From NCBI GenBank assembly GCA_036253495.1, contig GCA_036253495.1_4125.1: a stretch of DNA of 64,000 nucleotides. One strand, 5' to 3'. Made by a program: the position numbers and the translations under genes. This document shows positions 1-64,000 of the stretch, piece by piece (the stretch's first letter is position 1; every line of letters begins with the position of its first letter). Under the pieces are notes generated by a model. It was not told where the DNA came from, did no database searches, and worked only from the letters and a program-made list of their open reading frames with translations. The stretch comes from a phage.

Positions 1-110
1 ACCATATAAGGGTAACAGTTATGCACATGAATCCGTTCATAGTAGTAATTGCAATCATTATGGCAGTACAGGCCGTATTAGTTTACTTAAGCAAAGCAGG
101 AGTTATCTAA
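1..110 (+). CDS. 3' end of small hydrophobic protein (open to window edge; possible own start ATG 21)
   Basis: frame open from nt 3; tail NPFIVVIAIIMAVQAVLVYLSKAGVI is one TM-like helix; TAA 108-110. Confidence 0.35.
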   Translation, partial: HIRVTVMHMNPFIVVIAIIMAVQAVLVYLSKAGVI

Positions 111-111
111 A

Positions 112-285
112 ATGATCCATGTAGAATTATCAGTACTGAAAGATTTGTTTTATCGGATGGGTACTACTGGCGAATATCCGAAGGGTGATACCGCAAAACT
201 TTTTGTATCACTCGACTTATGGCAACGCGAACAATTAGTAACGTCCTGGCGTAAAGGTAAAGCCGACAAGGGGGCCGTAGCATGA
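112..285 (+). CDS. hypothetical small protein, 57 aa
   Basis: ATG 112 right after previous stop; stop overlaps next start (ATGA 282-285); below track cutoff; antisense track ORF 150..332 judged spurious. Confidence 0.45.
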   Translation: MIHVELSVLKDLFYRMGTTGEYPKGDTAKLFVSLDLWQREQLVTSWRKGKADKGAVA

Positions 286-431
286 AAGAATACATTTTCG
301 AAGTTACGTTTTTGGGTAAAGGTATGCATCAACTGATACGGTCCAGCGGATACAGTGTTAACCAGGCGTGGAATAACTTAAAACAAATGTACCCGAACGC
401 TATCACATATCGCAACCCTCGCGAGGCATAA
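282..431 (+). CDS. hypothetical small protein, 49 aa
   Basis: ATGA-coupled to upstream ORF; MKEYIFEVTFLGKG...; TAA 429-431 followed by hairpin 447-468. Confidence 0.45.
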   Translation: MKEYIFEVTFLGKGMHQLIRSSGYSVNQAWNNLKQMYPNAITYRNPREA

Positions 432-440
432 AATAAATTG

Positions 441-616
441 AAAAAAGGGATTGACTCCGGTCAGTCCCTTTGCTATTATATACGCATAGAAACAAATTAG
501 CCCACCGGGTGCATAAATGTATCTATTGTTTGCTGGTGGAGGTATTATCTAGTACTGAAAACTATTTTTAAAAAGTACTTGCATTGTACTTAGAATCAAG
601 TATAATGTTTTACATC
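441..616 (+). repeat. intergenic regulatory module, copy 1 of 3 (others 3745-3916, 6822-7001)
   Basis: A-run + GGGATTGACTCCGGTCAGTCCCTTTGCTATTATATA, conserved CCCA..GGGTGCATA.GTGTATCTA box, then a second promoter; blocks near-identical in all copies. Confidence 0.8.
447..479 (+). terminator. hairpin terminator with embedded promoter
   Basis: stem GGGATTGAC/GTCAGTCCC then TTT; TTGACT 451-456 lies in the stem-loop, N17, TATTAT 474-479. Confidence 0.55.
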
Positions 617-645
617 AGGACGGGGAATGAAACAAGTAACCCCGT
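579..645 (+). promoter_or_regulatory. early-type promoter + G-rich leader hairpin (no ORF directly downstream)
   Basis: TTGCAT 579-584, N16, TATAAT 601-606; hairpin ACGGGG/CCCCGT 620-645. Confidence 0.55.
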
Positions 646-694
646 TAAGTAGTCCAGGAGTAAGACATAAGAAAACCTCCCCTGATAAAATAGT

Positions 695-722
695 TTGACA
701 ATAGAAAGTAAACGAGTATAAT
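695..722 (+). promoter_or_regulatory. sigma70-like promoter
   Basis: TTGACA 695-700, N16, TATAAT 717-722. Confidence 0.7.
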
Positions 723-754
723 ACTTACATCAACCACTGATAAGGAAACATAAA

Positions 755-1030
755 ATGCGGATTCTACTGACAGCTAACGAAATCGAGCAAGTACTGACTA
801 CTAACCTGGAACAATGGAAACGTGATGCAGATATCCAGGCGGTACAATGGCTTAACGATAAGTTAACGCCAGATGACTTAAGCAAGATTGTTGACCCTCA
901 ATTCTATGAAGATATTCACGACACGGCTTTAAGCGTCGAGGATGTACTTGATAAGCACTACATTGATATTGATTTGCAGGTTTACGGTCGTAAAAACTTT
1001 ATCACTATTCACGACATTTACAATACTTAA
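755..1030 (+). CDS. hypothetical protein, 91 aa
   Basis: track ORF; SD AAGGAA upstream; own promoter 695-722. Confidence 0.7.
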   Translation: MRILLTANEIEQVLTTNLEQWKRDADIQAVQWLNDKLTPDDLSKIVDPQFYEDIHDTALSVEDVLDKHYIDIDLQVYGRKNFITIHDIYNT

Positions 1031-1033
1031 GTA

Positions 1034-1092
1034 TTGACAAAGTATCTTAGTACTGTATAATAGTTTACATCAAGAGGGGAATGGTTCCCCTC
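1034..1092 (+). promoter_or_regulatory. early promoter + leader hairpin
   Basis: TTGACA 1034-1039, N16, TATAAT 1056-1061 (AGTACT abuts -10); hairpin GAGGGGAA/TTCCCCTC 1074-1092. Confidence 0.75.
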
Positions 1093-1115
1093 CTAACAAA
1101 GAGAGAGAAATAAAA

Positions 1116-1298
1116 ATGGCTAAGTGCACTATCTGTAAGAAAGAAATCGTATTAGTTCCAAGTGCCCGTGAACGTGCCGCTCGGTTCGGTGGCAAAGCGT
1201 CAGACTATACAAAAATGTTTACTGCCCATGCAGATTGCCAGGTAGCAAAACGTTCACAAGAAAGCGTAGAATTAATGCGTAAACTTTCCAAAAAATAA
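1116..1298 (+). CDS. small Cys-containing protein, 60 aa (CxxC...HxxC, possible zinc ribbon)
   Basis: track ORF; CTICKK and HADC motifs; A-rich SD GAGAGAGAAATAAAA. Confidence 0.6.
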   Translation: MAKCTICKKEIVLVPSARERAARFGGKASDYTKMFTAHADCQVAKRSQESVELMRKLSKK

Positions 1299-1301
1299 GT
1301 A

Positions 1302-1362
1302 TTGACAAAGTATCTTAGTACTGTATAATAGTTTACATCAAGTGAGGGGAATGGTTCCCCTC
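1302..1362 (+). promoter_or_regulatory. early promoter + leader hairpin
   Basis: TTGACA 1302-1307, N16, TATAAT 1324-1329; hairpin 1344-1362; near-identical to 1034-1092. Confidence 0.75.
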
Positions 1363-1385
1363 CTAACTAAAAGAGAGAAATAAAA

Positions 1386-1709
1386 ATGGCTATGATCCTC
1401 ACCCAGAAAGTAGAACTGAAAATTGTAACATCCTTTGACATTAAAGTTAATCGGTGGACTGATTCACACGGCAATACTTACCACTCTTGCTACGTGTCTG
1501 CGTTAATTGGCGACCGCTGGGAGGATTTAGGACATGAAACCTTTACTTACGGTTACGGCACACAAGGCGAATACACGGGCTTGGAGATCATTAAAGAAAC
1601 GGTTATAGGTTTCAACCCGAAAGAAAAAGTTATTCATCAAATAGAAAAAGAGATCAACAAAGAAATAACAGTTCGCTACAACGATGTAAAACGTAAGAAA
1701 GACATGTAA
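1386..1709 (+). CDS. hypothetical protein, 107 aa
   Basis: track ORF with same leader/SD as 1116 gene. Confidence 0.7.
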   Translation: MAMILTQKVELKIVTSFDIKVNRWTDSHGNTYHSCYVSALIGDRWEDLGHETFTYGYGTQGEYTGLEIIKETVIGFNPKEKVIHQIEKEINKEITVRYNDVKRKKDM

Positions 1710-1731
1710 TAGAATCCATTTAAAGTACTAT

Positions 1732-1760
1732 TTGACATTGCCCAGATAGTACTTTATAAT
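1732..1760 (+). promoter_or_regulatory. sigma70-like promoter
   Basis: TTGACA 1732-1737, N17, TATAAT 1755-1760. Confidence 0.7.
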
Positions 1761-1804
1761 AGACTCTAGCTTGTAGTACTAACTTAACTAATAGGATGTA
1801 TACC

Positions 1805-2200
1805 ATGATTACTAAATTCTACGCTACCCGTGAAGCTGCCCGTATTGTTGCACGCGAGGAAGGAGCAGCATTTAAAGACATGGGCACGACCGCACCGAAA
1901 GGCCAACGCTGGGCCGTACAGTTCAAAGAAATCTCTGATATTGTGAATTCACCTGAACCAGTACTAACAGCAGCAGAACAGAAGAAAGCTGATGAACTGT
2001 CAGCAGTACTTAACGCTCAAGATGAATTTATCGCGGGTTCTGATATCAAAGTACAGGTAAATGCTAATGCATGGACTCACGCGGATCACCTGGCTAACCT
2101 GAAGCGTCCAAGTGAACTGGTTCGCAACCAGAAAGAGATCCGACACGACCGTAAGGGTAATCGTGTAACAGTATACAGTAAACGCCGCCAGGTTATCTAA
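1805..2200 (+). CDS. hypothetical protein, 131 aa
   Basis: track ORF 1796..2200; ATG 1805 preferred because AGGA 1793-1796 sits 8 nt upstream. Confidence 0.65.
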   Translation: MITKFYATREAARIVAREEGAAFKDMGTTAPKGQRWAVQFKEISDIVNSPEPVLTAAEQKKADELSAVLNAQDEFIAGSDIKVQVNANAWTHADHLANLKRPSELVRNQKEIRHDRKGNRVTVYSKRRQVI

Positions 2201-2222
2201 TAACTTGCAGTACTAACAACAC

Positions 2223-2247
2223 GGCGGGATCAGTTCCCGCCTTTTTT
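2223..2247 (+). terminator. rho-independent terminator
   Basis: GGCGGGA/TCCCGCC stem followed by T6. Confidence 0.8.
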
Positions 2248-2262
2248 ATAGGATAAACTAAA

Positions 2263-2517
2263 ATGATTAAGGTACAACTATCTAAAGATAATATCTTGCG
2301 GGTACACTATAAAGCCCCTCAGAGAATCATCACAAAGGCCGTACAGCTTGCTAATGAGTTTATTAATGGTAATCTATTGCCCAGGAAGTTAAGCAACGGC
2401 AAACTGCGTGTAATCGATGTAGACACTAACAACAGGATAGTAATCGAGAATACCGGAAAGATAAACCTCTATGAACACCAACAATATAATAAGAAAATAA
2501 AACTAATATCACGTTGA
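2263..2517 (+). CDS. hypothetical protein, 84 aa
   Basis: track ORF; SD AGGA; stop TGA lies inside next promoter -35. Confidence 0.65.
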   Translation: MIKVQLSKDNILRVHYKAPQRIITKAVQLANEFINGNLLPRKLSNGKLRVIDVDTNNRIVIENTGKINLYEHQQYNKKIKLISR

Positions 2518-2542
2518 CAGTACTCAATTGTTTTAGTACTAT
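2514..2542 (+). promoter_or_regulatory. sigma70-like promoter
   Basis: TTGACA 2514-2519, N17, TACTAT 2537-2542; two AGTACT in spacer region. Confidence 0.65.
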
Positions 2543-2570
2543 GTATCTATACCAACACGGGAGAAACAAA

Positions 2571-2789
2571 ATGAAATTATCTAAAATCGAAAAGAAAACT
2601 ATTGATGAAGCAGTTAAGCACGGTTATACCTTTCGTAATGATTCACATTTTACCAATTTTCAACAAGGGTATCGTACTATTAAAAAACTAATTGACAAAG
2701 GTTTATTAGTTAAAGTAGATAACGGTAACGGCGTGGAGTATCAGCCAACACAAGACGCATTATCTTTAAAGAAATATGCAATTATCTAA
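2571..2789 (+). CDS. hypothetical protein, 72 aa (possible winged-helix, weak)
   Basis: start re-set from 2514 (track ORF runs through promoter); SD GGGAGA; IKKLIDKGLLV segment. Confidence 0.55.
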   Translation: MKLSKIEKKTIDEAVKHGYTFRNDSHFTNFQQGYRTIKKLIDKGLLVKVDNGNGVEYQPTQDALSLKKYAII

Positions 2790-2818
2790 TTGACAGTACT
2801 CAAATGTTTTAGTACTAT
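2790..2818 (+). promoter_or_regulatory. sigma70-like promoter (duplicate of 2514 cassette)
   Basis: TTGACA 2790-2795, N17, TACTAT 2813-2818. Confidence 0.65.
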
Positions 2819-2854
2819 ATGTACATACCAACACGGAATAACTGGAGAAACAAA

Positions 2855-3082
2855 ATGATTAATATCTTAGAACGCATCAAAGAAACTACTACGCTGGTGG
2901 ATCTACTCAATGTACTGACTTTTAAAGTAACTCGGTTTAGTACTCCTGAATTTATCAACCTCATTGATAGTAAAGGTGAATACCGCATCACTATTGAAAA
3001 TGGTCGTGCTAATGTATTCAGTACTAAATCAGGTAAAACCGCAATTCATTCTGTAATTGCAAATAAAACTGTTGCAATCTAA
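2855..3082 (+). CDS. hypothetical protein, 75 aa
   Basis: start re-set from 2819; SD GGAGAAACAAA as in 2571 gene. Confidence 0.6.
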   Translation: MINILERIKETTTLVDLLNVLTFKVTRFSTPEFINLIDSKGEYRITIENGRANVFSTKSGKTAIHSVIANKTVAI

Positions 3083-3130
3083 TTAGTACTAACATATAAT
3101 AGTCACATCAAGGCAGGGAATACCTCCCTG
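3072..3130 (+). promoter_or_regulatory. early promoter + leader hairpin
   Basis: TTGCAA 3072-3077, N17, TATAAT 3095-3100; hairpin CAGGGA/TCCCTG 3114-3130. Confidence 0.65.
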
Positions 3131-3151
3131 CTATCTTAAAGAGTAAATGCA

Positions 3152-3736
3152 ATGCGTAATTATACTAAATTCATCCGGGCACTGGCAGAAATGGAAACTA
3201 ACAAAGAGATCCTTACAGCTTGTCGGTTGGCTGGTCTGGAGATCATCGGGGCCGGATCATCCCGTATCGTATTCGCTTTAAATGATCGGTTAGTGATTAA
3301 GGTCGCTAATTGTGACGCTGGCGTAGAACAAAATGAAACAGAATGTAAGGTATGGAATTTTTTAGATTATGACCGCCCTCACCTTAAACAGTACTTTGCT
3401 AAGGTGCATATGCATTTAAGCGATCCTGATAATATGTTTATTGTTATGGATCGTTTGAGTACTGCAAGCAAAGGCAGTGTAAAGCACGTTAACGCTTGCA
3501 ATGAATTAAAGTACAATGTCAAACGTAACACTATTGAACGCCAACACCATTTCGCTGATGCACTACAACACGTTGATGATACCTTATCAACACTAACGAT
3601 AAGAGATATCAGAAAGCAGAACATAGGCCAAGATCGCAATGGCCTGATTAAAGTACTTGATTACGGTTTAACCCGCAATATCTGGAATCAGTACTATAAA
3701 CAACGCGACGTAAAAGCCGTAACTATAACACGATAA
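3152..3736 (+). CDS. small protein-kinase-like protein, 194 aa
   Basis: GAGSSRIVF (Gly loop), VIKVA (Lys), RDIRKQN (catalytic D..N spacing as in HRDxKxxN), LDYG (DFG-like). Confidence 0.6.
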   Translation: MRNYTKFIRALAEMETNKEILTACRLAGLEIIGAGSSRIVFALNDRLVIKVANCDAGVEQNETECKVWNFLDYDRPHLKQYFAKVHMHLSDPDNMFIVMDRLSTASKGSVKHVNACNELKYNVKRNTIERQHHFADALQHVDDTLSTLTIRDIRKQNIGQDRNGLIKVLDYGLTRNIWNQYYKQRDVKAVTITR

Positions 3737-3744
3737 AAAAGATT

Positions 3745-3916
3745 AAAAAAGGGATTGACTCCAGTCAGTCCCTTTGCTATTATATAGTCATTGAGAGATA
3801 ACTCACTGACCCATAGGGTGCATAAGTGTATCTATAATATAAGTATTGTCAGTACTGAAAACTATTTTAAAAAAGTACTTGCATTGTACTTAGAATCAAG
3901 TATAATGTTTTATATC
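3745..3916 (+). repeat. intergenic regulatory module, copy 2 of 3
   Basis: same hairpin/promoter block and second TTGCAT promoter as 441-616. Confidence 0.8.
3751..3783 (+). terminator. hairpin terminator with embedded promoter
   Basis: GGGATTGAC...GTCAGTCCC + TTT; TTGACT 3755-3760, N17, TATTAT 3778-3783. Confidence 0.55.
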
Positions 3917-3939
3917 GAGAGGGGGAAACGGTTCTCCCT
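3879..3939 (+). promoter_or_regulatory. early promoter + leader hairpin
   Basis: TTGCAT 3879-3884, N16, TATAAT 3901-3906; hairpin 3920-3939. Confidence 0.7.
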
Positions 3940-3958
3940 GGCAATAAGGAATAAAATC

Positions 3959-4180
3959 ATGACTACAATGACTTGCATTTACGCTTCCAATCTTCTGAAT
4001 GATGCGGCCTTTAATGTTGATTCAGAATATCAATGTTATCGGGATGAAAATAAAAAAGTTTTTGTAGTTGATAATAATGGTTTCCATATTGAATTGCAAT
4101 CCGGCTTCACTGGCGTTGATGGTAAATCAGTATGGGGCGTACAGGATGATAAAGGTACATATCATTTTAAACGTAATTAA
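3959..4180 (+). CDS. hypothetical protein, 73 aa
   Basis: start re-set from 3791 (track ORF reads through promoter and hairpin); SD AAGGAATAAAATC. Confidence 0.65.
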   Translation: MTTMTCIYASNLLNDAAFNVDSEYQCYRDENKKVFVVDNNGFHIELQSGFTGVDGKSVWGVQDDKGTYHFKRN

Positions 4181-4183
4181 GTA

Positions 4184-4242
4184 TTGACAAAGTATCTTAG
4201 TACTGTATAATAGTTTACATCAAGGGGAGAATAGTTCTCCCC
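4184..4242 (+). promoter_or_regulatory. early promoter + leader hairpin
   Basis: TTGACA 4184-4189, N16, TATAAT 4206-4211; hairpin GGGGAGAA/TTCTCCCC 4224-4242. Confidence 0.75.
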
Positions 4243-4263
4243 GATACTAAAAGGAATAAAATC

Positions 4264-4671
4264 ATGACTACTACTAATCAAGCTCGGTCCATCGCCAACG
4301 ATAAAAATCATGCTGCAATGGTCGCTGGTTACATTGAAGCTATGCAATTCAGTACTGTACACAATGAGAACGGCGAATACCTGGAAGATTATGAATTATC
4401 AGAGCAAGCCCATCAAGCGGCAGTGATTGCATGTTCACGTTTCCTTGCTGTACATGGTGAAGATATGGAAACAGTACAAAAACACCATAATCCTGATTAT
4501 ACTTATAATCATGCAGGTCATGATCTCTTTCTTACTCGCGAAGGTCACGGTACTGGCTTTTGGGATCGTGATATCGGTCACTATGACGATGTATTCACTA
4601 AGTACTGCGAAGAAATCAACGTTTGCGATCCCTATGTAGGCGATGATAATCTAATCTATATGGGCGAATAA
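4264..4671 (+). CDS. hypothetical protein, 135 aa
   Basis: track ORF; SD AAGGAA; His/Gly-rich segment GHDLFLTREGHGTGFWDR; no family named. Confidence 0.75.
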   Translation: MTTTNQARSIANDKNHAAMVAGYIEAMQFSTVHNENGEYLEDYELSEQAHQAAVIACSRFLAVHGEDMETVQKHHNPDYTYNHAGHDLFLTREGHGTGFWDRDIGHYDDVFTKYCEEINVCDPYVGDDNLIYMGE

Positions 4672-4677
4672 AAGTAC

Positions 4678-4736
4678 TTGACAAAGTATATCAGTACTGT
4701 ATAATAGTTTACATCAAGGGGAGAATAGTTCTCCCC
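4678..4736 (+). promoter_or_regulatory. early promoter + leader hairpin
   Basis: TTGACA 4678-4683, N16, TATAAT 4700-4705; hairpin 4718-4736. Confidence 0.75.
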
Positions 4737-4758
4737 ACCAATAAAAGGAAACAACATT

Positions 4759-5031
4759 ATGTCAAGCTACTCCGCTACTATGATCATTAAAGATATGAAC
4801 GGTAATCCTACTTCTGCTGGTGGATCATTTGGAAACATTAACTTAGATGGTCGGTTATCAATGGAATCAGCCATCAATGCAGCGAAAGAAGTTTTTAAGA
4901 ATGAATGTACTGTAAGCAAGCTAGATTATATGGGCTTCGCTATCGAGAAAACTAAACGTTTTGTGGACTACAAAAATCCACTAATGATTGATACTAACCT
5001 GAAAGCTAACGAAGTGGAATACTTATTATGA
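4759..5031 (+). CDS. hypothetical protein, 90 aa
   Basis: track ORF; SD AAGGAA. Confidence 0.7.
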   Translation: MSSYSATMIIKDMNGNPTSAGGSFGNINLDGRLSMESAINAAKEVFKNECTVSKLDYMGFAIEKTKRFVDYKNPLMIDTNLKANEVEYLL

Positions 5032-5219
5032 CAGTTGAAGAAGTTAAAAAAGTACTGGCAGTACTACGCTATCATAATCATTGCAAGGTGAAGAATGATC
5101 CTGATTATGTTGATTCATCCCTGGAGGAAGACACCTTAAACGCGATAAGCCATATGCAAACATTAGCAAAGCGTATGACCGAAAAGAATAGGCCGGACTA
5201 TATCGGAAATAAAATTTAA
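5028..5219 (+). CDS. hypothetical protein, 63 aa
   Basis: ATGA overlap with upstream stop. Confidence 0.6.
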   Translation: MTVEEVKKVLAVLRYHNHCKVKNDPDYVDSSLEEDTLNAISHMQTLAKRMTEKNRPDYIGNKI

Positions 5220-5226
5220 AAAGTAC

Positions 5227-5288
5227 TTGCATTGTAGTTAGATTAAAGTATAATGTTTTATATCGAGAGGGGGAAATGGTTTCCCCTC
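5227..5288 (+). promoter_or_regulatory. early promoter + leader hairpin
   Basis: TTGCAT 5227-5232, N16, TATAAT 5249-5254; hairpin 5267-5288. Confidence 0.7.
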
Positions 5289-5306
5289 AAGTCCAGGAGA
5301 TACACC

Positions 5307-5570
5307 ATGAACACTATCGAAATCACTATTAATGCTCACGTATACGACAACGTAGTACTGCAAACTACTATGACCGCTAACGATACCAGTACTTTGCGGA
5401 ATACTGTTATAAGTGCTGTATGTGCCGCTATCGGTGATGTATCCCTGGAAAATGCAGAACACATCAACAACGGTTTCACTATGTGCAAACGTGATAACGC
5501 AAAACATATCATCGTAGAAGGTTACGGCGGTGTAGAATATAACCTTTATATGAAAAAAGTACTTGCATAG
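5307..5570 (+). CDS. hypothetical protein, 87 aa
   Basis: start re-set from 5253; SD CAGGAGA. Confidence 0.65.
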   Translation: MNTIEITINAHVYDNVVLQTTMTANDTSTLRNTVISAVCAAIGDVSLENAEHINNGFTMCKRDNAKHIIVEGYGGVEYNLYMKKVLA

Positions 5571-5619
5571 TAACTAAAACAAAGTATAATGTTTTGCATA
5601 GGGGGAGATATCCTCCCCC
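5563..5619 (+). promoter_or_regulatory. early promoter + leader hairpin
   Basis: TTGCAT 5563-5568, N16, TATAAT 5585-5590; hairpin GGGGGAG/CTCCCCC 5601-5619. Confidence 0.7.
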
Positions 5620-5638
5620 ACTAATAAGGAGTACTACG

Positions 5639-5863
5639 ATGGCTAATCATGATGAACTGATTCGGGAAGTAGCTAACCTGGCGGCAGAAAAGAAATCATT
5701 TGATTCTATCTATAACACCGCTCACCGTGATTCAGTACTGGCATGTAATCAGGATCAAAAAGATGAACTGATCGCAACCTATCATGAAGCATGGAAGTAT
5801 TACCGTCAATGGGAGAAAGAAGAAAAAGCATCAACCATAAGAGGATTAAATAATCTAGTATAA
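5639..5863 (+). CDS. hypothetical protein, 74 aa
   Basis: start re-set from 5594; SD AAGGAG. Confidence 0.65.
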   Translation: MANHDELIREVANLAAEKKSFDSIYNTAHRDSVLACNQDQKDELIATYHEAWKYYRQWEKEEKASTIRGLNNLV

Positions 5864-5915
5864 CAATAAAAGGGGATGATAATATCCCCTTAATAATTTC
5901 TATAATAGGTTAACA

Positions 5916-6182
5916 ATGAAAAAGAAAACAACATATCGCTATAATAAAAATTATCAATCCGTTGTATTAGATCACTCTATGCTCCCGCTCGTTGTCCCTG
6001 CCGTTGGTGTAGTCTATCAATCCATATACTGGTCAAGGAAACAACAAAAGTACTTAAAAGGCCCACTAGCACGTTATGAGGGTAACGGTGTATGGTCCGA
6101 TCCGTTACATCCAATCACTACGCGTTATATTGAATATTTTCCTTATTGTGACTACATTGAAATACATCCTAAATTTAATTGA
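5916..6182 (+). CDS. hypothetical protein, 88 aa (paralog of 6263..6520)
   Basis: shares LP(L/V)..P..G..Y......Y.GNG.W.DP..PI....DYIE pattern with next gene. Confidence 0.65.
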   Translation: MKKKTTYRYNKNYQSVVLDHSMLPLVVPAVGVVYQSIYWSRKQQKYLKGPLARYEGNGVWSDPLHPITTRYIEYFPYCDYIEIHPKFN

Positions 6183-6187
6183 TAGTA

Positions 6188-6241
6188 TTGACAGTACTAA
6201 CTGATAGTGTATAATGTTTTGCATAGGGGGAATACTCCCCC
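6188..6241 (+). promoter_or_regulatory. early promoter + leader hairpin
   Basis: TTGACA 6188-6193, N16, TATAAT 6210-6215; hairpin GGGGG/CCCCC 6226-6241. Confidence 0.7.
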
Positions 6242-6262
6242 AATATTAAAAGGGGAATCATC

Positions 6263-6520
6263 ATGGAACAATTCACACAATATCGGGTAAATCCTCAAGC
6301 TATGGCCTACGTAGAAGACCATAAAACGTTACCAGTACTGCAACCAGTTAAAGGCCGTATCTATCGTGGCCTTGCATGGAATACGGCCCAGGATGGATAT
6401 AAAACCGTTGCCGTGGGGATGTATTGCGGGAATGGTGAATGGTTTGATCCTAACAATCCGATTGCACTTGACAGTACTGAAAAAATGAAATGGGCCGACT
6501 ATATCGAGGATATCTCATAA
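6263..6520 (+). CDS. hypothetical protein, 85 aa (paralog of 5916..6182)
   Basis: track ORF; SD AAAGGGGAA. Confidence 0.7.
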   Translation: MEQFTQYRVNPQAMAYVEDHKTLPVLQPVKGRIYRGLAWNTAQDGYKTVAVGMYCGNGEWFDPNNPIALDSTEKMKWADYIEDIS

Positions 6521-6526
6521 AACTAT

Positions 6527-6587
6527 TTGACAGTACTATCATATAGTGTATAATGTTTTACATAGAGCGGGGGAATAGTTCTCCCGC
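6527..6587 (+). promoter_or_regulatory. early promoter + leader hairpin
   Basis: TTGACA 6527-6532, N16, TATAAT 6549-6554; hairpin 6567-6587. Confidence 0.7.
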
Positions 6588-6609
6588 CAATAGTTTGGAG
6601 TAAAACATT

Positions 6610-6810
6610 ATGTCAATCGCTATCGCCCTGGTTGAAGTACTGAAAGAAGCTAAAGCTAACCTGATCGACGTAAAGATCCAGGAACTACAATCCGGCTTAA
6701 TCGGCTGTACTTGTACCGCTGGTGGGGCGACAGATTATCGTGAATTCGAATCACTCGAATCTATGGTTCGGTATCTTACAATGATCGTGGAAGATTGGAA
6801 GATCATCTAA
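6610..6810 (+). CDS. hypothetical protein, 66 aa
   Basis: track ORF; SD TGGAG. Confidence 0.65.
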   Translation: MSIAIALVEVLKEAKANLIDVKIQELQSGLIGCTCTAGGATDYREFESLESMVRYLTMIVEDWKII

Positions 6811-6828
6811 CAAAAAAGAATAAAAAAA

Positions 6829-6861
6829 GGGATTGACTCCGGTCAGTCCCTTTGCTATTAT
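6829..6861 (+). terminator. hairpin terminator with embedded promoter
   Basis: hairpin 6829-6850 + TTT; TTGACT 6833-6838, N17, TATTAT 6856-6861. Confidence 0.55.
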
Positions 6862-6973
6862 ATACGCATAGACAAAAACTAGCCCACAGGGTGCATAGGT
6901 GTATCTAAAATATATAGTTAATAACGGTGAGTAACTATCTGCTGGTGGAGTGAAAACTATTAATAAAAAACTA

Positions 6974-7001
6974 TTGACAAAGTATAGCAGTACTGCAATA
7001 A
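6974..7001 (+). promoter_or_regulatory. sigma70-like promoter (weaker -10)
   Basis: TTGACA 6974-6979, N16, CAATAA 6996-7001. Confidence 0.5.
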
Positions 7002-7055
7002 TGTATCTCGTAGGGCGGCAATGGTGCGACGGTCCACAAAGTTAGGAGATTCAAA

Positions 7056-7388
7056 ATGAGTACTTCAATCGCTATCGTAAACGCTTTCATCCGTACCAAT
7101 GTTTCATCTGTATTCATTGACGGGCTGGATCGGGAAGTAGAATACTCAATCATTATCGCACAAACTGCAAACGGTGCTCGGTATATCCTCAATGATAGTG
7201 AAGCAAATCACTACTACTACACTAAAGCTACTGGCTTTAAACGCATCGATGCGGACGTAGTATACGCTAAGATGAATAAGCTGGTAGACAAGATTAACGC
7301 TAAAGGTACTATCGATTTACAGTACTGGACCGAAACCGATCCAGAATATGGATCACATCGCTACCTGAATCCAGGTATTAAAATGTAA
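7056..7388 (+). CDS. hypothetical protein, 110 aa
   Basis: track ORF; SD TAGGAGA. Confidence 0.7.
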   Translation: MSTSIAIVNAFIRTNVSSVFIDGLDREVEYSIIIAQTANGARYILNDSEANHYYYTKATGFKRIDADVVYAKMNKLVDKINAKGTIDLQYWTETDPEYGSHRYLNPGIKM

Positions 7389-7395
7389 AAAGTAC

Positions 7396-7457
7396 TTGCA
7401 TAGTACTTAGTAAAGTGTATAATGTTTTACATAGAGAGGGGGAAATGGTTCTCCCTC
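7396..7457 (+). promoter_or_regulatory. early promoter + leader hairpin
   Basis: TTGCAT 7396-7401, N16, TATAAT 7418-7423; hairpin 7436-7457. Confidence 0.7.
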
Positions 7458-7477
7458 CTAAATTAAGGAGTTTTATC

Positions 7478-7879
7478 ATGACCTTCTCAATCACTTCTTA
7501 CGCTGACGTTTTAGTACTGGCTCGGACTTTTGGTAAAGATGCACTGGAGTACGCTGTAAGTAATGGTACTATCCAACCGGAGCAGTGCCGCATCATTGGA
7601 AACTGCAAACGTTGGGCGGTATCCAATACTATTGCACTGGAAAACTTCAACGATGGCAACAATGAATATTCTGTTGATGTAGTATTCGAAGCCGTTGATC
7701 TCGGCGGTATCTATAACACTAACCTGAATGATGTGCGTATCGTTCGCACGGGGTTCGGTGCTTATGATGTATCTATTCGTGAAGCTATGAACACCGGATA
7801 CATTAGCAAGGACTTACTTGCTCACATCATGCAGCTGTGGACGGAACGTAACGAAGCACGCACTATCTTAGGACTGTAA
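7478..7879 (+). CDS. hypothetical protein, 133 aa
   Basis: start re-set from 7415; SD AAGGAG. Confidence 0.7.
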   Translation: MTFSITSYADVLVLARTFGKDALEYAVSNGTIQPEQCRIIGNCKRWAVSNTIALENFNDGNNEYSVDVVFEAVDLGGIYNTNLNDVRIVRTGFGAYDVSIREAMNTGYISKDLLAHIMQLWTERNEARTILGL

Positions 7880-7947
7880 GCATTACACATCACCAAACAT
7901 CATAGGCCGCTCTCTAGCGGCCTTAACTATATCAGGAGTACACACAC

Positions 7948-8157
7948 ATGATCTATACAGTATACAGCGTTCTAGGTACTATTGCAGGCGTACACGATAA
8001 CGTCAATGATGCTATGCGTACAGTACTGCAACAGGTTCCACTAAAGCCTAAGACTATTAAGCAGATGACAGCACGACTAACCAGGGCAAAGGCTGGCGGT
8101 GAAGTCTGGCAGGACTACGCGGATACGCAGATTATCATTGCAGTAAGTAATGATTAA
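7948..8157 (+). CDS. hypothetical protein, 69 aa
   Basis: track ORF; SD CAGGAG; preceded by hairpin AGGCCGC/GCGGCCT 7904-7923. Confidence 0.6.
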   Translation: MIYTVYSVLGTIAGVHDNVNDAMRTVLQQVPLKPKTIKQMTARLTRAKAGGEVWQDYADTQIIIAVSND

Positions 8158-8201
8158 TGAATTAAATGATTCAGTACTAAAACTATTAGTCAGAAAATAA
8201 T

Positions 8202-8230
8202 CGGTGCATTTTTAAAATGCATCGTTTTTT
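8202..8230 (+). terminator. rho-independent terminator closing the small-gene region
   Basis: CGGTGCATTT/AAATGCATCG stem followed by T6. Confidence 0.75.
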
Positions 8231-8339
8231 ATTTTAACCAGTACACTATAACGTATGAAATAGTTTCGACCTGTTATTATAACTTAGGGCAACTAGGGGC
8301 GGGTAATTGCTTAGCTCGTGTGAAGGGGTTCATAGGGTA

Positions 8340-8367
8340 TTGACTTTTTATATGAATCGTGTATTAT
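8340..8367 (+). promoter_or_regulatory. promoter of the family A array
   Basis: TTGACT 8340-8345, N16, TATTAT 8362-8367. Confidence 0.6.
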
Positions 8368-8397
8368 ATGATTGATATTAATTTTAAGGGAGTCCCT

Positions 8398-8595
8398 ATG
8401 CGTATTTTAACACAAGAAGAGCATCACGAAAGACTTATCAATAACATGGCTATGATAATGTATAAGTCTCATAAACGTGGTAATGCCTATAAACGTGAAT
8501 TAGTTATGGAACTATTCTTAGGAACTAACTTACAAAATGAATATGTTAAACTATATGTAAAAGAGTTATGTTTAGAGATAAATGGTAAACTATGA
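8398..8595 (+). CDS. family A (LGTNYQ-motif) paralog A1, 65 aa
   Basis: start re-set from 8359; SD AAGGGAG; motif FLGTNLQNEY; ATGA overlap with A2. Confidence 0.7.
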   Translation: MRILTQEEHHERLINNMAMIMYKSHKRGNAYKRELVMELFLGTNLQNEYVKLYVKELCLEINGKL

Positions 8596-8792
8596 AAATG
8601 CGTACATTAACTCAAGATGAATATCATCATATACTACGTAAAAACACGGCAAGAATTTACCAAAGCAATGTGCACTTAGAAAGAGTTGAGTTGTACCTGT
8701 TGATTACGATGGGAACAAACTATCAGGAAGTGTGGATAACTCACTATTTGGAATCTTTGAAAGCTGACATACGAGCTAGGAGAAAACTATGA
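8592..8792 (+). CDS. family A paralog A2, 66 aa
   Basis: motif TMGTNYQEVW; ATGA junctions; about 80% aa identity to A3. Confidence 0.75.
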   Translation: MKMRTLTQDEYHHILRKNTARIYQSNVHLERVELYLLITMGTNYQEVWITHYLESLKADIRARRKL

Positions 8793-8989
8793 AAATGCGT
8801 ACATTAACCGAAAAAGAATATCAAGCTCTACTACGTAAAAACATGGTAAGGATTTACCAAAGCGATGTGCACTTAGAAAGAGTTGAGTTGTACCTTTTGA
8901 TTACAATGGGAACCAACTATCAGGAAGCATTGATATCGAAATATTTGGAATCTTTGAAAGCTGACATACGAGCGAGGTGCAAACATTGA
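8789..8989 (+). CDS. family A paralog A3, 66 aa
   Basis: motif TMGTNYQEAL; long DNA stretches identical to A2. Confidence 0.75.
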   Translation: MKMRTLTEKEYQALLRKNMVRIYQSDVHLERVELYLLITMGTNYQEALISKYLESLKADIRARCKH

Positions 8990-9195
8990 AAATCATAACA
9001 CAGACACAAGCATTTGGTCGTATATTGAAATACCTTGATGACATGATAGATATACATAGTGACCTCCCTAAAACTGTAATCGACGCCAAAAGAGCAGAAT
9101 ATCGCATGATGGCTGTACTGAACACAAACTTTCAGGAAGAGTATGTCAATGATTGGATTGGATTTTTAATTGAAGATATAAAGAGTAAACTATGA
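8977..9195 (+). CDS. family A paralog A4 (non-ATG start)
   Basis: motif VLNTNFQEEY; GTG 8977 or, by family alignment, TTG 8986 forming TTGA overlap with A3 stop. Confidence 0.6.
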   Translation: MQTLKIITQTQAFGRILKYLDDMIDIHSDLPKTVIDAKRAEYRMMAVLNTNFQEEYVNDWIGFLIEDIKSKL

Positions 9196-9404
9196 TTATA
9201 TTAACACCAGAGCAATATAGGAAACGTTACAATTCTAAGCAGATTGAAATCTTGCTGATATATGCAGACAGGGATGATGTATACTTATCAAAAGTTATGG
9301 AAAAAGAATTACTTATGGGTGTCTTCTTAGGAACTGACCACCAGAAATCTTATGTCCAAGAGTATCTAATAGCTCTTGAGAAATACATCAGGAGTAAACT
9401 ATGA
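9192..9404 (+). CDS. family A paralog A5, 70 aa
   Basis: motif FLGTDHQKSY; ATGA overlap. Confidence 0.7.
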   Translation: MIILTPEQYRKRYNSKQIEILLIYADRDDVYLSKVMEKELLMGVFLGTDHQKSYVQEYLIALEKYIRSKL

Positions 9405-9625
9405 ACTGCATTAATAACTTTGAATACGAGGCTCGCTCAAGGTGTGCATCTCAAAAAGAGAACCACATTTACTTCACTATGATGTACTTATCTTGGAATG
9501 AAATTGAAGAAATGGTTGCTGAAGTATGGCTGTTTGAATTCATGGGGACGCAGTATCAGAATAGGTTTGTGGGTGAGTATCTTAATGTTCTTATGAAACA
9601 TATAGAAAGAAAGGGAATGAACTAA
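9401..9625 (+). CDS. family A paralog A6, 74 aa
   Basis: motif FMGTQYQNRF; ATGA overlap. Confidence 0.7.
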   Translation: MNCINNFEYEARSRCASQKENHIYFTMMYLSWNEIEEMVAEVWLFEFMGTQYQNRFVGEYLNVLMKHIERKGMN

Positions 9626-9876
9626 TGAAAGTATTATCAAGCACTGAGTATCAATCTGCCCTATTCTCTTTACTAAACACCCTTCGCAAGAACAATGAAC
9701 TTTATCCTTCCCCTGAGAATGATGTAGTTAATGGTGACGTGTTTCTACTTAAATTCGTTGGAACTAATAAACAAGATATCTTCACTGATCGTTATATCAA
9801 TGCACTAAGAAACCTTGTAGCGTATAAAACCCGCCAGGCCAAAAGAGAATGGAAGAGACAATGCGATCCAGAATAA
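9625..9876 (+). CDS. family A paralog A7, 83 aa
   Basis: motif FVGTNKQDIF; TAATG overlap. Confidence 0.7.
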   Translation: MKVLSSTEYQSALFSLLNTLRKNNELYPSPENDVVNGDVFLLKFVGTNKQDIFTDRYINALRNLVAYKTRQAKREWKRQCDPE

Positions 9877-10109
9877 ATCACATCATGTACGTTAAACTAT
9901 TTCAGAAACTAATCCACAAACACTATGATACAGTATCTGATAAACTCACTAATGATATCAGCAGACTTATTCACTGTGAAGCAGAGATGCTTGTACTGAT
10001 GACGGGAGACGATACACAAACAATCTCTAAGGCAATAGAGAACTATCTGGAAGCATATCAACAACATATAAGAACGGAAGTCTGGAGACGAGAGAATGAA
10101 AATCCTTAG
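9849..10109 (+). CDS. family A paralog A8 (divergent)
   Basis: degenerate motif LMTGDDTQTI; alternative start ATG 9861. Confidence 0.5.
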   Translation: MEETMRSRINHIMYVKLFQKLIHKHYDTVSDKLTNDISRLIHCEAEMLVLMTGDDTQTISKAIENYLEAYQQHIRTEVWRRENENP

Positions 10110-10311
10110 TGGGTATGAATATTACAGGCTGTTGCGAACTATACAAGCAAAAGTTTCTAGTATTTCTTTAAACAAATCTATTGCACAAGTGGACAAATGT
10201 GTTATAATAACTGAAATGAAGCTATCTATCTTCATTGGGACAAACTATCAAAGCATCTACACTGACGCATGGTTAGCAAGTCTACGTAACAAGGTGATAT
10301 CCAGAGAATGA
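10096..10311 (+). CDS. family A paralog A9, 71 aa
   Basis: motif FIGTNYQSIY. Confidence 0.7.
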   Translation: MKILSGYEYYRLLRTIQAKVSSISLNKSIAQVDKCVIITEMKLSIFIGTNYQSIYTDAWLASLRNKVISRE

Positions 10312-10526
10312 AAAAATTACAAGGTTTTGAATATATTAAGCTTCTGCAAACCTGTGAAATCCAAAGAAGAAAGATTCAAAAGGCTAAAAGAATTACCGCA
10401 GAACGAAAGTTTACACTGATAACTGAAGTCTATGTAGAGGCACTCTTAGGCACAAACTATCAACAAACGTATATAGACCTATGGATTGATGCACTCCAGA
10501 AAGAGGTTAAAAGTAAATGCAAATGA
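10308..10526 (+). CDS. family A paralog A10, 72 aa
   Basis: motif LLGTNYQQTY; ATGA overlap. Confidence 0.7.
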   Translation: MKKLQGFEYIKLLQTCEIQRRKIQKAKRITAERKFTLITEVYVEALLGTNYQQTYIDLWIDALQKEVKSKCK

Positions 10527-10741
10527 TTAATTTAAGTAAAGATGAATATTATGTACGTCTTGCAAAAACTTATTCATTACGCAAGGCCATTTATGAAAGT
10601 CACATTATTGAACAATCAAATAAGTGGATTGTAGTAAATGAAATCAAGATGCTTTCAGTCTTAGGAACAAACTATCAAGCGAGTGCTGTACTGAAGGTCA
10701 TTAATGCACTTCAAAATGAGGTCCAAAGTAAATGCAAATGA
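10517..10741 (+). CDS. family A paralog A11, 74 aa
   Basis: motif VLGTNYQASA; junction AAATGCAAATGA. Confidence 0.7.
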   Translation: MQMINLSKDEYYVRLAKTYSLRKAIYESHIIEQSNKWIVVNEIKMLSVLGTNYQASAVLKVINALQNEVQSKCK

Positions 10742-10995
10742 TCAATTTAAGTCAAGATGAATATAACGAGCGACTTGCAAAAATCTCACCTAAACGTAAT
10801 GCAATCTATCACAGCCAAGAAATTCAACACAGTAAGAAGATGATTATGTTTCGTGAGTTAAAGATGGGTGTCTTCTTAGGAACAAACTATCAAGAGACAG
10901 AAGTAAATCGCGTCATAACCGAGTTACTCATGGAAATCAGAGGTAAGCTGTACTTTCATCAAATGACCCAACCACTGAGGTGTAATGAGAAATGA
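10732..10995 (+). CDS. family A paralog A12, 87 aa
   Basis: motif FLGTNYQETE; junction AAATGCAAATGA; N-terminus close to A11. Confidence 0.7.
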   Translation: MQMINLSQDEYNERLAKISPKRNAIYHSQEIQHSKKMIMFRELKMGVFLGTNYQETEVNRVITELLMEIRGKLYFHQMTQPLRCNEK

Positions 10996-11228
10996 ATAAA
11001 ATTAATAACATCAACTTAGCAGAAAGATTTGATAGAATTGGGGAAGCTCTGAGAAGATACGATAAAGCATATGGTCATTTAAGCTTTACCATAGAAACGA
11101 GATATGCCCTTGAAGAAGAGTTTAAAATGCATAGTCTCTTAGGCACACAGTATCAAAAACAATATGTTCAAAAATGGATTGAATGTTTAATCCAAACAAT
11201 TCATGTGAGGAACATAAAATGCAAATGA
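10992..11228 (+). CDS. family A paralog A13, 78 aa
   Basis: motif LLGTQYQKQY; ATGA overlap. Confidence 0.7.
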   Translation: MNKINNINLAERFDRIGEALRRYDKAYGHLSFTIETRYALEEEFKMHSLLGTQYQKQYVQKWIECLIQTIHVRNIKCK

Positions 11229-11473
11229 TATACTTAACAGACGATGAAATAAAAGAAAGAATAATTAAATCCAGAAAACATACAAATCAACTGCCAAAAG
11301 ACCCAAATCAAACCCCTGCTGAAAGGAGTGCAGAAGTATTATATCAACAACTCCTGTACTTTCTTGGAACTGATAGACAGGATTATTATGTTCGATCGAT
11401 TCTTAGATATCTTAAAATGACTATTCAGGAAAAGATACATGACCAAATATATAAAAATCTTAACAGTCAATGA
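11219..11473 (+). CDS. family A paralog A14, 84 aa
   Basis: start re-set from 11183 to the MQM start at the AAATGCAAATGA junction; motif FLGTDRQDYY. Confidence 0.65.
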   Translation: MQMIYLTDDEIKERIIKSRKHTNQLPKDPNQTPAERSAEVLYQQLLYFLGTDRQDYYVRSILRYLKMTIQEKIHDQIYKNLNSQ

Positions 11474-11690
11474 ATATCATAAGATTATCATGAAGACTAA
11501 TATTGAGAATTCTAAAAAATCAAATACCAAGTACATTCTGGAACACACATTTGAAGAACGACAATTAGCTTTAGTTGAAGCAAAACTTCTTGCACTATTA
11601 GGGACTAACTATCAAGACGAGTACGTAAGAAAACTAATATACCTTTTAACTAAACACATCAGGAAAAGAAATGCAGCACTTGACAGATGA
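11439..11690 (+). CDS. family A paralog A15, 83 aa
   Basis: motif LLGTNYQDEY. Confidence 0.7.
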   Translation: MTKYIKILTVNEYHKIIMKTNIENSKKSNTKYILEHTFEERQLALVEAKLLALLGTNYQDEYVRKLIYLLTKHIRKRNAALDR

Positions 11691-11880
11691 CGAATACGGT
11701 GTTATCATCCTTGATGTTATCAATAAAGAATACCATAGGAAACAACGATACGCTTGTTATGAAGATAAACAGCTTTCTATAGCTGAACAACAATTAGTTC
11801 ATTTATTAGGAACAAACTATCAAGAACAATGCACTGAACGTTACCTGTATCTACTGTCGAGGAAAACACAAAGATTATGA
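11671..11880 (+). CDS. family A paralog A16, 69 aa
   Basis: motif LLGTNYQEQC. Confidence 0.7.
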   Translation: MQHLTDDEYGVIILDVINKEYHRKQRYACYEDKQLSIAEQQLVHLLGTNYQEQCTERYLYLLSRKTQRL

Positions 11881-12092
11881 AAATTTTAAGCGAAGGTGAT
11901 GAAGTAATATTACTTATAGAGAATTCAAGTAAATTCTTAAACATATCACTGTCTGATATAGATGAAGATGACAAAGAAGTACTGAGAGCAGATTTAAGAG
12001 TACTGTTACATCTCGGAACAAACCTACAAGAACAATTTGTTGAGGACTACATCAATGAACTTAAAGAATCAGTACTGAGAAGATGCAAATGA
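11877..12092 (+). CDS. family A paralog A17, 71 aa
   Basis: motif HLGTNLQEQF; ATGA overlap. Confidence 0.7.
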   Translation: MKILSEGDEVILLIENSSKFLNISLSDIDEDDKEVLRADLRVLLHLGTNLQEQFVEDYINELKESVLRRCK

Positions 12093-12325
12093 AAATCATT
12101 TCACCTACTGAATACAACCAACTATTAAGTAGTTTAATTCCAAAGTTGCATCGTAGCTGGTCAGCAGAATTATCACAGGATGAAAAAAATATTCTAATAA
12201 GTGAAATCTATGTTCTAGCTACTATAGGAACTAACTATCAAGAACACATCATCGTGGATTATATTAATACACTTAAAAGGGTAATACAATTAAAATGCAC
12301 AGACAGCACATACACAAACCCCTAG
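12083..12325 (+). CDS. family A paralog A18, 80 aa
   Basis: motif TIGTNYQEHI; junction GATGCAAATGA. Confidence 0.7.
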   Translation: MQMKIISPTEYNQLLSSLIPKLHRSWSAELSQDEKNILISEIYVLATIGTNYQEHIIVDYINTLKRVIQLKCTDSTYTNP

Positions 12326-12525
12326 GAACAGCAGAATACATTGAACTAATGGCAGCAAACTTCTCATCCTTTCAGAAACTGAGGCAAGAATCAAATAATG
12401 ATTTAGAATATCATATCAAAAGTTCAGATTTAAGATTGTTACTCACTCTAGGAACAGACAGTCAGTACAAATTCGTACAGGAGCATATTAGAGCACTTTT
12501 AAATGGCATCAGGGATAAACTATGA
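12295..12525 (+). CDS. family A paralog A19, 76 aa
   Basis: motif TLGTDSQYKF. Confidence 0.65.
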   Translation: MHRQHIHKPLGTAEYIELMAANFSSFQKLRQESNNDLEYHIKSSDLRLLLTLGTDSQYKFVQEHIRALLNGIRDKL

Positions 12526-12737
12526 AGGAAATATCAAATCAAGAGTACTTGGCACTATTCAGAAAAAATAAGAAAGAATTTATTGTACTTGATACAAGAA
12601 CTGATATAGGGGAACTTGAAAAAAATCTTTTGCGTTCAGATATGATAGTACTGATACTCTTAGGAACACAGCATCAAGAAAGAACTGTTAATTCACACAT
12701 AGAAATACTTAAGAAGCTTATACAGGAAAAGTTATGA
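12522..12737 (+). CDS. family A paralog A20, 71 aa
   Basis: motif LLGTQHQERT; ATGA overlap. Confidence 0.7.
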   Translation: MKEISNQEYLALFRKNKKEFIVLDTRTDIGELEKNLLRSDMIVLILLGTQHQERTVNSHIEILKKLIQEKL

Positions 12738-12955
12738 GAATCATAACACAAAAAGATATGTTTAAGTTAGCAAGGGATCATGCATCTGAAATTGATGCTA
12801 TAGTATCAAAAAGTTACAATGACCCTTATACACAAGATGTACACTACAATGAATTATGGGTGTATATACTTTTAGATACAAATTATCAAGAGCAAGCAGT
12901 ACAGAGGTATTTGAGTGCTTTAAGTACTGCTACTGCTAATGGAATAGGTGTTTAA
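12734..12955 (+). CDS. family A paralog A21, 73 aa
   Basis: motif LLDTNYQEQA; ATGA overlap. Confidence 0.7.
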   Translation: MRIITQKDMFKLARDHASEIDAIVSKSYNDPYTQDVHYNELWVYILLDTNYQEQAVQRYLSALSTATANGIGV

Positions 12956-12957
12956 AA

Positions 12958-13299
12958 ATGAAAACTAATATTCAACTTAAGGTTTATAAATCATTTGCAA
13001 GTACATATATCAAATGCAGTCTATGTAAAGATGTAATGGACTACAAAGGTAAGCCATTCACGATTACTTACGATTCTACAAGAGGTTTTTATATATCTTT
13101 TGCTGATTACAAATATAACATGTACGAACACATTGACATTGAAGATTTAAGTACTTTATCTGAAGAAGAATACTTTCAAGAATCATTAGTATGGGATTTA
13201 GAGTTTCCTATGCCATTGGTACATAAGATGATAGTACTAATAAAAGAAACTAAACAGGAGCCTAATAGTGCTTATGAAGAACACATTATTGAGTACTGA
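12958..13299 (+). CDS. family B (FQ-motif) paralog B1, short form, 113 aa
   Basis: motif EEEYFQESLVWD. Confidence 0.75.
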   Translation: MKTNIQLKVYKSFASTYIKCSLCKDVMDYKGKPFTITYDSTRGFYISFADYKYNMYEHIDIEDLSTLSEEEYFQESLVWDLEFPMPLVHKMIVLIKETKQEPNSAYEEHIIEY

Positions 13300-13302
13300 A
13301 CC

Positions 13303-13533
13303 ATGAAAAGATTATCATTCGAAGAGTACTGCAAGCTTATTAATACTTTACAACCACAAATAAAACAAATAAATTCTCTTCCTATATCCCAAGAAGAACG
13401 TGCAGTACTGAAAGATGAGTTAATTTTAAAATGCACAGTAGGTACTAACTATCAAGCTGATAGTGTTCGTTATCTAATTTGGGGTTTAATGTGCATAATA
13501 GAGAACAAAGCAGTTGACAGTACTCTAATGTAG
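13303..13533 (+). CDS. family A paralog A22, 76 aa
   Basis: motif TVGTNYQADS. Confidence 0.7.
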   Translation: MKRLSFEEYCKLINTLQPQIKQINSLPISQEERAVLKDELILKCTVGTNYQADSVRYLIWGLMCIIENKAVDSTLM

Positions 13534-13542
13534 TGCTATAGT
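13514..13542 (+). promoter_or_regulatory. sigma70-like promoter
   Basis: TTGACA 13514-13519, N17, TATAGT 13537-13542. Confidence 0.6.
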
Positions 13543-13582
13543 GTCAGTACTTTTTCGAGCGTTAAAATATAGGGTACAGATT

Positions 13583-13828
13583 ATGTTAAAATTTTTAAAT
13601 TTCCTTATCGTCTTGTGTATTGTTCTTGGGATTGCACCGTTTGTATTAGCGTATCTGGATTCAGATGAAATGCACAAGATGAATTGCACAAAGACAGGAC
13701 AGAGTAGAAAAGAGACGGTTATGATGCCCGTAACGGTTATTGTGAATAACATGCCGATTACAAACATGGTCCCTACCCTAACGACAACGTACCAGTACTC
13801 TTGTGATGACGGAGAGAGGTGGAGATAA
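13583..13828 (+). CDS. small membrane-anchored protein, 81 aa
   Basis: start re-set from 13541; N-terminal MLKFLNFLIVLCIVLGIAPFVLAYL hydrophobic helix. Confidence 0.55.
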   Translation: MLKFLNFLIVLCIVLGIAPFVLAYLDSDEMHKMNCTKTGQSRKETVMMPVTVIVNNMPITNMVPTLTTTYQYSCDDGERWR

Positions 13829-13835
13829 TGCGATA

Positions 13836-14162
13836 ATGCGTAAGATCAATTGTATAAAAAGAGCGAATACATGTTTCATTGCGTTGACCAATGTACCGGG
13901 TGGGTCTGGTGTTAAGATATTTGAGTACAATAAAGTTGATAATTGTTTCTATTGGGTAGAAGGTATCAAATCATATGAAAATACGATAGCAGTACCGAAT
14001 CTAGTTGATATCTCTGAAGAAGAAGAGTTTCAGTACATGTTAGTACACGATGATTCTTTTGGGTTGACATACAAAGAGATGAAGGAAGTACAAAGGCAGA
14101 TGATATCATGTATGAATATTTCTAAGCATTTCCTTCAAAATATTCATCCAATTTACGTATAA
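13836..14162 (+). CDS. family B paralog B2, short form, 108 aa
   Basis: motif EEEEFQYMLVHD; ATG 13836 chosen by alignment with B1/B3 N-termini (track GTG 13803). Confidence 0.65.
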   Translation: MRKINCIKRANTCFIALTNVPGGSGVKIFEYNKVDNCFYWVEGIKSYENTIAVPNLVDISEEEEFQYMLVHDDSFGLTYKEMKEVQRQMISCMNISKHFLQNIHPIYV

Positions 14163-14171
14163 GAGATTAAT

Positions 14172-14507
14172 ATGAAATTCAACATTCATAGAATTAATTC
14201 CGGTTGTATATTTGCTTATACGCATGAGAATTACAAGAAGTACATGAATCATGAAGTACATTATGTTTTTGAGGACGGTAAAGAATATTTTGCTTATTTG
14301 AGTCCCAGGAGTTTAGGTAAGTACGAGTTGCTTCAGGATCTTTCTCTTATGCAGGAAGATGAATTATTTCAGTACAGTCTAATTCATGACCCTTATATGT
14401 TTGATATAGATATTATGTGCAGTTTACAGAAGAGGATGAAAGAAGTTTGGGATTCGATTAAAAGAGGTGATTGTATAGAATATGATAGTATACAAGAAGA
14501 TGCCTAA
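14172..14507 (+). CDS. family B paralog B3, short form, 111 aa
   Basis: motif EDELFQYSLIHD. Confidence 0.75.
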   Translation: MKFNIHRINSGCIFAYTHENYKKYMNHEVHYVFEDGKEYFAYLSPRSLGKYELLQDLSLMQEDELFQYSLIHDPYMFDIDIMCSLQKRMKEVWDSIKRGDCIEYDSIQEDA

Positions 14508-14700
14508 CGGATATGAATTGAAGTACAGACATTTTATTCGAAATGTAGATTCAGATCCTTTTAATGTTAAAATGGCAGAGTTCGATTTATTATTTTATCT
14601 AGGAACGAGAGCACAGCCACAATTCGTTGATGCATACATAAGGGCTTTACGAACAGAGATAGTATGCACACCAAAGGAGTCTAAATGTACAAAAATGTAA
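14500..14700 (+). CDS. family A paralog A23, 66 aa
   Basis: motif YLGTRAQPQF; ATG 14500 fits family length (track 14482). Confidence 0.6.
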   Translation: MPNGYELKYRHFIRNVDSDPFNVKMAEFDLLFYLGTRAQPQFVDAYIRALRTEIVCTPKESKCTKM

Positions 14701-14942
14701 ACCATCATTTGTACGCATCAAAGTACAGGGATTTTTGTTTACAAGGGGGCGATGAAGATTTTGCTTTGCGATTATCGGAATTTAATATGTTATTTTATCT
14801 TGGTACATCAGTACAAGAAGAAATGGTACAGAAATTTATCAAGCACCTTGAACGAAAAATTCATACGCAAATTTTGGTTGTTAAGTTACAGAATGAGATA
14901 AATGAATACAATGCAGAATCTAACAATAGTACAGGATCTTAG
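14685..14942 (+). CDS. family A paralog A24, 85 aa
   Basis: motif YLGTSVQEEM. Confidence 0.65.
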   Translation: MYKNVNHHLYASKYRDFCLQGGDEDFALRLSEFNMLFYLGTSVQEEMVQKFIKHLERKIHTQILVVKLQNEINEYNAESNNSTGS

Positions 14943-15303
14943 ACCAGTAATAATGATGTTAAATGCAAGACGAGATTTATGGCACGAAATGCATAACAAG
15001 AAGGATTCATTTGCACAAATCAATTTAGTCTTTCAGGAGTTAATCCAGAGTGCATTGGATGTTATTGAACCAAAATACAAAGATGGTATATTCTGTGTAA
15101 AGAATGCAGTTCGTCCTCATGCAATTCCAAGGAAAATTAAGTTAGCTAGATTAACATTTGACGAGAGGGATTTCTTCAGTTATAATCCCAGTACAGCTTT
15201 ATATTTTATTCCTGATTCAGACAAATATCATCCTATCCATTACGGATGGATTATGTCTTATATAGTAAATGAAACGGAATACCCTATTAAATGGGAAAGA
15301 TGA
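14902..15303 (+). CDS. hypothetical protein, about 130 aa (start uncertain)
   Basis: track ORF; no family motif. Confidence 0.55.
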   Translation: MNTMQNLTIVQDLRPVIMMLNARRDLWHEMHNKKDSFAQINLVFQELIQSALDVIEPKYKDGIFCVKNAVRPHAIPRKIKLARLTFDERDFFSYNPSTALYFIPDSDKYHPIHYGWIMSYIVNETEYPIKWER

Positions 15304-15479
15304 TGATAGATGTTAAGACATTAAATGCATTACAGGATTCATTATTAGATAGTATTAAGCTGTATTACAATATGCATTTGAGGGGTGGTATCAATGATTA
15401 CAATTATTATTTGAGTGTAATTATATTTGAGCATCTTTCAGTACAGGATAGAATTTTACACAAGTACAAACATTATTGA
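15300..15479 (+). CDS. hypothetical small protein, 59 aa
   Basis: ATG 15300 gives ATGA overlap with upstream stop (track 15291). Confidence 0.5.
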   Translation: MMIDVKTLNALQDSLLDSIKLYYNMHLRGGINDYNYYLSVIIFEHLSVQDRILHKYKHY

Positions 15480-15490
15480 GGAAACAAAAT

Positions 15491-15850
15491 ATGTTCAATA
15501 AAATCATGTTCATTTTAACATTTGTGTTTTTATCATTCACAAACACCGCTCATGCAGTACATGCAGAACAGGCATCATCGGATGTACCGTTATATGAAAC
15601 ATACAAATTTGATTGCAGATTGCAGAATAATGAAATAATCAATATCTTTTTACACAATACAGAAGTACCTTATTTGCAGATTGAAGCAACGAAGTACATG
15701 TATTATGGTACGAATTCGGTACAGGAATTTTTATTCAAACACACCAATCAGGATGTAATTATATCATTGCAGTACGTTGATAGTTCATTGTCTTTAATGC
15801 ATTTCAAGAATGCAGAGGGATTAGTTACAGTGCTCAAATGCTATAGGTAA
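15491..15850 (+). CDS. secreted/periplasmic protein with signal peptide, 119 aa
   Basis: SD GAGGA; MFNKIMFILTFVFLSFTNTAHA then VHAEQ (AxA-type cleavage site). Confidence 0.65.
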   Translation: MFNKIMFILTFVFLSFTNTAHAVHAEQASSDVPLYETYKFDCRLQNNEIINIFLHNTEVPYLQIEATKYMYYGTNSVQEFLFKHTNQDVIISLQYVDSSLSLMHFKNAEGLVTVLKCYR

Positions 15851-15856
15851 TAATAT

Positions 15857-16372
15857 ATGAATGAAATTGAATTATTAACGCACAAGATTAGTACAATAAT
15901 GCTTATGCTCAAAAATAATCATCCTATACATAAGTACATTGATATAGATGAATTACGCATAGAAGATAGGCATGGTAAATTATCGTTTATGTTTCACAAT
16001 GCAAATAATGCAGGGAATGTTAACGTTTGTATTGCAGCATTTACCCAAGCCAATCCAGTACAAACATCTCCTGTTGTATACGAAAATAAAGAAGGGTATT
16101 TGTGGGTAAACACAAACGATTATTTCTTTTATGATTTGAAACAAGATGATGAAGTAGAAGAACGAATTGATTTAATTGATATTAGTACAGATTGTAGTGC
16201 TGAATTATTTCAGAAATCGTTATTATATAGTCCTCGTCAAATGCATTATCTAAAGTTATTCAGTTCATTGTACGCGAATCCTTTAATTAAGGGTTTTAAA
16301 TTTTATATAAAAGTTCCTGACATTCAAGCAGTTTATGATATTTTGATGCAAGGATATAGTTATGAAGTATAG
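15857..16372 (+). CDS. family B paralog B4, 171 aa
   Basis: motif SAELFQKSLLYS. Confidence 0.7.
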   Translation: MNEIELLTHKISTIMLMLKNNHPIHKYIDIDELRIEDRHGKLSFMFHNANNAGNVNVCIAAFTQANPVQTSPVVYENKEGYLWVNTNDYFFYDLKQDDEVEERIDLIDISTDCSAELFQKSLLYSPRQMHYLKLFSSLYANPLIKGFKFYIKVPDIQAVYDILMQGYSYEV

Positions 16373-16670
16373 AATGCTCTATACAAAAGATATGATTTAT
16401 GTTGAATTAGAAGGCGATGAAGACGGTTGGAATTTGATTTATTCATGTAGTTCAGGTTGGTACATGGCACATTTAAATGATAACGAAGTCACAGATTATT
16501 TTGTAGATTTCAATACATTATCCGACGAAGAATTGTTTCAACAGCAATTAGTGATTGACACAGGTGGATATGATGTGTTATTATTAAAAAAGATACAGAA
16601 AGCTGTTATGAATTTTAATGCCCAGGTATCCGAATGGGAAAGGAAATATTATGACCTCGAAGTACAATAA
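16362..16670 (+). CDS. family B paralog B5, short form, 102 aa
   Basis: motif DEELFQQQLVID. Confidence 0.7.
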   Translation: MKYRMLYTKDMIYVELEGDEDGWNLIYSCSSGWYMAHLNDNEVTDYFVDFNTLSDEELFQQQLVIDTGGYDVLLLKKIQKAVMNFNAQVSEWERKYYDLEVQ

Positions 16671-17019
16671 TACATTTGATATCAATAAGTTAACAGAATG
16701 GTTTTATAATATTGAAATTGAAGCTATTCCGTATCATAAGTACGAACAAAGTGATTTGCGTAGTATAGATATTCGTGAGTTGTATGCATATTATCAGAGT
16801 GCATTAGAGATGCATAAGATATTTTTGAGTACAGAATACATGACACGTTGTAAGGATGCGTTTGATGAATTCAAGAAGAATGATAATTTAGTACAGAAAT
16901 ATGTAATAGCAAAGTACATGTACCTTCAGGGAATTACAAGTACAGTGGAATTCAATACAGTTCTTGCTTTAGTTGAGATTATTTTATTATGCAAAAATGT
17001 AAAGTGGAATTTAGTTTAG
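16651..17019 (+). CDS. hypothetical protein, 122 aa
   Basis: start re-set from 16618; SD GGGAAAGGAAA; no FQ motif. Confidence 0.55.
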   Translation: MTSKYNNTFDINKLTEWFYNIEIEAIPYHKYEQSDLRSIDIRELYAYYQSALEMHKIFLSTEYMTRCKDAFDEFKKNDNLVQKYVIAKYMYLQGITSTVEFNTVLALVEIILLCKNVKWNLV

Positions 17020-17486
17020 AGAGTGCTGTACAGTACGTTAAGTACATTGAAGGTGTATACAATATAATGAAAGCATATGAAGGAAAAGGATATGCTTCAA
17101 TAAATCACAAATATGATTATATTAACAATCAGTTAGAAGAATCAAATTCAGGTAAAGTGCTTTTTAGTTTTTTATATTTTGCTCCTGACAATGTATATCC
17201 TGATGAAAATGATCTTCGTCTGGAAAGAGATGACCTTTGGTATATGTATCCAGGACGTGATAAGCCAATGGATGATGCTTTGTTGGAAATCAAATACAGT
17301 ACAGAACCTTTGACACCGGAGTTGTGGTTCCAGTACAGTACAATACATGAAGAAATTGATATCTTTTTCTACGCAATATATAAGATGCTTTATGAGAATG
17401 GTGTGCTTAAGAATCATGTATATTTTTATTTCCAGCAAATGAAAAATGTATATGAGTCCTTTTACCCAACCGAGCCTGTATCGTAA
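16989..17486 (+). CDS. family B paralog B6, long form, 165 aa
   Basis: motif PELWFQYSTIHE; N-terminal SLESAVQYVKYIEGVY helix. Confidence 0.7.
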   Translation: MQKCKVEFSLESAVQYVKYIEGVYNIMKAYEGKGYASINHKYDYINNQLEESNSGKVLFSFLYFAPDNVYPDENDLRLERDDLWYMYPGRDKPMDDALLEIKYSTEPLTPELWFQYSTIHEEIDIFFYAIYKMLYENGVLKNHVYFYFQQMKNVYESFYPTEPVS

Positions 17487-17512
17487 GATATGGGCTTTTT
17501 TACGTTTTGGTA

Positions 17513-17541
17513 TTGACACAGTACAGAATCGGTGCTAACAT
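17513..17541 (+). promoter_or_regulatory. sigma70-like promoter
   Basis: TTGACA 17513-17518, N17, TAACAT 17536-17541. Confidence 0.55.
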
Positions 17542-17568
17542 ACCTGAACCATTTTTAAGGAGAACCCA

Positions 17569-18111
17569 ATGCAAACATCGCAAAAATCGCAAAAATCGCA
17601 AGTACAGAAAGCAATGACATTCAATGAAATTGGTGCATTTAAAGATAAGATTATTGATTGTATTGAATACGCGATTTGTAGTAATATCAAAAGTATAGAG
17701 GTATTTAACAAGTCAAATCGCTCTTACCATATGATGTACATTGCAAACAATAATGGTATCATTCCATTTGTTTCGGATAGTACAATATGGTTCGCTTGCG
17801 ATGTGAAAAAATACACAATAGGTTCATATGTCTTCGGTAAACATGGTGATCTAATTATTCCTGAGCATTGTATGCAAGAAGAAGAATATTTTCAAAAGCA
17901 ATGTGTACATGAACCATTAGAGATGGTTGCTTTATATATGATACCTTATATCTCTAAATGTGTTCATGAGAATAAAGCTCCGTGGAATCATGAATTTGTA
18001 TCGTTGAAGTTATTGTATAATGTTTTAGTACAATATTATGATTACAGACACGAGGGTACAATCAGCGATGTATGGGATTTCGAAAATTTAAGGGTAAAAA
18101 CATATGAATAA
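17569..18111 (+). CDS. family B paralog B7, long form, 180 aa
   Basis: motif EEEYFQKQCVHE; SD AAGGAGA. Confidence 0.75.
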   Translation: MQTSQKSQKSQVQKAMTFNEIGAFKDKIIDCIEYAICSNIKSIEVFNKSNRSYHMMYIANNNGIIPFVSDSTIWFACDVKKYTIGSYVFGKHGDLIIPEHCMQEEEYFQKQCVHEPLEMVALYMIPYISKCVHENKAPWNHEFVSLKLLYNVLVQYYDYRHEGTISDVWDFENLRVKTYE

Positions 18112-18742
18112 TTTTCCAAGAAATGCTTCACCGTATGAGGTGATGAAGTTCATGGAGCCTCATGTTCCTTATATGTTTGAAATGCTAAAGAAGTTCAATG
18201 CTATTTTCCCTGAGAATTCAAAATTGGAGATTCCATTTGATTCCGCATCCAGATACAGTGCATCCTGTGGTAAATTAGTTTTAGTTATCGGTAGTGACAG
18301 AATTGGTTTCAGGGAAGTATTTGACACGTCATTAGCATTTGGTATATTCGATAACAACAATAACATCACATACATTGACAAGTACATTTGCGACATAGCA
18401 GGTTCATCTAAGCCGGATTCCTTTGTGGATTCAGTTGCAGATTATGGTGTTTCAAAAGATGGTAATGTAATAAGTACAAAGACGTTCATATCATTATCGT
18501 TAGACGATGACATATGTTACATTGCAGGTCAAGAGTACGAGGGTGTAGAGGAAGTGCTTTTTCAAATGTCCTTAGTACAGAAGGATATGGTGGACCCTAC
18601 CGAAATCCTGAAGTTGTGCAAATATGCAAATGAGTACAAGAAATTGATTGAACCTGGGTTTAGTTTCAGTGCACAGAGTCCGCATTTTCAGATAAAAGTA
18701 TATGAAGATTTCATTTTGAAGTTAAAAGAGATTGTGTTATAA
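18104..18742 (+). CDS. family B paralog B8, long form, 212 aa
   Basis: motif EEVLFQMSLVQK. Confidence 0.75.
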   Translation: MNNFPRNASPYEVMKFMEPHVPYMFEMLKKFNAIFPENSKLEIPFDSASRYSASCGKLVLVIGSDRIGFREVFDTSLAFGIFDNNNNITYIDKYICDIAGSSKPDSFVDSVADYGVSKDGNVISTKTFISLSLDDDICYIAGQEYEGVEEVLFQMSLVQKDMVDPTEILKLCKYANEYKKLIEPGFSFSAQSPHFQIKVYEDFILKLKEIVL

Positions 18743-18794
18743 TACGCAATAACATGCAATAACACACAATACAACAAAGACGGGAGTGATTTAG

Positions 18795-19331
18795 ATGATC
18801 CAGCACAAACATTTTGAGTACGAGTTCGCTGACAATTTAGTAAAAATCGTACAGGCGTTTGAGGCTGGGGATTTTGACCACATCTATCCTAAGCACAAGG
18901 AAGGATGGCTTGAGCCTAAGAGCGATATTGAAAAGTATCCATCTATTGTGTATTACAGGAGAGATACGGTAATGCACGCTGTAGGTGAGAAGATGCAGTT
19001 AGAGTATTGTCTTTTGTTCAATGCTATTACATCGGCTACATCAGCATCTGAAGAGTTCGCTCCAGTGAATTGGATTCGTTATTTGGATATGAGCAAGAGA
19101 GAGGAAGAAACCTTTTTTGCTTTAACAAAGCACGTTGATATTGCAACCTTGAATCCTAACATCCTGAGTCCTGAAGAATATTTTCAGGAGTCCTTAGTAC
19201 AAGATCCTTATGTTTTACAGGTGCAGCAAGTATATAATGTATTACGTGCTAATGTGAAAACGAATTTCTTTTTAGCTTTAACGTGGTACGATAGGTTAGT
19301 AAAAGATCTCAAAGAGATTAAGGGGGAGTAA
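18795..19331 (+). CDS. family B paralog B9, long form, 178 aa
   Basis: motif PEEYFQESLVQD; SD GGGAG. Confidence 0.75.
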   Translation: MIQHKHFEYEFADNLVKIVQAFEAGDFDHIYPKHKEGWLEPKSDIEKYPSIVYYRRDTVMHAVGEKMQLEYCLLFNAITSATSASEEFAPVNWIRYLDMSKREEETFFALTKHVDIATLNPNILSPEEYFQESLVQDPYVLQVQQVYNVLRANVKTNFFLALTWYDRLVKDLKEIKGE

Positions 19332-19897
19332 TGCTGGACCTTCAGGACATAGAAAGTACATGCAAAGCGATAGAAGATGATTTAGAATACATCAAGGGGT
19401 TGTATTTAATTGTAGATAGGATTTACAAAAATCCGAATGCGTTTCAGGAAACGTACCAGCATGATAAATTTCGTCACGAACCAATCATTACGCTTATGTC
19501 GGATTTATCGATTTACGAAAGAAAATCCAACAAATCACATAGTGTATTATTTGTGAGTACAGATAGATTTTACAGTACAACATCAATTTGTTCAGATGTA
19601 TCATGTGCATGGTTCAGTTCAAATGAATATATAACAGTTAAAAATAATGGCGAAAATGAGAAATTAAAAGTAAGTGAGCTTATTGATTTGATGCCATATA
19701 GTCCTGATGTTGTGTTTCAGTACAGTACATTGCACGATTATAATTCAATACGATATCGTTATTTTGTTAAGCATTATTATGATACCTTCGGGGAGTTGAC
19801 GGAGAAGTTAACGTTGAGATTTGACCGTGATATCGATCTCGTTGCAATGCTTCAGTACATACAGTACGTGTTTGATAAGGACGCGGAAAAGGGGTAA
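19331..19897 (+). CDS. family B paralog B10, long form, 188 aa
   Basis: motif PDVVFQYSTLHD; TAATG overlap. Confidence 0.75.
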   Translation: MLDLQDIESTCKAIEDDLEYIKGLYLIVDRIYKNPNAFQETYQHDKFRHEPIITLMSDLSIYERKSNKSHSVLFVSTDRFYSTTSICSDVSCAWFSSNEYITVKNNGENEKLKVSELIDLMPYSPDVVFQYSTLHDYNSIRYRYFVKHYYDTFGELTEKLTLRFDRDIDLVAMLQYIQYVFDKDAEKG

Positions 19898-20097
19898 TTT
19901 TAAAATGATAAATATAGGCTTGTTTTTGGGGGTCAAAAAAATTTTCGCTGAAAAACATGTTAAGGTATATGTTTAATATAAAATTTTATATTGTGTTTTT
20001 CAGAGTACAGTTCATGTTTCCTTAAACAAAAAATACCCCGCCGCCGAACGTGCTCCTTATATTGTAGTTTACCTTATTAATTATAGTAGAGGTTATT

Positions 20098-20454
20098 ATG
20101 AGCAATGATTTTGCTATTCACAGTTTTTTCTACAAAAAGGTTGAGTTCTATTGTAATCTCGTTAAGGGTGATACCAATCATTCGTTGGACCAATATATTA
20201 AGTACACCTCAAATGGATTTTCTTTTATTGATTACGGTCGAGTGGGTGGTGGTGTTAATGAACCTCTACTGGACTATACAGAAATGGATGAGGCTACACT
20301 ATTTCAGGAATCATTAGTGTTCGATAAGAAATATATTTGTACACTAGATGAAGTTATTGGTATTCAGAATATCATGAAAGAACACTCTGCGAAGTGCATG
20401 ATAGAATTAACTCAAGATAAGCACAAGACTGTTCAGTACCATTTCAATCTTTAG
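20098..20454 (+). CDS. family B paralog B11, short form, 118 aa
   Basis: motif EATLFQESLVFD. Confidence 0.75.
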   Translation: MSNDFAIHSFFYKKVEFYCNLVKGDTNHSLDQYIKYTSNGFSFIDYGRVGGGVNEPLLDYTEMDEATLFQESLVFDKKYICTLDEVIGIQNIMKEHSAKCMIELTQDKHKTVQYHFNL

Positions 20455-20465
20455 GGGTCTTAACT

Positions 20466-20810
20466 ATGACATACAATGAATACCGTGAAATAGATCTTCT
20501 CCAGAATACATTATATGAAATTGAAGATTTAATGCACGGATGGACAAGTCTTTCTTTCTTTAATGAAATGTTCGAAGAAATAAAAGTAGTACTACAGAAA
20601 AAACATAATGGTACTAAAATTAAAATAAAGACTTTCACTGGAGAAGTCTGGTGCGGAGAAATTGTGAAATACATTATAACTCGCAATAACGCATCATTCT
20701 GTTTGAATACTGGTCATTACAGAAATCATTTCAACAATAGCAGTACTCAAATTATTTCCGAGGAAGAATACAATGAGCACTGTAATAAACTTCTTAAGAG
20801 TAGATTCTAA
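20466..20810 (+). CDS. hypothetical protein, 114 aa (family C-like)
   Basis: helical N-terminus then NGTKIKIKTFTGEVWCGEIVKYI, resembling family C; no FQ motif. Confidence 0.6.
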   Translation: MTYNEYREIDLLQNTLYEIEDLMHGWTSLSFFNEMFEEIKVVLQKKHNGTKIKIKTFTGEVWCGEIVKYIITRNNASFCLNTGHYRNHFNNSSTQIISEEEYNEHCNKLLKSRF

Positions 20811-21136
20811 TGAATACTAAAATATATGTTTCTTCAAGTACAATGGGAAGTGGTTTTACTTATACGTGCTTTTTTACTACATTGAATAAAACACCTATAT
20901 TGATTATTCGTGATTTCAATGAATGTAATATAGAGTACGTATCCAAAACAGATAAGCTTCCTAATTACATCGAATGCGAATACATGGAGAACTATGAAAG
21001 TTTTATATTTCAGGAATCATTAGTATGGGATAAAGAAATCGATTTCTTTATGTACCTTGCATTACAAAAGTACTACAGAGATAACAAGGACCAAATAGTT
21101 CGTTCTTGCATTTATTCTATTAATCTGGAGTACTGA
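20810..21136 (+). CDS. family B paralog B12, short form, 108 aa
   Basis: motif ESFIFQESLVWD. Confidence 0.75.
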   Translation: MNTKIYVSSSTMGSGFTYTCFFTTLNKTPILIIRDFNECNIEYVSKTDKLPNYIECEYMENYESFIFQESLVWDKEIDFFMYLALQKYYRDNKDQIVRSCIYSINLEY

Positions 21137-21306
21137 TGCTTAAAAAAGAACAAATGGAATCATTAATGAATGCAGTTATTCGTCGTTTTGTTAAAGACAT
21201 TAGTCATAAAAACTGTATTACAAATGACAGGTACGGTATAGAATTGTATATAGCTAATATTCACATGGCGTACAGAGAATATATTAAGACACGTCACAGG
21301 GGTTGA
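21136..21306 (+). CDS. hypothetical small protein, 56 aa
   Basis: TGATG overlap upstream; ends ...TRHRG inside the 27-bp junction repeat also ending B13; below track cutoff. Confidence 0.4.
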   Translation: MLKKEQMESLMNAVIRRFVKDISHKNCITNDRYGIELYIANIHMAYREYIKTRHRG

Positions 21307-21307
21307 A

Positions 21308-21790
21308 ATGAGTTTAGAAAGTGCATTGAAAGAAGCAAAGAAGATTCATGAGTACATGAATATGGCAAAAGAAGGTTCAGTTTACGGTATTTTCAAAGAC
21401 ACAAGTACTCAATATTATGTCTCTGATAACCTCATTGATAATGACTTCCCAGATACAGAAACGTGCGTACTAGATACCGACCCTAATGATTATGAATGTT
21501 TCATTGATATGCATAATGAGTACATGGTCTATGTTAATGATGGAGATATTACCATCTACAGTACTGTCCACGATACCGATGACATTATAATTCCGTGTGC
21601 AGTACTGGAAGGTCCGTGGGATAGTGAAGAGTATTACTTCCAACAAAGTACTGTATACAATGAAGAAGAACTTGATTGTATTGTAATTATGTGGTACTTT
21701 AAAAGTATTGGTTCTGAGAACTTCTATTTCGATTACAGATACGTAAAGAAAACTGTAGATAACGGTATTAATAAACTTCACAGGGGTTGA
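21308..21790 (+). CDS. family B paralog B13, long form, 160 aa
   Basis: motif EEYYFQQSTVYN; N-term MSLESALKEAKKIHEYM; C-term FYFDYRY. Confidence 0.8.
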   Translation: MSLESALKEAKKIHEYMNMAKEGSVYGIFKDTSTQYYVSDNLIDNDFPDTETCVLDTDPNDYECFIDMHNEYMVYVNDGDITIYSTVHDTDDIIIPCAVLEGPWDSEEYYFQQSTVYNEEELDCIVIMWYFKSIGSENFYFDYRYVKKTVDNGINKLHRG

Positions 21791-21791
21791 A

Positions 21792-22235
21792 ATGAGTTTA
21801 GAAAGAGCACTAGAACTAGCCAACAAAATACATCACTTCCACGATAACATAAAAAGTGGGTTCTATGGTGATAAAGTAAGTGCATTTGGTAATGAGTATT
21901 ATCTATCAGGTATAAAGACATACTCTGCTGATATTTTACTTATGGGTCATGATAAAGACAATACTATACAGTACTCTTCATGTAGTCAATATACTAGTTT
22001 TATGGTATATATTCCAGGTACTAAGATTACTTTTGACACAACAAATACACCTGTTGACTTCGGGGTACTTGATGGCCCGTGGGGTACTGAAGAGTATTAC
22101 TTCCAACAGAGTCTCATTTTTAACCAAGAAATGCTTGATTCCTTGGTTGTGTTGTGGTACTTTAAGGAATTGAATTTTGAACCATTCTTTCTTGACTGGG
22201 GAGCATGTGAATATTTAAGTACAGGGGATTTGTAA
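21792..22235 (+). CDS. family B paralog B14, long form, 147 aa
   Basis: motif EEYYFQQSLIFN; N-term MSLERALELANKIHHF. Confidence 0.8.
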   Translation: MSLERALELANKIHHFHDNIKSGFYGDKVSAFGNEYYLSGIKTYSADILLMGHDKDNTIQYSSCSQYTSFMVYIPGTKITFDTTNTPVDFGVLDGPWGTEEYYFQQSLIFNQEMLDSLVVLWYFKELNFEPFFLDWGACEYLSTGDL

Positions 22236-22690
22236 TGTCGTTACAAAGTGCATTGAAAGAAGCAAAGAAGATTCATGAGTACATGATTAAGGTCAAAGGT
22301 GGAGAAATTCCAGGTATCTTCAAAATGTCAGAGACAGAATATTGCACGAAGAATATTGAGGATTTTGATGGTTCTGATACATTAGTACTGCAATGTGATG
22401 ATTATGATCATGATAATTGTGGTTATAACCCTTTGTACTACTTTATCAATTACTACCCAGGGTCAGATATAACCGTATACAACCCTGATTATTATGGTAA
22501 AGATTTGACAATTCCGTTTTCAGTACTGGATGGTCCGTGGGATAGTGAAGAGTATTACTTTCAGCAAAGTACTGTATATACTGAACATGAACTCGATACT
22601 CTGGTCATTATGTGGTACTTTAAAAGTATAGATTCAACATGTTTCTATATGGATTATGAATACATAGAGACACAGAAATATAAGAGGTAA
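22235..22690 (+). CDS. family B paralog B15, long form, 151 aa
   Basis: motif EEYYFQQSTVYT; termini near-identical to B13, centre divergent. Confidence 0.8.
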   Translation: MSLQSALKEAKKIHEYMIKVKGGEIPGIFKMSETEYCTKNIEDFDGSDTLVLQCDDYDHDNCGYNPLYYFINYYPGSDITVYNPDYYGKDLTIPFSVLDGPWDSEEYYFQQSTVYTEHELDTLVIMWYFKSIDSTCFYMDYEYIETQKYKR

Positions 22691-22695
22691 TTGTA

Positions 22696-23142
22696 ATGTT
22701 TTTTTATTATTATGAAGTAAATGATAAGTTGGTTCAGGATATTGTACAAATAATCAAGTACTTCAATGATAATCCTAACGTATTGGGTAGTGAGCTTGAA
22801 TACGAGAAAGGTGGGTGTGTATATTTTACTTTCTGTGGTGGGTGCTCGGAAGAGCAATCATTTTTCAATTCTTATTCAAATTACATCTCCTATAATGCAC
22901 TTGCAGACGAGTTGATTGTGGTACGTGACAGTAGTGATGACCGTACAGTGTATACCAGAGAGACAATACAAAGTGTAGGTAATGAAGAAGGATACTTTCA
23001 ATTGAGTACAGTACTTAATCATGAAGAACTACATGTATTACGTTTGTTTTATCTTATTAGTACTATGAACTTGAAGCACGATCAGGTATACATTGATTTA
23101 GATTACTTTGAGTACTTACGTAAGATTAGTTCTAAAAAATAA
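22696..23142 (+). CDS. family B paralog B16, long form, 148 aa
   Basis: motif EEGYFQLSTVLN; C-term VYIDLDYFEY. Confidence 0.75.
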   Translation: MFFYYYEVNDKLVQDIVQIIKYFNDNPNVLGSELEYEKGGCVYFTFCGGCSEEQSFFNSYSNYISYNALADELIVVRDSSDDRTVYTRETIQSVGNEEGYFQLSTVLNHEELHVLRLFYLISTMNLKHDQVYIDLDYFEYLRKISSKK

Positions 23143-23152
23143 GTTCATGCTA

Positions 23153-23180
23153 TTGACAAGAGCCTGTACTGTGTTACAAT
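23153..23180 (+). promoter_or_regulatory. sigma70-like promoter
   Basis: TTGACA 23153-23158, N16, TACAAT 23175-23180. Confidence 0.6.
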
Positions 23181-23214
23181 GCACAGTAATATTAATTCAA
23201 AAGGTGCACATTAA

Positions 23215-23748
23215 ATGATTATTGATGCTTACAATGCTGAGGAAATGCAGGAATTATCTCGTAAAATCAACATTATAGTTCCTTTGCTTAAGGATTGCAG
23301 TACTGGTTTGATTCCATCACGAGACATTATTAAAGAAGGATACTACCTACAGGCAGTCTATAAGGGTGGTACATTTCATCGTTGTCGTGTATTACGTGAT
23401 GGCCTTCCTGCACTTACACTCATTGGTATTGGTATTGCCTTATGCGGTACGAACCGTTTGTACTTGAATGAAAAAAATCAAATCATGAATTTGTTTTATA
23501 CAGGAAAAAGTACTGAATTATATTTTGGTATTCAGAACTGGTGGGATACAGTAAAGAGTAGTACTATTGAAATCCCAAAATACAATTACAACGCATTTGA
23601 AGAGCAGATGTTTCAATTGTCATGTACAGATGACATGTACATGATTCTACGTCTATATATGGAGATGCAAATGAACTTCAGAAGTAATTTATACATTGAT
23701 ACTTCAACATTTGAATTCGAAGATGTATTCGTTGATGGTATACTATGA
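23215..23748 (+). CDS. family B paralog B17, long form, 177 aa
   Basis: motif EEQMFQLSCTDD; C-term LYIDTSTFEF. Confidence 0.75.
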   Translation: MIIDAYNAEEMQELSRKINIIVPLLKDCSTGLIPSRDIIKEGYYLQAVYKGGTFHRCRVLRDGLPALTLIGIGIALCGTNRLYLNEKNQIMNLFYTGKSTELYFGIQNWWDTVKSSTIEIPKYNYNAFEEQMFQLSCTDDMYMILRLYMEMQMNFRSNLYIDTSTFEFEDVFVDGIL

Positions 23749-23972
23749 AGTATATTCCAAAACACCAGTACTACAGGATGTGTTCTGACATTTACACAAA
23801 ATGGAATACATTTCATCCCCTTTTGAAGAAGAGGCGTCCATATCATGATTACAAGTTGAATCATTTTCTTGGAACTAATTATCAAGAGGTTGTGATGAAA
23901 GATTACATTTTTAACCTTCAGAAATTAATTCAGAATAAAGTTCAAGGAAAGGGGGAGTCACCGTGGGTATAA
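23745..23972 (+). CDS. family A paralog A25, 75 aa
   Basis: motif FLGTNYQEVV; ATGA overlap. Confidence 0.7.
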   Translation: MKYIPKHQYYRMCSDIYTKWNTFHPLLKKRRPYHDYKLNHFLGTNYQEVVMKDYIFNLQKLIQNKVQGKGESPWV

Positions 23973-24169
23973 GACACAGAGACATGCAAGATATTCTTAA
24001 CCAATACAGTGCTCAAATGTTCACTGCAATCAGGTCTTCCAATCAAAATGACGTGTCGGAATTACAGTTACTGATGTACATAGGGACACAATACCAGGAG
24101 GCTTCAGTTGAGACGTATATTAAGTACCTATTGGGTATTATAAGGATGAAAAATGGACAATACTTTTGA
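23963..24169 (+). CDS. family A paralog A26
   Basis: motif YIGTQYQEAS; GTG 23963 or ATG 23984. Confidence 0.6.
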   Translation: MGIRHRDMQDILNQYSAQMFTAIRSSNQNDVSELQLLMYIGTQYQEASVETYIKYLLGIIRMKNGQYF

Positions 24170-24389
24170 ACAAGCACCAGCATCGGATTTTAGTTATGGG
24201 TTTATTATAGATATATTTTCTGGTACTGAAGAATCGGATATACCTCTCTATATCTTTGCTAATATGCGTTATATTTTTCGTATTGCAGAGGACAGTGACA
24301 AATCTGATATGTCTTTTATGATTAAAAAAATTATATACCTATCGTGCTATGAATATATGAATAAAATGAGCGAACACTATGACCTATGA
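24153..24389 (+). CDS. hypothetical protein, 78 aa
   Basis: track ORF; no family motif. Confidence 0.55.
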   Translation: MDNTFEQAPASDFSYGFIIDIFSGTEESDIPLYIFANMRYIFRIAEDSDKSDMSFMIKKIIYLSCYEYMNKMSEHYDL

Positions 24390-24927
24390 TGAGATAATTT
24401 CTTTTGCAAATAAGTTAAGTACACTAACCAAATTGACGGAAGTAGTACTGCAAGATGAGCGTATACTTTCTAGGAGTGAGCTAATTGTTTCACAACACGA
24501 TTACATGACGTATATGTCTTTCAGATCGTCAGGCCGAACAATTATTAAGTTCGGTTCTGTTCCTGAAACAAATGGAAAATTATCTATGTGCACCCATAAC
24601 AATGGGGAATTGTATGGATTAGTGTACAGAAAAGATTCGACAGTACTGAATACTTTTAATGCAGGTGCGAGTGCAGTTGATGTTACATCATTAAGCGATG
24701 TTGACAAACACATAGATTTACCACACCTTGAAATTAATGAAGAAAGTGTTTTTCAGTTAAGTACAGTGTACAATGATATTGAAGTGTTTGGTATTTCTTT
24801 GTGGAATATCCTTCGTTTAAGGGATGATGCTCCTGTATTTGTATATGCAAATTATGAAGACATTGATACTTGTATTGATGAAATGGAGAAATACATTGAT
24901 CAATTTAAACAAAACTTCCACATTTGA
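24379..24927 (+). CDS. family B paralog B18, long form, 182 aa
   Basis: motif EESVFQLSTVYN. Confidence 0.75.
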   Translation: MTYDEIISFANKLSTLTKLTEVVLQDERILSRSELIVSQHDYMTYMSFRSSGRTIIKFGSVPETNGKLSMCTHNNGELYGLVYRKDSTVLNTFNAGASAVDVTSLSDVDKHIDLPHLEINEESVFQLSTVYNDIEVFGISLWNILRLRDDAPVFVYANYEDIDTCIDEMEKYIDQFKQNFHI

Positions 24928-25474
24928 TATTCACGAGAAAGCTAAGCTACTCATCAGTACTGCTGAATATTATTACGATACAGTACTGAGTCAATCACCT
25001 TCTACATTTCGTGATTTAGTTAAATCATTTAATAAAACACAAAAAGAATGTGAGCTTTCATATAATGGTGTGAACTTTATGTATATTAAACCATATATGT
25101 CAAAGCGTGATTTGATTAAATGCAATGATGATTTCAAGATTGATCGTGATTTAAATCGTTTCTTCTACGATGTAAGAAGCAATCTGTATCAACTTACATT
25201 AAATTCCAGTACTTCTTTCATTATTGGATTGGGTAAGAATTTAGGCACAGGTACTTCATTTTATAATAAAGGTGCAGTACAAGATGTGGATCTCAATCCA
25301 AGTACTGATGTTGCATTCCAACAGGATTTGATTATGAATGTGGATTCAGCATCAGTATACAGTTCTAATGTTCTGTGTAAGGAATTTCAGAATTCCAAAA
25401 TTCTTGAGTTATTGTACATTGCGGATTGCAATATACTGTACAAATTTTGTACTCATCTGAAGGAGATTTTATGA
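24878..25474 (+). CDS. family B paralog B19 (start uncertain)
   Basis: motif TDVAFQQDLIMN; last in-frame ATG before B18 stop is 24878 (50-nt overlap); track start 24824. Confidence 0.55.
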   Translation: MKWRNTLINLNKTSTFDIHEKAKLLISTAEYYYDTVLSQSPSTFRDLVKSFNKTQKECELSYNGVNFMYIKPYMSKRDLIKCNDDFKIDRDLNRFFYDVRSNLYQLTLNSSTSFIIGLGKNLGTGTSFYNKGAVQDVDLNPSTDVAFQQDLIMNVDSASVYSSNVLCKEFQNSKILELLYIADCNILYKFCTHLKEIL

Positions 25475-25839
25475 AAAAAGAAATTAGAATCCAATTCGGT
25501 ATGAGGAAAAAAGAGGTCATTTGTACACTGAATCATGAGGTCGTGGAAAGGTTTGATGCATTACAAAAATTCTCCCATTTTGTTCTTGTACTATATGAAA
25601 ATGGGTCTTTTAAAATCTTCACATATGATGATTCAAAAAATTATCGTAATGATTTTGTAAATCTTACAGTACTGTCAGAAGAGGAATTCTTTCAGGAAAG
25701 TACAGTTTGGGATTTACCAGGAGCACCAATTGAATACGTCCGTGCTACACAGGTAGAGATGATCAAAGCAATGCAGAACTATCCAGAAGATCATATGACT
25801 AAGTTTCCTGAATCTATTCATGTAGAGGTTGAGTACTGA
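25471..25839 (+). CDS. family B paralog B20, short form, 122 aa
   Basis: motif EEEFFQESTVWD; SD AAGGAG; ATGA overlap (track 25426). Confidence 0.75.
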   Translation: MKKEIRIQFGMRKKEVICTLNHEVVERFDALQKFSHFVLVLYENGSFKIFTYDDSKNYRNDFVNLTVLSEEEFFQESTVWDLPGAPIEYVRATQVEMIKAMQNYPEDHMTKFPESIHVEVEY

Positions 25840-26177
25840 TGGATTTAGTAAAAGTTACTATAGCCAAACATCAGTACTATGTAATGATTGAGTTAGGTTA
25901 TAACCACAAGAAAGAACATTTTTATTATCTTACATATGAAAAGAATATGTTCAAGATAATCACTAATAATTTAGCACGAGATGTATATCATATTTTTGAT
26001 TACAGTGATTATAGTGAAGAAGAGTTATTTCAGGAATCATTAGTATGGGAGTACAATAGAATTGTAGATATTGAAAAGTTAATTAAGTATCAACAACTAA
26101 TGAAAGATATAATGAATAACTATCCATGTAAACTACAAAGAGAACTGGAATTTATTGTCCAATACAAAGAGGTTTAA
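25839..26177 (+). CDS. family B paralog B21, short form, 112 aa
   Basis: motif EEELFQESLVWE. Confidence 0.75.
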   Translation: MDLVKVTIAKHQYYVMIELGYNHKKEHFYYLTYEKNMFKIITNNLARDVYHIFDYSDYSEEELFQESLVWEYNRIVDIEKLIKYQQLMKDIMNNYPCKLQRELEFIVQYKEV

Positions 26178-26179
26178 TT

Positions 26180-26716
26180 ATGTTAGATTATGACAGAATA
26201 GAGAAAGATGATTGGGACGGTACTCACCATTTAAAGGTTGACACTTTTGAACACGCTCGCAGTACTGCTCAAGATCTTATGCAAATCCATGAGTTCATTT
26301 GTAATAACAGAGAGACTTCTATTTGGACAAAATCTGACAGATTTATTGATTCAAGTTATGATTACTTCAGTATTCGTTCAAATCATCTAGATGATGACGG
26401 GTACAGTGTTGATATGTTCAATATCAACAAATTTAATGACCCTGAATATGATCCAAAATACAGCGGTGGATTTTTAAGTTATTCCCCTAACTATGACAGA
26501 ATAAAGTTCTTTTACGTAGATACTGACATTGTTCTTCCATTTATCGAAGAAGAACTTACAGAAGAACTGTTCTTTCAGATGAGTACTGTTGACGACCCGT
26601 ACATAGTTGGTGTACAATTCATGTTCTCTTGGCTTAAACAGAATAACTTCCCTCCTTTTTATGTTGACCTTACTTTTTACGATCTAATTTGGAATTTTGT
26701 TCGTAATCCATCTTGA
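26180..26716 (+). CDS. family B paralog B22, long form, 178 aa
   Basis: motif EELFFQMSTVDD; N-term ARSTAQDLMQIHEF; C-term FYVDLTFYDL. Confidence 0.8.
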   Translation: MLDYDRIEKDDWDGTHHLKVDTFEHARSTAQDLMQIHEFICNNRETSIWTKSDRFIDSSYDYFSIRSNHLDDDGYSVDMFNINKFNDPEYDPKYSGGFLSYSPNYDRIKFFYVDTDIVLPFIEEELTEELFFQMSTVDDPYIVGVQFMFSWLKQNNFPPFYVDLTFYDLIWNFVRNPS

Positions 26717-26741
26717 CACCTCCTTCTGTGCATGATATAAT
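26713..26741 (+). promoter_or_regulatory. consensus promoter with extended -10
   Basis: TTGACA 26713-26718 (overlaps B22 stop), N17, TGaTATAAT ending 26741. Confidence 0.7.
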
Positions 26742-26772
26742 CTTTTTCATCTAATACGAAAAGGATCATATC

Positions 26773-27279
26773 ATGCAATTCAATCCTGAACTCTCATACA
26801 GTAATGCTATAACTTTTGCAGACAATTTAATTCGCATTCATAACTTTTTAAGAGATGTTGAAACTAATTTTGACGTTACATATGTGGACCCCAAAAGTGG
26901 TGAAATGTTTACCGATACAGTACAGGTATCCAGTATCCTGTCATTTCGTATGCATATGTTATACAGCAAAGTTGAAGCACATAATAATGTCAGAATTCTT
27001 GGTTCGTCATTCTTTGGATTCAATGCGAAAGCGAAAGGTACTCTTCGTTTTTATAAAGAATTTTTGGAGTACGAAGATATAGAATATATAGATCTCATTG
27101 ATATCAATGATGAGTGTGAATACTTTCAGTACTGCACAATCTATTCAGAAGATGTGGTTTTTGCATTAACTGCAATATCTGAATTGCATAAAAAATTACC
27201 ACCAGATGCCCAATTTTACTTTGACCTTAGTGATTATGATATCATGTTGGATCATATTAATCGTGTAGGAGAATTGTAA
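26773..27279 (+). CDS. family B paralog B23, long form, 168 aa
   Basis: motif ECEYFQYCTIYS; C-term FYFDLSDYDI. Confidence 0.8.
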   Translation: MQFNPELSYSNAITFADNLIRIHNFLRDVETNFDVTYVDPKSGEMFTDTVQVSSILSFRMHMLYSKVEAHNNVRILGSSFFGFNAKAKGTLRFYKEFLEYEDIEYIDLIDINDECEYFQYCTIYSEDVVFALTAISELHKKLPPDAQFYFDLSDYDIMLDHINRVGEL

Positions 27280-27782
27280 TGCCTGATATTAGTAAACTTA
27301 ATTACGATGAGATTGAACAGTACGCAAAAGATATCTACGAAATCTATGATGAATTCAAGAACAATACTACAGCATTTGGTTCAATGTATTCTCGAAAAAA
27401 GAGTCTTAACAGGGATAGGAAAAGTTGTTTAACATATACACAGAAATCGGGCGAAATGATGGAAATCTTCTGTGAATCATTTGATGATAGTGAATATAGT
27501 GTAGGCATGAATTACCTATCTTACTCAAAAAAAGGTGAAGTTGTAGTAGATTTACGTCTTGAAAATGGTCGTAATAGAAAGAGTAGTATCAATGAAGAAG
27601 ATGTAAAACTAATTTCTGAAGAAGATTACTTTCAGTTAAGTACTACTATGAATATGTTGGTATTGAGTGTCATAACACTCTACGGTTTCCTTCGATATAA
27701 GCATGAAATTGAAACTGACTTCTATTTTGATTTGAATGATTTTGAAGTATGCAAGGGATATCTAAATGGGAAAAGTAGTTGA
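27279..27782 (+). CDS. family B paralog B24, long form, 167 aa
   Basis: motif EEDYFQLSTTMN; C-term FYFDLNDFEV. Confidence 0.8.
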   Translation: MPDISKLNYDEIEQYAKDIYEIYDEFKNNTTAFGSMYSRKKSLNRDRKSCLTYTQKSGEMMEIFCESFDDSEYSVGMNYLSYSKKGEVVVDLRLENGRNRKSSINEEDVKLISEEDYFQLSTTMNMLVLSVITLYGFLRYKHEIETDFYFDLNDFEVCKGYLNGKSS

Positions 27783-28104
27783 TATTGAGTACATGCACGA
27801 TGGTGATGAAATTTTCATTGTCCAAAAAGAATGCAAGGCTGGACATTGGGTTATCTTCTCTGTAGAAGAGGATGAATCCATTGTATCTTTTATTTCTACT
27901 AAACACAAAGATACGAATTTAGAACTTCTTTACAATTTAAGTGAAGAAGAACTATTTCAAATGAGCACTGCATTTGAATATGATGTATACGAATTATTAG
28001 ATGTACAGAATATTTTGTTGGAGTCTCTTCAGAAACTAAAACACAAAGATTTATTTCTGGTTAAATCATTTATGATGCACAAATATACACTTGAGGTGGA
28101 TTAA
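27766..28104 (+). CDS. family B paralog B25, short form, 112 aa
   Basis: motif EEELFQMSTAFE. Confidence 0.75.
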   Translation: MGKVVDIEYMHDGDEIFIVQKECKAGHWVIFSVEEDESIVSFISTKHKDTNLELLYNLSEEELFQMSTAFEYDVYELLDVQNILLESLQKLKHKDLFLVKSFMMHKYTLEVD

Positions 28105-28535
28105 TGTATTTTGAAATTATAAAAGTTAAATCAAAGGCGTTACTTAATACAAGATTTCAAACGTATGGTTGCACTCATAGTGTAATGCTGGATGATAATA
28201 ACGAATTGTATTATTCTAAAGTAACACAACCAGTACCGGAGAATAAATTCTATATCTATTCTCACAAAGATAACTCACAATATGACATTGAGAATCTCGC
28301 TGTAATGCCACCTGACGAGCTATTTCAGTACAGCTTAGTATGTCCTTACCGTGGTGATATTGACCTTCTCAAGAAGATTCAGGAGGGTTTAATGGACTTT
28401 GTGCCTAAGTCTAGCCCTGAATATTTTTCAACTAATGTAGAGTTTTTAAAGATCGAAAGAGAAATTCCTGATTATATGCTTAGTGATGATGAGTTCTACG
28501 ATAAGCATTTCCCAGGAAAAAAATGGAGAGATTAA
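28104..28535 (+). CDS. family B paralog B26, 143 aa
   Basis: motif PDELFQYSLVCP. Confidence 0.75.
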   Translation: MYFEIIKVKSKALLNTRFQTYGCTHSVMLDDNNELYYSKVTQPVPENKFYIYSHKDNSQYDIENLAVMPPDELFQYSLVCPYRGDIDLLKKIQEGLMDFVPKSSPEYFSTNVEFLKIEREIPDYMLSDDEFYDKHFPGKKWRD

Positions 28536-29005
28536 TGACATTCCAGGAAGATATTGATTTTGCAAAAAAGATTTACAAAATTCATCTTATAATGGAAAGT
28601 ACTGAGTTCCAAAAGCGTTCATATGTCGATAAGATTAAAAGCTGTGATAAAAGTTCATTTGTCATAAAACTACCAACATTCAAATCCAAAAGAGAGGCCA
28701 TCTACGCTACGATTTATGATGATTCAGAATACAATCTAATGGATTTGTACATGACCTTTACCCCAGGGAATACACTTGTATGTTACTTCCAATGGGAGGA
28801 AGAGACAATTGTACTTGATAATATAAGTTCTTATAAGCCCACTGAAGAGACGCACTTTCAGTTATCTTTGATCTATACAGAAGAAACGGTTCGTGCTATA
28901 ATGTTGTATTCATATCTCAATAGTGTAAATGCCAGTGCTTTCTATCTGGATTTAGTACATCTTGAACTTATTGAGGAATTACTTGCAGAGGAACTTTCTC
29001 TATGA
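28535..29005 (+). CDS. family B paralog B27, long form, 156 aa
   Basis: motif EETHFQLSLIYT; SD GGAGAG, TAATG overlap (track 28523); C-term FYLDLVHLEL. Confidence 0.75.
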   Translation: MTFQEDIDFAKKIYKIHLIMESTEFQKRSYVDKIKSCDKSSFVIKLPTFKSKREAIYATIYDDSEYNLMDLYMTFTPGNTLVCYFQWEEETIVLDNISSYKPTEETHFQLSLIYTEETVRAIMLYSYLNSVNASAFYLDLVHLELIEELLAEELSL

Positions 29006-29472
29006 TAGAATCCGACGAGTTAGTACTGGATGGTCACGTTATCCGATACGATTCATTTGCGGCGTGTATTGATTTTGCAAAGATTTTGATGAAGATTTAT
29101 CATGCTGGTAATAATGGTAAATTTGACAAAGTGTTTGAAAAATCATTTACTCATAATGCATGGTATTACGCTGGTACTGAAGTTTTAAACATAGGGGAAT
29201 CAGTGTGTGATAATGAATCATTCATGAGCTTTGATTACTATTATATTCAGTACCATTCATACCTTGATAAAATTTGTGTTCATGACAGTGATTTTAAAGT
29301 ATTACCTTCATATATTGAAATATGTAATGAAGAGATGTACTTTCAAAACTCATTATTATATACAAGTAATATACTTTTACTATCTGTGATTGTAACATAC
29401 TTAAGAAGCGAAGGACTTAATTCCTTTTATATTGATTTGGATTTCTTTAATACATTTTTGGAACATTTATAA
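29002..29472 (+). CDS. family B paralog B28, long form, 156 aa
   Basis: motif EEMYFQNSLLYT; C-term FYIDLDFFNT. Confidence 0.8.
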   Translation: MIESDELVLDGHVIRYDSFAACIDFAKILMKIYHAGNNGKFDKVFEKSFTHNAWYYAGTEVLNIGESVCDNESFMSFDYYYIQYHSYLDKICVHDSDFKVLPSYIEICNEEMYFQNSLLYTSNILLLSVIVTYLRSEGLNSFYIDLDFFNTFLEHL

Positions 29473-29481
29473 AGGTGCTAT

Positions 29482-29988
29482 ATGTCGAGGAAACTATCAG
29501 AACTAATAAAGTTCGCAAAGGATTGTCTTGATACAATAACTTATTTGTACGTTAATGAAGTTAATTTGCATAGATATTTCGCTATCCATCACAGTACTGA
29601 ATCGTCTTTCAATATTCGTCACGGTGCTCATAGTATATATTTTCATACTAAAGCTGAAGATCGTCTGGCTCATTCTATGTTTGAGAAAGGTAAAACGGAC
29701 TATATTCTATTTCGTTCAGATGGTTCTGATATAAAATATATTTCACACCAAAGAGGAAAAGCCCAATTTATTAATCATATACTTCCGTACATTACGGATT
29801 TAACGGATGAAAATTATTTCCAAAATTCATTAATTTACAATGACTCTGAACTTAAAGCTATGTTTATTCTATCGTACTTTAAAAAATATAGTGAGTTTCA
29901 GAGAATTAGTTTTGAATTTGCTTCAATGAAGCACTTTATTAAACAGGTAAGGATTTTAAAAAATGCTGACAAACGAAACAATAGATAA
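29482..29988 (+). CDS. family B paralog B29, long form, 168 aa
   Basis: motif DENYFQNSLIYN. Confidence 0.8.
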   Translation: MSRKLSELIKFAKDCLDTITYLYVNEVNLHRYFAIHHSTESSFNIRHGAHSIYFHTKAEDRLAHSMFEKGKTDYILFRSDGSDIKYISHQRGKAQFINHILPYITDLTDENYFQNSLIYNDSELKAMFILSYFKKYSEFQRISFEFASMKHFIKQVRILKNADKRNNR

Positions 29989-30574
29989 AATTAGTCAGAT
30001 AAGTTTAGAACTAATTCGTATTCATGAATTTGCATGGCGTCTAACAAATCGTGTTATTTCATTTCATACCAGTACTGACCAAAATTCTACATACAAATTT
30101 GACCGTGGTGACAAATGGTTTGATTTAATGGATGAAAATGATAAATGTATCATCTGCGTAAGAACTGAATTGACCGACCGCAACAGTGCAAGAGATTTAG
30201 ATATATATATGCCCAGTTCTTATATTTGTATCTCAAGAAGCGATGGTATTTTTATTAGTTCATCTGGACTTAATTATCTTAATAAAGTCTACATTGATAT
30301 GGATGAAGAAGAATACTATGTCACAACACATGAACCTGAATTTCTGGATATTCCAGATGATGATGTACTCGACGAAACATTGTTTCAGTACTCATTAATT
30401 CACAACGCCTGTGTTATTGATGCTATTAAATTTTGTAAAAATCTATCCCCTAAATTACCATTAACAAAGTATATCAAATTAGAACCTGAAATATTCAAAG
30501 AACAGGACTGGGATGGGTTATTACTTAAATTAAAAAGTATTACTGAAGAAAACATATGTACAATTGAGGATTAA
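29963..30574 (+). CDS. family B paralog B30, long form, 203 aa
   Basis: motif DETLFQYSLIHN. Confidence 0.75.
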   Translation: MLTNETIDKISQISLELIRIHEFAWRLTNRVISFHTSTDQNSTYKFDRGDKWFDLMDENDKCIICVRTELTDRNSARDLDIYMPSSYICISRSDGIFISSSGLNYLNKVYIDMDEEEYYVTTHEPEFLDIPDDDVLDETLFQYSLIHNACVIDAIKFCKNLSPKLPLTKYIKLEPEIFKEQDWDGLLLKLKSITEENICTIED

Positions 30575-30578
30575 TTGA

Positions 30579-31211
30579 ATGAGTACAAAAAGAAAACCAA
30601 TTTCAAAGTACGTTTTTCATCGCCTAGAATATAAGCACTGCATTGCGTATGCACGAGCCTTAACGGACATATTACCACGTCTGAAAGATGATAAGTTCCT
30701 TGAATGTTATGACATGCGTTTTCATAACAATGTTCTTGAGTACATAGAATCAGATGATAGTGAGTTGAATGAAGTATGGCTTGATTTCAGTCCTAGTGGT
30801 TTAGATAAAAATAGAGTTGGGAACTTGGGTCTATTTTATACGCACTGCTTGAACTTCGATTTGTCAGATAAAACATTAGTACTGGATAGTAATGAGGTAC
30901 TTAGATTGAACCTCAATGTTATGGATTATTCAGAAGAATCATTCTTTCAAAATAGTTTAATATATGAACCGAATGATTTATTATATACTATTGTTTTCCC
31001 ATATCTACATGAGCACCTTAAAGGTACTACAGTTCAAAGAGCAGACATTACCTTTAGTTTAGTAAATTTATTCAAGTACAGTGACGTATTCAAAGAAATA
31101 TGTATTGAAGGCGGTTACTTCGATGACCTTGCTGATTTGAATAACATGGCGTTTGAAAATGATAATTATTTTAACGATACCTATATAGGCGGTTCAAGGA
31201 TAATGAAATGA
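30579..31211 (+). CDS. family B paralog B31, long form, 210 aa
   Basis: motif EESFFQNSLIYE. Confidence 0.75.
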   Translation: MSTKRKPISKYVFHRLEYKHCIAYARALTDILPRLKDDKFLECYDMRFHNNVLEYIESDDSELNEVWLDFSPSGLDKNRVGNLGLFYTHCLNFDLSDKTLVLDSNEVLRLNLNVMDYSEESFFQNSLIYEPNDLLYTIVFPYLHEHLKGTTVQRADITFSLVNLFKYSDVFKEICIEGGYFDDLADLNNMAFENDNYFNDTYIGGSRIMK

Positions 31212-31759
31212 GTTTACCATTAACAATAAACCCAGTACTAAAAGATCTATCTAAAGTTATTATGAACTTTTTTCCTATTGTACTACAAGATATAAAACCT
31301 ATATCAAATCTTGGTTCATGTTATATTCGACACAGTAATAATAAAAACGGTACTATAGGTACTTTGTACATTAGTGATAGTTCATTGTTTCTTTTGCACC
31401 CTGAGTTATCAGATGAAGAAATTGCAGATGGTTGTTCGGAGGCACAGAATCGTGTACTCACCCGTTATCCATATGTGTACATAAGCAGCATTAAACATAA
31501 AAATCTTGCTAATAACTTTTGCCAATGCAATCACGGTGATAACTTAATAGATTTAAATGTTGACGATGGGGTGCTTTTCCAGTACAGTACTCTATATGAT
31601 CAGTTAACAATGGATATCATTGAGTTGGATAAGTTAGTGCGTGATTACATCCCTGATGGTTTCTATCTTACAATGGATCTTAATGTACTGAATTCCGTAA
31701 TGGAACAAGGCACTCTACCAAACATTCTGAGAGACTTACGAGCATTTAAAAGACCCTGA
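31208..31759 (+). CDS. family B paralog B32, long form, 183 aa
   Basis: motif DGVLFQYSTLYD; stop codon sits in loop of terminator. Confidence 0.75.
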   Translation: MSLPLTINPVLKDLSKVIMNFFPIVLQDIKPISNLGSCYIRHSNNKNGTIGTLYISDSSLFLLHPELSDEEIADGCSEAQNRVLTRYPYVYISSIKHKNLANNFCQCNHGDNLIDLNVDDGVLFQYSTLYDQLTMDIIELDKLVRDYIPDGFYLTMDLNVLNSVMEQGTLPNILRDLRAFKRP

Positions 31760-31771
31760 TGGGTCTTTTTT
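31749..31771 (+). terminator. rho-independent terminator
   Basis: AAGACCC/GGGTCTT stem followed by T-run. Confidence 0.8.
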
Positions 31772-31781
31772 CGTTTATAGG

Positions 31782-31810
31782 TTGACATTAGTAATGTAGA
31801 GTGTTAGAAT
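31782..31810 (+). promoter_or_regulatory. promoter of the B33-MCP unit
   Basis: TTGACA 31782-31787, N17, TAGAAT 31805-31810. Confidence 0.65.
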
Positions 31811-31841
31811 ATTGTAACCTATTTAAAAGAGAGCGTATTTT

Positions 31842-32390
31842 ATGGATAGCATTGTAAATATTATTGAATGCATGATTTATATTTTTAAAAACAGTCCTGA
31901 TAATAAGACTGTTAATTTTGAGTTAGGTGAATTAAATATCAACCCAAAAGAATCTCCATCAGTATATTCTAATATTACATTGTTCATTAGTGGTTTAGGT
32001 TATGTCGTAAAGATCATTAATGCGACACAACGTAGACAAGAATACAAGATGGAAATTCTACGCGGAGATAGTGAAATTCGTCTATATAATGTATCACGCT
32101 ACACTAAGATACTGGTAAAACATTCTTATGAAGATGACGAGAAGTTAGCTGTAGCTAAAATTGATTCAAACACTTTCAAAGAACAAATGTTCATGGCTGC
32201 TATGTCATATGATCAATTAACTTATAATAAGCTAGAAATGGGTTATAAATTACTTAGGTTATTAGAAGATCATTATGAAATTACAATTATGGACAAATTG
32301 CTTACCAAAAGCCAAGAGGAACTAGAGAAAATGCATTTGTTATTAAAAAAATATATTGATGATAATTTAAATTATGGAGAAGTACGTTGA
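31842..32390 (+). CDS. family B-like divergent paralog B33, 182 aa
   Basis: degenerate motif [12 protein letters not shown] at the family position; co-transcribed with MCP. Confidence 0.6.
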
Positions 32391-33799
32391 AAAGTAATTT
32401 AGAAAATATACGCAAAAAAGCCGATAATTTAGTACTATGTTGTATAGGGGCTTTATTCGCTGTTACTTTAGTTTCCGGTGTTGTTCATGGTAGTTTTATT
32501 ATTGCACTAATCGGTGCAGTTTTATTATTAGTAATGCTAACTCCTTTACTATTTGTTGAAAGTAATGCGTTCACTCGAACGTTGTTAAGTATAAATGTGA
32601 TGTGCTGGAGTGCGTTACTAATACATCTTGGCTTAGGGATGGTGGAATGGCACTTTACAGTTTTTGTCTTTTTAAGTTTATTGATTGTATGGCGTGACTG
32701 GCGTTGTGTATTAGCAGGTTCAGTACTGATTGCTATACATCATTTATTATTTGGATTGTTACAGGGTGCTGGAATTCCAATATTATTCGTGTTTTCTTTT
32801 CACCATATTTCGTTATGGCACATTATAGAGCACGCAATATATGTAGTAGTACAGGCAATAGTTCTGATGTACGTAGCGTACATTATGGAGAAAGATGCAA
32901 ATGAAGCAGATGAAATTCAACGAATTGCAAGATCAGTGAATTCTGAAGACGGCAATATTACTTTAGAAATACAAAATAATCATTTCAACTCCGAATTTGC
33001 ACAGACTTTTAGTAAAACAATATCAGCTATGCGTGAGGCAATTGAACAAGTACAAATTACAGTTCAGTCAATGAAAAGCAACTCCTATCATCTCGAAAGT
33101 AAAAGTAATGATTTAGCTTTCAGAACTGAAACACAAGGACAGGCACTTACTCAAATCGCTGCTGCTATGGAAGAATTAAGTGCTACATCTGCAAATACAT
33201 CTGATAACTCCAATACTGCAAAAAGTATGGTTAAAACTACAAAAGAATCCAGTACTAATGCAATTGAAAGTATCAATAATTGCAAAGAGCAGATGGATAG
33301 AATTAAAGAAGATTCTAATGCTATAGTTGCTATACTCAAAAATATAGAAACTATTGCTTTCCAGACTAATATTCTTTCTTTAAATGCCAGTATTGAAGCT
33401 GCTAAAGCTGGTGAACATGGACGTGGATTCTCTGTTGTTGCACAGGAAGTTCGTAACTTAGCAATGAAATGTGATGCATGTAGTAAAGAAATTAAAGAAA
33501 TCGTTGATAACTCCGTAAAAAACAACAACCAAGGAATAGAACAAATCAACGAAACTGCAAGTGATATTGATTCTATTGTAAAAAATGTTGATTCACTCTT
33601 GCAGTTCATTGATGATTTAGCTATAATGGCTGAACAACAAAGCATTGCAATCCTTCAGGTTACTGAGAGTGTTAATATGATGGACCGTTCAGTACAGCAA
33701 AATGCGGAGCATGTAAAGGACACAATGATGATGGTAGACAATCAACAGTCTGAAGTACATGCTTTACAAAAAGCCACTTCGATTTTTAACGTGAAATAA
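32387..33799 (+). CDS. methyl-accepting chemotaxis protein (multi-TM His-rich N-domain + MCP signalling domain), 470 aa
   Basis: [37 protein letters not shown] matches the MCP hairpin-tip core (cf. Tsr [37 protein letters not shown]); TTG start in TTGA overlap, SD GGAGA. Confidence 0.93.
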
Positions 33800-33805
33800 T
33801 TTTAA

Positions 33806-33844
33806 AGCCAGGGTATTGACTCTGGCTTTTTTCTTTGCTATTAT
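33806..33844 (+). terminator. terminator with embedded promoter (4th copy of this design)
   Basis: AGCCAG/CTGGCT stem + T6; TTGACT 33816-33821 in the loop, N17, TATTAT 33839-33844. Confidence 0.65.
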
Positions 33845-33872
33845 TTTAATATTATTTAACCGAGGATATCAT

Positions 33873-34427
33873 ATGGACAATTACCTATTAATCTTACAAA
33901 TTTACAACGAACTGGGAAAACTTCTTGAAACGTGTAATTCACAGGGACGTAAATTAAGAATCGGTTTCGATTATGAAATTGAATACACAGGAGAGGGTAT
34001 TGCAACGCAGCAGATGTTCACAGAAGAAAATAAAACTATTCTGTGCGTTTACCCACATGAAGGTGATGAGGAAGACTGTGTTGTTGATTTTTCATATGAC
34101 AGTTCTTGGGCTTTTATTTCACGTAATCCTCGAATGAAAGAGGCAGTGGATTACAAAGAACCATCATATGATCCTATTGCGTTGTTCAGTACTGAGAATT
34201 TAGAAGAACAAAATTTCCAGAGTTCTGTAACTCACGATAAATTAATCACTGATGCACTTACGATTGAAGCTTTAGCACGTAACTATAAATTTGATTTCAA
34301 TCTCAATAATTATTATATGTCATATAGTGCAACAGCATCATTACTCACTGATGATCAATTAGTAGTATTACTCAAGGACTTGAAAAACTACGCACAAACG
34401 AGAAAAGAACATGAAAACACTAATTGA
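33873..34427 (+). CDS. family B paralog B34, long form, 184 aa
   Basis: motif EEQNFQSSVTHD; start re-set from 33816 (track ORF runs through terminator). Confidence 0.7.
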   Translation: MDNYLLILQIYNELGKLLETCNSQGRKLRIGFDYEIEYTGEGIATQQMFTEENKTILCVYPHEGDEEDCVVDFSYDSSWAFISRNPRMKEAVDYKEPSYDPIALFSTENLEEQNFQSSVTHDKLITDALTIEALARNYKFDFNLNNYYMSYSATASLLTDDQLVVLLKDLKNYAQTRKEHENTN

Positions 34428-34983
34428 TATTTTTAAAGTACTAGAAGAACTTACTCATAAGTTAGATGAACAAAAAAGAACTGAGAATATTTTTCATTAC
34501 TTCAACAATCCAATGTACCGATTAGTTTTTGATTGCAGTACTTTGTATCGTTATGCTAATATCCAAATACAACACTGCATTCAACATAAAACCAAAAATA
34601 TATGGTCAGTTGATGCTTCTTATGTGGCATCAGGCAGAGAGAGTAAATTTTTGGGTTCAGTTTCTGATTGTAGTCTTACTGTGAATAAACTCAAAGAAAC
34701 TAACGAATTAATCGTCAGAAATTTGTACGATGATTATTATGATGATGAAGAATATCTTCATATTGCACCTGAGCTACAAAATCCAGAAGAGCGAGAAGCA
34801 TATCTTTTCCAGTTGTCGTTGCTCCCAGGTTATGATATGATAGCTAAAGCTGATTTTGTATATCAACTATCAATGCAACTTGGTAGTGGGGAGTGTTCTG
34901 CTTTCAATAATCTATACAATGAAAGTACTGAAACACAAGAAGAATTATTGGAGGAATTAAATGCATTTCTCAAATCTTTATAA
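34411..34983 (+). CDS. family B paralog B35, 190 aa
   Basis: motif EAYLFQLSLLPG. Confidence 0.7.
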   Translation: MKTLIDIFKVLEELTHKLDEQKRTENIFHYFNNPMYRLVFDCSTLYRYANIQIQHCIQHKTKNIWSVDASYVASGRESKFLGSVSDCSLTVNKLKETNELIVRNLYDDYYDDEEYLHIAPELQNPEEREAYLFQLSLLPGYDMIAKADFVYQLSMQLGSGECSAFNNLYNESTETQEELLEELNAFLKSL

Positions 34984-35539
34984 TTACATGTCCGAAGAGT
35001 ATCAATATTACACTAAGATGGTTTTGAAAGTGAATGCTATTCTTAATAGTGATTTATGTAAAACTAAAAAGACATTTAATCTCCCATATATGCGTTTGGC
35101 GATTACTAAAGACCAGGAAGGTATGTATGATCATGCAGTAGTTTCGATGAATGATCTACGTGTCTTTCTGATAATTAAGTACAATAAAGAAGATTTAACC
35201 AACAACGATGGGTACATTAACTACGATTATATTATTGGAGGAAATGCTGAAGTTCCAGGGACAAGTGAATTTGCAGGGATTGTTATTTCAGGTAAAAAAA
35301 TTCCAAAGATTAATCTTAACAGTAGTACTATAGAAGAAGAACTATTCCAGTTAAGTACTATGTACAGTACTAACGAATTGGATTTATTACTTTTCAGTAC
35401 AATCGTCAATCATGAACTGGATAAGAAAGACAAATACTGTCCATTGCAACAAATTGTTCATCGTTTCAAACGTAGTGAATTTAAAAGAATTCATGAAGGT
35501 CTGGACAGTCTTATTAACAATACTGGGGATTTCTCATGA
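34961..35539 (+). CDS. family B paralog B36, 192 aa
   Basis: motif EEELFQLSTMYS; SD GGAGGA. Confidence 0.75.
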   Translation: MHFSNLYNYMSEEYQYYTKMVLKVNAILNSDLCKTKKTFNLPYMRLAITKDQEGMYDHAVVSMNDLRVFLIIKYNKEDLTNNDGYINYDYIIGGNAEVPGTSEFAGIVISGKKIPKINLNSSTIEEELFQLSTMYSTNELDLLLFSTIVNHELDKKDKYCPLQQIVHRFKRSEFKRIHEGLDSLINNTGDFS

Positions 35540-36096
35540 AATATAGTCTTTACTATAGAGGGAAGTTCCTTGAGAAGTTTATTGAAGATTGTGTAGCTGC
35601 ACTGAGTTTAATTCGTGAAGGTGAATACATTAAAGTCAATCACACTGTACTAAGAGATCTTAATTTTTTTCTGAGTGGTGATTTGAATAATGATATGCAC
35701 TTCACAATAACGTACAACCACAAAGATATCATTGAAATCAATACACAACAACGACACATAAAAGAATACACCCGATTACGCAATACCAAGACAAAGCGTG
35801 TAGTAATTAAAAAAGGTGATGTAGAGTTGATGTGTAAAGATAGTACTGCAATAGATATCAGTACTTACTTCGATAATGAAGAAGATATGGATTGTGATTG
35901 CTTCCAGAAGAGTTTAATTATTGATGATCCGTATGTACTGTACGGTGCAGTACTGGCTCCGTTCTGTCAGAAGAACTTACCAGATGGATGTACGGTTGAA
36001 TTGAACTTGACAGAACTCATGAATGATGATATATTTGAGTACATGAGTACTAACTCCAAGGCAATGATTGAACATATTAAGGCAATCCAATGTTAA
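35536..36096 (+). CDS. family B paralog B37, 186 aa
   Basis: motif DCDCFQKSLIID; ATGA overlap. Confidence 0.7.
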   Translation: MKYSLYYRGKFLEKFIEDCVAALSLIREGEYIKVNHTVLRDLNFFLSGDLNNDMHFTITYNHKDIIEINTQQRHIKEYTRLRNTKTKRVVIKKGDVELMCKDSTAIDISTYFDNEEDMDCDCFQKSLIIDDPYVLYGAVLAPFCQKNLPDGCTVELNLTELMNDDIFEYMSTNSKAMIEHIKAIQC

Positions 36097-36575
36097 ATCC
36101 AGCAGACGTTATTAAATTTTGTAAAATTCTTGAGAAGTATTCTCATAAATTTGTGCACGAAGTACAGATAATGATTGATGGCATTCCCTTTAACTTCGTG
36201 AAAAACAACGACATTATCGCTGTGTTCTGTGGCTCATGGACATTTTGTGAACTCAACTGTCAAGAATCTCAAAATGTTATTGTGAAACGAAACATGATCC
36301 TATCAAGGGAAAGTTCAGTATTCATTGAACCAAGTGGTGAAATCATATACGAGAAAAAGAACGGCGACAGAACTTTAGATGATTTTATGGCTGAATTGAG
36401 CCTTGATAATGAGTTTCATAGAAATGCAGTACTGATACATAGTGCTATGGTGCATGAAACTAATTTAAATTCTATATCAATTAATTTCGGTGTTTATTCT
36501 TATTACAAATTTACATTTGATATGATATTTCAAACACTTAACAAACATCCTATATTCTGGAAATGCAATGAATAA
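36090..36575 (+). CDS. family B-like degenerate paralog B38, 161 aa
   Basis: array position and size; motif decayed (DFMAELSLDNE). Confidence 0.5.
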   Translation: MLNPADVIKFCKILEKYSHKFVHEVQIMIDGIPFNFVKNNDIIAVFCGSWTFCELNCQESQNVIVKRNMILSRESSVFIEPSGEIIYEKKNGDRTLDDFMAELSLDNEFHRNAVLIHSAMVHETNLNSISINFGVYSYYKFTFDMIFQTLNKHPIFWKCNE

Positions 36576-37026
36576 AGACGATTACGAATTACTGAAAAAG
36601 TTAATCCAGTACTGCCTCAATGAACTGGATAATGGTAAAGCTCGAAAATCAGGTTCATGGTTTGATGTAAGCTATCCATCAGACGGCGATGATATGATGA
36701 CATTATGGTCAAATGAAAGATACATTGATTATAGTGTAATGGATAATACTACTATAGATTATGTCAATGACAATGTATGGTATTTCAATACACAGTTAAT
36801 CATTGATATTAAAAGTATAGATTTAAGTACTGAGATTGATGAAGCAACCATATTTCAATTAAGTACTTTGTATTCTGATGAAGTGATATATCCGTTATTA
36901 CTTCTCCTACAGTTGCGAGCCATTGCAGCAGAACGTGGTTTCACATCCATATCATTTGCTCATGACATTGATGTACGAAGAGCTGAAATTACAAAATTAG
37001 TTGAGGGATATGATGGAACACTTTAG
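36568..37026 (+). CDS. family B paralog B39, 152 aa
   Basis: motif EATIFQLSTLYS. Confidence 0.75.
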   Translation: MNKDDYELLKKLIQYCLNELDNGKARKSGSWFDVSYPSDGDDMMTLWSNERYIDYSVMDNTTIDYVNDNVWYFNTQLIIDIKSIDLSTEIDEATIFQLSTLYSDEVIYPLLLLLQLRAIAAERGFTSISFAHDIDVRRAEITKLVEGYDGTL

Positions 37027-37504
37027 TACTAAAGACTTTGTGGAATTGCATAAAATTCTTGAAGAAAAATATATCAATGAACAATATGGTCGATTCGAAC
37101 TGGCTCCAGATATTATTCTTAAAATACAAAAAGATGGTATGATCCGAGTTGTATTTGAGCAGAAAAGAGGTTTAGACCATGACATTTTCATGCTCTTTGA
37201 TAGCAATAGTCCTATCTATGATGCACCAAGTTTCGATACAAGCACCATTGGTTCACAATCCGCAGTCTTTCATCCAGGAACTACTGTTGTAAAAATCGAT
37301 GGTGTAGATTGCAACATGCGACCTGTATCATTGGATGAAATTGATGAAGTTGAATTTCAGAACAGTACTGTGAATAATTATAGTGCAATGTTCACCTACA
37401 TGTGCTATCTTAACAGTACTTGTTGCAAATTTCTTATGTACACATCGTATGTAAATGAAGATGAAGTACTACACTATGTATTGAAAAAACTAAGAGAATT
37501 ATGA
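37010..37504 (+). CDS. family B paralog B40, 164 aa
   Basis: motif DEVEFQNSTVNN; ATG 37010 after SD GAGGGA (track TTG 37001). Confidence 0.7.
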   Translation: MMEHFSTKDFVELHKILEEKYINEQYGRFELAPDIILKIQKDGMIRVVFEQKRGLDHDIFMLFDSNSPIYDAPSFDTSTIGSQSAVFHPGTTVVKIDGVDCNMRPVSLDEIDEVEFQNSTVNNYSAMFTYMCYLNSTCCKFLMYTSYVNEDEVLHYVLKKLREL

Positions 37505-37505
37505 T

Positions 37506-38108
37506 ATGATCATTGACATGCCTATTCTTAATAAAATGCTTAACCCTGTCATTACGTTAGCTAAAAGTATTTCTAATAATGAAAAGTTGCATCTCCCATA
37601 CTCTATGTTAACGTATGCAACTGATTTTTACAGGATTGAAATCTCGGCATGTGAACAACGAATTACACTAGCATTCAAACGCCTTGGTGCTGGACTTGCA
37701 AATGATTTTGATATTTCACTGATACTTCATGGTGAATTAGAAGATAGTAAAATTCTGTCCTATGAAAGAATTCTTCGCAGTACAAATGAAATAAAATTAT
37801 TCAAAACATTTTCACATTATAATGGTTCTGATGTTTCATATTATTTTGATAAGGATTCATTTAAGAATATCAAAAGTGTTGAAGTGAAAGATTTCAGCGA
37901 AGAATGGTATTTTCAAAATACATTAATTCATTCTTTACCTTCATATGAAGAAATGAAGATGAACATTGATCTTTATGAAAAATTAAAATCAGAACTGAAA
38001 TGTAATTTTCTATTATCAATGAACTACAAAAAGATCAGTACTGATGTGGTATTGGAAGATGAACTAATGAAACGAATTTGGTCTGCTATACCAGTTATTA
38101 AGGAATAA
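37506..38108 (+). CDS. family B paralog B41, 200 aa
   Basis: motif EEWYFQNTLIHS. Confidence 0.75.
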   Translation: MIIDMPILNKMLNPVITLAKSISNNEKLHLPYSMLTYATDFYRIEISACEQRITLAFKRLGAGLANDFDISLILHGELEDSKILSYERILRSTNEIKLFKTFSHYNGSDVSYYFDKDSFKNIKSVEVKDFSEEWYFQNTLIHSLPSYEEMKMNIDLYEKLKSELKCNFLLSMNYKKISTDVVLEDELMKRIWSAIPVIKE

Positions 38109-38110
38109 TA

Positions 38111-38650
38111 ATGCACATTGCAACATTATCAAATACTAAAGAATTTGAGCTATGGCCTGAGAAAGTTAACAGCTTAAGACAGCGTTATGTGAATTTCTGC
38201 CGTGGTATCAGGAAAGCCAGTAGAATGTCACATTCACTAAGCATGTCAATTGATGGTTGTGTTATGAATGCAGATAAGAACCGTTTGTACGTTGAATCAT
38301 ACAGTTCGCAAGCTCTGTACATTATGCTTCATGCTGGTACACAAATCCCACAGAATTCGATTGGTTGTTATTCAATTACATGGTCTGGACGAAAGTCTAC
38401 TAAATTATATCCGTGCAAAAGAAACGACCAATCGTTCAGTGTTGATATTAATTACTGTGAGTACACTGAAGAAGAACACTTTCAGCACAGTACTCTTCAT
38501 GATATCATTGAGTACAATGAATGCATCAATGTACTGGATAAATGTTATGATTTAGAACATAATACTGGTATCGTTGTAGTTAATAATTGCTTTTTTGATA
38601 GTGATGTACTTGATACATTAGATTATTTTTTAGAGGGTTACAATGACTAA
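38111..38650 (+). CDS. family B paralog B42, 179 aa
   Basis: motif EEEHFQHSTLHD. Confidence 0.75.
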   Translation: MHIATLSNTKEFELWPEKVNSLRQRYVNFCRGIRKASRMSHSLSMSIDGCVMNADKNRLYVESYSSQALYIMLHAGTQIPQNSIGCYSITWSGRKSTKLYPCKRNDQSFSVDINYCEYTEEEHFQHSTLHDIIEYNECINVLDKCYDLEHNTGIVVVNNCFFDSDVLDTLDYFLEGYND

Positions 38651-39260
38651 CATTAGAACAGAGTATGTTAAGTACGAGAAAGCACTACGTGATTTACTAA
38701 ACATTGCACCGGATTTAATTAGAGCTAAACAAACACTATTTGACAAGTACGGTCCGAAAAGTGAACTCAAGCTATCAAAAAAGGGAAAACCCACACAATA
38801 TACAACGCTGTATAATAGATATAGCGTTGGGATTTGTAATATCTATACAGATGAATTAGTACTGGAATTAACCCAAGACGATGATGAAGAAGCACATGAT
38901 TTATTTCCTGAATTTGAAGAGTGCATGTTTAGTCCAGGTAATCCAGTGTTTTTAACCTTAAATGATGGAAGAAAAACGCTAAAAGAATCGTTCATCACAT
39001 ATGATGCCAAAACTAAAACACTAATGGATATTGAATCTGGGTATAAGACTGATCTGAAATCACTTGAAGATTGTAAGGGTGCATTGTTTCAGATGGGTGT
39101 AATCACAGAGGTTACCACTACACCAGAAGAATTATGGCTTATGGTTTCAGTACTGAATGATTGGTACAAAGTGAAGAGTCTACGAAATATGTTCATTTAT
39201 ATCAAGCCTGATTGCATCAAGAAAGAAACACTAATTAACAATATGGTAATACCTGAATGA
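38643..39260 (+). CDS. family B paralog B43, 205 aa
   Basis: motif KGALFQMGVITE. Confidence 0.65.
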   Translation: MTNIRTEYVKYEKALRDLLNIAPDLIRAKQTLFDKYGPKSELKLSKKGKPTQYTTLYNRYSVGICNIYTDELVLELTQDDDEEAHDLFPEFEECMFSPGNPVFLTLNDGRKTLKESFITYDAKTKTLMDIESGYKTDLKSLEDCKGALFQMGVITEVTTTPEELWLMVSVLNDWYKVKSLRNMFIYIKPDCIKKETLINNMVIPE

Positions 39261-39856
39261 AAAAAGATCCAAATGAAGACTTAATCAATTCTTTAAGTAC
39301 TATCAAAGATTTGTGGTTACGATATCGTGGATTGTATAGTGTTAAAGATACAGAAAATAACATACTCCAAAGTCTTAAAATCACGATTCGAATGCAATTC
39401 AAAAATGGAATGGCAGTTGATGTTGAGATGAACAAAACTGGAGTTTATGTATATGATGGTTCTCGAACTGCAATCTTTATGGCAGAATTCATAGATGAAG
39501 ACTGTAATCTATATTGTTCATACGACATTGAAAGTGGTGATATCGAAATGTTCGCTAATGAACCTATCCTGCTCCGTTTCACTAAATCATGGAATGAAGA
39601 TTACATTATATATCAAAATGGAGGCTTCTTAAATTCCGATGAGGAACCCATCGATAACATAGAAGAAATGGCATTCCAGAGTAGTACTGTTAATGATGAT
39701 GCATTATCTTATCAAGAAATCCTTGACACAGTGAATGGTTATGATAAGATACAGGCTGCAATGAAAGAGAACGGTATCTGTTACCTTACAGTACTGGACA
39801 AACTCTTCTACGATGAACTGTGTTCGTACCTGAACTGTATTCTCACTGAGGATTGA
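39257..39856 (+). CDS. family B paralog B44, 199 aa
   Basis: motif EEMAFQSSTVND; ATGA overlap. Confidence 0.7.
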   Translation: MKKDPNEDLINSLSTIKDLWLRYRGLYSVKDTENNILQSLKITIRMQFKNGMAVDVEMNKTGVYVYDGSRTAIFMAEFIDEDCNLYCSYDIESGDIEMFANEPILLRFTKSWNEDYIIYQNGGFLNSDEEPIDNIEEMAFQSSTVNDDALSYQEILDTVNGYDKIQAAMKENGICYLTVLDKLFYDELCSYLNCILTED

Positions 39857-40272
39857 TGATGATTCTATACCATGCAAGTACTGTTAAAATTGACAACTTC
39901 TACATTCCTTATGGTGGTTTACATATGGGAGGGAAGCATAGTGCTCTTGAGGCTGCGTTACGCAAGCTGAGAAGCCCACTGAACGTTGTTGATGCTGACA
40001 CGGTGTACTTGCATACCTTAGAAGTTGACGTTGATAACGTGCTTCTGTGTGAGGATATGGGTAGTGATGACGAATGGCGATCACTTATTGAGTATTGTGA
40101 TACTGAAGGTTACGATGCAGTTCAGTACAAGAATGAATACGAGCCGGACAATGTTCCTAGTTATATGATTTGGGATACATCTAAAGTTCGTATTGTTGAA
40201 GTTGATGCTATGCATATGGATGAAGCTGAAATGATTATCGAAGATTTTCTTGATGAATATGAAGGTGTATAA
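39853..40272 (+). CDS. non-family insert, 139 aa; possible minimal H-Y-E ADP-ribosyltransferase-like protein (speculative)
   Basis: N-terminal LYHAST (cf. HG[ST] of Tpt1/PARP-type ARTs), GGLHMGG, and YKNEYE resembling the PARP catalytic-Glu segment YNEYIVY; by-eye motif match only. Confidence 0.3.
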   Translation: MMMILYHASTVKIDNFYIPYGGLHMGGKHSALEAALRKLRSPLNVVDADTVYLHTLEVDVDNVLLCEDMGSDDEWRSLIEYCDTEGYDAVQYKNEYEPDNVPSYMIWDTSKVRIVEVDAMHMDEAEMIIEDFLDEYEGV

Positions 40273-40796
40273 TGACTGATTCAATGACAGTACTGGTACG
40301 TACTAAGTTACTATTGAAGATTGGTGAGATTTTCACAGATCTTATGCACAATCAAATTGATATTACAGAACTAGATATTAAGCAACCGTGGGAAATTACA
40401 AGGTTCTCGGCGTTCCACCGATTGTCATATAAAGGTGAAACTGTTCTTGATTTTAATCACAAAGCAAAATTCATGGATTATGCCGCGTTGTACCGAAATA
40501 ATTATTCAGGTTGTATAACCAATAACTTCAAAGGAATAAAAGTACAGATTGAATCAATTGAATTTAACGAATTACTATATCCAGAATTTAAGTTAACTGA
40601 AGAATCTATGTTTCAGTACTCACTAATTCTAAAAGATCTAGAAACTCTAGAGTACTACAGAGAGTTAGTAGATATTTTTATGAATGTTCGTCTTTCAAAA
40701 GATATTGTGATATTCTGGTATACAGAGCGTATTACAGAGGAAGTACTTGAAGAATTTCTCGTAAATATGACAGCTATTAAGGAGAATTTATGTTAG
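40272..40796 (+). CDS. family B paralog B45, 174 aa
   Basis: motif EESMFQYSLILK. Confidence 0.75.
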   Translation: MTDSMTVLVRTKLLLKIGEIFTDLMHNQIDITELDIKQPWEITRFSAFHRLSYKGETVLDFNHKAKFMDYAALYRNNYSGCITNNFKGIKVQIESIEFNELLYPEFKLTEESMFQYSLILKDLETLEYYRELVDIFMNVRLSKDIVIFWYTERITEEVLEEFLVNMTAIKENLC

Positions 40797-41254
40797 ACAT
40801 TTTAGGAAACATTGATACGGTAAACTTTTTTATTCAAGACGCAATTATCAATATCACATCAAAGCCAATCCAAGTTAGAAGTAACTTTTATAGTGGGGAT
40901 GGTTATATGGTTGATATTGTTGAAGTTAAGAAAAATGTTTTCCAAATCAATATTCTCACACAAACGAGAACACAGATTTCTCGTATCATCATCAATAAAG
41001 ATGAAGCCGTCATTCGTTATAATTCAAAATTCATGATGTTCTTTAAAAAGAAAACTGGTATGTTCAGTACTAATCTCTTTGATGAATCATTTTATTCAAC
41101 CGATGTGGAATCTACCTTCTTCACACAAAGTACATTTATCAAATTTGATAGTATTGAGTTCGATTCAAATATCATGTCAGAAACATTACAATGCCTAAAG
41201 GTATTACATAATGAATTTACCAACTTTATCGATAGCCGAAACAAGATTAACTAA
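40790..41254 (+). CDS. family B-like degenerate paralog B46, 154 aa
   Basis: decayed motif ESTFFTQSTFIK. Confidence 0.55.
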   Translation: MLDILGNIDTVNFFIQDAIINITSKPIQVRSNFYSGDGYMVDIVEVKKNVFQINILTQTRTQISRIIINKDEAVIRYNSKFMMFFKKKTGMFSTNLFDESFYSTDVESTFFTQSTFIKFDSIEFDSNIMSETLQCLKVLHNEFTNFIDSRNKIN

Positions 41255-41669
41255 TATAAATGAATTAGTTAATGCTATCTTATCATGCAAATTAAAAATT
41301 GATACCAAATGTAAGTACAATGGTATTAATTTATACAAATTAAAATATTCACGAATACATAATTCAGTAAAATACATTTACGGTACTAGTCAAATCATCT
41401 TTGAAACGGTTACAGTGAACAGTAAATTACTTATTGATGTTTATATCAGTAATAAGATTAAAAATTCACAAAAAGTGTTGACAGTTTCTTCTGATAATGT
41501 TACTATGTTTGATACCAACAATAAGAAGTTAGATATTGATTTAGATGTTATTCTTGATGGTGACTTATTCCAGTACGAGTGTATTGGTCTAAATAATCCA
41601 TTTGATAAATCAGTACTAGTCAATTTAATCAAACATATTAAGGGTATTTTAGATGAAACTAACAACTGA
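41211..41669 (+). CDS. family B paralog B47, 152 aa
   Basis: motif DGDLFQYECIGL. Confidence 0.65.
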   Translation: MNLPTLSIAETRLTNINELVNAILSCKLKIDTKCKYNGINLYKLKYSRIHNSVKYIYGTSQIIFETVTVNSKLLIDVYISNKIKNSQKVLTVSSDNVTMFDTNNKKLDIDLDVILDGDLFQYECIGLNNPFDKSVLVNLIKHIKGILDETNN

Positions 41670-42153
41670 TATGAAACTTTGCATTTCTTTGATTATGCGT
41701 TCATTCGATGACAAAAGGACAAGTAAAGTTACTATCACCAATGACCATTTACAATGCAGTACACTCAATAGTACTGTAGTTTTCGGATTACATAGCCTCC
41801 GTTTGACGATAGTAAATAATATTGACAATACGGCGATGTGTATTACCCCCTGCCACGTTCAGGATGAACATGGTGTTTATCTTCACCACATGGGGACTTC
41901 GTATTTCATTTTCAATGAAGAAAAGGGAGTACAAAAAGACTTTAACACGTTGTGCGTAGACGGCGGTGAATTGTTCCAGATGGGAACTTTATATCAGTGT
42001 GATTTTACTGATACATCTGAAGTACTTCCATTATTTCTTGATCTCATTAAGAATTTAGGTTCATTTACTGGTCGCTATAACAAATCATTAAAGGCACAGG
42101 CAATTCAAAATATCTCGGAAGCAATAGAATATTACGAAAACGCTGTGTCGTAA
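41653..42153 (+). CDS. family B paralog B48, 166 aa
   Basis: motif GGELFQMGTLYQ. Confidence 0.65.
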   Translation: MKLTTDMKLCISLIMRSFDDKRTSKVTITNDHLQCSTLNSTVVFGLHSLRLTIVNNIDNTAMCITPCHVQDEHGVYLHHMGTSYFIFNEEKGVQKDFNTLCVDGGELFQMGTLYQCDFTDTSEVLPLFLDLIKNLGSFTGRYNKSLKAQAIQNISEAIEYYENAVS

Positions 42154-42193
42154 CACCAGCACATGGATGTGCGATGACGATCAAGGATAGATC

Positions 42194-42667
42194 ATGGAGA
42201 TTAAAACTGTTGAAAACGGAAAGATTGATGACATTTTAGAGTTGGACGCTTTCAAAGTGCATGATATAATGTTTAACGTAAGAGACATTATCCAATGCCT
42301 TTTCTTGTGCAGCAAGTCAATGTATGAACATTTCCATTGCCCACGTACTAATATTTTTATACTAACTATCAGTACTGAAAACTCATTTATAATGGGTATA
42401 CCAATGAATACGAATGAAGAATATATTGATTGTGTTGTTCGTAATGATCCTTCTATCACACCACAGAGTGAAGTGCATAAGAAGAAAAATACATATACTA
42501 TTAAAGACGATAAAATTATGATGTGCGTTACCAAGGGTTTTCTACTTGACAACTTCATAATCAAAGATAGTTATCATGACTTTAAAGTATCTGAGAAGCA
42601 AGTCAACGTAGTTCTATATGCAAGTGATATCGAGAGCCTTACAGTGAAAGATCCAGACCTGGAGTAA
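42194..42667 (+). CDS. hypothetical protein, 157 aa
   Basis: track ORF; no family motif; antisense track ORF 42181..42564 judged spurious. Confidence 0.6.
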   Translation: MEIKTVENGKIDDILELDAFKVHDIMFNVRDIIQCLFLCSKSMYEHFHCPRTNIFILTISTENSFIMGIPMNTNEEYIDCVVRNDPSITPQSEVHKKKNTYTIKDDKIMMCVTKGFLLDNFIIKDSYHDFKVSEKQVNVVLYASDIESLTVKDPDLE

Positions 42668-42669
42668 TT

Positions 42670-42807
42670 ATGGCTAAGAAATCTAAAGTAAACAACTTTG
42701 TTGCAAAGCACTGTAATGAGTTTAATAAGGCTCAAGTGCACGTGGACCGCAAGAAAGCTGCAAAAAATGGAAAAATTAAACACCAGTCGAGATTTTATCT
42801 CGACTAA
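42670..42807 (+). CDS. 45-aa Lys-rich protein, ArfA-like in size, charge and gene design (speculative)
   Basis: SD GGAG 7 nt upstream; MAKKSKVNNFVAKHCNEFNKAQVHVDRKKAAKNGKIKHQSRFYLD; last 7 codons form the terminator stem; below track cutoff. Confidence 0.4.
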   Translation: MAKKSKVNNFVAKHCNEFNKAQVHVDRKKAAKNGKIKHQSRFYLD

Positions 42808-42813
42808 TTTTTT
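42785..42813 (+). terminator. rho-independent terminator overlapping the 3' end of the 45-codon ORF
   Basis: perfect 9-bp stem AGTCGAGAT/ATCTCGACT, stop TAA directly after stem, then T6. Confidence 0.8.
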
Positions 42814-42829
42814 GTCCGAGGAAATGTAA

Positions 42830-43666
42830 ATGTTCTTAAACTTCAAAGAGTATTCAGTACTTGATCATATCAAGATTCTATCTGAGAATCCTGAAACATT
42901 TGGTGCAGTAAAAACAGCAAATGGAGAATCTTATGATGTTTATAACATTACAGGACATACTGTTTCTGTAAAAAACAATATCCGTCCTTCGACACTAGAT
43001 ATTAATATTCGTAATAATGAAACTTATGAAACTTCACTATCATACGAATATGATTCAGATCTTAAGTCTGAAATATTCAACACACCATCAGTCCATTATT
43101 ACAAGTCAGAAGATACAATTCGTTACCGAGATACCACGATTAATGATATAGTTTTTAATCGTAGAATTAATGCCAGTGGTATAGTTTCAGTTCGTAGTAC
43201 TGATAGATTTGCAAAATATACTGTCGAAAATAATGTACGATCATTTGAAACAACTTTCCGTCTAACACAAGGTACAGAAGAAAGCAACATCACACTCCAA
43301 GAACGTTTGTCATCAGACGGGATTATTATGCGTAGTGTTGCTTTTTTCAGATATAACACCGAAGATGGGCGTCCAGTGATGTGTGATTTGGATATCACTC
43401 GTACAGGTGATAAAACAATTGCCACTATAACCTCTGGATACCGACATTCGTTTACATTAGAACTGGATGTACCTGATGCATCATTACTTGGTATTTTTGA
43501 TCCGCTGGCAGCATTTCAAGCAGAGTTAGTACTGAACCCTAAGCAGTACGAGATTCTTGATATCTTACGTAAAGGCATAGTTAATAAGTTGAAAACTTAC
43601 CAACAGTTAGGTGGTAAGATGAGTATAGTTAATACTATTCTCGAAAATATTGAAAGAGTAAGTTAA
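42830..43666 (+). CDS. family B-like long paralog B49, 278 aa
   Basis: motif PLAAFQAELVLN about 45 aa from C-terminus; enlarged N-terminal part. Confidence 0.6.
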   Translation: MFLNFKEYSVLDHIKILSENPETFGAVKTANGESYDVYNITGHTVSVKNNIRPSTLDINIRNNETYETSLSYEYDSDLKSEIFNTPSVHYYKSEDTIRYRDTTINDIVFNRRINASGIVSVRSTDRFAKYTVENNVRSFETTFRLTQGTEESNITLQERLSSDGIIMRSVAFFRYNTEDGRPVMCDLDITRTGDKTIATITSGYRHSFTLELDVPDASLLGIFDPLAAFQAELVLNPKQYEILDILRKGIVNKLKTYQQLGGKMSIVNTILENIERVS

Positions 43667-43686
43667 TACATGGAGATAGATTTAGT

Positions 43687-43989
43687 ATGGATACTAAATT
43701 TGAAATTAAATTCTTGACACAACCATATACTCCTAATACTGGGAAACGTTTTATTCCTGAAGGAGCAGTAGAGGTTGTTCACCCTGATGGTACTAAATTG
43801 TATTTGAATCCATGTTCATATGAGCGTGCTGTTGAAATGCTTATCATGAACTGTAAGCACAATACAAAGACAGAGGACAGTAAGTACATCAGTTATCTAT
43901 ATAGCGAGCACATCCTCGACTTCCAAGACGAGAATATGTTCATCCTTGCAATTCAAGACTTTGAAAATTGGATTGAAAATATTGTCTAA
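43687..43989 (+). CDS. hypothetical protein, 100 aa
   Basis: track ORF. Confidence 0.65.
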   Translation: MDTKFEIKFLTQPYTPNTGKRFIPEGAVEVVHPDGTKLYLNPCSYERAVEMLIMNCKHNTKTEDSKYISYLYSEHILDFQDENMFILAIQDFENWIENIV

Positions 43990-43996
43990 AATCATC

Positions 43997-44024
43997 TGGA
44001 CATATGACAATTCAATGATATAAT
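43997..44024 (+). promoter_or_regulatory. promoter with extended -10
   Basis: TGGACA 43997-44002, N16, TGaTATAAT ending 44024. Confidence 0.55.
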
Positions 44025-44055
44025 GTTCGCATCTTTTTGATAAACGGAGATAAAG

Positions 44056-44442
44056 ATGAATACAAGTTCTATTCTAAAAGCAATTGGTGGTGTACTTCTC
44101 ATCGAGGTACAAGGTGAACCAAAACTATGTTGTTTAGAAGATATGAAACAAACTAAATTCTTTGGTACTGGTCAGATTTTCAATGCAATTCGTGTTTTGA
44201 ATGATAAAACAGTAGGTGACTACGGTCGTGCATGGCCTAACTATCGCAATGACGAAGGTGAAATCAGTACTGACTGGAAAACAATTGAAGCTGTTCGTCA
44301 GAATTGTGATTCAGATTGGGATTTCATTGTTGAAGTGTGTAATCAACTTCAAGAAGAAGTACCAGAGATTGTTGAACGTAAAGAAGTACTATCACAGCTA
44401 GAGAAGTTCCGTCACGGAACACTACAATACGAAGTACTGTAA
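44056..44442 (+). CDS. hypothetical protein, 128 aa
   Basis: track ORF; SD CGGAGA. Confidence 0.7.
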   Translation: MNTSSILKAIGGVLLIEVQGEPKLCCLEDMKQTKFFGTGQIFNAIRVLNDKTVGDYGRAWPNYRNDEGEISTDWKTIEAVRQNCDSDWDFIVEVCNQLQEEVPEIVERKEVLSQLEKFRHGTLQYEVL

Positions 44443-44496
44443 TATCTCCGATTATTAAAACAAACTAATTAAACATTATATAAAAAGGAATTTAAA

Positions 44497-44805
44497 ATGG
44501 AAGACAACGGAATGAAATTTGATATGTTTGAAGGTGTACCAGAGTTTGATTTCAACAAGCTTGAAAATGGCGAAGAAGCAGAACTCGTAAGTGTTACCTT
44601 AAAATCGGATACTAAGAAGAAATACTCTTCAGCAGTTCGTGCTCGTTCACAAGAAGAATATGAAACGTTCATTGAAAGTATTCATTATGAAACAATGACT
44701 CGTGCAGATGGAAGTACTTATGAAGTTCGCGTTACAGTACTGAAACCTGAAGTTAATCCTCTTGAGAATTTGAAACCAGTCTACTGCTGGGGAACCTCAA
44801 ACTAA
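44497..44805 (+). CDS. hypothetical protein, 102 aa
   Basis: track ORF; SD AAAGGAA. Confidence 0.7.
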   Translation: MEDNGMKFDMFEGVPEFDFNKLENGEEAELVSVTLKSDTKKKYSSAVRARSQEEYETFIESIHYETMTRADGSTYEVRVTVLKPEVNPLENLKPVYCWGTSN

Positions 44806-44820
44806 TACATAATAAAAAAA

Positions 44821-44845
44821 GGTCGGGAATATTCTCGGCCTTTTT
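44821..44845 (+). terminator. rho-independent terminator
   Basis: GGTCGGGA/TCTCGGCC stem (two G-U pairs), loop ATAT, T5. Confidence 0.7.
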
Positions 44846-44859
44846 GTCTATGAGGCACT

Positions 44860-45699
44860 ATGAAATTAAATTTTATTATCAACTTTAATGTTAAAGAAAC
44901 CGATCATTACGCATCAGAAGATGACCGTGTTGCACCAGCTTCGTCTGAATACATCAGAAATGAAAATGTCCATATGCATGAAAATTATTTCGACTTTGGT
45001 AATTTTATTATCTACCGTGGATTTAAGGATGTTGTATTCCGTTCCAGATATGAAGACTTTGAACATGCACTCATTGATGTACCAGATGAATTAGTATTCC
45101 AGTTCATGTTACTTGGTATTAAAGATTATGACTTTATAGTTTATAACCATTATACTAAGCGTATTATGATTGGTAATGATTCATATGATCTTACTTATTA
45201 TTCCAGTACTGATGAAGATTTAGAAAATATTAAACGCCGTTCTGGTGGTATACGTAATTGTTCATCTTCAAACTCCAGTAGAATGAGTGAAAGGTTTTTT
45301 GATTTCAAAAATAGCAATAATAACGACTGTGAAGACGCGGACAATACTGAACATGTAATGTTTGAAATTGACCACAATAATGGATATAATGACTTCCTTA
45401 ATGTTCTGAAGCCTTATATCAATCATAAATTCATCAAAGATGTAAATCTGGTAGCTCGTGACTTACAGTACAGTGATCGTACTGGTGGTATGCCTGTACC
45501 AATGGATCGTGTATGTACGAACAATACAGTGTTTAATGTACCACGAGAAGATGTTGCATTTGTATTTCTGGCATTTTTGAATTCAGATGCACTATGGGAC
45601 GATAATGAAAGACAATTTAGTTCAAGACATATTGAAATAATTCGTCAAAATACATTACTACTGTGGAAGAAATTTACTGAAAATACCCAGGACAAATAA
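44860..45699 (+). CDS. family B-like protein B50 with long C-terminal extension, 279 aa
   Basis: PDELVFQFMLLG in the N-terminal third; remainder unrelated. Confidence 0.55.
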   Translation: MKLNFIINFNVKETDHYASEDDRVAPASSEYIRNENVHMHENYFDFGNFIIYRGFKDVVFRSRYEDFEHALIDVPDELVFQFMLLGIKDYDFIVYNHYTKRIMIGNDSYDLTYYSSTDEDLENIKRRSGGIRNCSSSNSSRMSERFFDFKNSNNNDCEDADNTEHVMFEIDHNNGYNDFLNVLKPYINHKFIKDVNLVARDLQYSDRTGGMPVPMDRVCTNNTVFNVPREDVAFVFLAFLNSDALWDDNERQFSSRHIEIIRQNTLLLWKKFTENTQDK

Positions 45700-45716
45700 A
45701 TTCTTGGTGATATAAT
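45689..45716 (+). promoter_or_regulatory. candidate extended -10 promoter
   Basis: AGGACA 45689-45694, N16, TGaTATAAT (TATAAT 45711-45716); GGTGAT could alternatively be an SD for mini-ORF 45715..45780. Confidence 0.35.
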
Positions 45717-45719
45717 GAT

Positions 45720-45752
45720 GAGTGGCAATATATCTTTGTCACTCTTTTTTTT
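45720..45752 (+). terminator. rho-independent terminator
   Basis: GAGTGGCAA/TTGTCACTC stem (one G-U) followed by T8. Confidence 0.7.
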
Positions 45753-46391
45753 AATCCTGAAAGGTTCCATATGGAAATGATTAAGAGCCTAATCCACTCG
45801 AAAATGTAGAGGGTAGATGAGTAGTCCTTTCAGTACGAACAGCAGATGAAACCCGTCAGATGTGGGCATATTATGAACCCCTCACGGCAATGCGGCTGTA
45901 TAAAGAACTCCGATAAGCACACAGAGAGTTCCTAGATAGACATATAAGGATCGCACCTTACCAGATTTGCTAAGGGAGATTTCATTAGAAATTGCGGTCA
46001 ACTATTTGTACAAGATAGTTGCGTCCAAAATTTGGTGAAATCAAATACCAGTACTGTTCATATGGTACTCGTATTATGTGTCGGGATGTTTAAGACCGAC
46101 GACCGTTGCTACAAGAACCGCGATAGAGAGAAACAGAGCAACCCGCTTTCGCCTCGTTAAGAGAATTCGTGATATGAAATATGTGAAGACCACCAGCGTC
46201 AAATTTTAATTCTTTCCCCCAGTGGGGGGATGAAATATGCTCTTCCAAACCTCGTCAATATTAATTAAAACCATTTAGTACTATTAGAATTATTCAGAGC
46301 GTAGCGATGAATTAATTCTACTGATGTTGATTGAGTGCTAACGAAATCAATATCGAGTACATTATTTGATGTTTCCTAAAAAGGAATAATA
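45753..46391 (+). ncRNA. ORF-free, G+C-richer segment: candidate structured RNA or other non-coding element (class unknown)
   Basis: no ORF of 60 codons or more on either strand over about 640 bp in an otherwise saturated window; several local stems; strand assumed from context. Confidence 0.3.
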
Positions 46392-46934
46392 ATGCCTGTA
46401 TTTTCAAAGAACAAAACAACAGAGATCATTTATAAATCAAAAGAATTTGAAGTACTAGAAGAATTTGATAGAGATTCATTTGATGGATATAAAATAGTAA
46501 AAGAAAAAGGAACTATCAATCATATTGTTGAGTACATGGGAGGTGTAGAACTAGCAAAAATCACTTGTAGACCTACAAAAAACCCAGTAATTTTTTCTGT
46601 TCGCTATGGACATTACGGAGAAGAGCGATATAATTCTAATACAGTATCAAGGAAATTCCATGTTGTAGATGGGAAATTAGAAGGGGAATCCAGACAATAT
46701 AGTGTTCTTGGACTTCCTTTGTCAGTGAAGTACTTCCATCAAGGACATGATGTTACTATTGAAATTATGGATTTTATTGGGTTCAATGGTACAGTAGATG
46801 ACTTCAACTTCTATGTATTAGCAGAAGATGAAGCATTCAATATAATGATGAAGTACGGTTCTAGATTTAAATTTTTATATGAGTACAACCTGGACAGTAA
46901 ACTGTTCGATAATATCTTACAGAACTGTCTATAA
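46392..46934 (+). CDS. hypothetical protein, 180 aa
   Basis: track ORF; SD AAAGGAA; weak repeat-like G.LEGE...Y segments, not assigned. Confidence 0.7.
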   Translation: MPVFSKNKTTEIIYKSKEFEVLEEFDRDSFDGYKIVKEKGTINHIVEYMGGVELAKITCRPTKNPVIFSVRYGHYGEERYNSNTVSRKFHVVDGKLEGESRQYSVLGLPLSVKYFHQGHDVTIEIMDFIGFNGTVDDFNFYVLAEDEAFNIMMKYGSRFKFLYEYNLDSKLFDNILQNCL

Positions 46935-46951
46935 TTAAAGGACTTAATGAT

Positions 46952-47479
46952 ATGGGGAAAAAGGATAATCCCACAAAAAACAAACATTCGGTACACTTCA
47001 GTACTGGAAAAGATAACTGGACTACTCCAAAGGAATTCTTTGAAGATTTGGATGAAGTCTGGGGATTTACACTTGATGCAGCATGTGTTAAAGAAACTGC
47101 ATTATGTGACAAGTTTTTTACACCGGAAGATGATAGTCTTTCACAGGATTGGGGAAACAATATCGTCTTTCTTAACCCACCATACAGCGACCTGAAACCT
47201 TGGCTATCTAAGGCAGTTGATGCTTATAATAATGGTGCAACAGTACTGATACTTGTTCCATCACGTACTGATACAATTGCATTTCAGGAATATGCATCTA
47301 AGCTTTGTGACTGTATTTGTTTTATTAAAGGACGTTTAAAATTTGGCATCCCTGAAGAACCAGATAAAAAGACTGATAGTGCTCCATTCCCTAGCTGTTT
47401 AATAGTACTGGATAAGTACTTAACACCAGCTAAAATCAACCATCTTAAATCTATCGGTCAGGTGATGAAGAATATATGA
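46952..47479 (+). CDS. dam: phage N6-adenine DNA methyltransferase (Dam family)
   Basis: DNWTTPKEFFEDL...FTLDAAC...DSLSQDW...VFLNPPYS...PW pattern of phage Dam-type N6A methylases (NPPY catalytic motif). Confidence 0.8.
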   Translation: MGKKDNPTKNKHSVHFSTGKDNWTTPKEFFEDLDEVWGFTLDAACVKETALCDKFFTPEDDSLSQDWGNNIVFLNPPYSDLKPWLSKAVDAYNNGATVLILVPSRTDTIAFQEYASKLCDCICFIKGRLKFGIPEEPDKKTDSAPFPSCLIVLDKYLTPAKINHLKSIGQVMKNI

Positions 47480-48015
47480 AAGACACTTGTATAGTAACGT
47501 ATGGACGTATAAATCCAGTGCATTTGGGACATGGGTTAATTTTTGATAAAGCCGTATCGATGAAAGAACAATACAATGCTGATTTAAAAATATACCTTAG
47601 TACTACACAAGATTGTATTAAGAATCCATTACCACCTGAATTGAAAATGTATTACACTGAGGGTTTCTATCCAAGAATTCAACACAACATCAGTACTGAA
47701 GATAATCTTTTTGATATTATGCAGGAATTGAATGGTAAGTACAGTGATGTTCTTTTCATATGTGGTTCAGACAGGATAGAAAACTTTCAAAATGTACTTG
47801 ACAGATACAATGGAAACTTGTATAATTTTCGTAATATAAAAGCAATCCAAGCTGGTATAGACCGAACCGTTAGCAAGTACAGTTCAACTGAAATGCGTTC
47901 TTTTGCTAAGCGTGATGATTTTGAAAGCTTCAGTTCTTATCTACCAGGTGATGATAATGACTTGAAAATAAAACTTTTTAAAGATGTAATAAAATACATG
48001 AGGAAAGAACCATGA
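47476..48015 (+). CDS. cytidylyltransferase-superfamily nucleotidyltransferase (NMN/pantetheine-phosphate adenylyltransferase-like)
   Basis: GRINPVHLGH (HxGH motif) and YSSTEMR (ISSTxxR-like motif); ATGA overlap with dam. Confidence 0.6.
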   Translation: MKDTCIVTYGRINPVHLGHGLIFDKAVSMKEQYNADLKIYLSTTQDCIKNPLPPELKMYYTEGFYPRIQHNISTEDNLFDIMQELNGKYSDVLFICGSDRIENFQNVLDRYNGNLYNFRNIKAIQAGIDRTVSKYSSTEMRSFAKRDDFESFSSYLPGDDNDLKIKLFKDVIKYMRKEP

Positions 48016-48305
48016 CAGTACTCTTCAAAACTAACCCAGTACTATGGGAACAAAATGAAAGTTCAGGATATCGTAATATCCAAGTAGAATACAAAGGTAA
48101 CACTATTGTATCGGTTGTTGCGAACAAAACCCTAGGTGAATGGACATGTCAAGTGGTTCCAATGGGTTATTCATATCGTCTGGATGAAGTTGAATTTCTC
48201 GCTAATCTTTATTCACAAATGCAGTTCATTATGAACTTCCTTTGTACTGATACTGAACTTACACACGATGATGTAATCAACTTACTGGACAATTTACATG
48301 TCTGA
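48012..48305 (+). CDS. hypothetical protein, 97 aa
   Basis: ATGA overlap. Confidence 0.65.
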   Translation: MTVLFKTNPVLWEQNESSGYRNIQVEYKGNTIVSVVANKTLGEWTCQVVPMGYSYRLDEVEFLANLYSQMQFIMNFLCTDTELTHDDVINLLDNLHV

Positions 48306-48588
48306 AATAAATGATATCACTTCTATCATATTGGATGAGTGTATTTTAGGATCATACGAAACATTTTCAGTACTAGACGGTATAGAACTATGGCACATTA
48401 AATGCCGTGGTATCAATGGCTTCAGTACTGAATGCAAAAAACTCTTGACTTCGTGCAGTACTGAAGGTAAACTGTGTACAGTGAGGTCATCACCGAGTCT
48501 TTCATATACTGGATATATAATTTATCTTGGAAGTGATCATTTATTCTATCTCACCAAGGAGAACTATTTTGACAAATACAAACAGTAA
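48298..48588 (+). CDS. hypothetical protein, 96 aa
   Basis: track ORF. Confidence 0.65.
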   Translation: MSEINDITSIILDECILGSYETFSVLDGIELWHIKCRGINGFSTECKKLLTSCSTEGKLCTVRSSPSLSYTGYIIYLGSDHLFYLTKENYFDKYKQ

Positions 48589-49186
48589 TACATATTTTCG
48601 TTACCTACGCCTTGGGCTATCACTTCGTCCAATTCGAGGTAAATGTGATTCTCTTGCTGATTTAGATTATGCATATTCCATTTATGATGATGGTGTACAG
48701 TATGTTCTGGGTGACTTCGGTGAGTTTGAAGAAACCAATGACAGTACTGGTATTATGGACGGCATTGAGAATCTAGATTGCATCGTAAACAGTTCAAGAC
48801 ATGATGTAATCAAAGAAATTCATAAATTTATTGAAACTAACACAGCAAAAACTACATGGTGTTTAGTAGGTACAGATCCACAAATGGCAATTGCTTTTGG
48901 TAATGAAGATGGATATGTAGCACAACTTATCATGGATTTTGCATCTAAAGAGAAATTTGAAGAATTCAAAGCAAAGATGGTTCAATCACTTCTTCAGATG
49001 GGTATCCCTGAAGATAAGATGCCAGAGATTCAAGATATTGAAGAATTTGTCTTAATTCCTTCAGATGAAAAATATGACGTATTATTCAGTACTCTGAACA
49101 TTCCAGGTGTTATCGTTGAAAGCTTTGATGACGATGATGGTGAAATCTACATCGAACTGGATGATGATGACGACGACGATGAATAA
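48527..49186 (+). CDS. acidic protein with poly-Asp tail (start uncertain)
   Basis: C-terminus DDDDGEIYIELDDDDDDDE; only in-frame ATG overlaps the upstream gene by 62 nt. Confidence 0.55.
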   Translation: MEVIIYSISPRRTILTNTNSNTYFRYLRLGLSLRPIRGKCDSLADLDYAYSIYDDGVQYVLGDFGEFEETNDSTGIMDGIENLDCIVNSSRHDVIKEIHKFIETNTAKTTWCLVGTDPQMAIAFGNEDGYVAQLIMDFASKEKFEEFKAKMVQSLLQMGIPEDKMPEIQDIEEFVLIPSDEKYDVLFSTLNIPGVIVESFDDDDGEIYIELDDDDDDDE

Positions 49187-49190
49187 TAAT

Positions 49191-49218
49191 TATGCCCGAC
49201 TTTGTTCGGGCATCTTTT
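49191..49218 (+). terminator. rho-independent terminator
   Basis: ATGCCCGA/TCGGGCAT stem followed by T5. Confidence 0.85.
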
Positions 49219-49231
49219 TAAGGAAAAGTAA

Positions 49232-49504
49232 ATGGACTATCGAGTACTGAATAGAACATATAAAGCTTTATACAAAACATATATTGAAAGTAAAGTACAT
49301 AATCCTATCATTTATAAAAATCCAGTTTATATTATATGGAATGAATATTTTACAATGATTCAAAATTACTTTTACTCTAACGAAATCTTTATAGATGGTG
49401 AAATGCGTAAGCTAACACGCGTTGATAGTATAGGTGGTGAAATTGTGTTATTCTATACTGATTCTATTATTGGACAACAATCTATAAATTTAGAGATATT
49501 ATAA
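49232..49504 (+). CDS. family C (provisional) paralog C1, 90 aa
   Basis: N-term Y..L..TYK.LY; IFIDGEMRKLTRVDSIGGEI. Confidence 0.65.
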   Translation: MDYRVLNRTYKALYKTYIESKVHNPIIYKNPVYIIWNEYFTMIQNYFYSNEIFIDGEMRKLTRVDSIGGEIVLFYTDSIIGQQSINLEIL

Positions 49505-49770
49505 TGAATTATAAGGATTTACATTTCACCTATAAACTAACATTTTATATGTATCGTTATGCTGATAACAACTTCATGGATAATGCATTTTATCATCGTT
49601 TGTGGAGTGATTATATAAATTCTTTACGTGAACATTTTATAGGTACTATAATTCAATACGAAGGTAAAACAGTAAAAATATTTCAAGTTGATAGTTACAA
49701 CGGGGATCTATGCTTCAAGGGTAGAGATTCTAGTGATGGATTACATGAGATTTATATCTATGAATTATAA
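49504..49770 (+). CDS. family C paralog C2, 88 aa
   Basis: MNYKDLHFTYK; HFIGTIIQYEGKTVKIFQVDSYNGDL. Confidence 0.7.
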   Translation: MNYKDLHFTYKLTFYMYRYADNNFMDNAFYHRLWSDYINSLREHFIGTIIQYEGKTVKIFQVDSYNGDLCFKGRDSSDGLHEIYIYEL

Positions 49771-50035
49771 GGATTTACAATTCACGTACAAAATTCTTCA
49801 TGAACAATATGAACGTGGTGAAGGAATATTAACTTACGATGAACGAGATTTTTTTCTTACATTGTGGTGTGAATATTTGGCAATGATTAACGAGATTTTT
49901 GTTGATAAAGAATATATGATTGACGACATGACTGTACGTATTATCAGAATTAAAAGTTATAATGGAAGTCTTGTTGGAATTTACTATAACAATGAAAAGG
50001 CGAAAAGCGGATTTGTTGATTTGGAGTATCTATGA
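49760..50035 (+). CDS. family C paralog C3, 91 aa
   Basis: start re-set from 49688 to MNYKDLQFTYK; MTVRIIRIKSYNGSL. Confidence 0.7.
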   Translation: MNYKDLQFTYKILHEQYERGEGILTYDERDFFLTLWCEYLAMINEIFVDKEYMIDDMTVRIIRIKSYNGSLVGIYYNNEKAKSGFVDLEYL

Positions 50036-50295
50036 ACTATAATGATTTACAATTCACGTATCAACTTTTATATGATGATATGAATAACGAATTAGGTTTC
50101 TACTATGAAGTACGTAATAAAATATGGTCAAATTATCTATCTGAGATACAACATCATTTTATAGGACTTCCAATACGTAGAAATAATAAAAACTATCGTT
50201 GTACTGATGTAGTAAGTCATAGAGGTAGGTTGCGTTTAGAATTCTACCGCAGAGACGGGGACTTCATTGGTATAAATTTACTGGATTTTAAATGA
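50032..50295 (+). CDS. family C paralog C4, 87 aa
   Basis: MNYNDLQFTYQ; HFIGLPIRRNNKNYRCTDVVSHRGRL; ATGA overlap. Confidence 0.7.
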   Translation: MNYNDLQFTYQLLYDDMNNELGFYYEVRNKIWSNYLSEIQHHFIGLPIRRNNKNYRCTDVVSHRGRLRLEFYRRDGDFIGINLLDFK

Positions 50296-50580
50296 TGAAA
50301 AACAACTTAAAGGAAATACAAGTATTTTATAGATTCTTATACTTGTCATATGTAACAGATGAGTACTATGAAAGTGTGTATTATTTTTTTATGGCAACAT
50401 TACCGTACTATAGTAAGAGATTTATATATAGGAAAATCTATCATATCCAATGGTGAAAAATGTACCTGTACAGATGTTGTTAGTTTTAATGGTTCTTTAA
50501 CACTGTGTTTCAGATGCGATAATAATAGTGGGTCATTTTCATTAAACGTATATCAGTTAGAAGGAATAAATTTTGAATAA
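50292..50580 (+). pseudogene. family C paralog C5 split by a frameshift at a T7 run (pseudogene, slippage site or sequencing error)
   Basis: frame 0 from ATG 50292 gives the family N-half and stops at 50456; the family C-half (LWQHYRTIVRDLYIGKSI...TDVVSFNGSL) is in the +1 frame; frames meet at T7 50384-50390. Confidence 0.55.
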
Positions 50581-50773
50581 GTGTCCATATTGTAACAGTA
50601 CTCAATTAGCTCGTTTCCGCTTAGATTCAGACTGGGCCACTGGTGCTGGGGATTTCTTTCCCATCAATGATGATGCGGAATACACTGAAGAACAGCACAA
50701 AGATTTTGATAAATCATGGCGACCTGACATTGAGTGCATTTATTGCCTTAATTGTGAGCGTGTACATGACTAA
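50573..50773 (+). CDS. small zinc-ribbon protein, 66 aa
   Basis: CPYC...CIYCLNC (two CxxC pairs). Confidence 0.65.
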   Translation: MNKCPYCNSTQLARFRLDSDWATGAGDFFPINDDAEYTEEQHKDFDKSWRPDIECIYCLNCERVHD

Positions 50774-51029
50774 AGCTGAACTAATAGTTCATACATATAA
50801 AATGATATACAGTACTGAGTTATCCTGTGGTGCAGATAATCCAGTACTGGACTATTTTATAGAATCTTTGAAAGAACATTATATTGGTAAATCACTGATT
50901 CTTAATAATATTAATTTCACTGTAAAGGATGTAGCACCTGGAAAAAACGTACTAATAGTATGTGTTACTTCATCTGATAACCCAGTATACCCAATAACAA
51001 TAATTTTTGAGGTATTAGGTGATTTATGA
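50766..51029 (+). CDS. family C paralog C6, 87 aa
   Basis: start re-set from 50643; HYIGKSLILNNINFTVKDV. Confidence 0.65.
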   Translation: MTKAELIVHTYKMIYSTELSCGADNPVLDYFIESLKEHYIGKSLILNNINFTVKDVAPGKNVLIVCVTSSDNPVYPITIIFEVLGDL

Positions 51030-51316
51030 ATATCATTTTAATACAGAAAACATATGCTATATTGGTGAAAGATTATTCCATTACATTCGATTCACAAGAA
51101 AGTGCTCTACATAACCTATACAAAAACGTAACACAAGAATACAGAAATATGTTTTCTGACTTAGTAGTAGGAAGATATTTCAGTACTAGAAAATATCCAA
51201 AACTTCAAGCAGAGGATGTTTCTTTTTATTTCAATGGTCATATTACTATTCATAGTTTAGACCAAAATTCACCAACGTACTTAAACTTTTCATTCGATGA
51301 GGTAACCTTTTTATGA
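51026..51316 (+). CDS. family C paralog C7, 96 aa
   Basis: LVVGRYFSTRKYPKLQAEDV; ATGA overlap. Confidence 0.6.
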   Translation: MNIILIQKTYAILVKDYSITFDSQESALHNLYKNVTQEYRNMFSDLVVGRYFSTRKYPKLQAEDVSFYFNGHITIHSLDQNSPTYLNFSFDEVTFL

Positions 51317-51495
51317 GAACATTATTTTTTATCTGGAGTCTTTTTTCTCTTGCAGTACTGACAGTTGCAGGTGCTTATTCATTTTTAACAATGAATACAT
51401 GGTATATCAATTTACTATTTCCAATTGTCGGTGTAGGTTTAGGATTTACTTTACATAGTGTATGTAAGGATTTCAATGACAAATCAAACAAATGA
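51313..51495 (+). CDS. small membrane protein, 60 aa (two TM helices)
   Basis: FFIWSLFSLAVLTVAGAYSF and INLLFPIVGVGLGFTLHSV; ATGA overlap. Confidence 0.6.
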   Translation: MRTLFFIWSLFSLAVLTVAGAYSFLTMNTWYINLLFPIVGVGLGFTLHSVCKDFNDKSNK

Positions 51496-51760
51496 AGTAC
51501 TTATTGCTGAAACAATGAAGATGATTTATAGTATTACTACAGCACAGAATATGCCCTATCCCATTAAGTCTTTATTGAGGACCGTGTATCTTGTGACTGT
51601 GCAGGAATACTATAAATCCAAGCACAAAAGCATTATTAGTGTTTATCGTGATTATGAAAGGATTCGTATTTTGTACTGGAACAAGAACCGAGTACGTTCT
51701 GAATGTGACCTTGCGGACTTCAAATTAGAGAATCTTTATTGTTATAAAGCGGGACAGTAG
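51476..51760 (+). CDS. family C-like paralog C8 (divergent), 94 aa
   Basis: start re-set from 51458; size and position only, weak similarity. Confidence 0.5.
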   Translation: MTNQTNEVLIAETMKMIYSITTAQNMPYPIKSLLRTVYLVTVQEYYKSKHKSIISVYRDYERIRILYWNKNRVRSECDLADFKLENLYCYKAGQ

Positions 51761-51778
51761 TATAAGTAGTGATATAAT
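51751..51778 (+). promoter_or_regulatory. promoter with extended -10
   Basis: GGGACA 51751-51756, N16, TGaTATAAT ending 51778. Confidence 0.55.
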
Positions 51779-51818
51779 TGTTGGTATGGAATAATAACTA
51801 ACACAAGGAGCGTGTAGA

Positions 51819-52547
51819 GTGATTGACCGTATCAGATTTGCCAGCGAGTTAGCAAACCAATTAAACATTGCAAATTTCCAAATGCTAACATCCGTAATGG
51901 CAGAACATGCAACTGCATATTCAGTAAGTGGTGTCCAATGCGGACAAGAGAATTTACTAGCTGATGTATACAGTGAAGTGCAAGGTAAACAATATTCAGT
52001 CAAAACATACAAGGATAAGTTTGTTAGTCTGTATATGAACGGCGATATTGAAGAAGAACGTAAGTTTACCGATTTTATTATTGAACGTCGTGTATCAGGT
52101 GTGTCAAACCCGAATGCTGCAAGTGATGTAGTATTTGATGAAGTACTGAAAGATATATACGAAAATGAAGCGAAAAGTAAGAATCATTACAATGTACGTG
52201 AAACTAACACAGTGCTCTTGGGATATGATGAAGACGAATTTTTCTATTATTTCCGTATAACTGAAGTACCTTTTGATTATAAAAAACCACATACCACATG
52301 TGCTCGTGAATTTACTGAAAAGAGTAAAAACTACAAAAAGCACGAAGGCAATCGTTGTAGTGTAAATGGTTATGATGAGAATGGTGTACACATTTATGAA
52401 TGGGTACATCCGAACTGTCAGACTTACACACGTTGCCTTAAAAAGAGATATAATTTAGAAGAACATGAGTCTTTCTACTTCAAAGTTAAGAAGCAAGATT
52501 ATAACAGACCAGACGATTCTGAATTACTTGGTATGATTTACTTCTAA
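51819..52547 (+). CDS. hypothetical protein, 242 aa (GTG start)
   Basis: SD AAGGAG 9 nt upstream of GTG 51819. Confidence 0.7.
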   Translation: MIDRIRFASELANQLNIANFQMLTSVMAEHATAYSVSGVQCGQENLLADVYSEVQGKQYSVKTYKDKFVSLYMNGDIEEERKFTDFIIERRVSGVSNPNAASDVVFDEVLKDIYENEAKSKNHYNVRETNTVLLGYDEDEFFYYFRITEVPFDYKKPHTTCAREFTEKSKNYKKHEGNRCSVNGYDENGVHIYEWVHPNCQTYTRCLKKRYNLEEHESFYFKVKKQDYNRPDDSELLGMIYF

Positions 52548-52555
52548 GGTAAGTT

Positions 52556-52834
52556 ATGAATTTACAAAGAGATGTGTGGACATATGAATATCTTTTAGAA
52601 CTTTATGGTGATATGTATATTAAAAATAAACCATACATAGACGATATAAGGGCTATGATAGATGATTTTTCTTCTGAGTTTATTCCACTTTATACTAATA
52701 AAGAAGTTACACATAAATCAATGAATAAATCAGGTATCATTGATGAAATTGATTTTGATACACATGGTGTGTATTTTTATATTATTTTCTCCAATGATAC
52801 TGTTGGTATATACACGTATAAAGAATTAAAATAA
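52556..52834 (+). CDS. family C-like paralog C9, 92 aa
   Basis: helical N-half, beta-like C-half GIIDEIDFDTHGVYFYIIF. Confidence 0.55.
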   Translation: MNLQRDVWTYEYLLELYGDMYIKNKPYIDDIRAMIDDFSSEFIPLYTNKEVTHKSMNKSGIIDEIDFDTHGVYFYIIFSNDTVGIYTYKELK

Positions 52835-52839
52835 GTACA

Positions 52840-52866
52840 GGCCAGCATGGATTGCTGGTCTTTTTT
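52840..52866 (+). terminator. rho-independent terminator
   Basis: GGCCAGCA/TGCTGGTC stem followed by T6. Confidence 0.8.
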
Positions 52867-52877
52867 GTAGGTACATT

Positions 52878-53177
52878 ATGGACAAAATACAATTAGTTAG
52901 TAGTACTATAACAATGCTTGCTGATGTTGCCAGATGGAGCAGTGGTGGTTCCGTTAGTACTATGCTCGGTATACTCACGCAATACACCTATACATGCAAT
53001 GGAATGTTATATGGTAAGGAGGTTGAAATTGATGATCCCTATGGAATTCCCATATCATATGACCGAGGTGTAATAAAAAGGGTTACTCTGAGACTAACAT
53101 ATCATCCATATTTTGTAGTAGAACTTCCAGATGGAAAATTAAGAGAATATGTTGCTAAAAGGTTAAAACTAAAATGA
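52878..53177 (+). CDS. family C-like paralog C10, 99 aa
   Basis: MLYGKEVEIDDPYGIPISYDRGVIKRV. Confidence 0.55.
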   Translation: MDKIQLVSSTITMLADVARWSSGGSVSTMLGILTQYTYTCNGMLYGKEVEIDDPYGIPISYDRGVIKRVTLRLTYHPYFVVELPDGKLREYVAKRLKLK

Positions 53178-53752
53178 ATATTGTAGAATTAAGTACTAAG
53201 CTGATTACTATGCGTAACGAGTGGTACAATTGGTATTATAACGGTACTGACATGGATTTTTCAAAATATCCATTTATGGAATCAGGATGTGATTCAAGAT
53301 ACCGCTGGTTGAGTAAAGATGATTCTGGTTTACATATTCGAGTTGATGATAGTGGTCAGGGAATTATAAAAGATTTACTTCAAGTTGAAGAACTCGTCCA
53401 TGATGAGTGGTGTGATAATGATCCATACCTAGGAAATATAATTTATGTAACTGAAGATGATTGTATATTCGTCATTCAGCGTCATGGTGATTCTATGTTT
53501 TATATAGCAGACAGCAGTACACCTGAAGGTGCAGCATCAGATGGTCTTATTCCTAAGATTAATATATTAGATTTTGGCTTACCTGAGCACTTCCAGATGA
53601 GTACTCTATTCGATATTCCACCGTTTGAGTTCTTTGACGAATTTAAATTGTACTACAGTGATCTTCAGAAATTGAGTACAGAGAGTCGTATTGAAATAAC
53701 TGTCAGGTACATGGACGGGGCAAAATTAACCGACACGGGGATAGAATTTTGA
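53174..53752 (+). CDS. family B paralog B51, 192 aa (outlying copy)
   Basis: motif LPEHFQMSTLFD; ATGA overlap. Confidence 0.7.
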   Translation: MNIVELSTKLITMRNEWYNWYYNGTDMDFSKYPFMESGCDSRYRWLSKDDSGLHIRVDDSGQGIIKDLLQVEELVHDEWCDNDPYLGNIIYVTEDDCIFVIQRHGDSMFYIADSSTPEGAASDGLIPKINILDFGLPEHFQMSTLFDIPPFEFFDEFKLYYSDLQKLSTESRIEITVRYMDGAKLTDTGIEF

Positions 53753-54438
53753 TTAAAGATTTAGATAGAATTTTATATGTACTAAGGGGTGTAATTACTT
53801 TACAACCACAGATTAACCGCATGGAGAGAGCCTTTGAATTAAAATCAAGAGAAACTCCATATTCACATATATCAAATGTAGTTGGCTCATTCTGCTCTGA
53901 AGACTCTGCATATGATATATATGTGTGTGAAGTACAGCCCAGTAATGATCTTGGTTTTGCAATCTTCGATAAAAATCAAGTACTGGTCAGTATGTTTCAG
54001 TGCAATAATCCTTTCTGGAAAACATGCCTGTACCCTGATTGGGCTATGCTTGACCCTACGAAGAGTAAGATTAAAGTATATGACTCTAAGAATGAAGAAG
54101 TTGTTATTGATTTGGATGAATCAATGACAGAGGAAGAACACTTCCAGCTTATGATGATGCGTGCGATGCCAGACTATGAAGCAATGATTAACACAGTACA
54201 ATACATTAAGGATACGATGAGATCATTGTGTAATCATGAGTTTTGTCATCCAGTATCTTATGAACATTTGGATTTAGATTTCAGTACTATCAAGTTTAAA
54301 GATAGTGTTATTGAATATATCCAAGAGAACACTAAATTTGATTTTATTAGTACAATGACAAATAATCCAAATACTAATTTCAGGCATCAGTACAATGAAT
54401 CTTTGTCTAATGGTCGAGATACCAGTTGGTGGAAATAA
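53749..54438 (+). CDS. family B paralog B52, 229 aa (outlying copy)
   Basis: motif EEEHFQLMMMRA; TTG start in TTGA overlap. Confidence 0.65.
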   Translation: MIKDLDRILYVLRGVITLQPQINRMERAFELKSRETPYSHISNVVGSFCSEDSAYDIYVCEVQPSNDLGFAIFDKNQVLVSMFQCNNPFWKTCLYPDWAMLDPTKSKIKVYDSKNEEVVIDLDESMTEEEHFQLMMMRAMPDYEAMINTVQYIKDTMRSLCNHEFCHPVSYEHLDLDFSTIKFKDSVIEYIQENTKFDFISTMTNNPNTNFRHQYNESLSNGRDTSWWK

Positions 54439-54439
54439 T

Positions 54440-54703
54440 ATGAATATCCAAGATAGATTGCAATTGTTGCACACACTTGAAGAAGCTGCTTTTGAACTTG
54501 TTAATAAAATTGCACAAGAACTCCCAAAAGGAACCAACATTCGTGTTCGTGAAATGGATTATTTAACGGGAGAAATTGAAGAAAAAGTTCTAACAGTGAT
54601 CAAAGTAACATACTATGAATCAGAGTTATCAATTCAATGTAAGTCAGATAATGGTTACGTTTCCTACTATGGCACAGATGTAGATATAGAGGTAATTAGA
54701 TGA
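54440..54703 (+). CDS. family C-like paralog C11, 87 aa
   Basis: start re-set from 54395; KGTNIRVREMDYLTGEIEEKVLTVIKV. Confidence 0.55.
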   Translation: MNIQDRLQLLHTLEEAAFELVNKIAQELPKGTNIRVREMDYLTGEIEEKVLTVIKVTYYESELSIQCKSDNGYVSYYGTDVDIEVIR

Positions 54704-55845
54704 GTAATTTACGAGAAATATACAATGATTTAATGGAACTATGTGAATCTAATGATGCATTTTTCTATATAGATCACACAAGCCCTGGTGGTGGTTTATA
54801 CCGTGTATTCACCTATCGTCTGGCATCTTATACCGATTTCACAAATAAAAATGCACTAGAAACTCGTGGTTCTATGTGGGAAATTGATTCCAACGGAATT
54901 ATGATTCGTTGTGCAGCACGTACAATGAAAAAGTTCTTCAATGCATATGAAAACCCGTACACAATGTTCAGTACTGATACTACCTGTGATGATATTGCGG
55001 TTGTAATGCCTAAGCTAGATGGATCTATCATCAGCACATTCCGTGATAATGATGGTGAAATCCGTTGCAAATCACACACTTCGTTATCTTCTGACCATGC
55101 TATTAACAGTACTCGACTTTTGAACGAGAACCAAAATCTCTATCAATACATTGATGAAGCAGACCGTTTGGGCTATACTGTGAATCTGGAATACACAAGC
55201 CCAGAGTATCGAATTGTGTTACCATATCAGGTGGAACAGTTATTTGTTCTTAACGTTCGTCATCGTATTAGTGGTGAGTTGTTATGCGGTAAAGCACTAC
55301 GTGATAAGTTTCCATGCCTTTCACAGTACAGTACTAATATGACAGGTAATGACATTCATCATACATTCCCGATTATGCCTACATTTAAAGAGTCAATCGA
55401 TAAAGTACGTTCTATGATTGACATTGAAGGTTTTGTGTGTATAATGAAAGATGGTACAATGTGCAAAATCAAAACTGACTGGTATTGCTCTTTGCATTTA
55501 ACAAAAGATTCCATTCTTATTGATTCCCATTTATATGAAGCTGTACTGACTGGTGCAAGTGATGACTTAAAACAATTGTTCAGTACTGATACATATGCTA
55601 TGGATAAGATATTAAGAATGGAACAATTGGTATTTTCGTGCTATAATGCTTTACAAGATGAGGTAGAAAGCTTCGTCCATGCATACAAGCACTTAGAGCG
55701 AAAGGAATTCGCACAAAAGGTTCAGCAAGATTTACCGAATGTATTGAACCGACAAGGCTTGGCCTTTGCGTTGTACAATGGCAAAAGTGTCGATTATAAA
55801 GAGACTTTACTAAAGTACTACAAAGATGTACTAAAGGATTTTTAG
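54700..55845 (+). CDS. rnlA: RNA ligase 1 (T4 RnlA type)
   Basis: collinear by eye with T4 Rnl1: LMELCES..FFY, YR(V/I)F(T/S)Y..ASY.D, nucleotidyl-Lys motif PKLDGS, EGFV..MKDG...KIK.DWY..LH. Confidence 0.9.
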   Translation: MSNLREIYNDLMELCESNDAFFYIDHTSPGGGLYRVFTYRLASYTDFTNKNALETRGSMWEIDSNGIMIRCAARTMKKFFNAYENPYTMFSTDTTCDDIAVVMPKLDGSIISTFRDNDGEIRCKSHTSLSSDHAINSTRLLNENQNLYQYIDEADRLGYTVNLEYTSPEYRIVLPYQVEQLFVLNVRHRISGELLCGKALRDKFPCLSQYSTNMTGNDIHHTFPIMPTFKESIDKVRSMIDIEGFVCIMKDGTMCKIKTDWYCSLHLTKDSILIDSHLYEAVLTGASDDLKQLFSTDTYAMDKILRMEQLVFSCYNALQDEVESFVHAYKHLERKEFAQKVQQDLPNVLNRQGLAFALYNGKSVDYKETLLKYYKDVLKDF

Positions 55846-55874
55846 TACTAACTAGCCCAGCACAAGGAGAAGTG

Positions 55875-56129
55875 ATGGCTAAACCTAAGTATAAAAATGA
55901 TGGTTCCCTTTCTCCTACTGAGTTCAGGAAAATACAACAAGAAATCGATGATTTACAGCACAAACGCTCAATGAAAGGTGTGAAGATTAGTAAGAAGCGA
56001 ATCGAGAATACTTTTGGGTGTAGTAGTACTGAATATAAGAAGAAAAGGAAACCAAAGGATGTTAAGCCGAGAATACATGATGTAACTCGCTATACATCAA
56101 AACGTGAAAATAAATTCGATCCACTATAA
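55875..56129 (+). CDS. basic hypothetical protein, 84 aa
   Basis: SD AAGGAG; ATG 55875 (track GTG 55872); Lys/Arg-rich. Confidence 0.6.
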   Translation: MAKPKYKNDGSLSPTEFRKIQQEIDDLQHKRSMKGVKISKKRIENTFGCSSTEYKKKRKPKDVKPRIHDVTRYTSKRENKFDPL

Positions 56130-56138
56130 GGAGTTCAT

Positions 56139-56375
56139 ATGAAAGTTGAAGTTCAGCATAGTATTGTTCAGGATATGTCAGTGGTTAAGTTTCTTTCTCT
56201 GAAAGATTACTTCAGATGTATCAAGTTCCTTGAAGAATCTCAATTACAGTGGACCCCCTTAAAGTACAGTTCATCCAATGACACTGCTAGTATTCGTTGT
56301 GATGAAGCTGTACTTGTAAAAATCTCCAAGCGATTTGGAGTTGGGAAATACAATGAAAAACAATCATTCAAGTGA
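56139..56375 (+). CDS. hypothetical protein, 78 aa
   Basis: track ORF; SD AAGGAG. Confidence 0.65.
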   Translation: MKVEVQHSIVQDMSVVKFLSLKDYFRCIKFLEESQLQWTPLKYSSSNDTASIRCDEAVLVKISKRFGVGKYNEKQSFK

Positions 56376-56607
56376 TTTGTTATATTATAAAGTACTATCA
56401 GAATGTTTGACAGATGTATTGTACCGTGAGAGTAATACTCTACGTGCAAAATATATTAACAAAAGAGTACGTTATAAATCATCTTATGATGGGATGAATG
56501 TTTATGGTAAAATCACTAATGTATATGTAGATGATGATTTTACATTGAATATCACTGTCGATAATTGTATTGGTATCTCAATTGATGATATTATTGAGGT
56601 AATCTAA
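56353..56607 (+). CDS. family C paralog C12, 84 aa
   Basis: start re-set from 56335; KYINKRVRYKSSYDGMNVYGKITNVYV. Confidence 0.6.
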   Translation: MKNNHSSDLLYYKVLSECLTDVLYRESNTLRAKYINKRVRYKSSYDGMNVYGKITNVYVDDDFTLNITVDNCIGISIDDIIEVI

Positions 56608-56918
56608 TGAATAAAGCATTAAAAGAACTTCATAATTTAATGAATGCAGAAATTGAATTAACTAATACTATTTCTGAAATTGTTCATGATATGATTACAC
56701 AATACAAGAAATCACTCATTGGTAAGAAAGTTGAATGCTGGGATTACAACACTAAAACATGGTTCGAAACTATCATTAGTGATGTTAATGTTAAATTTCA
56801 TGTAGTTACTCATCACATTTCTGACGAGTGCTATGTAGAAGTAACTATAGGACACAACACGCGACATGAACGTTTTTCGTGGTACAATCTAAAGAATGTG
56901 AAATTTATTGAGGATTAA
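56607..56918 (+). CDS. family C paralog C13, 103 aa
   Basis: SLIGKKVECWDYNTKTWFETIISDV. Confidence 0.65.
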   Translation: MNKALKELHNLMNAEIELTNTISEIVHDMITQYKKSLIGKKVECWDYNTKTWFETIISDVNVKFHVVTHHISDECYVEVTIGHNTRHERFSWYNLKNVKFIED

Positions 56919-57851
56919 ATGCCAACTATTACACTAACAGTTGGATTGCCAGGATGTGGTAAAACCACGTGGGCAGTGCAAGAAATTAAAAAAGCAAAGT
57001 CCAAGACTATCAACATCAACCGTGATGATATTCGAGAGTCTATGGCTGGGTCACATGATGCTTATAAATTCACTGATGCGAACGAGAAGTACGTAACTAA
57101 TCAACAGTTCAGTGCAGCAAACGCCGCAGCAGCGAATGGATGGAACATTATTGTGTCCGATACGAACCTGAAACAAGGTTTTCGTGATGAATGGAAACGT
57201 TGGGCTAAAGATAATGGCTACGACTACAAAGAAAAGAACTTCTACGAAGATTTTGTACCGAATGAAGACCGTGGTGCAGATGTTCATGAATTCTTTAAGA
57301 TTAAGGAATTCGTGAAGCTCTGTAAGAAACGCAACCTTCTTCGTGAGCGTTCAGTACAAGATGAAATCATTGACACTATGGCAGATACGTACTATTATAG
57401 TAAGGCGATGCACATTGGTTACTATGGTAATGCACGTGAAGCTGCTATCATTGTTGATATCGACGGTACTCTTGCTCATAAGTGGGGACGTAACCCGTTT
57501 GATGAAAGTACTGTCCTTCAGGATACACCAGATGAAGAAGTAATTCTGTCTGTCATTGCTGAGGCTGTTTTCCATAAGCGTAAGGTAATCGTCATGAGTG
57601 GGCGTACTGAAGGGTGTCGTGCTGATACTGAACAGTGGCTTAAGAATTGGGGCATTCCCTACGATGTATTGTTAATGCGAGCTATCGATGATAAACGTCC
57701 TGATGATGTTGTCAAATTCGAGTTGTATATGAATAACGTTGTTAATCATTACGATGTTAAGAAAGTATTTGATGACAGGGCCGCCGTTGTATTCATGTGG
57801 CGTAAGCTACTAGGCTTGAAAGTATTTCAGGTGGAACCTGGACTATTTTGA
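56919..57851 (+). CDS. pseT: polynucleotide 5'-kinase / 3'-phosphatase (T4 PseT type)
   Basis: P-loop GLPGCGKTT, NINRDD, SDTNL, HAD phosphatase motif VDIDGTLA, MSGR, DDR..VV.MWR as in T4 Pnk. Confidence 0.93.
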   Translation: MPTITLTVGLPGCGKTTWAVQEIKKAKSKTININRDDIRESMAGSHDAYKFTDANEKYVTNQQFSAANAAAANGWNIIVSDTNLKQGFRDEWKRWAKDNGYDYKEKNFYEDFVPNEDRGADVHEFFKIKEFVKLCKKRNLLRERSVQDEIIDTMADTYYYSKAMHIGYYGNAREAAIIVDIDGTLAHKWGRNPFDESTVLQDTPDEEVILSVIAEAVFHKRKVIVMSGRTEGCRADTEQWLKNWGIPYDVLLMRAIDDKRPDDVVKFELYMNNVVNHYDVKKVFDDRAAVVFMWRKLLGLKVFQVEPGLF

Positions 57852-57860
57852 TTATTACAA

Positions 57861-57884
57861 AGGGATCAGTACTGATCCCTTTTC
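57861..57884 (+). terminator. rho-independent terminator (perfect 20-bp palindrome with AGTACT centre)
   Basis: AGGGATCAGT/ACTGATCCCT followed by TTTTCTTTT. Confidence 0.8.
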
Positions 57885-57903
57885 TTTTAATTTAGGTGAT
57901 ATA

Positions 57904-58164
57904 ATGGATAATAGTTATGATGTACATTTCAAACAATGCCAGTTGGTTTTACACTCCCTAATGGAAGAGTTGCGAATCAAGTACATAGGCAAAATTGCTA
58001 CATGTTTATCAACTGGAAGACGTGGGCAAATTGTAGAGATTTATTATTCTCCACTTAGTGATGAAATTAAAATAAAAGCTAAAATATTCCTAACTGGATC
58101 TAACAATTTCTTGGGTGAACATATGGTAAAAATTATCTCTGAATTATCGATAACGGATGAATAA
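57904..58164 (+). CDS. family C paralog C14, 86 aa
   Basis: KYIGKIATCLSTGRRGQIVEIY; SD AGGTGAT. Confidence 0.7.
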   Translation: MDNSYDVHFKQCQLVLHSLMEELRIKYIGKIATCLSTGRRGQIVEIYYSPLSDEIKIKAKIFLTGSNNFLGEHMVKIISELSITDE

Positions 58165-58166
58165 AC

Positions 58167-58433
58167 ATGGATATTAATAAAGATTTTAGATTTATCAATT
58201 CGCATATACAAGTACTGAAAACATTAGTAAAACAAGTATCAGAAAAATACACAGGAACTTATGTTAGATGTGCTTTTGATGCAAATGACTGGCAACGAAT
58301 TATAAAAATAGATTCAGTTTATCTTGATACAAATAATAGTATTACAGTTTCAGGTATTGATATGTATGGTCATCGATATCAATTTACTACAAGAGCCACA
58401 ATAACTACAGTGGATGGATATGAATACGAATGA
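58167..58433 (+). CDS. family C paralog C15, 88 aa
   Basis: KYTGTYVRCAFDANDWQRIIKIDSV. Confidence 0.65.
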   Translation: MDINKDFRFINSHIQVLKTLVKQVSEKYTGTYVRCAFDANDWQRIIKIDSVYLDTNNSITVSGIDMYGHRYQFTTRATITTVDGYEYE

Positions 58434-58719
58434 ATTCCAAGCATTATTGAAAACATTATATCTTCTTAAAGAAGAATCTCTTGCAATGTATAATGAAAAA
58501 CAATACAAGTTTGAAGAACAACTCATTCATTTTCATGATGAATATCTTGACTTTTTGAATAAAAAATACTCAAATGTTCAGTGCAAATATCGAGGTAGTG
58601 ATGTTATTATTACCGAAATCGAATCCAGTACTTACGGATATCCATACCTTTGTTGCAAATATATCCCAAGTAATATAACATTTCGCTCAAGAATGTATTC
58701 GAGGTTTATTTTTTCATGA
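58414..58719 (+). CDS. family C paralog C16, 101 aa
   Basis: KYSNVQCKYRGSDVIITEIESS. Confidence 0.6.
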   Translation: MDMNTNEFQALLKTLYLLKEESLAMYNEKQYKFEEQLIHFHDEYLDFLNKKYSNVQCKYRGSDVIITEIESSTYGYPYLCCKYIPSNITFRSRMYSRFIFS

Positions 58720-58997
58720 ATAATGATTCATTGAAGTTTTTTTATTATCATTATCGTATTTTACGTAGTTTATATTTTTCAGAATCCGATGAAAGATTAC
58801 TAACATCATTATCAGTACTGATGGATAATTACGAGAACGAATTATCAAAAGTGGTTTTTGGTGTCAATGTTCTAGATGATACCGATTTAACATGGACAAT
58901 TATTGAAGTGGCGACCTGGAATGGTAATATTTTGTACAGGTGCGAACGAGCAGGTTTTTTATGGGATGCAACATATGACGAGATTAGAATTGTATGA
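58716..58997 (+). CDS. family C paralog C17, 93 aa
   Basis: VVFGVNVLDDTDLTWTIIEV; ATGA overlap. Confidence 0.6.
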   Translation: MNNDSLKFFYYHYRILRSLYFSESDERLLTSLSVLMDNYENELSKVVFGVNVLDDTDLTWTIIEVATWNGNILYRCERAGFLWDATYDEIRIV

Positions 58998-59274
58998 CAG
59001 GCAAGTGAAATTGATAAGAGATACTCGTCGTTTCTTTCATACTCAATTAGTAGACCCATGTTATGATATTTCCGATTTCCTTGAAACCTATCTCCTTGAT
59101 CTAACTACACCACTGCTTAAAAAATACGTAGGAACAAAAGCTATATATCTTGGAAGAGAAGTTGAAATTACCAACATATCATATTCTTATGGGGCATACA
59201 TGTATACGGCAAAATCTGATAATGGACAAAGATATTATGCAATACGATCAAGAGAACTTACTATTATTGGATAG
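58975..59274 (+). CDS. family C paralog C18, 99 aa
   Basis: start re-set from 58903; KYVGTKAIYLGREVEITNISY. Confidence 0.6.
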   Translation: MTRLELYDRQVKLIRDTRRFFHTQLVDPCYDISDFLETYLLDLTTPLLKKYVGTKAIYLGREVEITNISYSYGAYMYTAKSDNGQRYYAIRSRELTIIG

Positions 59275-59566
59275 GCATCTTGCTATTCTTATCGACCTTG
59301 TGATGGAAAGTGATGTAAAAATTTTTGAAAGTAGATTTCTTGAGGATTATAAAACTGAATTGCAAGAACTGTACAAAGGTAAAAAAGTATTACTTAGTAC
59401 TGGTGACTATGGTAAAATTGAGTACGTGTATTATGAATGGAAAAAGGTTATATATTTTATAAAAACCAAAATAAAATACCAAAATAAAACAAGAACCTAT
59501 AAAGCATATTACGATTCAAATGAGATAGAGATTATATATGACCAACACGTTAATAACAAAAAGTGA
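59237..59566 (+). CDS. family C paralog C19 (start uncertain)
   Basis: LYKGKKVLLSTGDYGKIEYVYY; ATG 59237 or TTG 59266 (track 59150). Confidence 0.55.
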   Translation: MQYDQENLLLLDRHLAILIDLVMESDVKIFESRFLEDYKTELQELYKGKKVLLSTGDYGKIEYVYYEWKKVIYFIKTKIKYQNKTRTYKAYYDSNEIEIIYDQHVNNKK

Positions 59567-59861
59567 ATTAGATTATTTGAATTATATAAACAGATACTTT
59601 CTGATTCTATATAATATACTTCTTGAAGAACAATGCACTAAATCAAACCATCAGTTATATAACTATATTAACTGTATAATTAGTGAAATATATGAATCAT
59701 TGGAAAAGAGATTTAAGTACAGAACTATTAAGTGCGAAGATGATATTGTATATATTCATGGTGTTTTTGGTACAGGATATGGAATATTCGTTGATTATAA
59801 AATACACCCATTTGATCCGTACATAGAAAATAGTATGTACATAGAAGAGATTGAACTATGA
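59538..59861 (+). CDS. family C paralog C20, 107 aa
   Basis: RTIKCEDDIVYIHGVFGTGYGIFVDY. Confidence 0.6.
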   Translation: MTNTLITKSELDYLNYINRYFLILYNILLEEQCTKSNHQLYNYINCIISEIYESLEKRFKYRTIKCEDDIVYIHGVFGTGYGIFVDYKIHPFDPYIENSMYIEEIEL

Positions 59862-60175
59862 CACAAGAAGAATATAATAAATTAATAATGTACGAGAATC
59901 ATTTTAATTATTGTCTGAAATGGTTATTGTACATTGATAACGTTGAGATGGATATGTACAGAAAAGAGGTGAATAAACGTGTTAAAGATTTCTATTACGA
60001 ATTGACTGATCTTTTTTATAATAATGTAGTATATGAAGCAAATACCAGTCGTGATTATGACCTTTATATCAAGCAAATATGGGGTACTGACTACGGTCTG
60101 ATGATTGATTGCAGTACTGATGTTAATACAGACAGACCCAGTACTACATTGTATCTGGATGAGATTTTCATATGA
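59858..60175 (+). CDS. family C paralog C21, 105 aa
   Basis: DLYIKQIWGTDYGLMIDC (cf. C20); ATGA overlap. Confidence 0.6.
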   Translation: MTQEEYNKLIMYENHFNYCLKWLLYIDNVEMDMYRKEVNKRVKDFYYELTDLFYNNVVYEANTSRDYDLYIKQIWGTDYGLMIDCSTDVNTDRPSTTLYLDEIFI

Positions 60176-60474
60176 ATGAACTATTACTTTGTCATAAAAC
60201 ATACATTATGCTATTCAGAACGTGCCATGATATGCGAATTGAGGGGATACTAGACTACCCAACTATGATGATTAACTTCAGGGTGTTAATGGATTCATAT
60301 TCACAATCTGTTATTGATGCATTTGAAGGTAGAGAAATAAAGTTCAAAAATGCCAGGACAAATAATGAGCTATGTGATACAATTAAATCAGTGGGGATTT
60401 CGGTTCCAAATGTGTACGTAATCCCATTGATGTACGGAAAAGTAGTATCCACTAACGAAATTATTAGTATATGA
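60172..60474 (+). CDS. family C-like paralog C22, 100 aa
   Basis: FEGREIKFKNARTNN; ATGA overlap. Confidence 0.55.
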   Translation: MNELLLCHKTYIMLFRTCHDMRIEGILDYPTMMINFRVLMDSYSQSVIDAFEGREIKFKNARTNNELCDTIKSVGISVPNVYVIPLMYGKVVSTNEIISI

Positions 60475-60770
60475 TTAAAACATTATATGAAGCAGAAGAA
60501 ACATATAAACTTCTGTGGGAAACTTTTATTTTTGACAAATACTATAATAGAACTGAATGGTTAGAGGTAAGTAAAATATATCTTCAAATTTTAAATGATT
60601 ATTTTTGTCCGTTCGTTGCTGAATGTAAAAATAATCCAATTGAAGAAATTAATATAATCGAAATAGTAGATGGGTTTGGTGCGTGGTTGATATACCAAGA
60701 CAACTATCACTTTTCTAATTATATCGAAGATATCGGTAAAATAATTGTAATTAAAGGAGTCATACTATGA
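60471..60770 (+). CDS. family C-like paralog C23, 99 aa
   Basis: size, position, helical N-half; ATGA overlap. Confidence 0.55.
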   Translation: MIKTLYEAEETYKLLWETFIFDKYYNRTEWLEVSKIYLQILNDYFCPFVAECKNNPIEEINIIEIVDGFGAWLIYQDNYHFSNYIEDIGKIIVIKGVIL

Positions 60771-61384
60771 TTTATGCACTATACGTACTATACGTACTTG
60801 GTCTGGTTATTGGTTGGTTTTTGGCAAAATCTTACAACCGTAATGCACTGGCATACACAGTATTTGGTATTATTTTTACGCCAGTACTAGAACTAGGTTT
60901 ACTAATTATTATGGGTCGCCGTGACATGACACCAGTCATTGACGATAATCGTGATAAAGCAGTACATGATGTACCAGTTTTTGAAGGATATACGCCAACT
61001 TTAACTGTTGATGACGTTTACATTGATGGTGCTGCTGAAGAAGTTAAATCAGTTCAGGAAGAAGTTGAAGAAGTTCCAGTAAAAGAAGAACCACAACCAA
61101 AAGCATCAACAACTAAAACAAAAGCAAAAACTTCTAAGAAAACAAAAGGTCGCAAGACTAGCACTAAAAATACCAAAAAAACCAGTACAACTCGCAAAAG
61201 CACTAAAACTGATAAGGAAGCATCTTCCAGTACTACCAGTACTGATGATGGTACAAGCACTGTTCTACTGACAGCAGCAACAACTGCCGCAATTATCAGT
61301 ACTTCATCCTATAGCGACTCATCTTCCTCTTATGACAGTGGCTCTTGTGATAGTTCAAGCTCAAGTTCAGGAAGCTGTGATTAA
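60767..61384 (+). CDS. membrane protein with Lys/Thr-rich and Ser-rich low-complexity tail, 205 aa
   Basis: two N-terminal TM helices; KASTTKTKAKTSKKTKGRKTSTKNTKKTSTTRKSTK; C-terminus SSSYDSGSCDSSSSSSGSCD. Confidence 0.65.
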   Translation: MIYALYVLYVLGLVIGWFLAKSYNRNALAYTVFGIIFTPVLELGLLIIMGRRDMTPVIDDNRDKAVHDVPVFEGYTPTLTVDDVYIDGAAEEVKSVQEEVEEVPVKEEPQPKASTTKTKAKTSKKTKGRKTSTKNTKKTSTTRKSTKTDKEASSSTTSTDDGTSTVLLTAATTAAIISTSSYSDSSSSYDSGSCDSSSSSSGSCD

Positions 61385-61728
61385 TGGTTCCGTTATCATC
61401 TGAACTAAGGTACTTCGAATCTCTCCTTGATCTTCAATCAGAATTCGTTAGTACCTTAAAAAATAAATTAATAGGCAAAAAAGTAAAATTCACTCAAGAG
61501 TATATTGACCACATCAATAAGGCTAAGGAGGATGAAGTAGATTCTGACTGGATTTATTGTGATGATGAAGCTTCTCATATCAACGAAAATACAGTTATGT
61601 TTATTACTTTGTTGCGAGTAAAGAATTCATCAATCTATGTTGATGTTGAATATGAAAATCCAAAAAGTTCTGAATGGTACGGATTCACTTACCGTTTAGA
61701 TCGTTTAGAACTAATAGAAGAGGAATAA
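61384..61728 (+). CDS. family C paralog C24, 114 aa
   Basis: NKLIGKKVKFTQEY (cf. C13 SLIGKKVECW). Confidence 0.6.
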   Translation: MVPLSSELRYFESLLDLQSEFVSTLKNKLIGKKVKFTQEYIDHINKAKEDEVDSDWIYCDDEASHINENTVMFITLLRVKNSSIYVDVEYENPKSSEWYGFTYRLDRLELIEEE

Positions 61729-61971
61729 ATGATTTTATTTTTTGCTTTGTATGGTGTAGGAGTACTGAGTACATTTATCAGTACTTTTCTTATCATCAAT
61801 TGGGGTTCTTTTAAAGATACCCCTACCACAATGATTAATATTAGTACCTGCTCTATGTTATCAGTACTGTGGCCTGTGTCGTTGGTGTATCTTTTCATTT
61901 CAATCTGTAAAGATTTTTACGATACACTAACAAAATTCAAGAAGAAGAAACATGACAAAGACGGAAATTGA
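61729..61971 (+). CDS. small membrane protein, 80 aa
   Basis: ILFFALYGVGVLSTFISTFLII and CSMLSVLWPVSLVYLFISI helices; basic tail. Confidence 0.6.
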   Translation: MILFFALYGVGVLSTFISTFLIINWGSFKDTPTTMINISTCSMLSVLWPVSLVYLFISICKDFYDTLTKFKKKKHDKDGN

Positions 61972-62206
61972 ACAGTTAAAGATGTTACAATCGTTATCTG
62001 ATGATTTTGTCCAACGTGCTAAGCACAAATATATTGGTCAAGAAATTCTTCTTAAACACTCCAGAGGTTGGCAAAAAATATGCATAAGAGATATGGGAAC
62101 ATATTATGGTGATGTGCGATATTACGTAGATTGCTATGTTAATGACCAAATTGCCAATACTCAAGTTGTCACCTATGATAAAATTATATGGATTAAAGAA
62201 CAATGA
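61952..62206 (+). CDS. family C paralog C25, 84 aa
   Basis: KYIGQEILLKHSRGWQKICIRDM. Confidence 0.65.
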   Translation: MTKTEIEQLKMLQSLSDDFVQRAKHKYIGQEILLKHSRGWQKICIRDMGTYYGDVRYYVDCYVNDQIANTQVVTYDKIIWIKEQ

Positions 62207-62946
62207 AACATTTCTTAGAAGTAACAGTTCCTGATGAAAAAGATTTGTATATAGTAGGAGACATTCACGGTAATGCAAAACTATGGGAACATACCAAGAA
62301 AGAATTTGGTATTACTCCTGAAGATTATGTATTCAGTTTAGGCGATTTAATTGACAGAGGTGAGCAAAGTGCTCACCTTTTGTTTGAGTTTTTATTCGCT
62401 GAGAATCGATATATGATCATGGGCAATCATGAATCGATGTGTATTGATTCTGCAACTCATCGTGACTGGTATCATTGCTGGACACAGAATGGGGGCGATA
62501 AGTTCCTGGAAGAAGTTGGTGTATCAGGAGTGGAATTCTTCCGTCAGTACTTGAACCAGCTACCTATGATTATCCAAATCAATCACAGAGGACTCAAGAT
62601 TGGCCTCGTACATGCAAGTGTAGACCTTAAGCACACTGACTGGAATAAGTTCATTACTGGGACAAAATCAATGTCCAGTGATACAATTGAGTCATGCCTA
62701 TGGGACAGAAAGACATTTGATTTCTGTAAAGCTAACAACGTCTTTAATGCACCACGTATTGCTAACGTCGATTACGTTCTTAGTGGTCATACCGCTGTGT
62801 TTGATCCCCTAATTTATGGAAACCGTATCTGGATTGACAGTCAGTTCCTTACTGGTGATTTGACTATTGCTACCCCACAAGGTGGTAAGATGCGTTATTT
62901 GCGTAAAGAAAAAGACGAATATTCATTCAGTCGATTCAAAAGGTAA
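62203..62946 (+). CDS. Ser/Thr protein phosphatase (lambda-phosphatase / calcineurin-like metallophosphoesterase)
   Basis: GDIHGN, GDLIDRG, GNHE, later GH motifs in canonical order; ATGA overlap. Confidence 0.85.
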   Translation: MKHFLEVTVPDEKDLYIVGDIHGNAKLWEHTKKEFGITPEDYVFSLGDLIDRGEQSAHLLFEFLFAENRYMIMGNHESMCIDSATHRDWYHCWTQNGGDKFLEEVGVSGVEFFRQYLNQLPMIIQINHRGLKIGLVHASVDLKHTDWNKFITGTKSMSSDTIESCLWDRKTFDFCKANNVFNAPRIANVDYVLSGHTAVFDPLIYGNRIWIDSQFLTGDLTIATPQGGKMRYLRKEKDEYSFSRFKR

Positions 62947-62951
62947 TTATT

Positions 62952-63230
62952 ATGCATGACATGATTGATAGTGCATTAACCGAATTTAACTTTTTTAAAA
63001 AATCACTCGATACAATAATCAATGATACCAACCAACAAATGAAAGACCATTTAAGTGATAAATTGGTTGGTCGTTGGGTTGAGCTACCATATATAGATGG
63101 AACTACTGTTGGTGTGATTCATAGAATTGTAACAATTCATGAAGTGAAGGTGTATGTTGAAATTTTGGTTGACAATGAAACTAACAAATGTTTTGTACAA
63201 TTAAGCACTGAAGATTTAACTTTTTTATAA
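62952..63230 (+). CDS. family C paralog C26, 92 aa
   Basis: KLVGRWVELPYIDGTTVGVIHRIV. Confidence 0.6.
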   Translation: MHDMIDSALTEFNFFKKSLDTIINDTNQQMKDHLSDKLVGRWVELPYIDGTTVGVIHRIVTIHEVKVYVEILVDNETNKCFVQLSTEDLTFL

Positions 63231-63239
63231 GGATATAAA

Positions 63240-63467
63240 ATGAAAGTAATTTATGTTCAGGTTGAAAAATATCAAACTGAAGATGGTCGCATTTTTGATT
63301 CAGCTAAACAAGCTGAGCATCATGAACGTATTATTTCTGGTGTTCGTCGCATTTGTCCTAAATGTAACGGAACACAACAAGTTCCCGATGAAGAATTTCG
63401 TCGCTATTATGCATGTCCAGATTGTGATGGTAAAGGATATGTAGAAAAACAAGAGGTATGGAAGTGA
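63240..63467 (+). CDS. small zinc-finger protein (DnaJ-type CxxCxGxG repeats), 75 aa
   Basis: CPKCNGTQ and CPDCDGKG. Confidence 0.65.
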   Translation: MKVIYVQVEKYQTEDGRIFDSAKQAEHHERIISGVRRICPKCNGTQQVPDEEFRRYYACPDCDGKGYVEKQEVWK

Positions 63468-63877
63468 AACTATATTGCTTAACAAACATGTACTGTCAGG
63501 GTGTTCAGGCTGGCATTCAGGCATTTCATGCTGGTATTAAACTCGTCAAAGATTATGAAGGTTCAGTATTCAGTACTCTAATCGATGAATGGTATAATGA
63601 GCACGAAACTATTGTAATTCTCAATGCTGGCAACCAAGATAAATTAACCACTCATTACGAGAATCTATCCAAACAGGGCAAGGTTCCATTTGCTAAATTC
63701 AATGAACCAGGTTTGAACGATACCCTCACTAGTGTAGCAGTACTATGCACTGAAGAAATGATTGATGACATGGCACTGATGCGTACTAACGACCCAATGA
63801 CTGATTTACAGCTATGTCACAAATACGGTCATATGTACGAAACACTAAAAGCTATGAGTACAATGAGGACTATTTGA
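63458..63877 (+). CDS. hypothetical protein, 139 aa; weak PTH2 (peptidyl-tRNA hydrolase 2)-like pattern
   Basis: GVQAGIQAFHA...W....ETIVILNA...L..L...G.....F.EPGLN..LTSVAVL resembles the PTH2 layout; by eye only. Confidence 0.3.
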   Translation: MEVKLYCLTNMYCQGVQAGIQAFHAGIKLVKDYEGSVFSTLIDEWYNEHETIVILNAGNQDKLTTHYENLSKQGKVPFAKFNEPGLNDTLTSVAVLCTEEMIDDMALMRTNDPMTDLQLCHKYGHMYETLKAMSTMRTI

Positions 63878-64000
63878 TGAATTTTCCTGAAAAGATTTTC
63901 GTCGCAAGACGTTTTGTTAGTGGGGATCAGGTTGACGGATATATTATCGACGCAACTAAAATGCACACTAAAGCATTTGAAACTAAGAAAGAACGTGTTG
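63877..64000 (+). CDS. 5' end of hypothetical protein (runs off window)
   Basis: TGATG overlap; MNFPEKIFVARRFVSGDQVDGYIID... Confidence 0.5.
   Translation, partial: MNFPEKIFVARRFVSGDQVDGYIIDATKMHTKAFETKKERV

Follow-up and report, generated by a model that had tools for sequence, protein, structure and literature searches.

Runs of A or T can join two reading frames of one protein. In bacteria, programmed transcriptional slippage occurs on conserved A/T runs of 9-11 nt (PMC1088944; PMC4256274). Examples include the A9 run in Thermus dnaX, the A9 and T9 runs of IS elements, the T9 run in Shigella mxiE, and the A11 run in Citrobacter tssM1. These tracts are conserved together with a two-frame organization and yield 20-50% shifted product (PMC1088944; PMC4256274); slippage at Citrobacter tssM1 is 20-25% (PMC4256274). 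With E. coli RNA polymerase, slippage is detectable only on runs of T7 and longer. At T7, GFP rescue by insertion was about 5% and insertions detected by NGS were 0.75%; rescue by deletion at T8 was 10% (PMC6260861). In the 'savior' type of rescue, slippage by E. coli RNA polymerase on a T7 run rescues the frameshift mutation mboIIM2 deltaA356 (PMC6260861).

We analyzed a gene that is split at a T7 run in a 64,000-nt stretch of phage DNA (the whole stretch is referred to here as the window). The target gene (50292/50295-50580, + strand) is similar to the programmed systems in that a homopolymer joins two frames of one protein. It differs from them in that the run (50384..50390, + strand) is 7 nt long, is unique to one record, and has homologs that are in a single frame. 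It is also similar to the savior case, in which a T7 run likewise coincides with or adjoins a frameshift lesion, and by that analogy rescue on the order of 1-5% might be expected at the T7 run in the window. However, rescue in the savior case at T7 is by insertion of a U. At the window site a U would have to be lost instead, and rescue by deletion was quantified only for T8 (PMC6260861). In addition, the late transcription apparatus of the phage in the window may differ. We found no difference between the window site and a non-programmed homopolymer frameshift in a phage accessory gene: there is the same one-base change in an A/T run, in one record, with intact relatives. Features of this type have been described before and are ordinary. 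Based on the results described below, we are highly confident that the extra T is a private, non-programmed change from T6 to T7, whether it is real or an artifact.

Results

A gene split into two frames at a run of seven T's

The window is from an Asteriusvirus, a PBECO4/121Q-like jumbo phage of E. coli. These phages have genomes of about 350 kb, and the record closest to the window is that of Escherichia phage A4 (ON286972.1; 99.1% identity over 2.2 kb). The target gene is the ortholog of A4 gp415 (A4_415; USL83491.1) and of 121Q gp426, based on alignment with A4, PBECO4 and 121Q, the translations of the orthologs, and the match of the repaired protein to phrog_21004.

The frame-0 ORF of the target gene (50292..50456, + strand) ends at a TGA (50454-50456) and its translation is MMKNNLKEIQVFYRFLYLSYVTDEYYESVYYFFMATLPYYSKRFIYRKIYHIQW. 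From the ATG at 50292, it encodes the family part MMKNNLKEIQVFYRFLYLSYVTDEYYESVYYFF and then runs out of register, as MATLPYYSKRFIYRKIYHIQW, to the stop codon. That is, the product has 32 native residues (31 from the ATG at 50295) followed by an out-of-frame tail of 22 aa, FMATLPYYSKRFIYRKIYHIQW. Across the junction, frame 0 reads GTG TAT TAT TTT TTT ATG. The +1 frame is open from upstream of the T7 run to the TAA at 50578-50580 (mechanical ORF 50359..50580). It encodes ...FLWQHYRTIVRDLYIGKSIISNGEKCTCTDVVSFNGSLTLCF..., with FLWQHYRTIVRDLYIGKSIISNGEKCTCTDVVSFNGSLTLCFRCDNNSGSFSLNVYQLEGINFE across the run, and it contains the C-terminal two thirds of the target protein (50391..50580, + strand). 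As judged from the sequence, this part of the protein would be made only if ribosomes slip by +1 or if the transcript has six U's (U6).

When one T is deleted from the run, the two frames join into one ORF of 95 aa (from the ATG at 50292) or 94 aa (from the ATG at 50295). The junction in the repaired protein, ...ESVYYFLWQHYRT..., is an exact match to the sequence in relatives, and the extra T is the sole lesion in the window copy. Predicted tryptic peptides that distinguish the products are FLYLSYVTDEYYESVYYFLWQHYR, specific to the full-length or rescued protein, and FLYLSYVTDEYYESVYYFFMATLPYYSK, specific to the truncated frame-0 product. An earlier, sequence-only reading of this DNA had placed the T7 run at 50384-50390, the end of frame 0 at 50456 and the end of the +1 frame at 50580, and had stated that removing one T restores an uninterrupted family member of 95 aa. 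All of these coordinates hold and the restored ORF is confirmed.

That reading also described the start of the target gene as ATGA-coupled to the upstream paralog C4. The overlap is real: the TGA stop codon of C4 (50293-50295) overlaps both candidate starts of the target gene (ATGATG). The reading took the ATG at 50292 as the start. The ORF in the window does open there, but the second ATG (50295) is the start common to all relatives, and the first is present only in the window, in A4, and in three Logan contigs.

The target gene is in a family of tandem paralogs

The repaired target protein is similar to the proteins encoded by the four paralogs immediately upstream (phmmer E = 6e-9 to 4e-5). 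The C-half alone also matched these paralogs (E = 1e-6 to 3.5e-4). In contrast, the N-half alone had no significant match to them. The repaired protein matched phrog_21004 end to end (residues 4-89 to positions 2-99 of the 101-position profile; E = 3.3e-5). A single polypeptide with this full-length match is obtained only after removal of one T, as the halves are encoded in different frames. Thus, the earlier claim that both halves are family members stands for the C-half on its own similarity, and for the N-half it is based on the full-length profile match and the intact orthologs.

Of the upstream paralogs, C4 (50032..50295, + strand; 87 aa) matched phrog_21004 with E = 4.7e-12. The other three (49232-49504, 49504-49770, and 49760-50035, all + strand), found with phmmer and jackhmmer, are in tandem with overlapping stops and starts and matched phrog_32291 with E = 7e-10 to 3e-12. 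All four match both phrog_21004 and phrog_32291. Searches with jackhmmer added family members at 50766-51029, 58414-58719, and 60471-60770, so that there are at least 8 paralogs of the target gene within the window. The order of the target gene within the tandem array is the same in A4 and in contigs L031 and L032. Both PHROG families consist of small (~90-100 aa) proteins of unknown function from tandem arrays in Asteriusvirus (PBECO4 p140-like), and the repaired protein fits phrog_21004. For the function of the family, there was no match in Pfam, the only PHROGs matched were families without known function, and a structure search in BFVD identified only uncharacterised proteins from Asteriusvirus (including slurp01) and other phages. 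We make no claim that the family has an RNA-polymerase-binding Tudor function.

An AlphaFold2 model of an intact ortholog, made with an 11-sequence family alignment, had a pLDDT of 90.1 and a pTM of 0.77. The modelled fold begins with a helical hairpin (residues 6-22 and 27-45), and a small beta domain or barrel with four strands (residues 49-85) comes after it. The break, at residue 32/33, is inside helix 2. Based on this model, little of helix 2 and none of the beta domain is left in the 53/54-aa product, which is probably non-functional. We also considered separate translation of the C-half from an ATG at 50359, and rejected it as a significant route: there is no purine-rich Shine-Dalgarno sequence upstream, and the product would have no helix 1 and an incomplete helix 2.

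The target gene is in a tightly packed block (49232-52834) that is preceded by a terminator-like hairpin (49192..49213, + strand) and closed by another (52839..52861, + strand). The next gene (50573..50773, + strand; phrog_22354) encodes a 66-aa CxxC...CxxC protein. Its TTG start overlaps the stop codon of the intact target gene, and its Shine-Dalgarno sequence, GAAGGA, is at 50561-50566 (local sequence CAGTTAGAAGGAATAAATTTTGAATAAGT). This protein has two CxxC pairs, and its only matches in Pfam, to Lar restriction-alleviation (E = 0.19) and zinc ribbon, are sub-threshold.

Several other features of the window were apparent. Paralog C3 (49760-50035) also has an in-frame T7 run (49849-49855; GAT TTT TTT CTT, encoding DFFL) at a nearly homologous position in the alignment, and this run has the same length in A4 and the window. 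The Phe/Leu-rich motif of the family is prone to produce T-runs. Near the start of the window, a repeated intergenic element with a GGGG-AATGGTT-CCCC hairpin (GTTTACATCAAG.GAGGGGAATGGTTCCCCT) is found between small genes (1028-1122, 1296-1392, 4174-4275, 4672-4737, and 5217-5285) and is also in A4.

The run is T6 in all usable relatives

The sequence-only reading had proposed a comparison of the orthologous site in relatives, and we made that comparison. We read the site directly in 25 distinct GenBank phages. The run was T6 in 24 of them and T5 in one, CMSTMSU. All 24 of the T6 orthologs encode an uninterrupted protein of 92-94 aa. In A4, the ortholog is annotated as an intact CDS of 285 nt, and in 121Q there is an intact 94-aa ORF (2029..2313 of locus L003). 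When 101 nt centered on the run in the window were used as a query, 33 GenBank records (31 distinct phages) matched over a span of 100 nt, with the exception of CMSTMSU (99 nt), and no GenBank record matched at 100% identity. A span of 100 nt for a query of 101 nt indicates that the seven GenBank records assessed only by span are one base shorter than the window; that is, they have T6. The run was also T6 in two JGI metagenome contigs and in three Logan assemblies (ERR7425836, SRR9693738, and ERR14127509). The Logan assemblies encode an intact 95-aa protein that starts at ATGATG, as in the window. In total, 36 usable assemblies have T6 in one frame (24 GenBank phages read directly, 7 GenBank records by span, 2 metagenome contigs, and 3 Logan assemblies), and T7 was found only in the window. 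Even a divergent ortholog, from ph0011 (dS 0.50, dN 0.31), keeps T6, in TATTATTTTTTATGGCAACA, and a single frame.

We rejected the T5 run in CMSTMSU as natural variation in length. Compared to Ecwhy_1, this record (MH494197.1, 68298-70024; flagged UNVERIFIED_ORG) has 10 one-base deletions in homopolymers in 1.7 kb, and we conclude that the T5 is a sequencing artifact. The CMSTMSU record is unreliable for any question about frameshifts.

We also searched for other run lengths and for the products of the T7 allele. A variable-gap pattern that allows runs of 4-10 matched only 121Q itself in IMG/VR, with T6, and no T7; it matched two contigs in JGI metagenomes, both T6, and had no match in GTDB genomes. 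There was no match in the E. coli complete genomes and plasmids searched. We also looked up the 54-aa fragment, the 73-aa fragment, and the upstream paralog as exact products in a large assembly collection, and none of them was on record. Because neither fragment is a called gene in any assembly of this collection, the T7 allele is without independent confirmation.

Most other members of Asteriusvirus match the window only from 50266 onward because they carry different upstream paralogs. There is a mosaic boundary approximately 26 nt upstream of the start of the target gene (window 50266; 49232-50295 compared to 1176-2066 of L003). The four upstream paralogs in the window are common only to A4 and Logan contigs. 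In the PBECO4/121Q group, the upstream paralogs are different (88-103 aa), and the overlap between the last one and the target gene is 38 nt rather than ATGA.

The comparison also turned up differences in annotation. The intact 94-aa ortholog was left unannotated in five genomes (PBECO4, phAPEC6, UE-S1, UB, and Turkey3). In 121Q, gp426 is annotated from an internal ATG as a protein of 78 aa (2077-2313 of L003), despite the open full-length ORF.

The gene is constrained in relatives

Comparisons of coding sequences indicate that the target gene is conserved under constraint in relatives. Between the 121Q and slurp01 orthologs there are 5 synonymous and no non-synonymous changes, and between the 121Q and JP4 orthologs there are 4 synonymous and no non-synonymous changes. 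The repaired window gene and the A4 gene differ by 3 synonymous changes and 1 non-synonymous change, and the proteins differ by a single residue. Variable sites among the orthologs are distributed 0/6/8 over codon positions 1/2/3.

We considered the possibility that the target gene is an old, decaying pseudogene that lost its function long ago and is drifting. The presence of at least 8 paralogs in the window makes redundancy plausible, and several annotators skipped the gene, in the five genomes named above. However, the skipped copies are intact ORFs, substitutions among the orthologs are mostly synonymous, and the window copy, one residue away from the A4 protein, has no second lesion. The combination of constraint in relatives and no second lesion in the window copy excludes an old pseudogene for practical purposes; we assign it a negligible probability. 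That is, the break is either recent or not real.

The T7 run does not resemble a programmed recoding site

The T7 run could instead be a programmed site of transcriptional or ribosomal slippage, or a phase-variable tract, that gives two products or acts as an on/off switch. Three properties of the run are compatible with this. In the zero frame, TAT TTT TTT contains T TTT TTT, a formal match to the slippery heptamer X XXY YYZ of programmed -1 frameshifting. Re-pairing of tRNA-Phe in the +1 direction, or loss of one U, restores the wild-type sequence exactly. Lastly, T7 is the shortest T-run on which slippage by E. coli RNA polymerase can be detected (PMC6260861).

The match to the slippery heptamer is only formal. 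A -1 shift is unproductive: the -1 frame at the T7 run encodes YGNITVL and then a stop (7 codons), and the C-half of the family protein is in the +1 frame. We found no 3' stimulatory structure in the 80 nt downstream, where the MFE was -9.6 kcal/mol compared to a mean of -11.4 for shuffled sequences (z = +0.60); that is, the region folds no better than shuffles. Signals for +1 frameshifting of the prfB type were also missing. The codon that follows the T7 run is AUG, which is neither a stop nor a rare codon, so there is no hungry or slow codon for the A-site. There is no GGAGG-like element, and thus no Shine-Dalgarno-like stimulator, upstream of the run in GAAAGTGTGTATTA, and the arrangement is not conserved.

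Known sites of programmed transcriptional slippage in bacteria typically have at least 9 A/T and are conserved with overlapping ORFs (PMC1088944; PMC4256274). In contrast, the run in the window is 7 nt and private, and the two-frame arrangement was found in 0 of the 36 usable assemblies. There was also no polymorphism in tract length of the sort expected of phase variation: among good-quality assemblies, all have T6. Because good-quality isolates do not vary in the length of the tract, it is not a contingency locus.

The sequence-only reading had offered a deliberate slippage switch as one explanation of the split. This explanation fails because the relatives share the same sequence, not an unrelated one, but have T6 and one uninterrupted frame, and because recoding signals were not found. 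The reading itself had named the lack of a conserved two-frame arrangement in related phages as a refutation. Overall, we consider a programmed switch to be very improbable. There is a related idea, in which a real T7 allele is retained because it serves as an incipient slippage-based dosage or on/off switch, a two-product locus with low output. Most ribosomes would then make the 53/54-aa N-terminal peptide, and the full-length protein would come from a few per cent of transcripts (U6, by RNA polymerase slippage) or of ribosomes (by a +1 slip on UUU UUU). We give both the idea and this division of its products very little credence.

A real mutation or a miscall

We compared the window to A4 and to a Logan contig to determine how unusual the extra T is. 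The window is 98.4-99.6% identical to A4 over 46 kb. In this part, the T at 50384 is the sole indel that frameshifts a coding sequence; the other indels are multiples of three, compensating pairs, or intergenic differences in homopolymers. Among A4 ORFs of at least 60 aa that have a window counterpart with at least 85% identity, 1 of 161 was split, and this was the target gene. Compared to Logan contig L032, there were 180 mismatches in 14.46 kb and exactly one gap, the extra T. On these measures the assembly of the window is not error-prone, in contrast to the CMSTMSU record with its 10 homopolymer deletions in 1.7 kb. In the 46 kb that are nearly identical to A4, two intergenic runs are the only differences in homopolymer length other than the target T7: 44814-44820 (A7 in the window and A6 in A4) and 45745-45752 (T8 and T10, respectively).

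Long A/T runs are common in the window, which is 34% GC. There are 80 runs of A6 or T6 and 18 A/T runs of 7-8. Of the 17 long runs (7-8) other than the target T7, 13 are in intact long ORFs, including the T7 run in paralog C3. Because runs of A7 or T7 are routine in intact ORFs, a T7 run inside a CDS is no signal in itself, and this is a further argument against a switch. One change from 6 to 7 among ~100 long runs is unremarkable, either as a mutation or as a residual error in the consensus.

Homopolymers are a classic site of consensus errors, and the seventh T could be an error of assembly or base calling in a phage that really has T6 and an intact gene. In support of this, every other usable assembly has T6, products of the T7 allele are found in no independent assembly, and the target gene has no other sign of decay. 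A change in homopolymer length is the type of error typical of sequencing platforms, and CMSTMSU has a length error at this very run, among its ten in 1.7 kb. Furthermore, one residual error per ~100 runs of at least 6 A/T fits a polished long-read or hybrid assembly. On the other hand, no other ORF among the 161 is split in the window, there is the single gap in 14.46 kb relative to L032, and thirteen runs of the 7-mer class stay in frame in coding sequences. In addition, the error would be an insertion. CMSTMSU has deletions only, and homopolymer errors in long reads are typically deletions.

Because there is no other homopolymer trouble in the window and because the change is an insertion, a real mutation is slightly favored over a miscall. 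We give an even chance to the T being truly in the phage DNA, which would make it a recent event of replication slippage and a fresh loss-of-function allele (null or leaky). A miscall is a serious possibility that falls somewhat short of an even chance. Thus, of the three explanations in the sequence-only reading, a fresh pseudogene and a sequencing error both survive, and only the deliberate switch, at odds with the T6 run and one frame in relatives, does not.

Other deposited genomes also have private gene-breaking indels in the same 1.4-kb block. In JP4, a private 1-nt deletion in a G-run (window-equivalent 51592), two genes downstream of the target gene, truncates the ortholog of the gene that ends at 51760. 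In SD-15_S21, a 176-bp deletion (window-equivalent 50999-51174) fuses the orthologs of 50766-51029 and 51026-51316. The private G-run deletion in JP4 is comparable to the T7 in the window, and CMSTMSU has many miscalls.

Discussion

The explanation that we slightly favor is that the extra T is real and that replication slippage on the T-run recently added it (T6 to T7), privately in the genome from which the window comes. The resulting frameshift would disable an otherwise conserved 94-aa accessory gene of Asteriusvirus and create a fresh loss-of-function allele. The product of this allele would be a peptide of 53/54 aa made up of helix 1, the start of helix 2, and 22 junk residues. Full-length protein would be at most a few per cent and adventitious. 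It could be made by two routes. In the first, E. coli RNA polymerase would drop one U on the U7 tract. In the second, tRNA-Phe would slip +1 from UUU at 50385-87 to UUU at 50386-88, followed by UUA and UGG, which would restore ...YYFLWQ... exactly. By analogy to known slippage, such low-level, adventitious synthesis of the full-length protein is plausible for a real T7 run.

We propose that the phage tolerates the loss because the target gene belongs to a tandem paralog family and is not essential. The comparisons made here show the run and its two frames, the intact T6 state in usable relatives, the constraint on the gene, the otherwise clean window, and the lack of recoding signals. In contrast, the leakiness of the allele, the dispensability of the gene, and the presence of the extra T in the phage DNA itself and not just in its assembly are inferences.

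The frameshift could also affect the next gene. In the T7 state, ribosomes coming from upstream stop 117 nt before the TTG start at 50573, and translational coupling to the gene at 50573..50773 would probably be lost. Because that gene has its own Shine-Dalgarno sequence (GAAGGA), the polar effect is probably only partial.

A private one-base indel in a homopolymer, in a probably non-essential gene with unknown function, carries little biological weight. Its consequences are mostly for annotation. The locus is best annotated as one frameshifted gene (50292/50295-50580; ortholog of A4_415), as a pseudogene or with a 'low-quality sequence' note, or else corrected once the reads have been inspected, and not as two small ORFs. 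The comparison also exposes an intact ortholog that is missing or mis-started in several deposited genomes of Asteriusvirus. If the T7 is real, then the phage has a natural knock-down allele that would be useful for probing the role of this paralog family.
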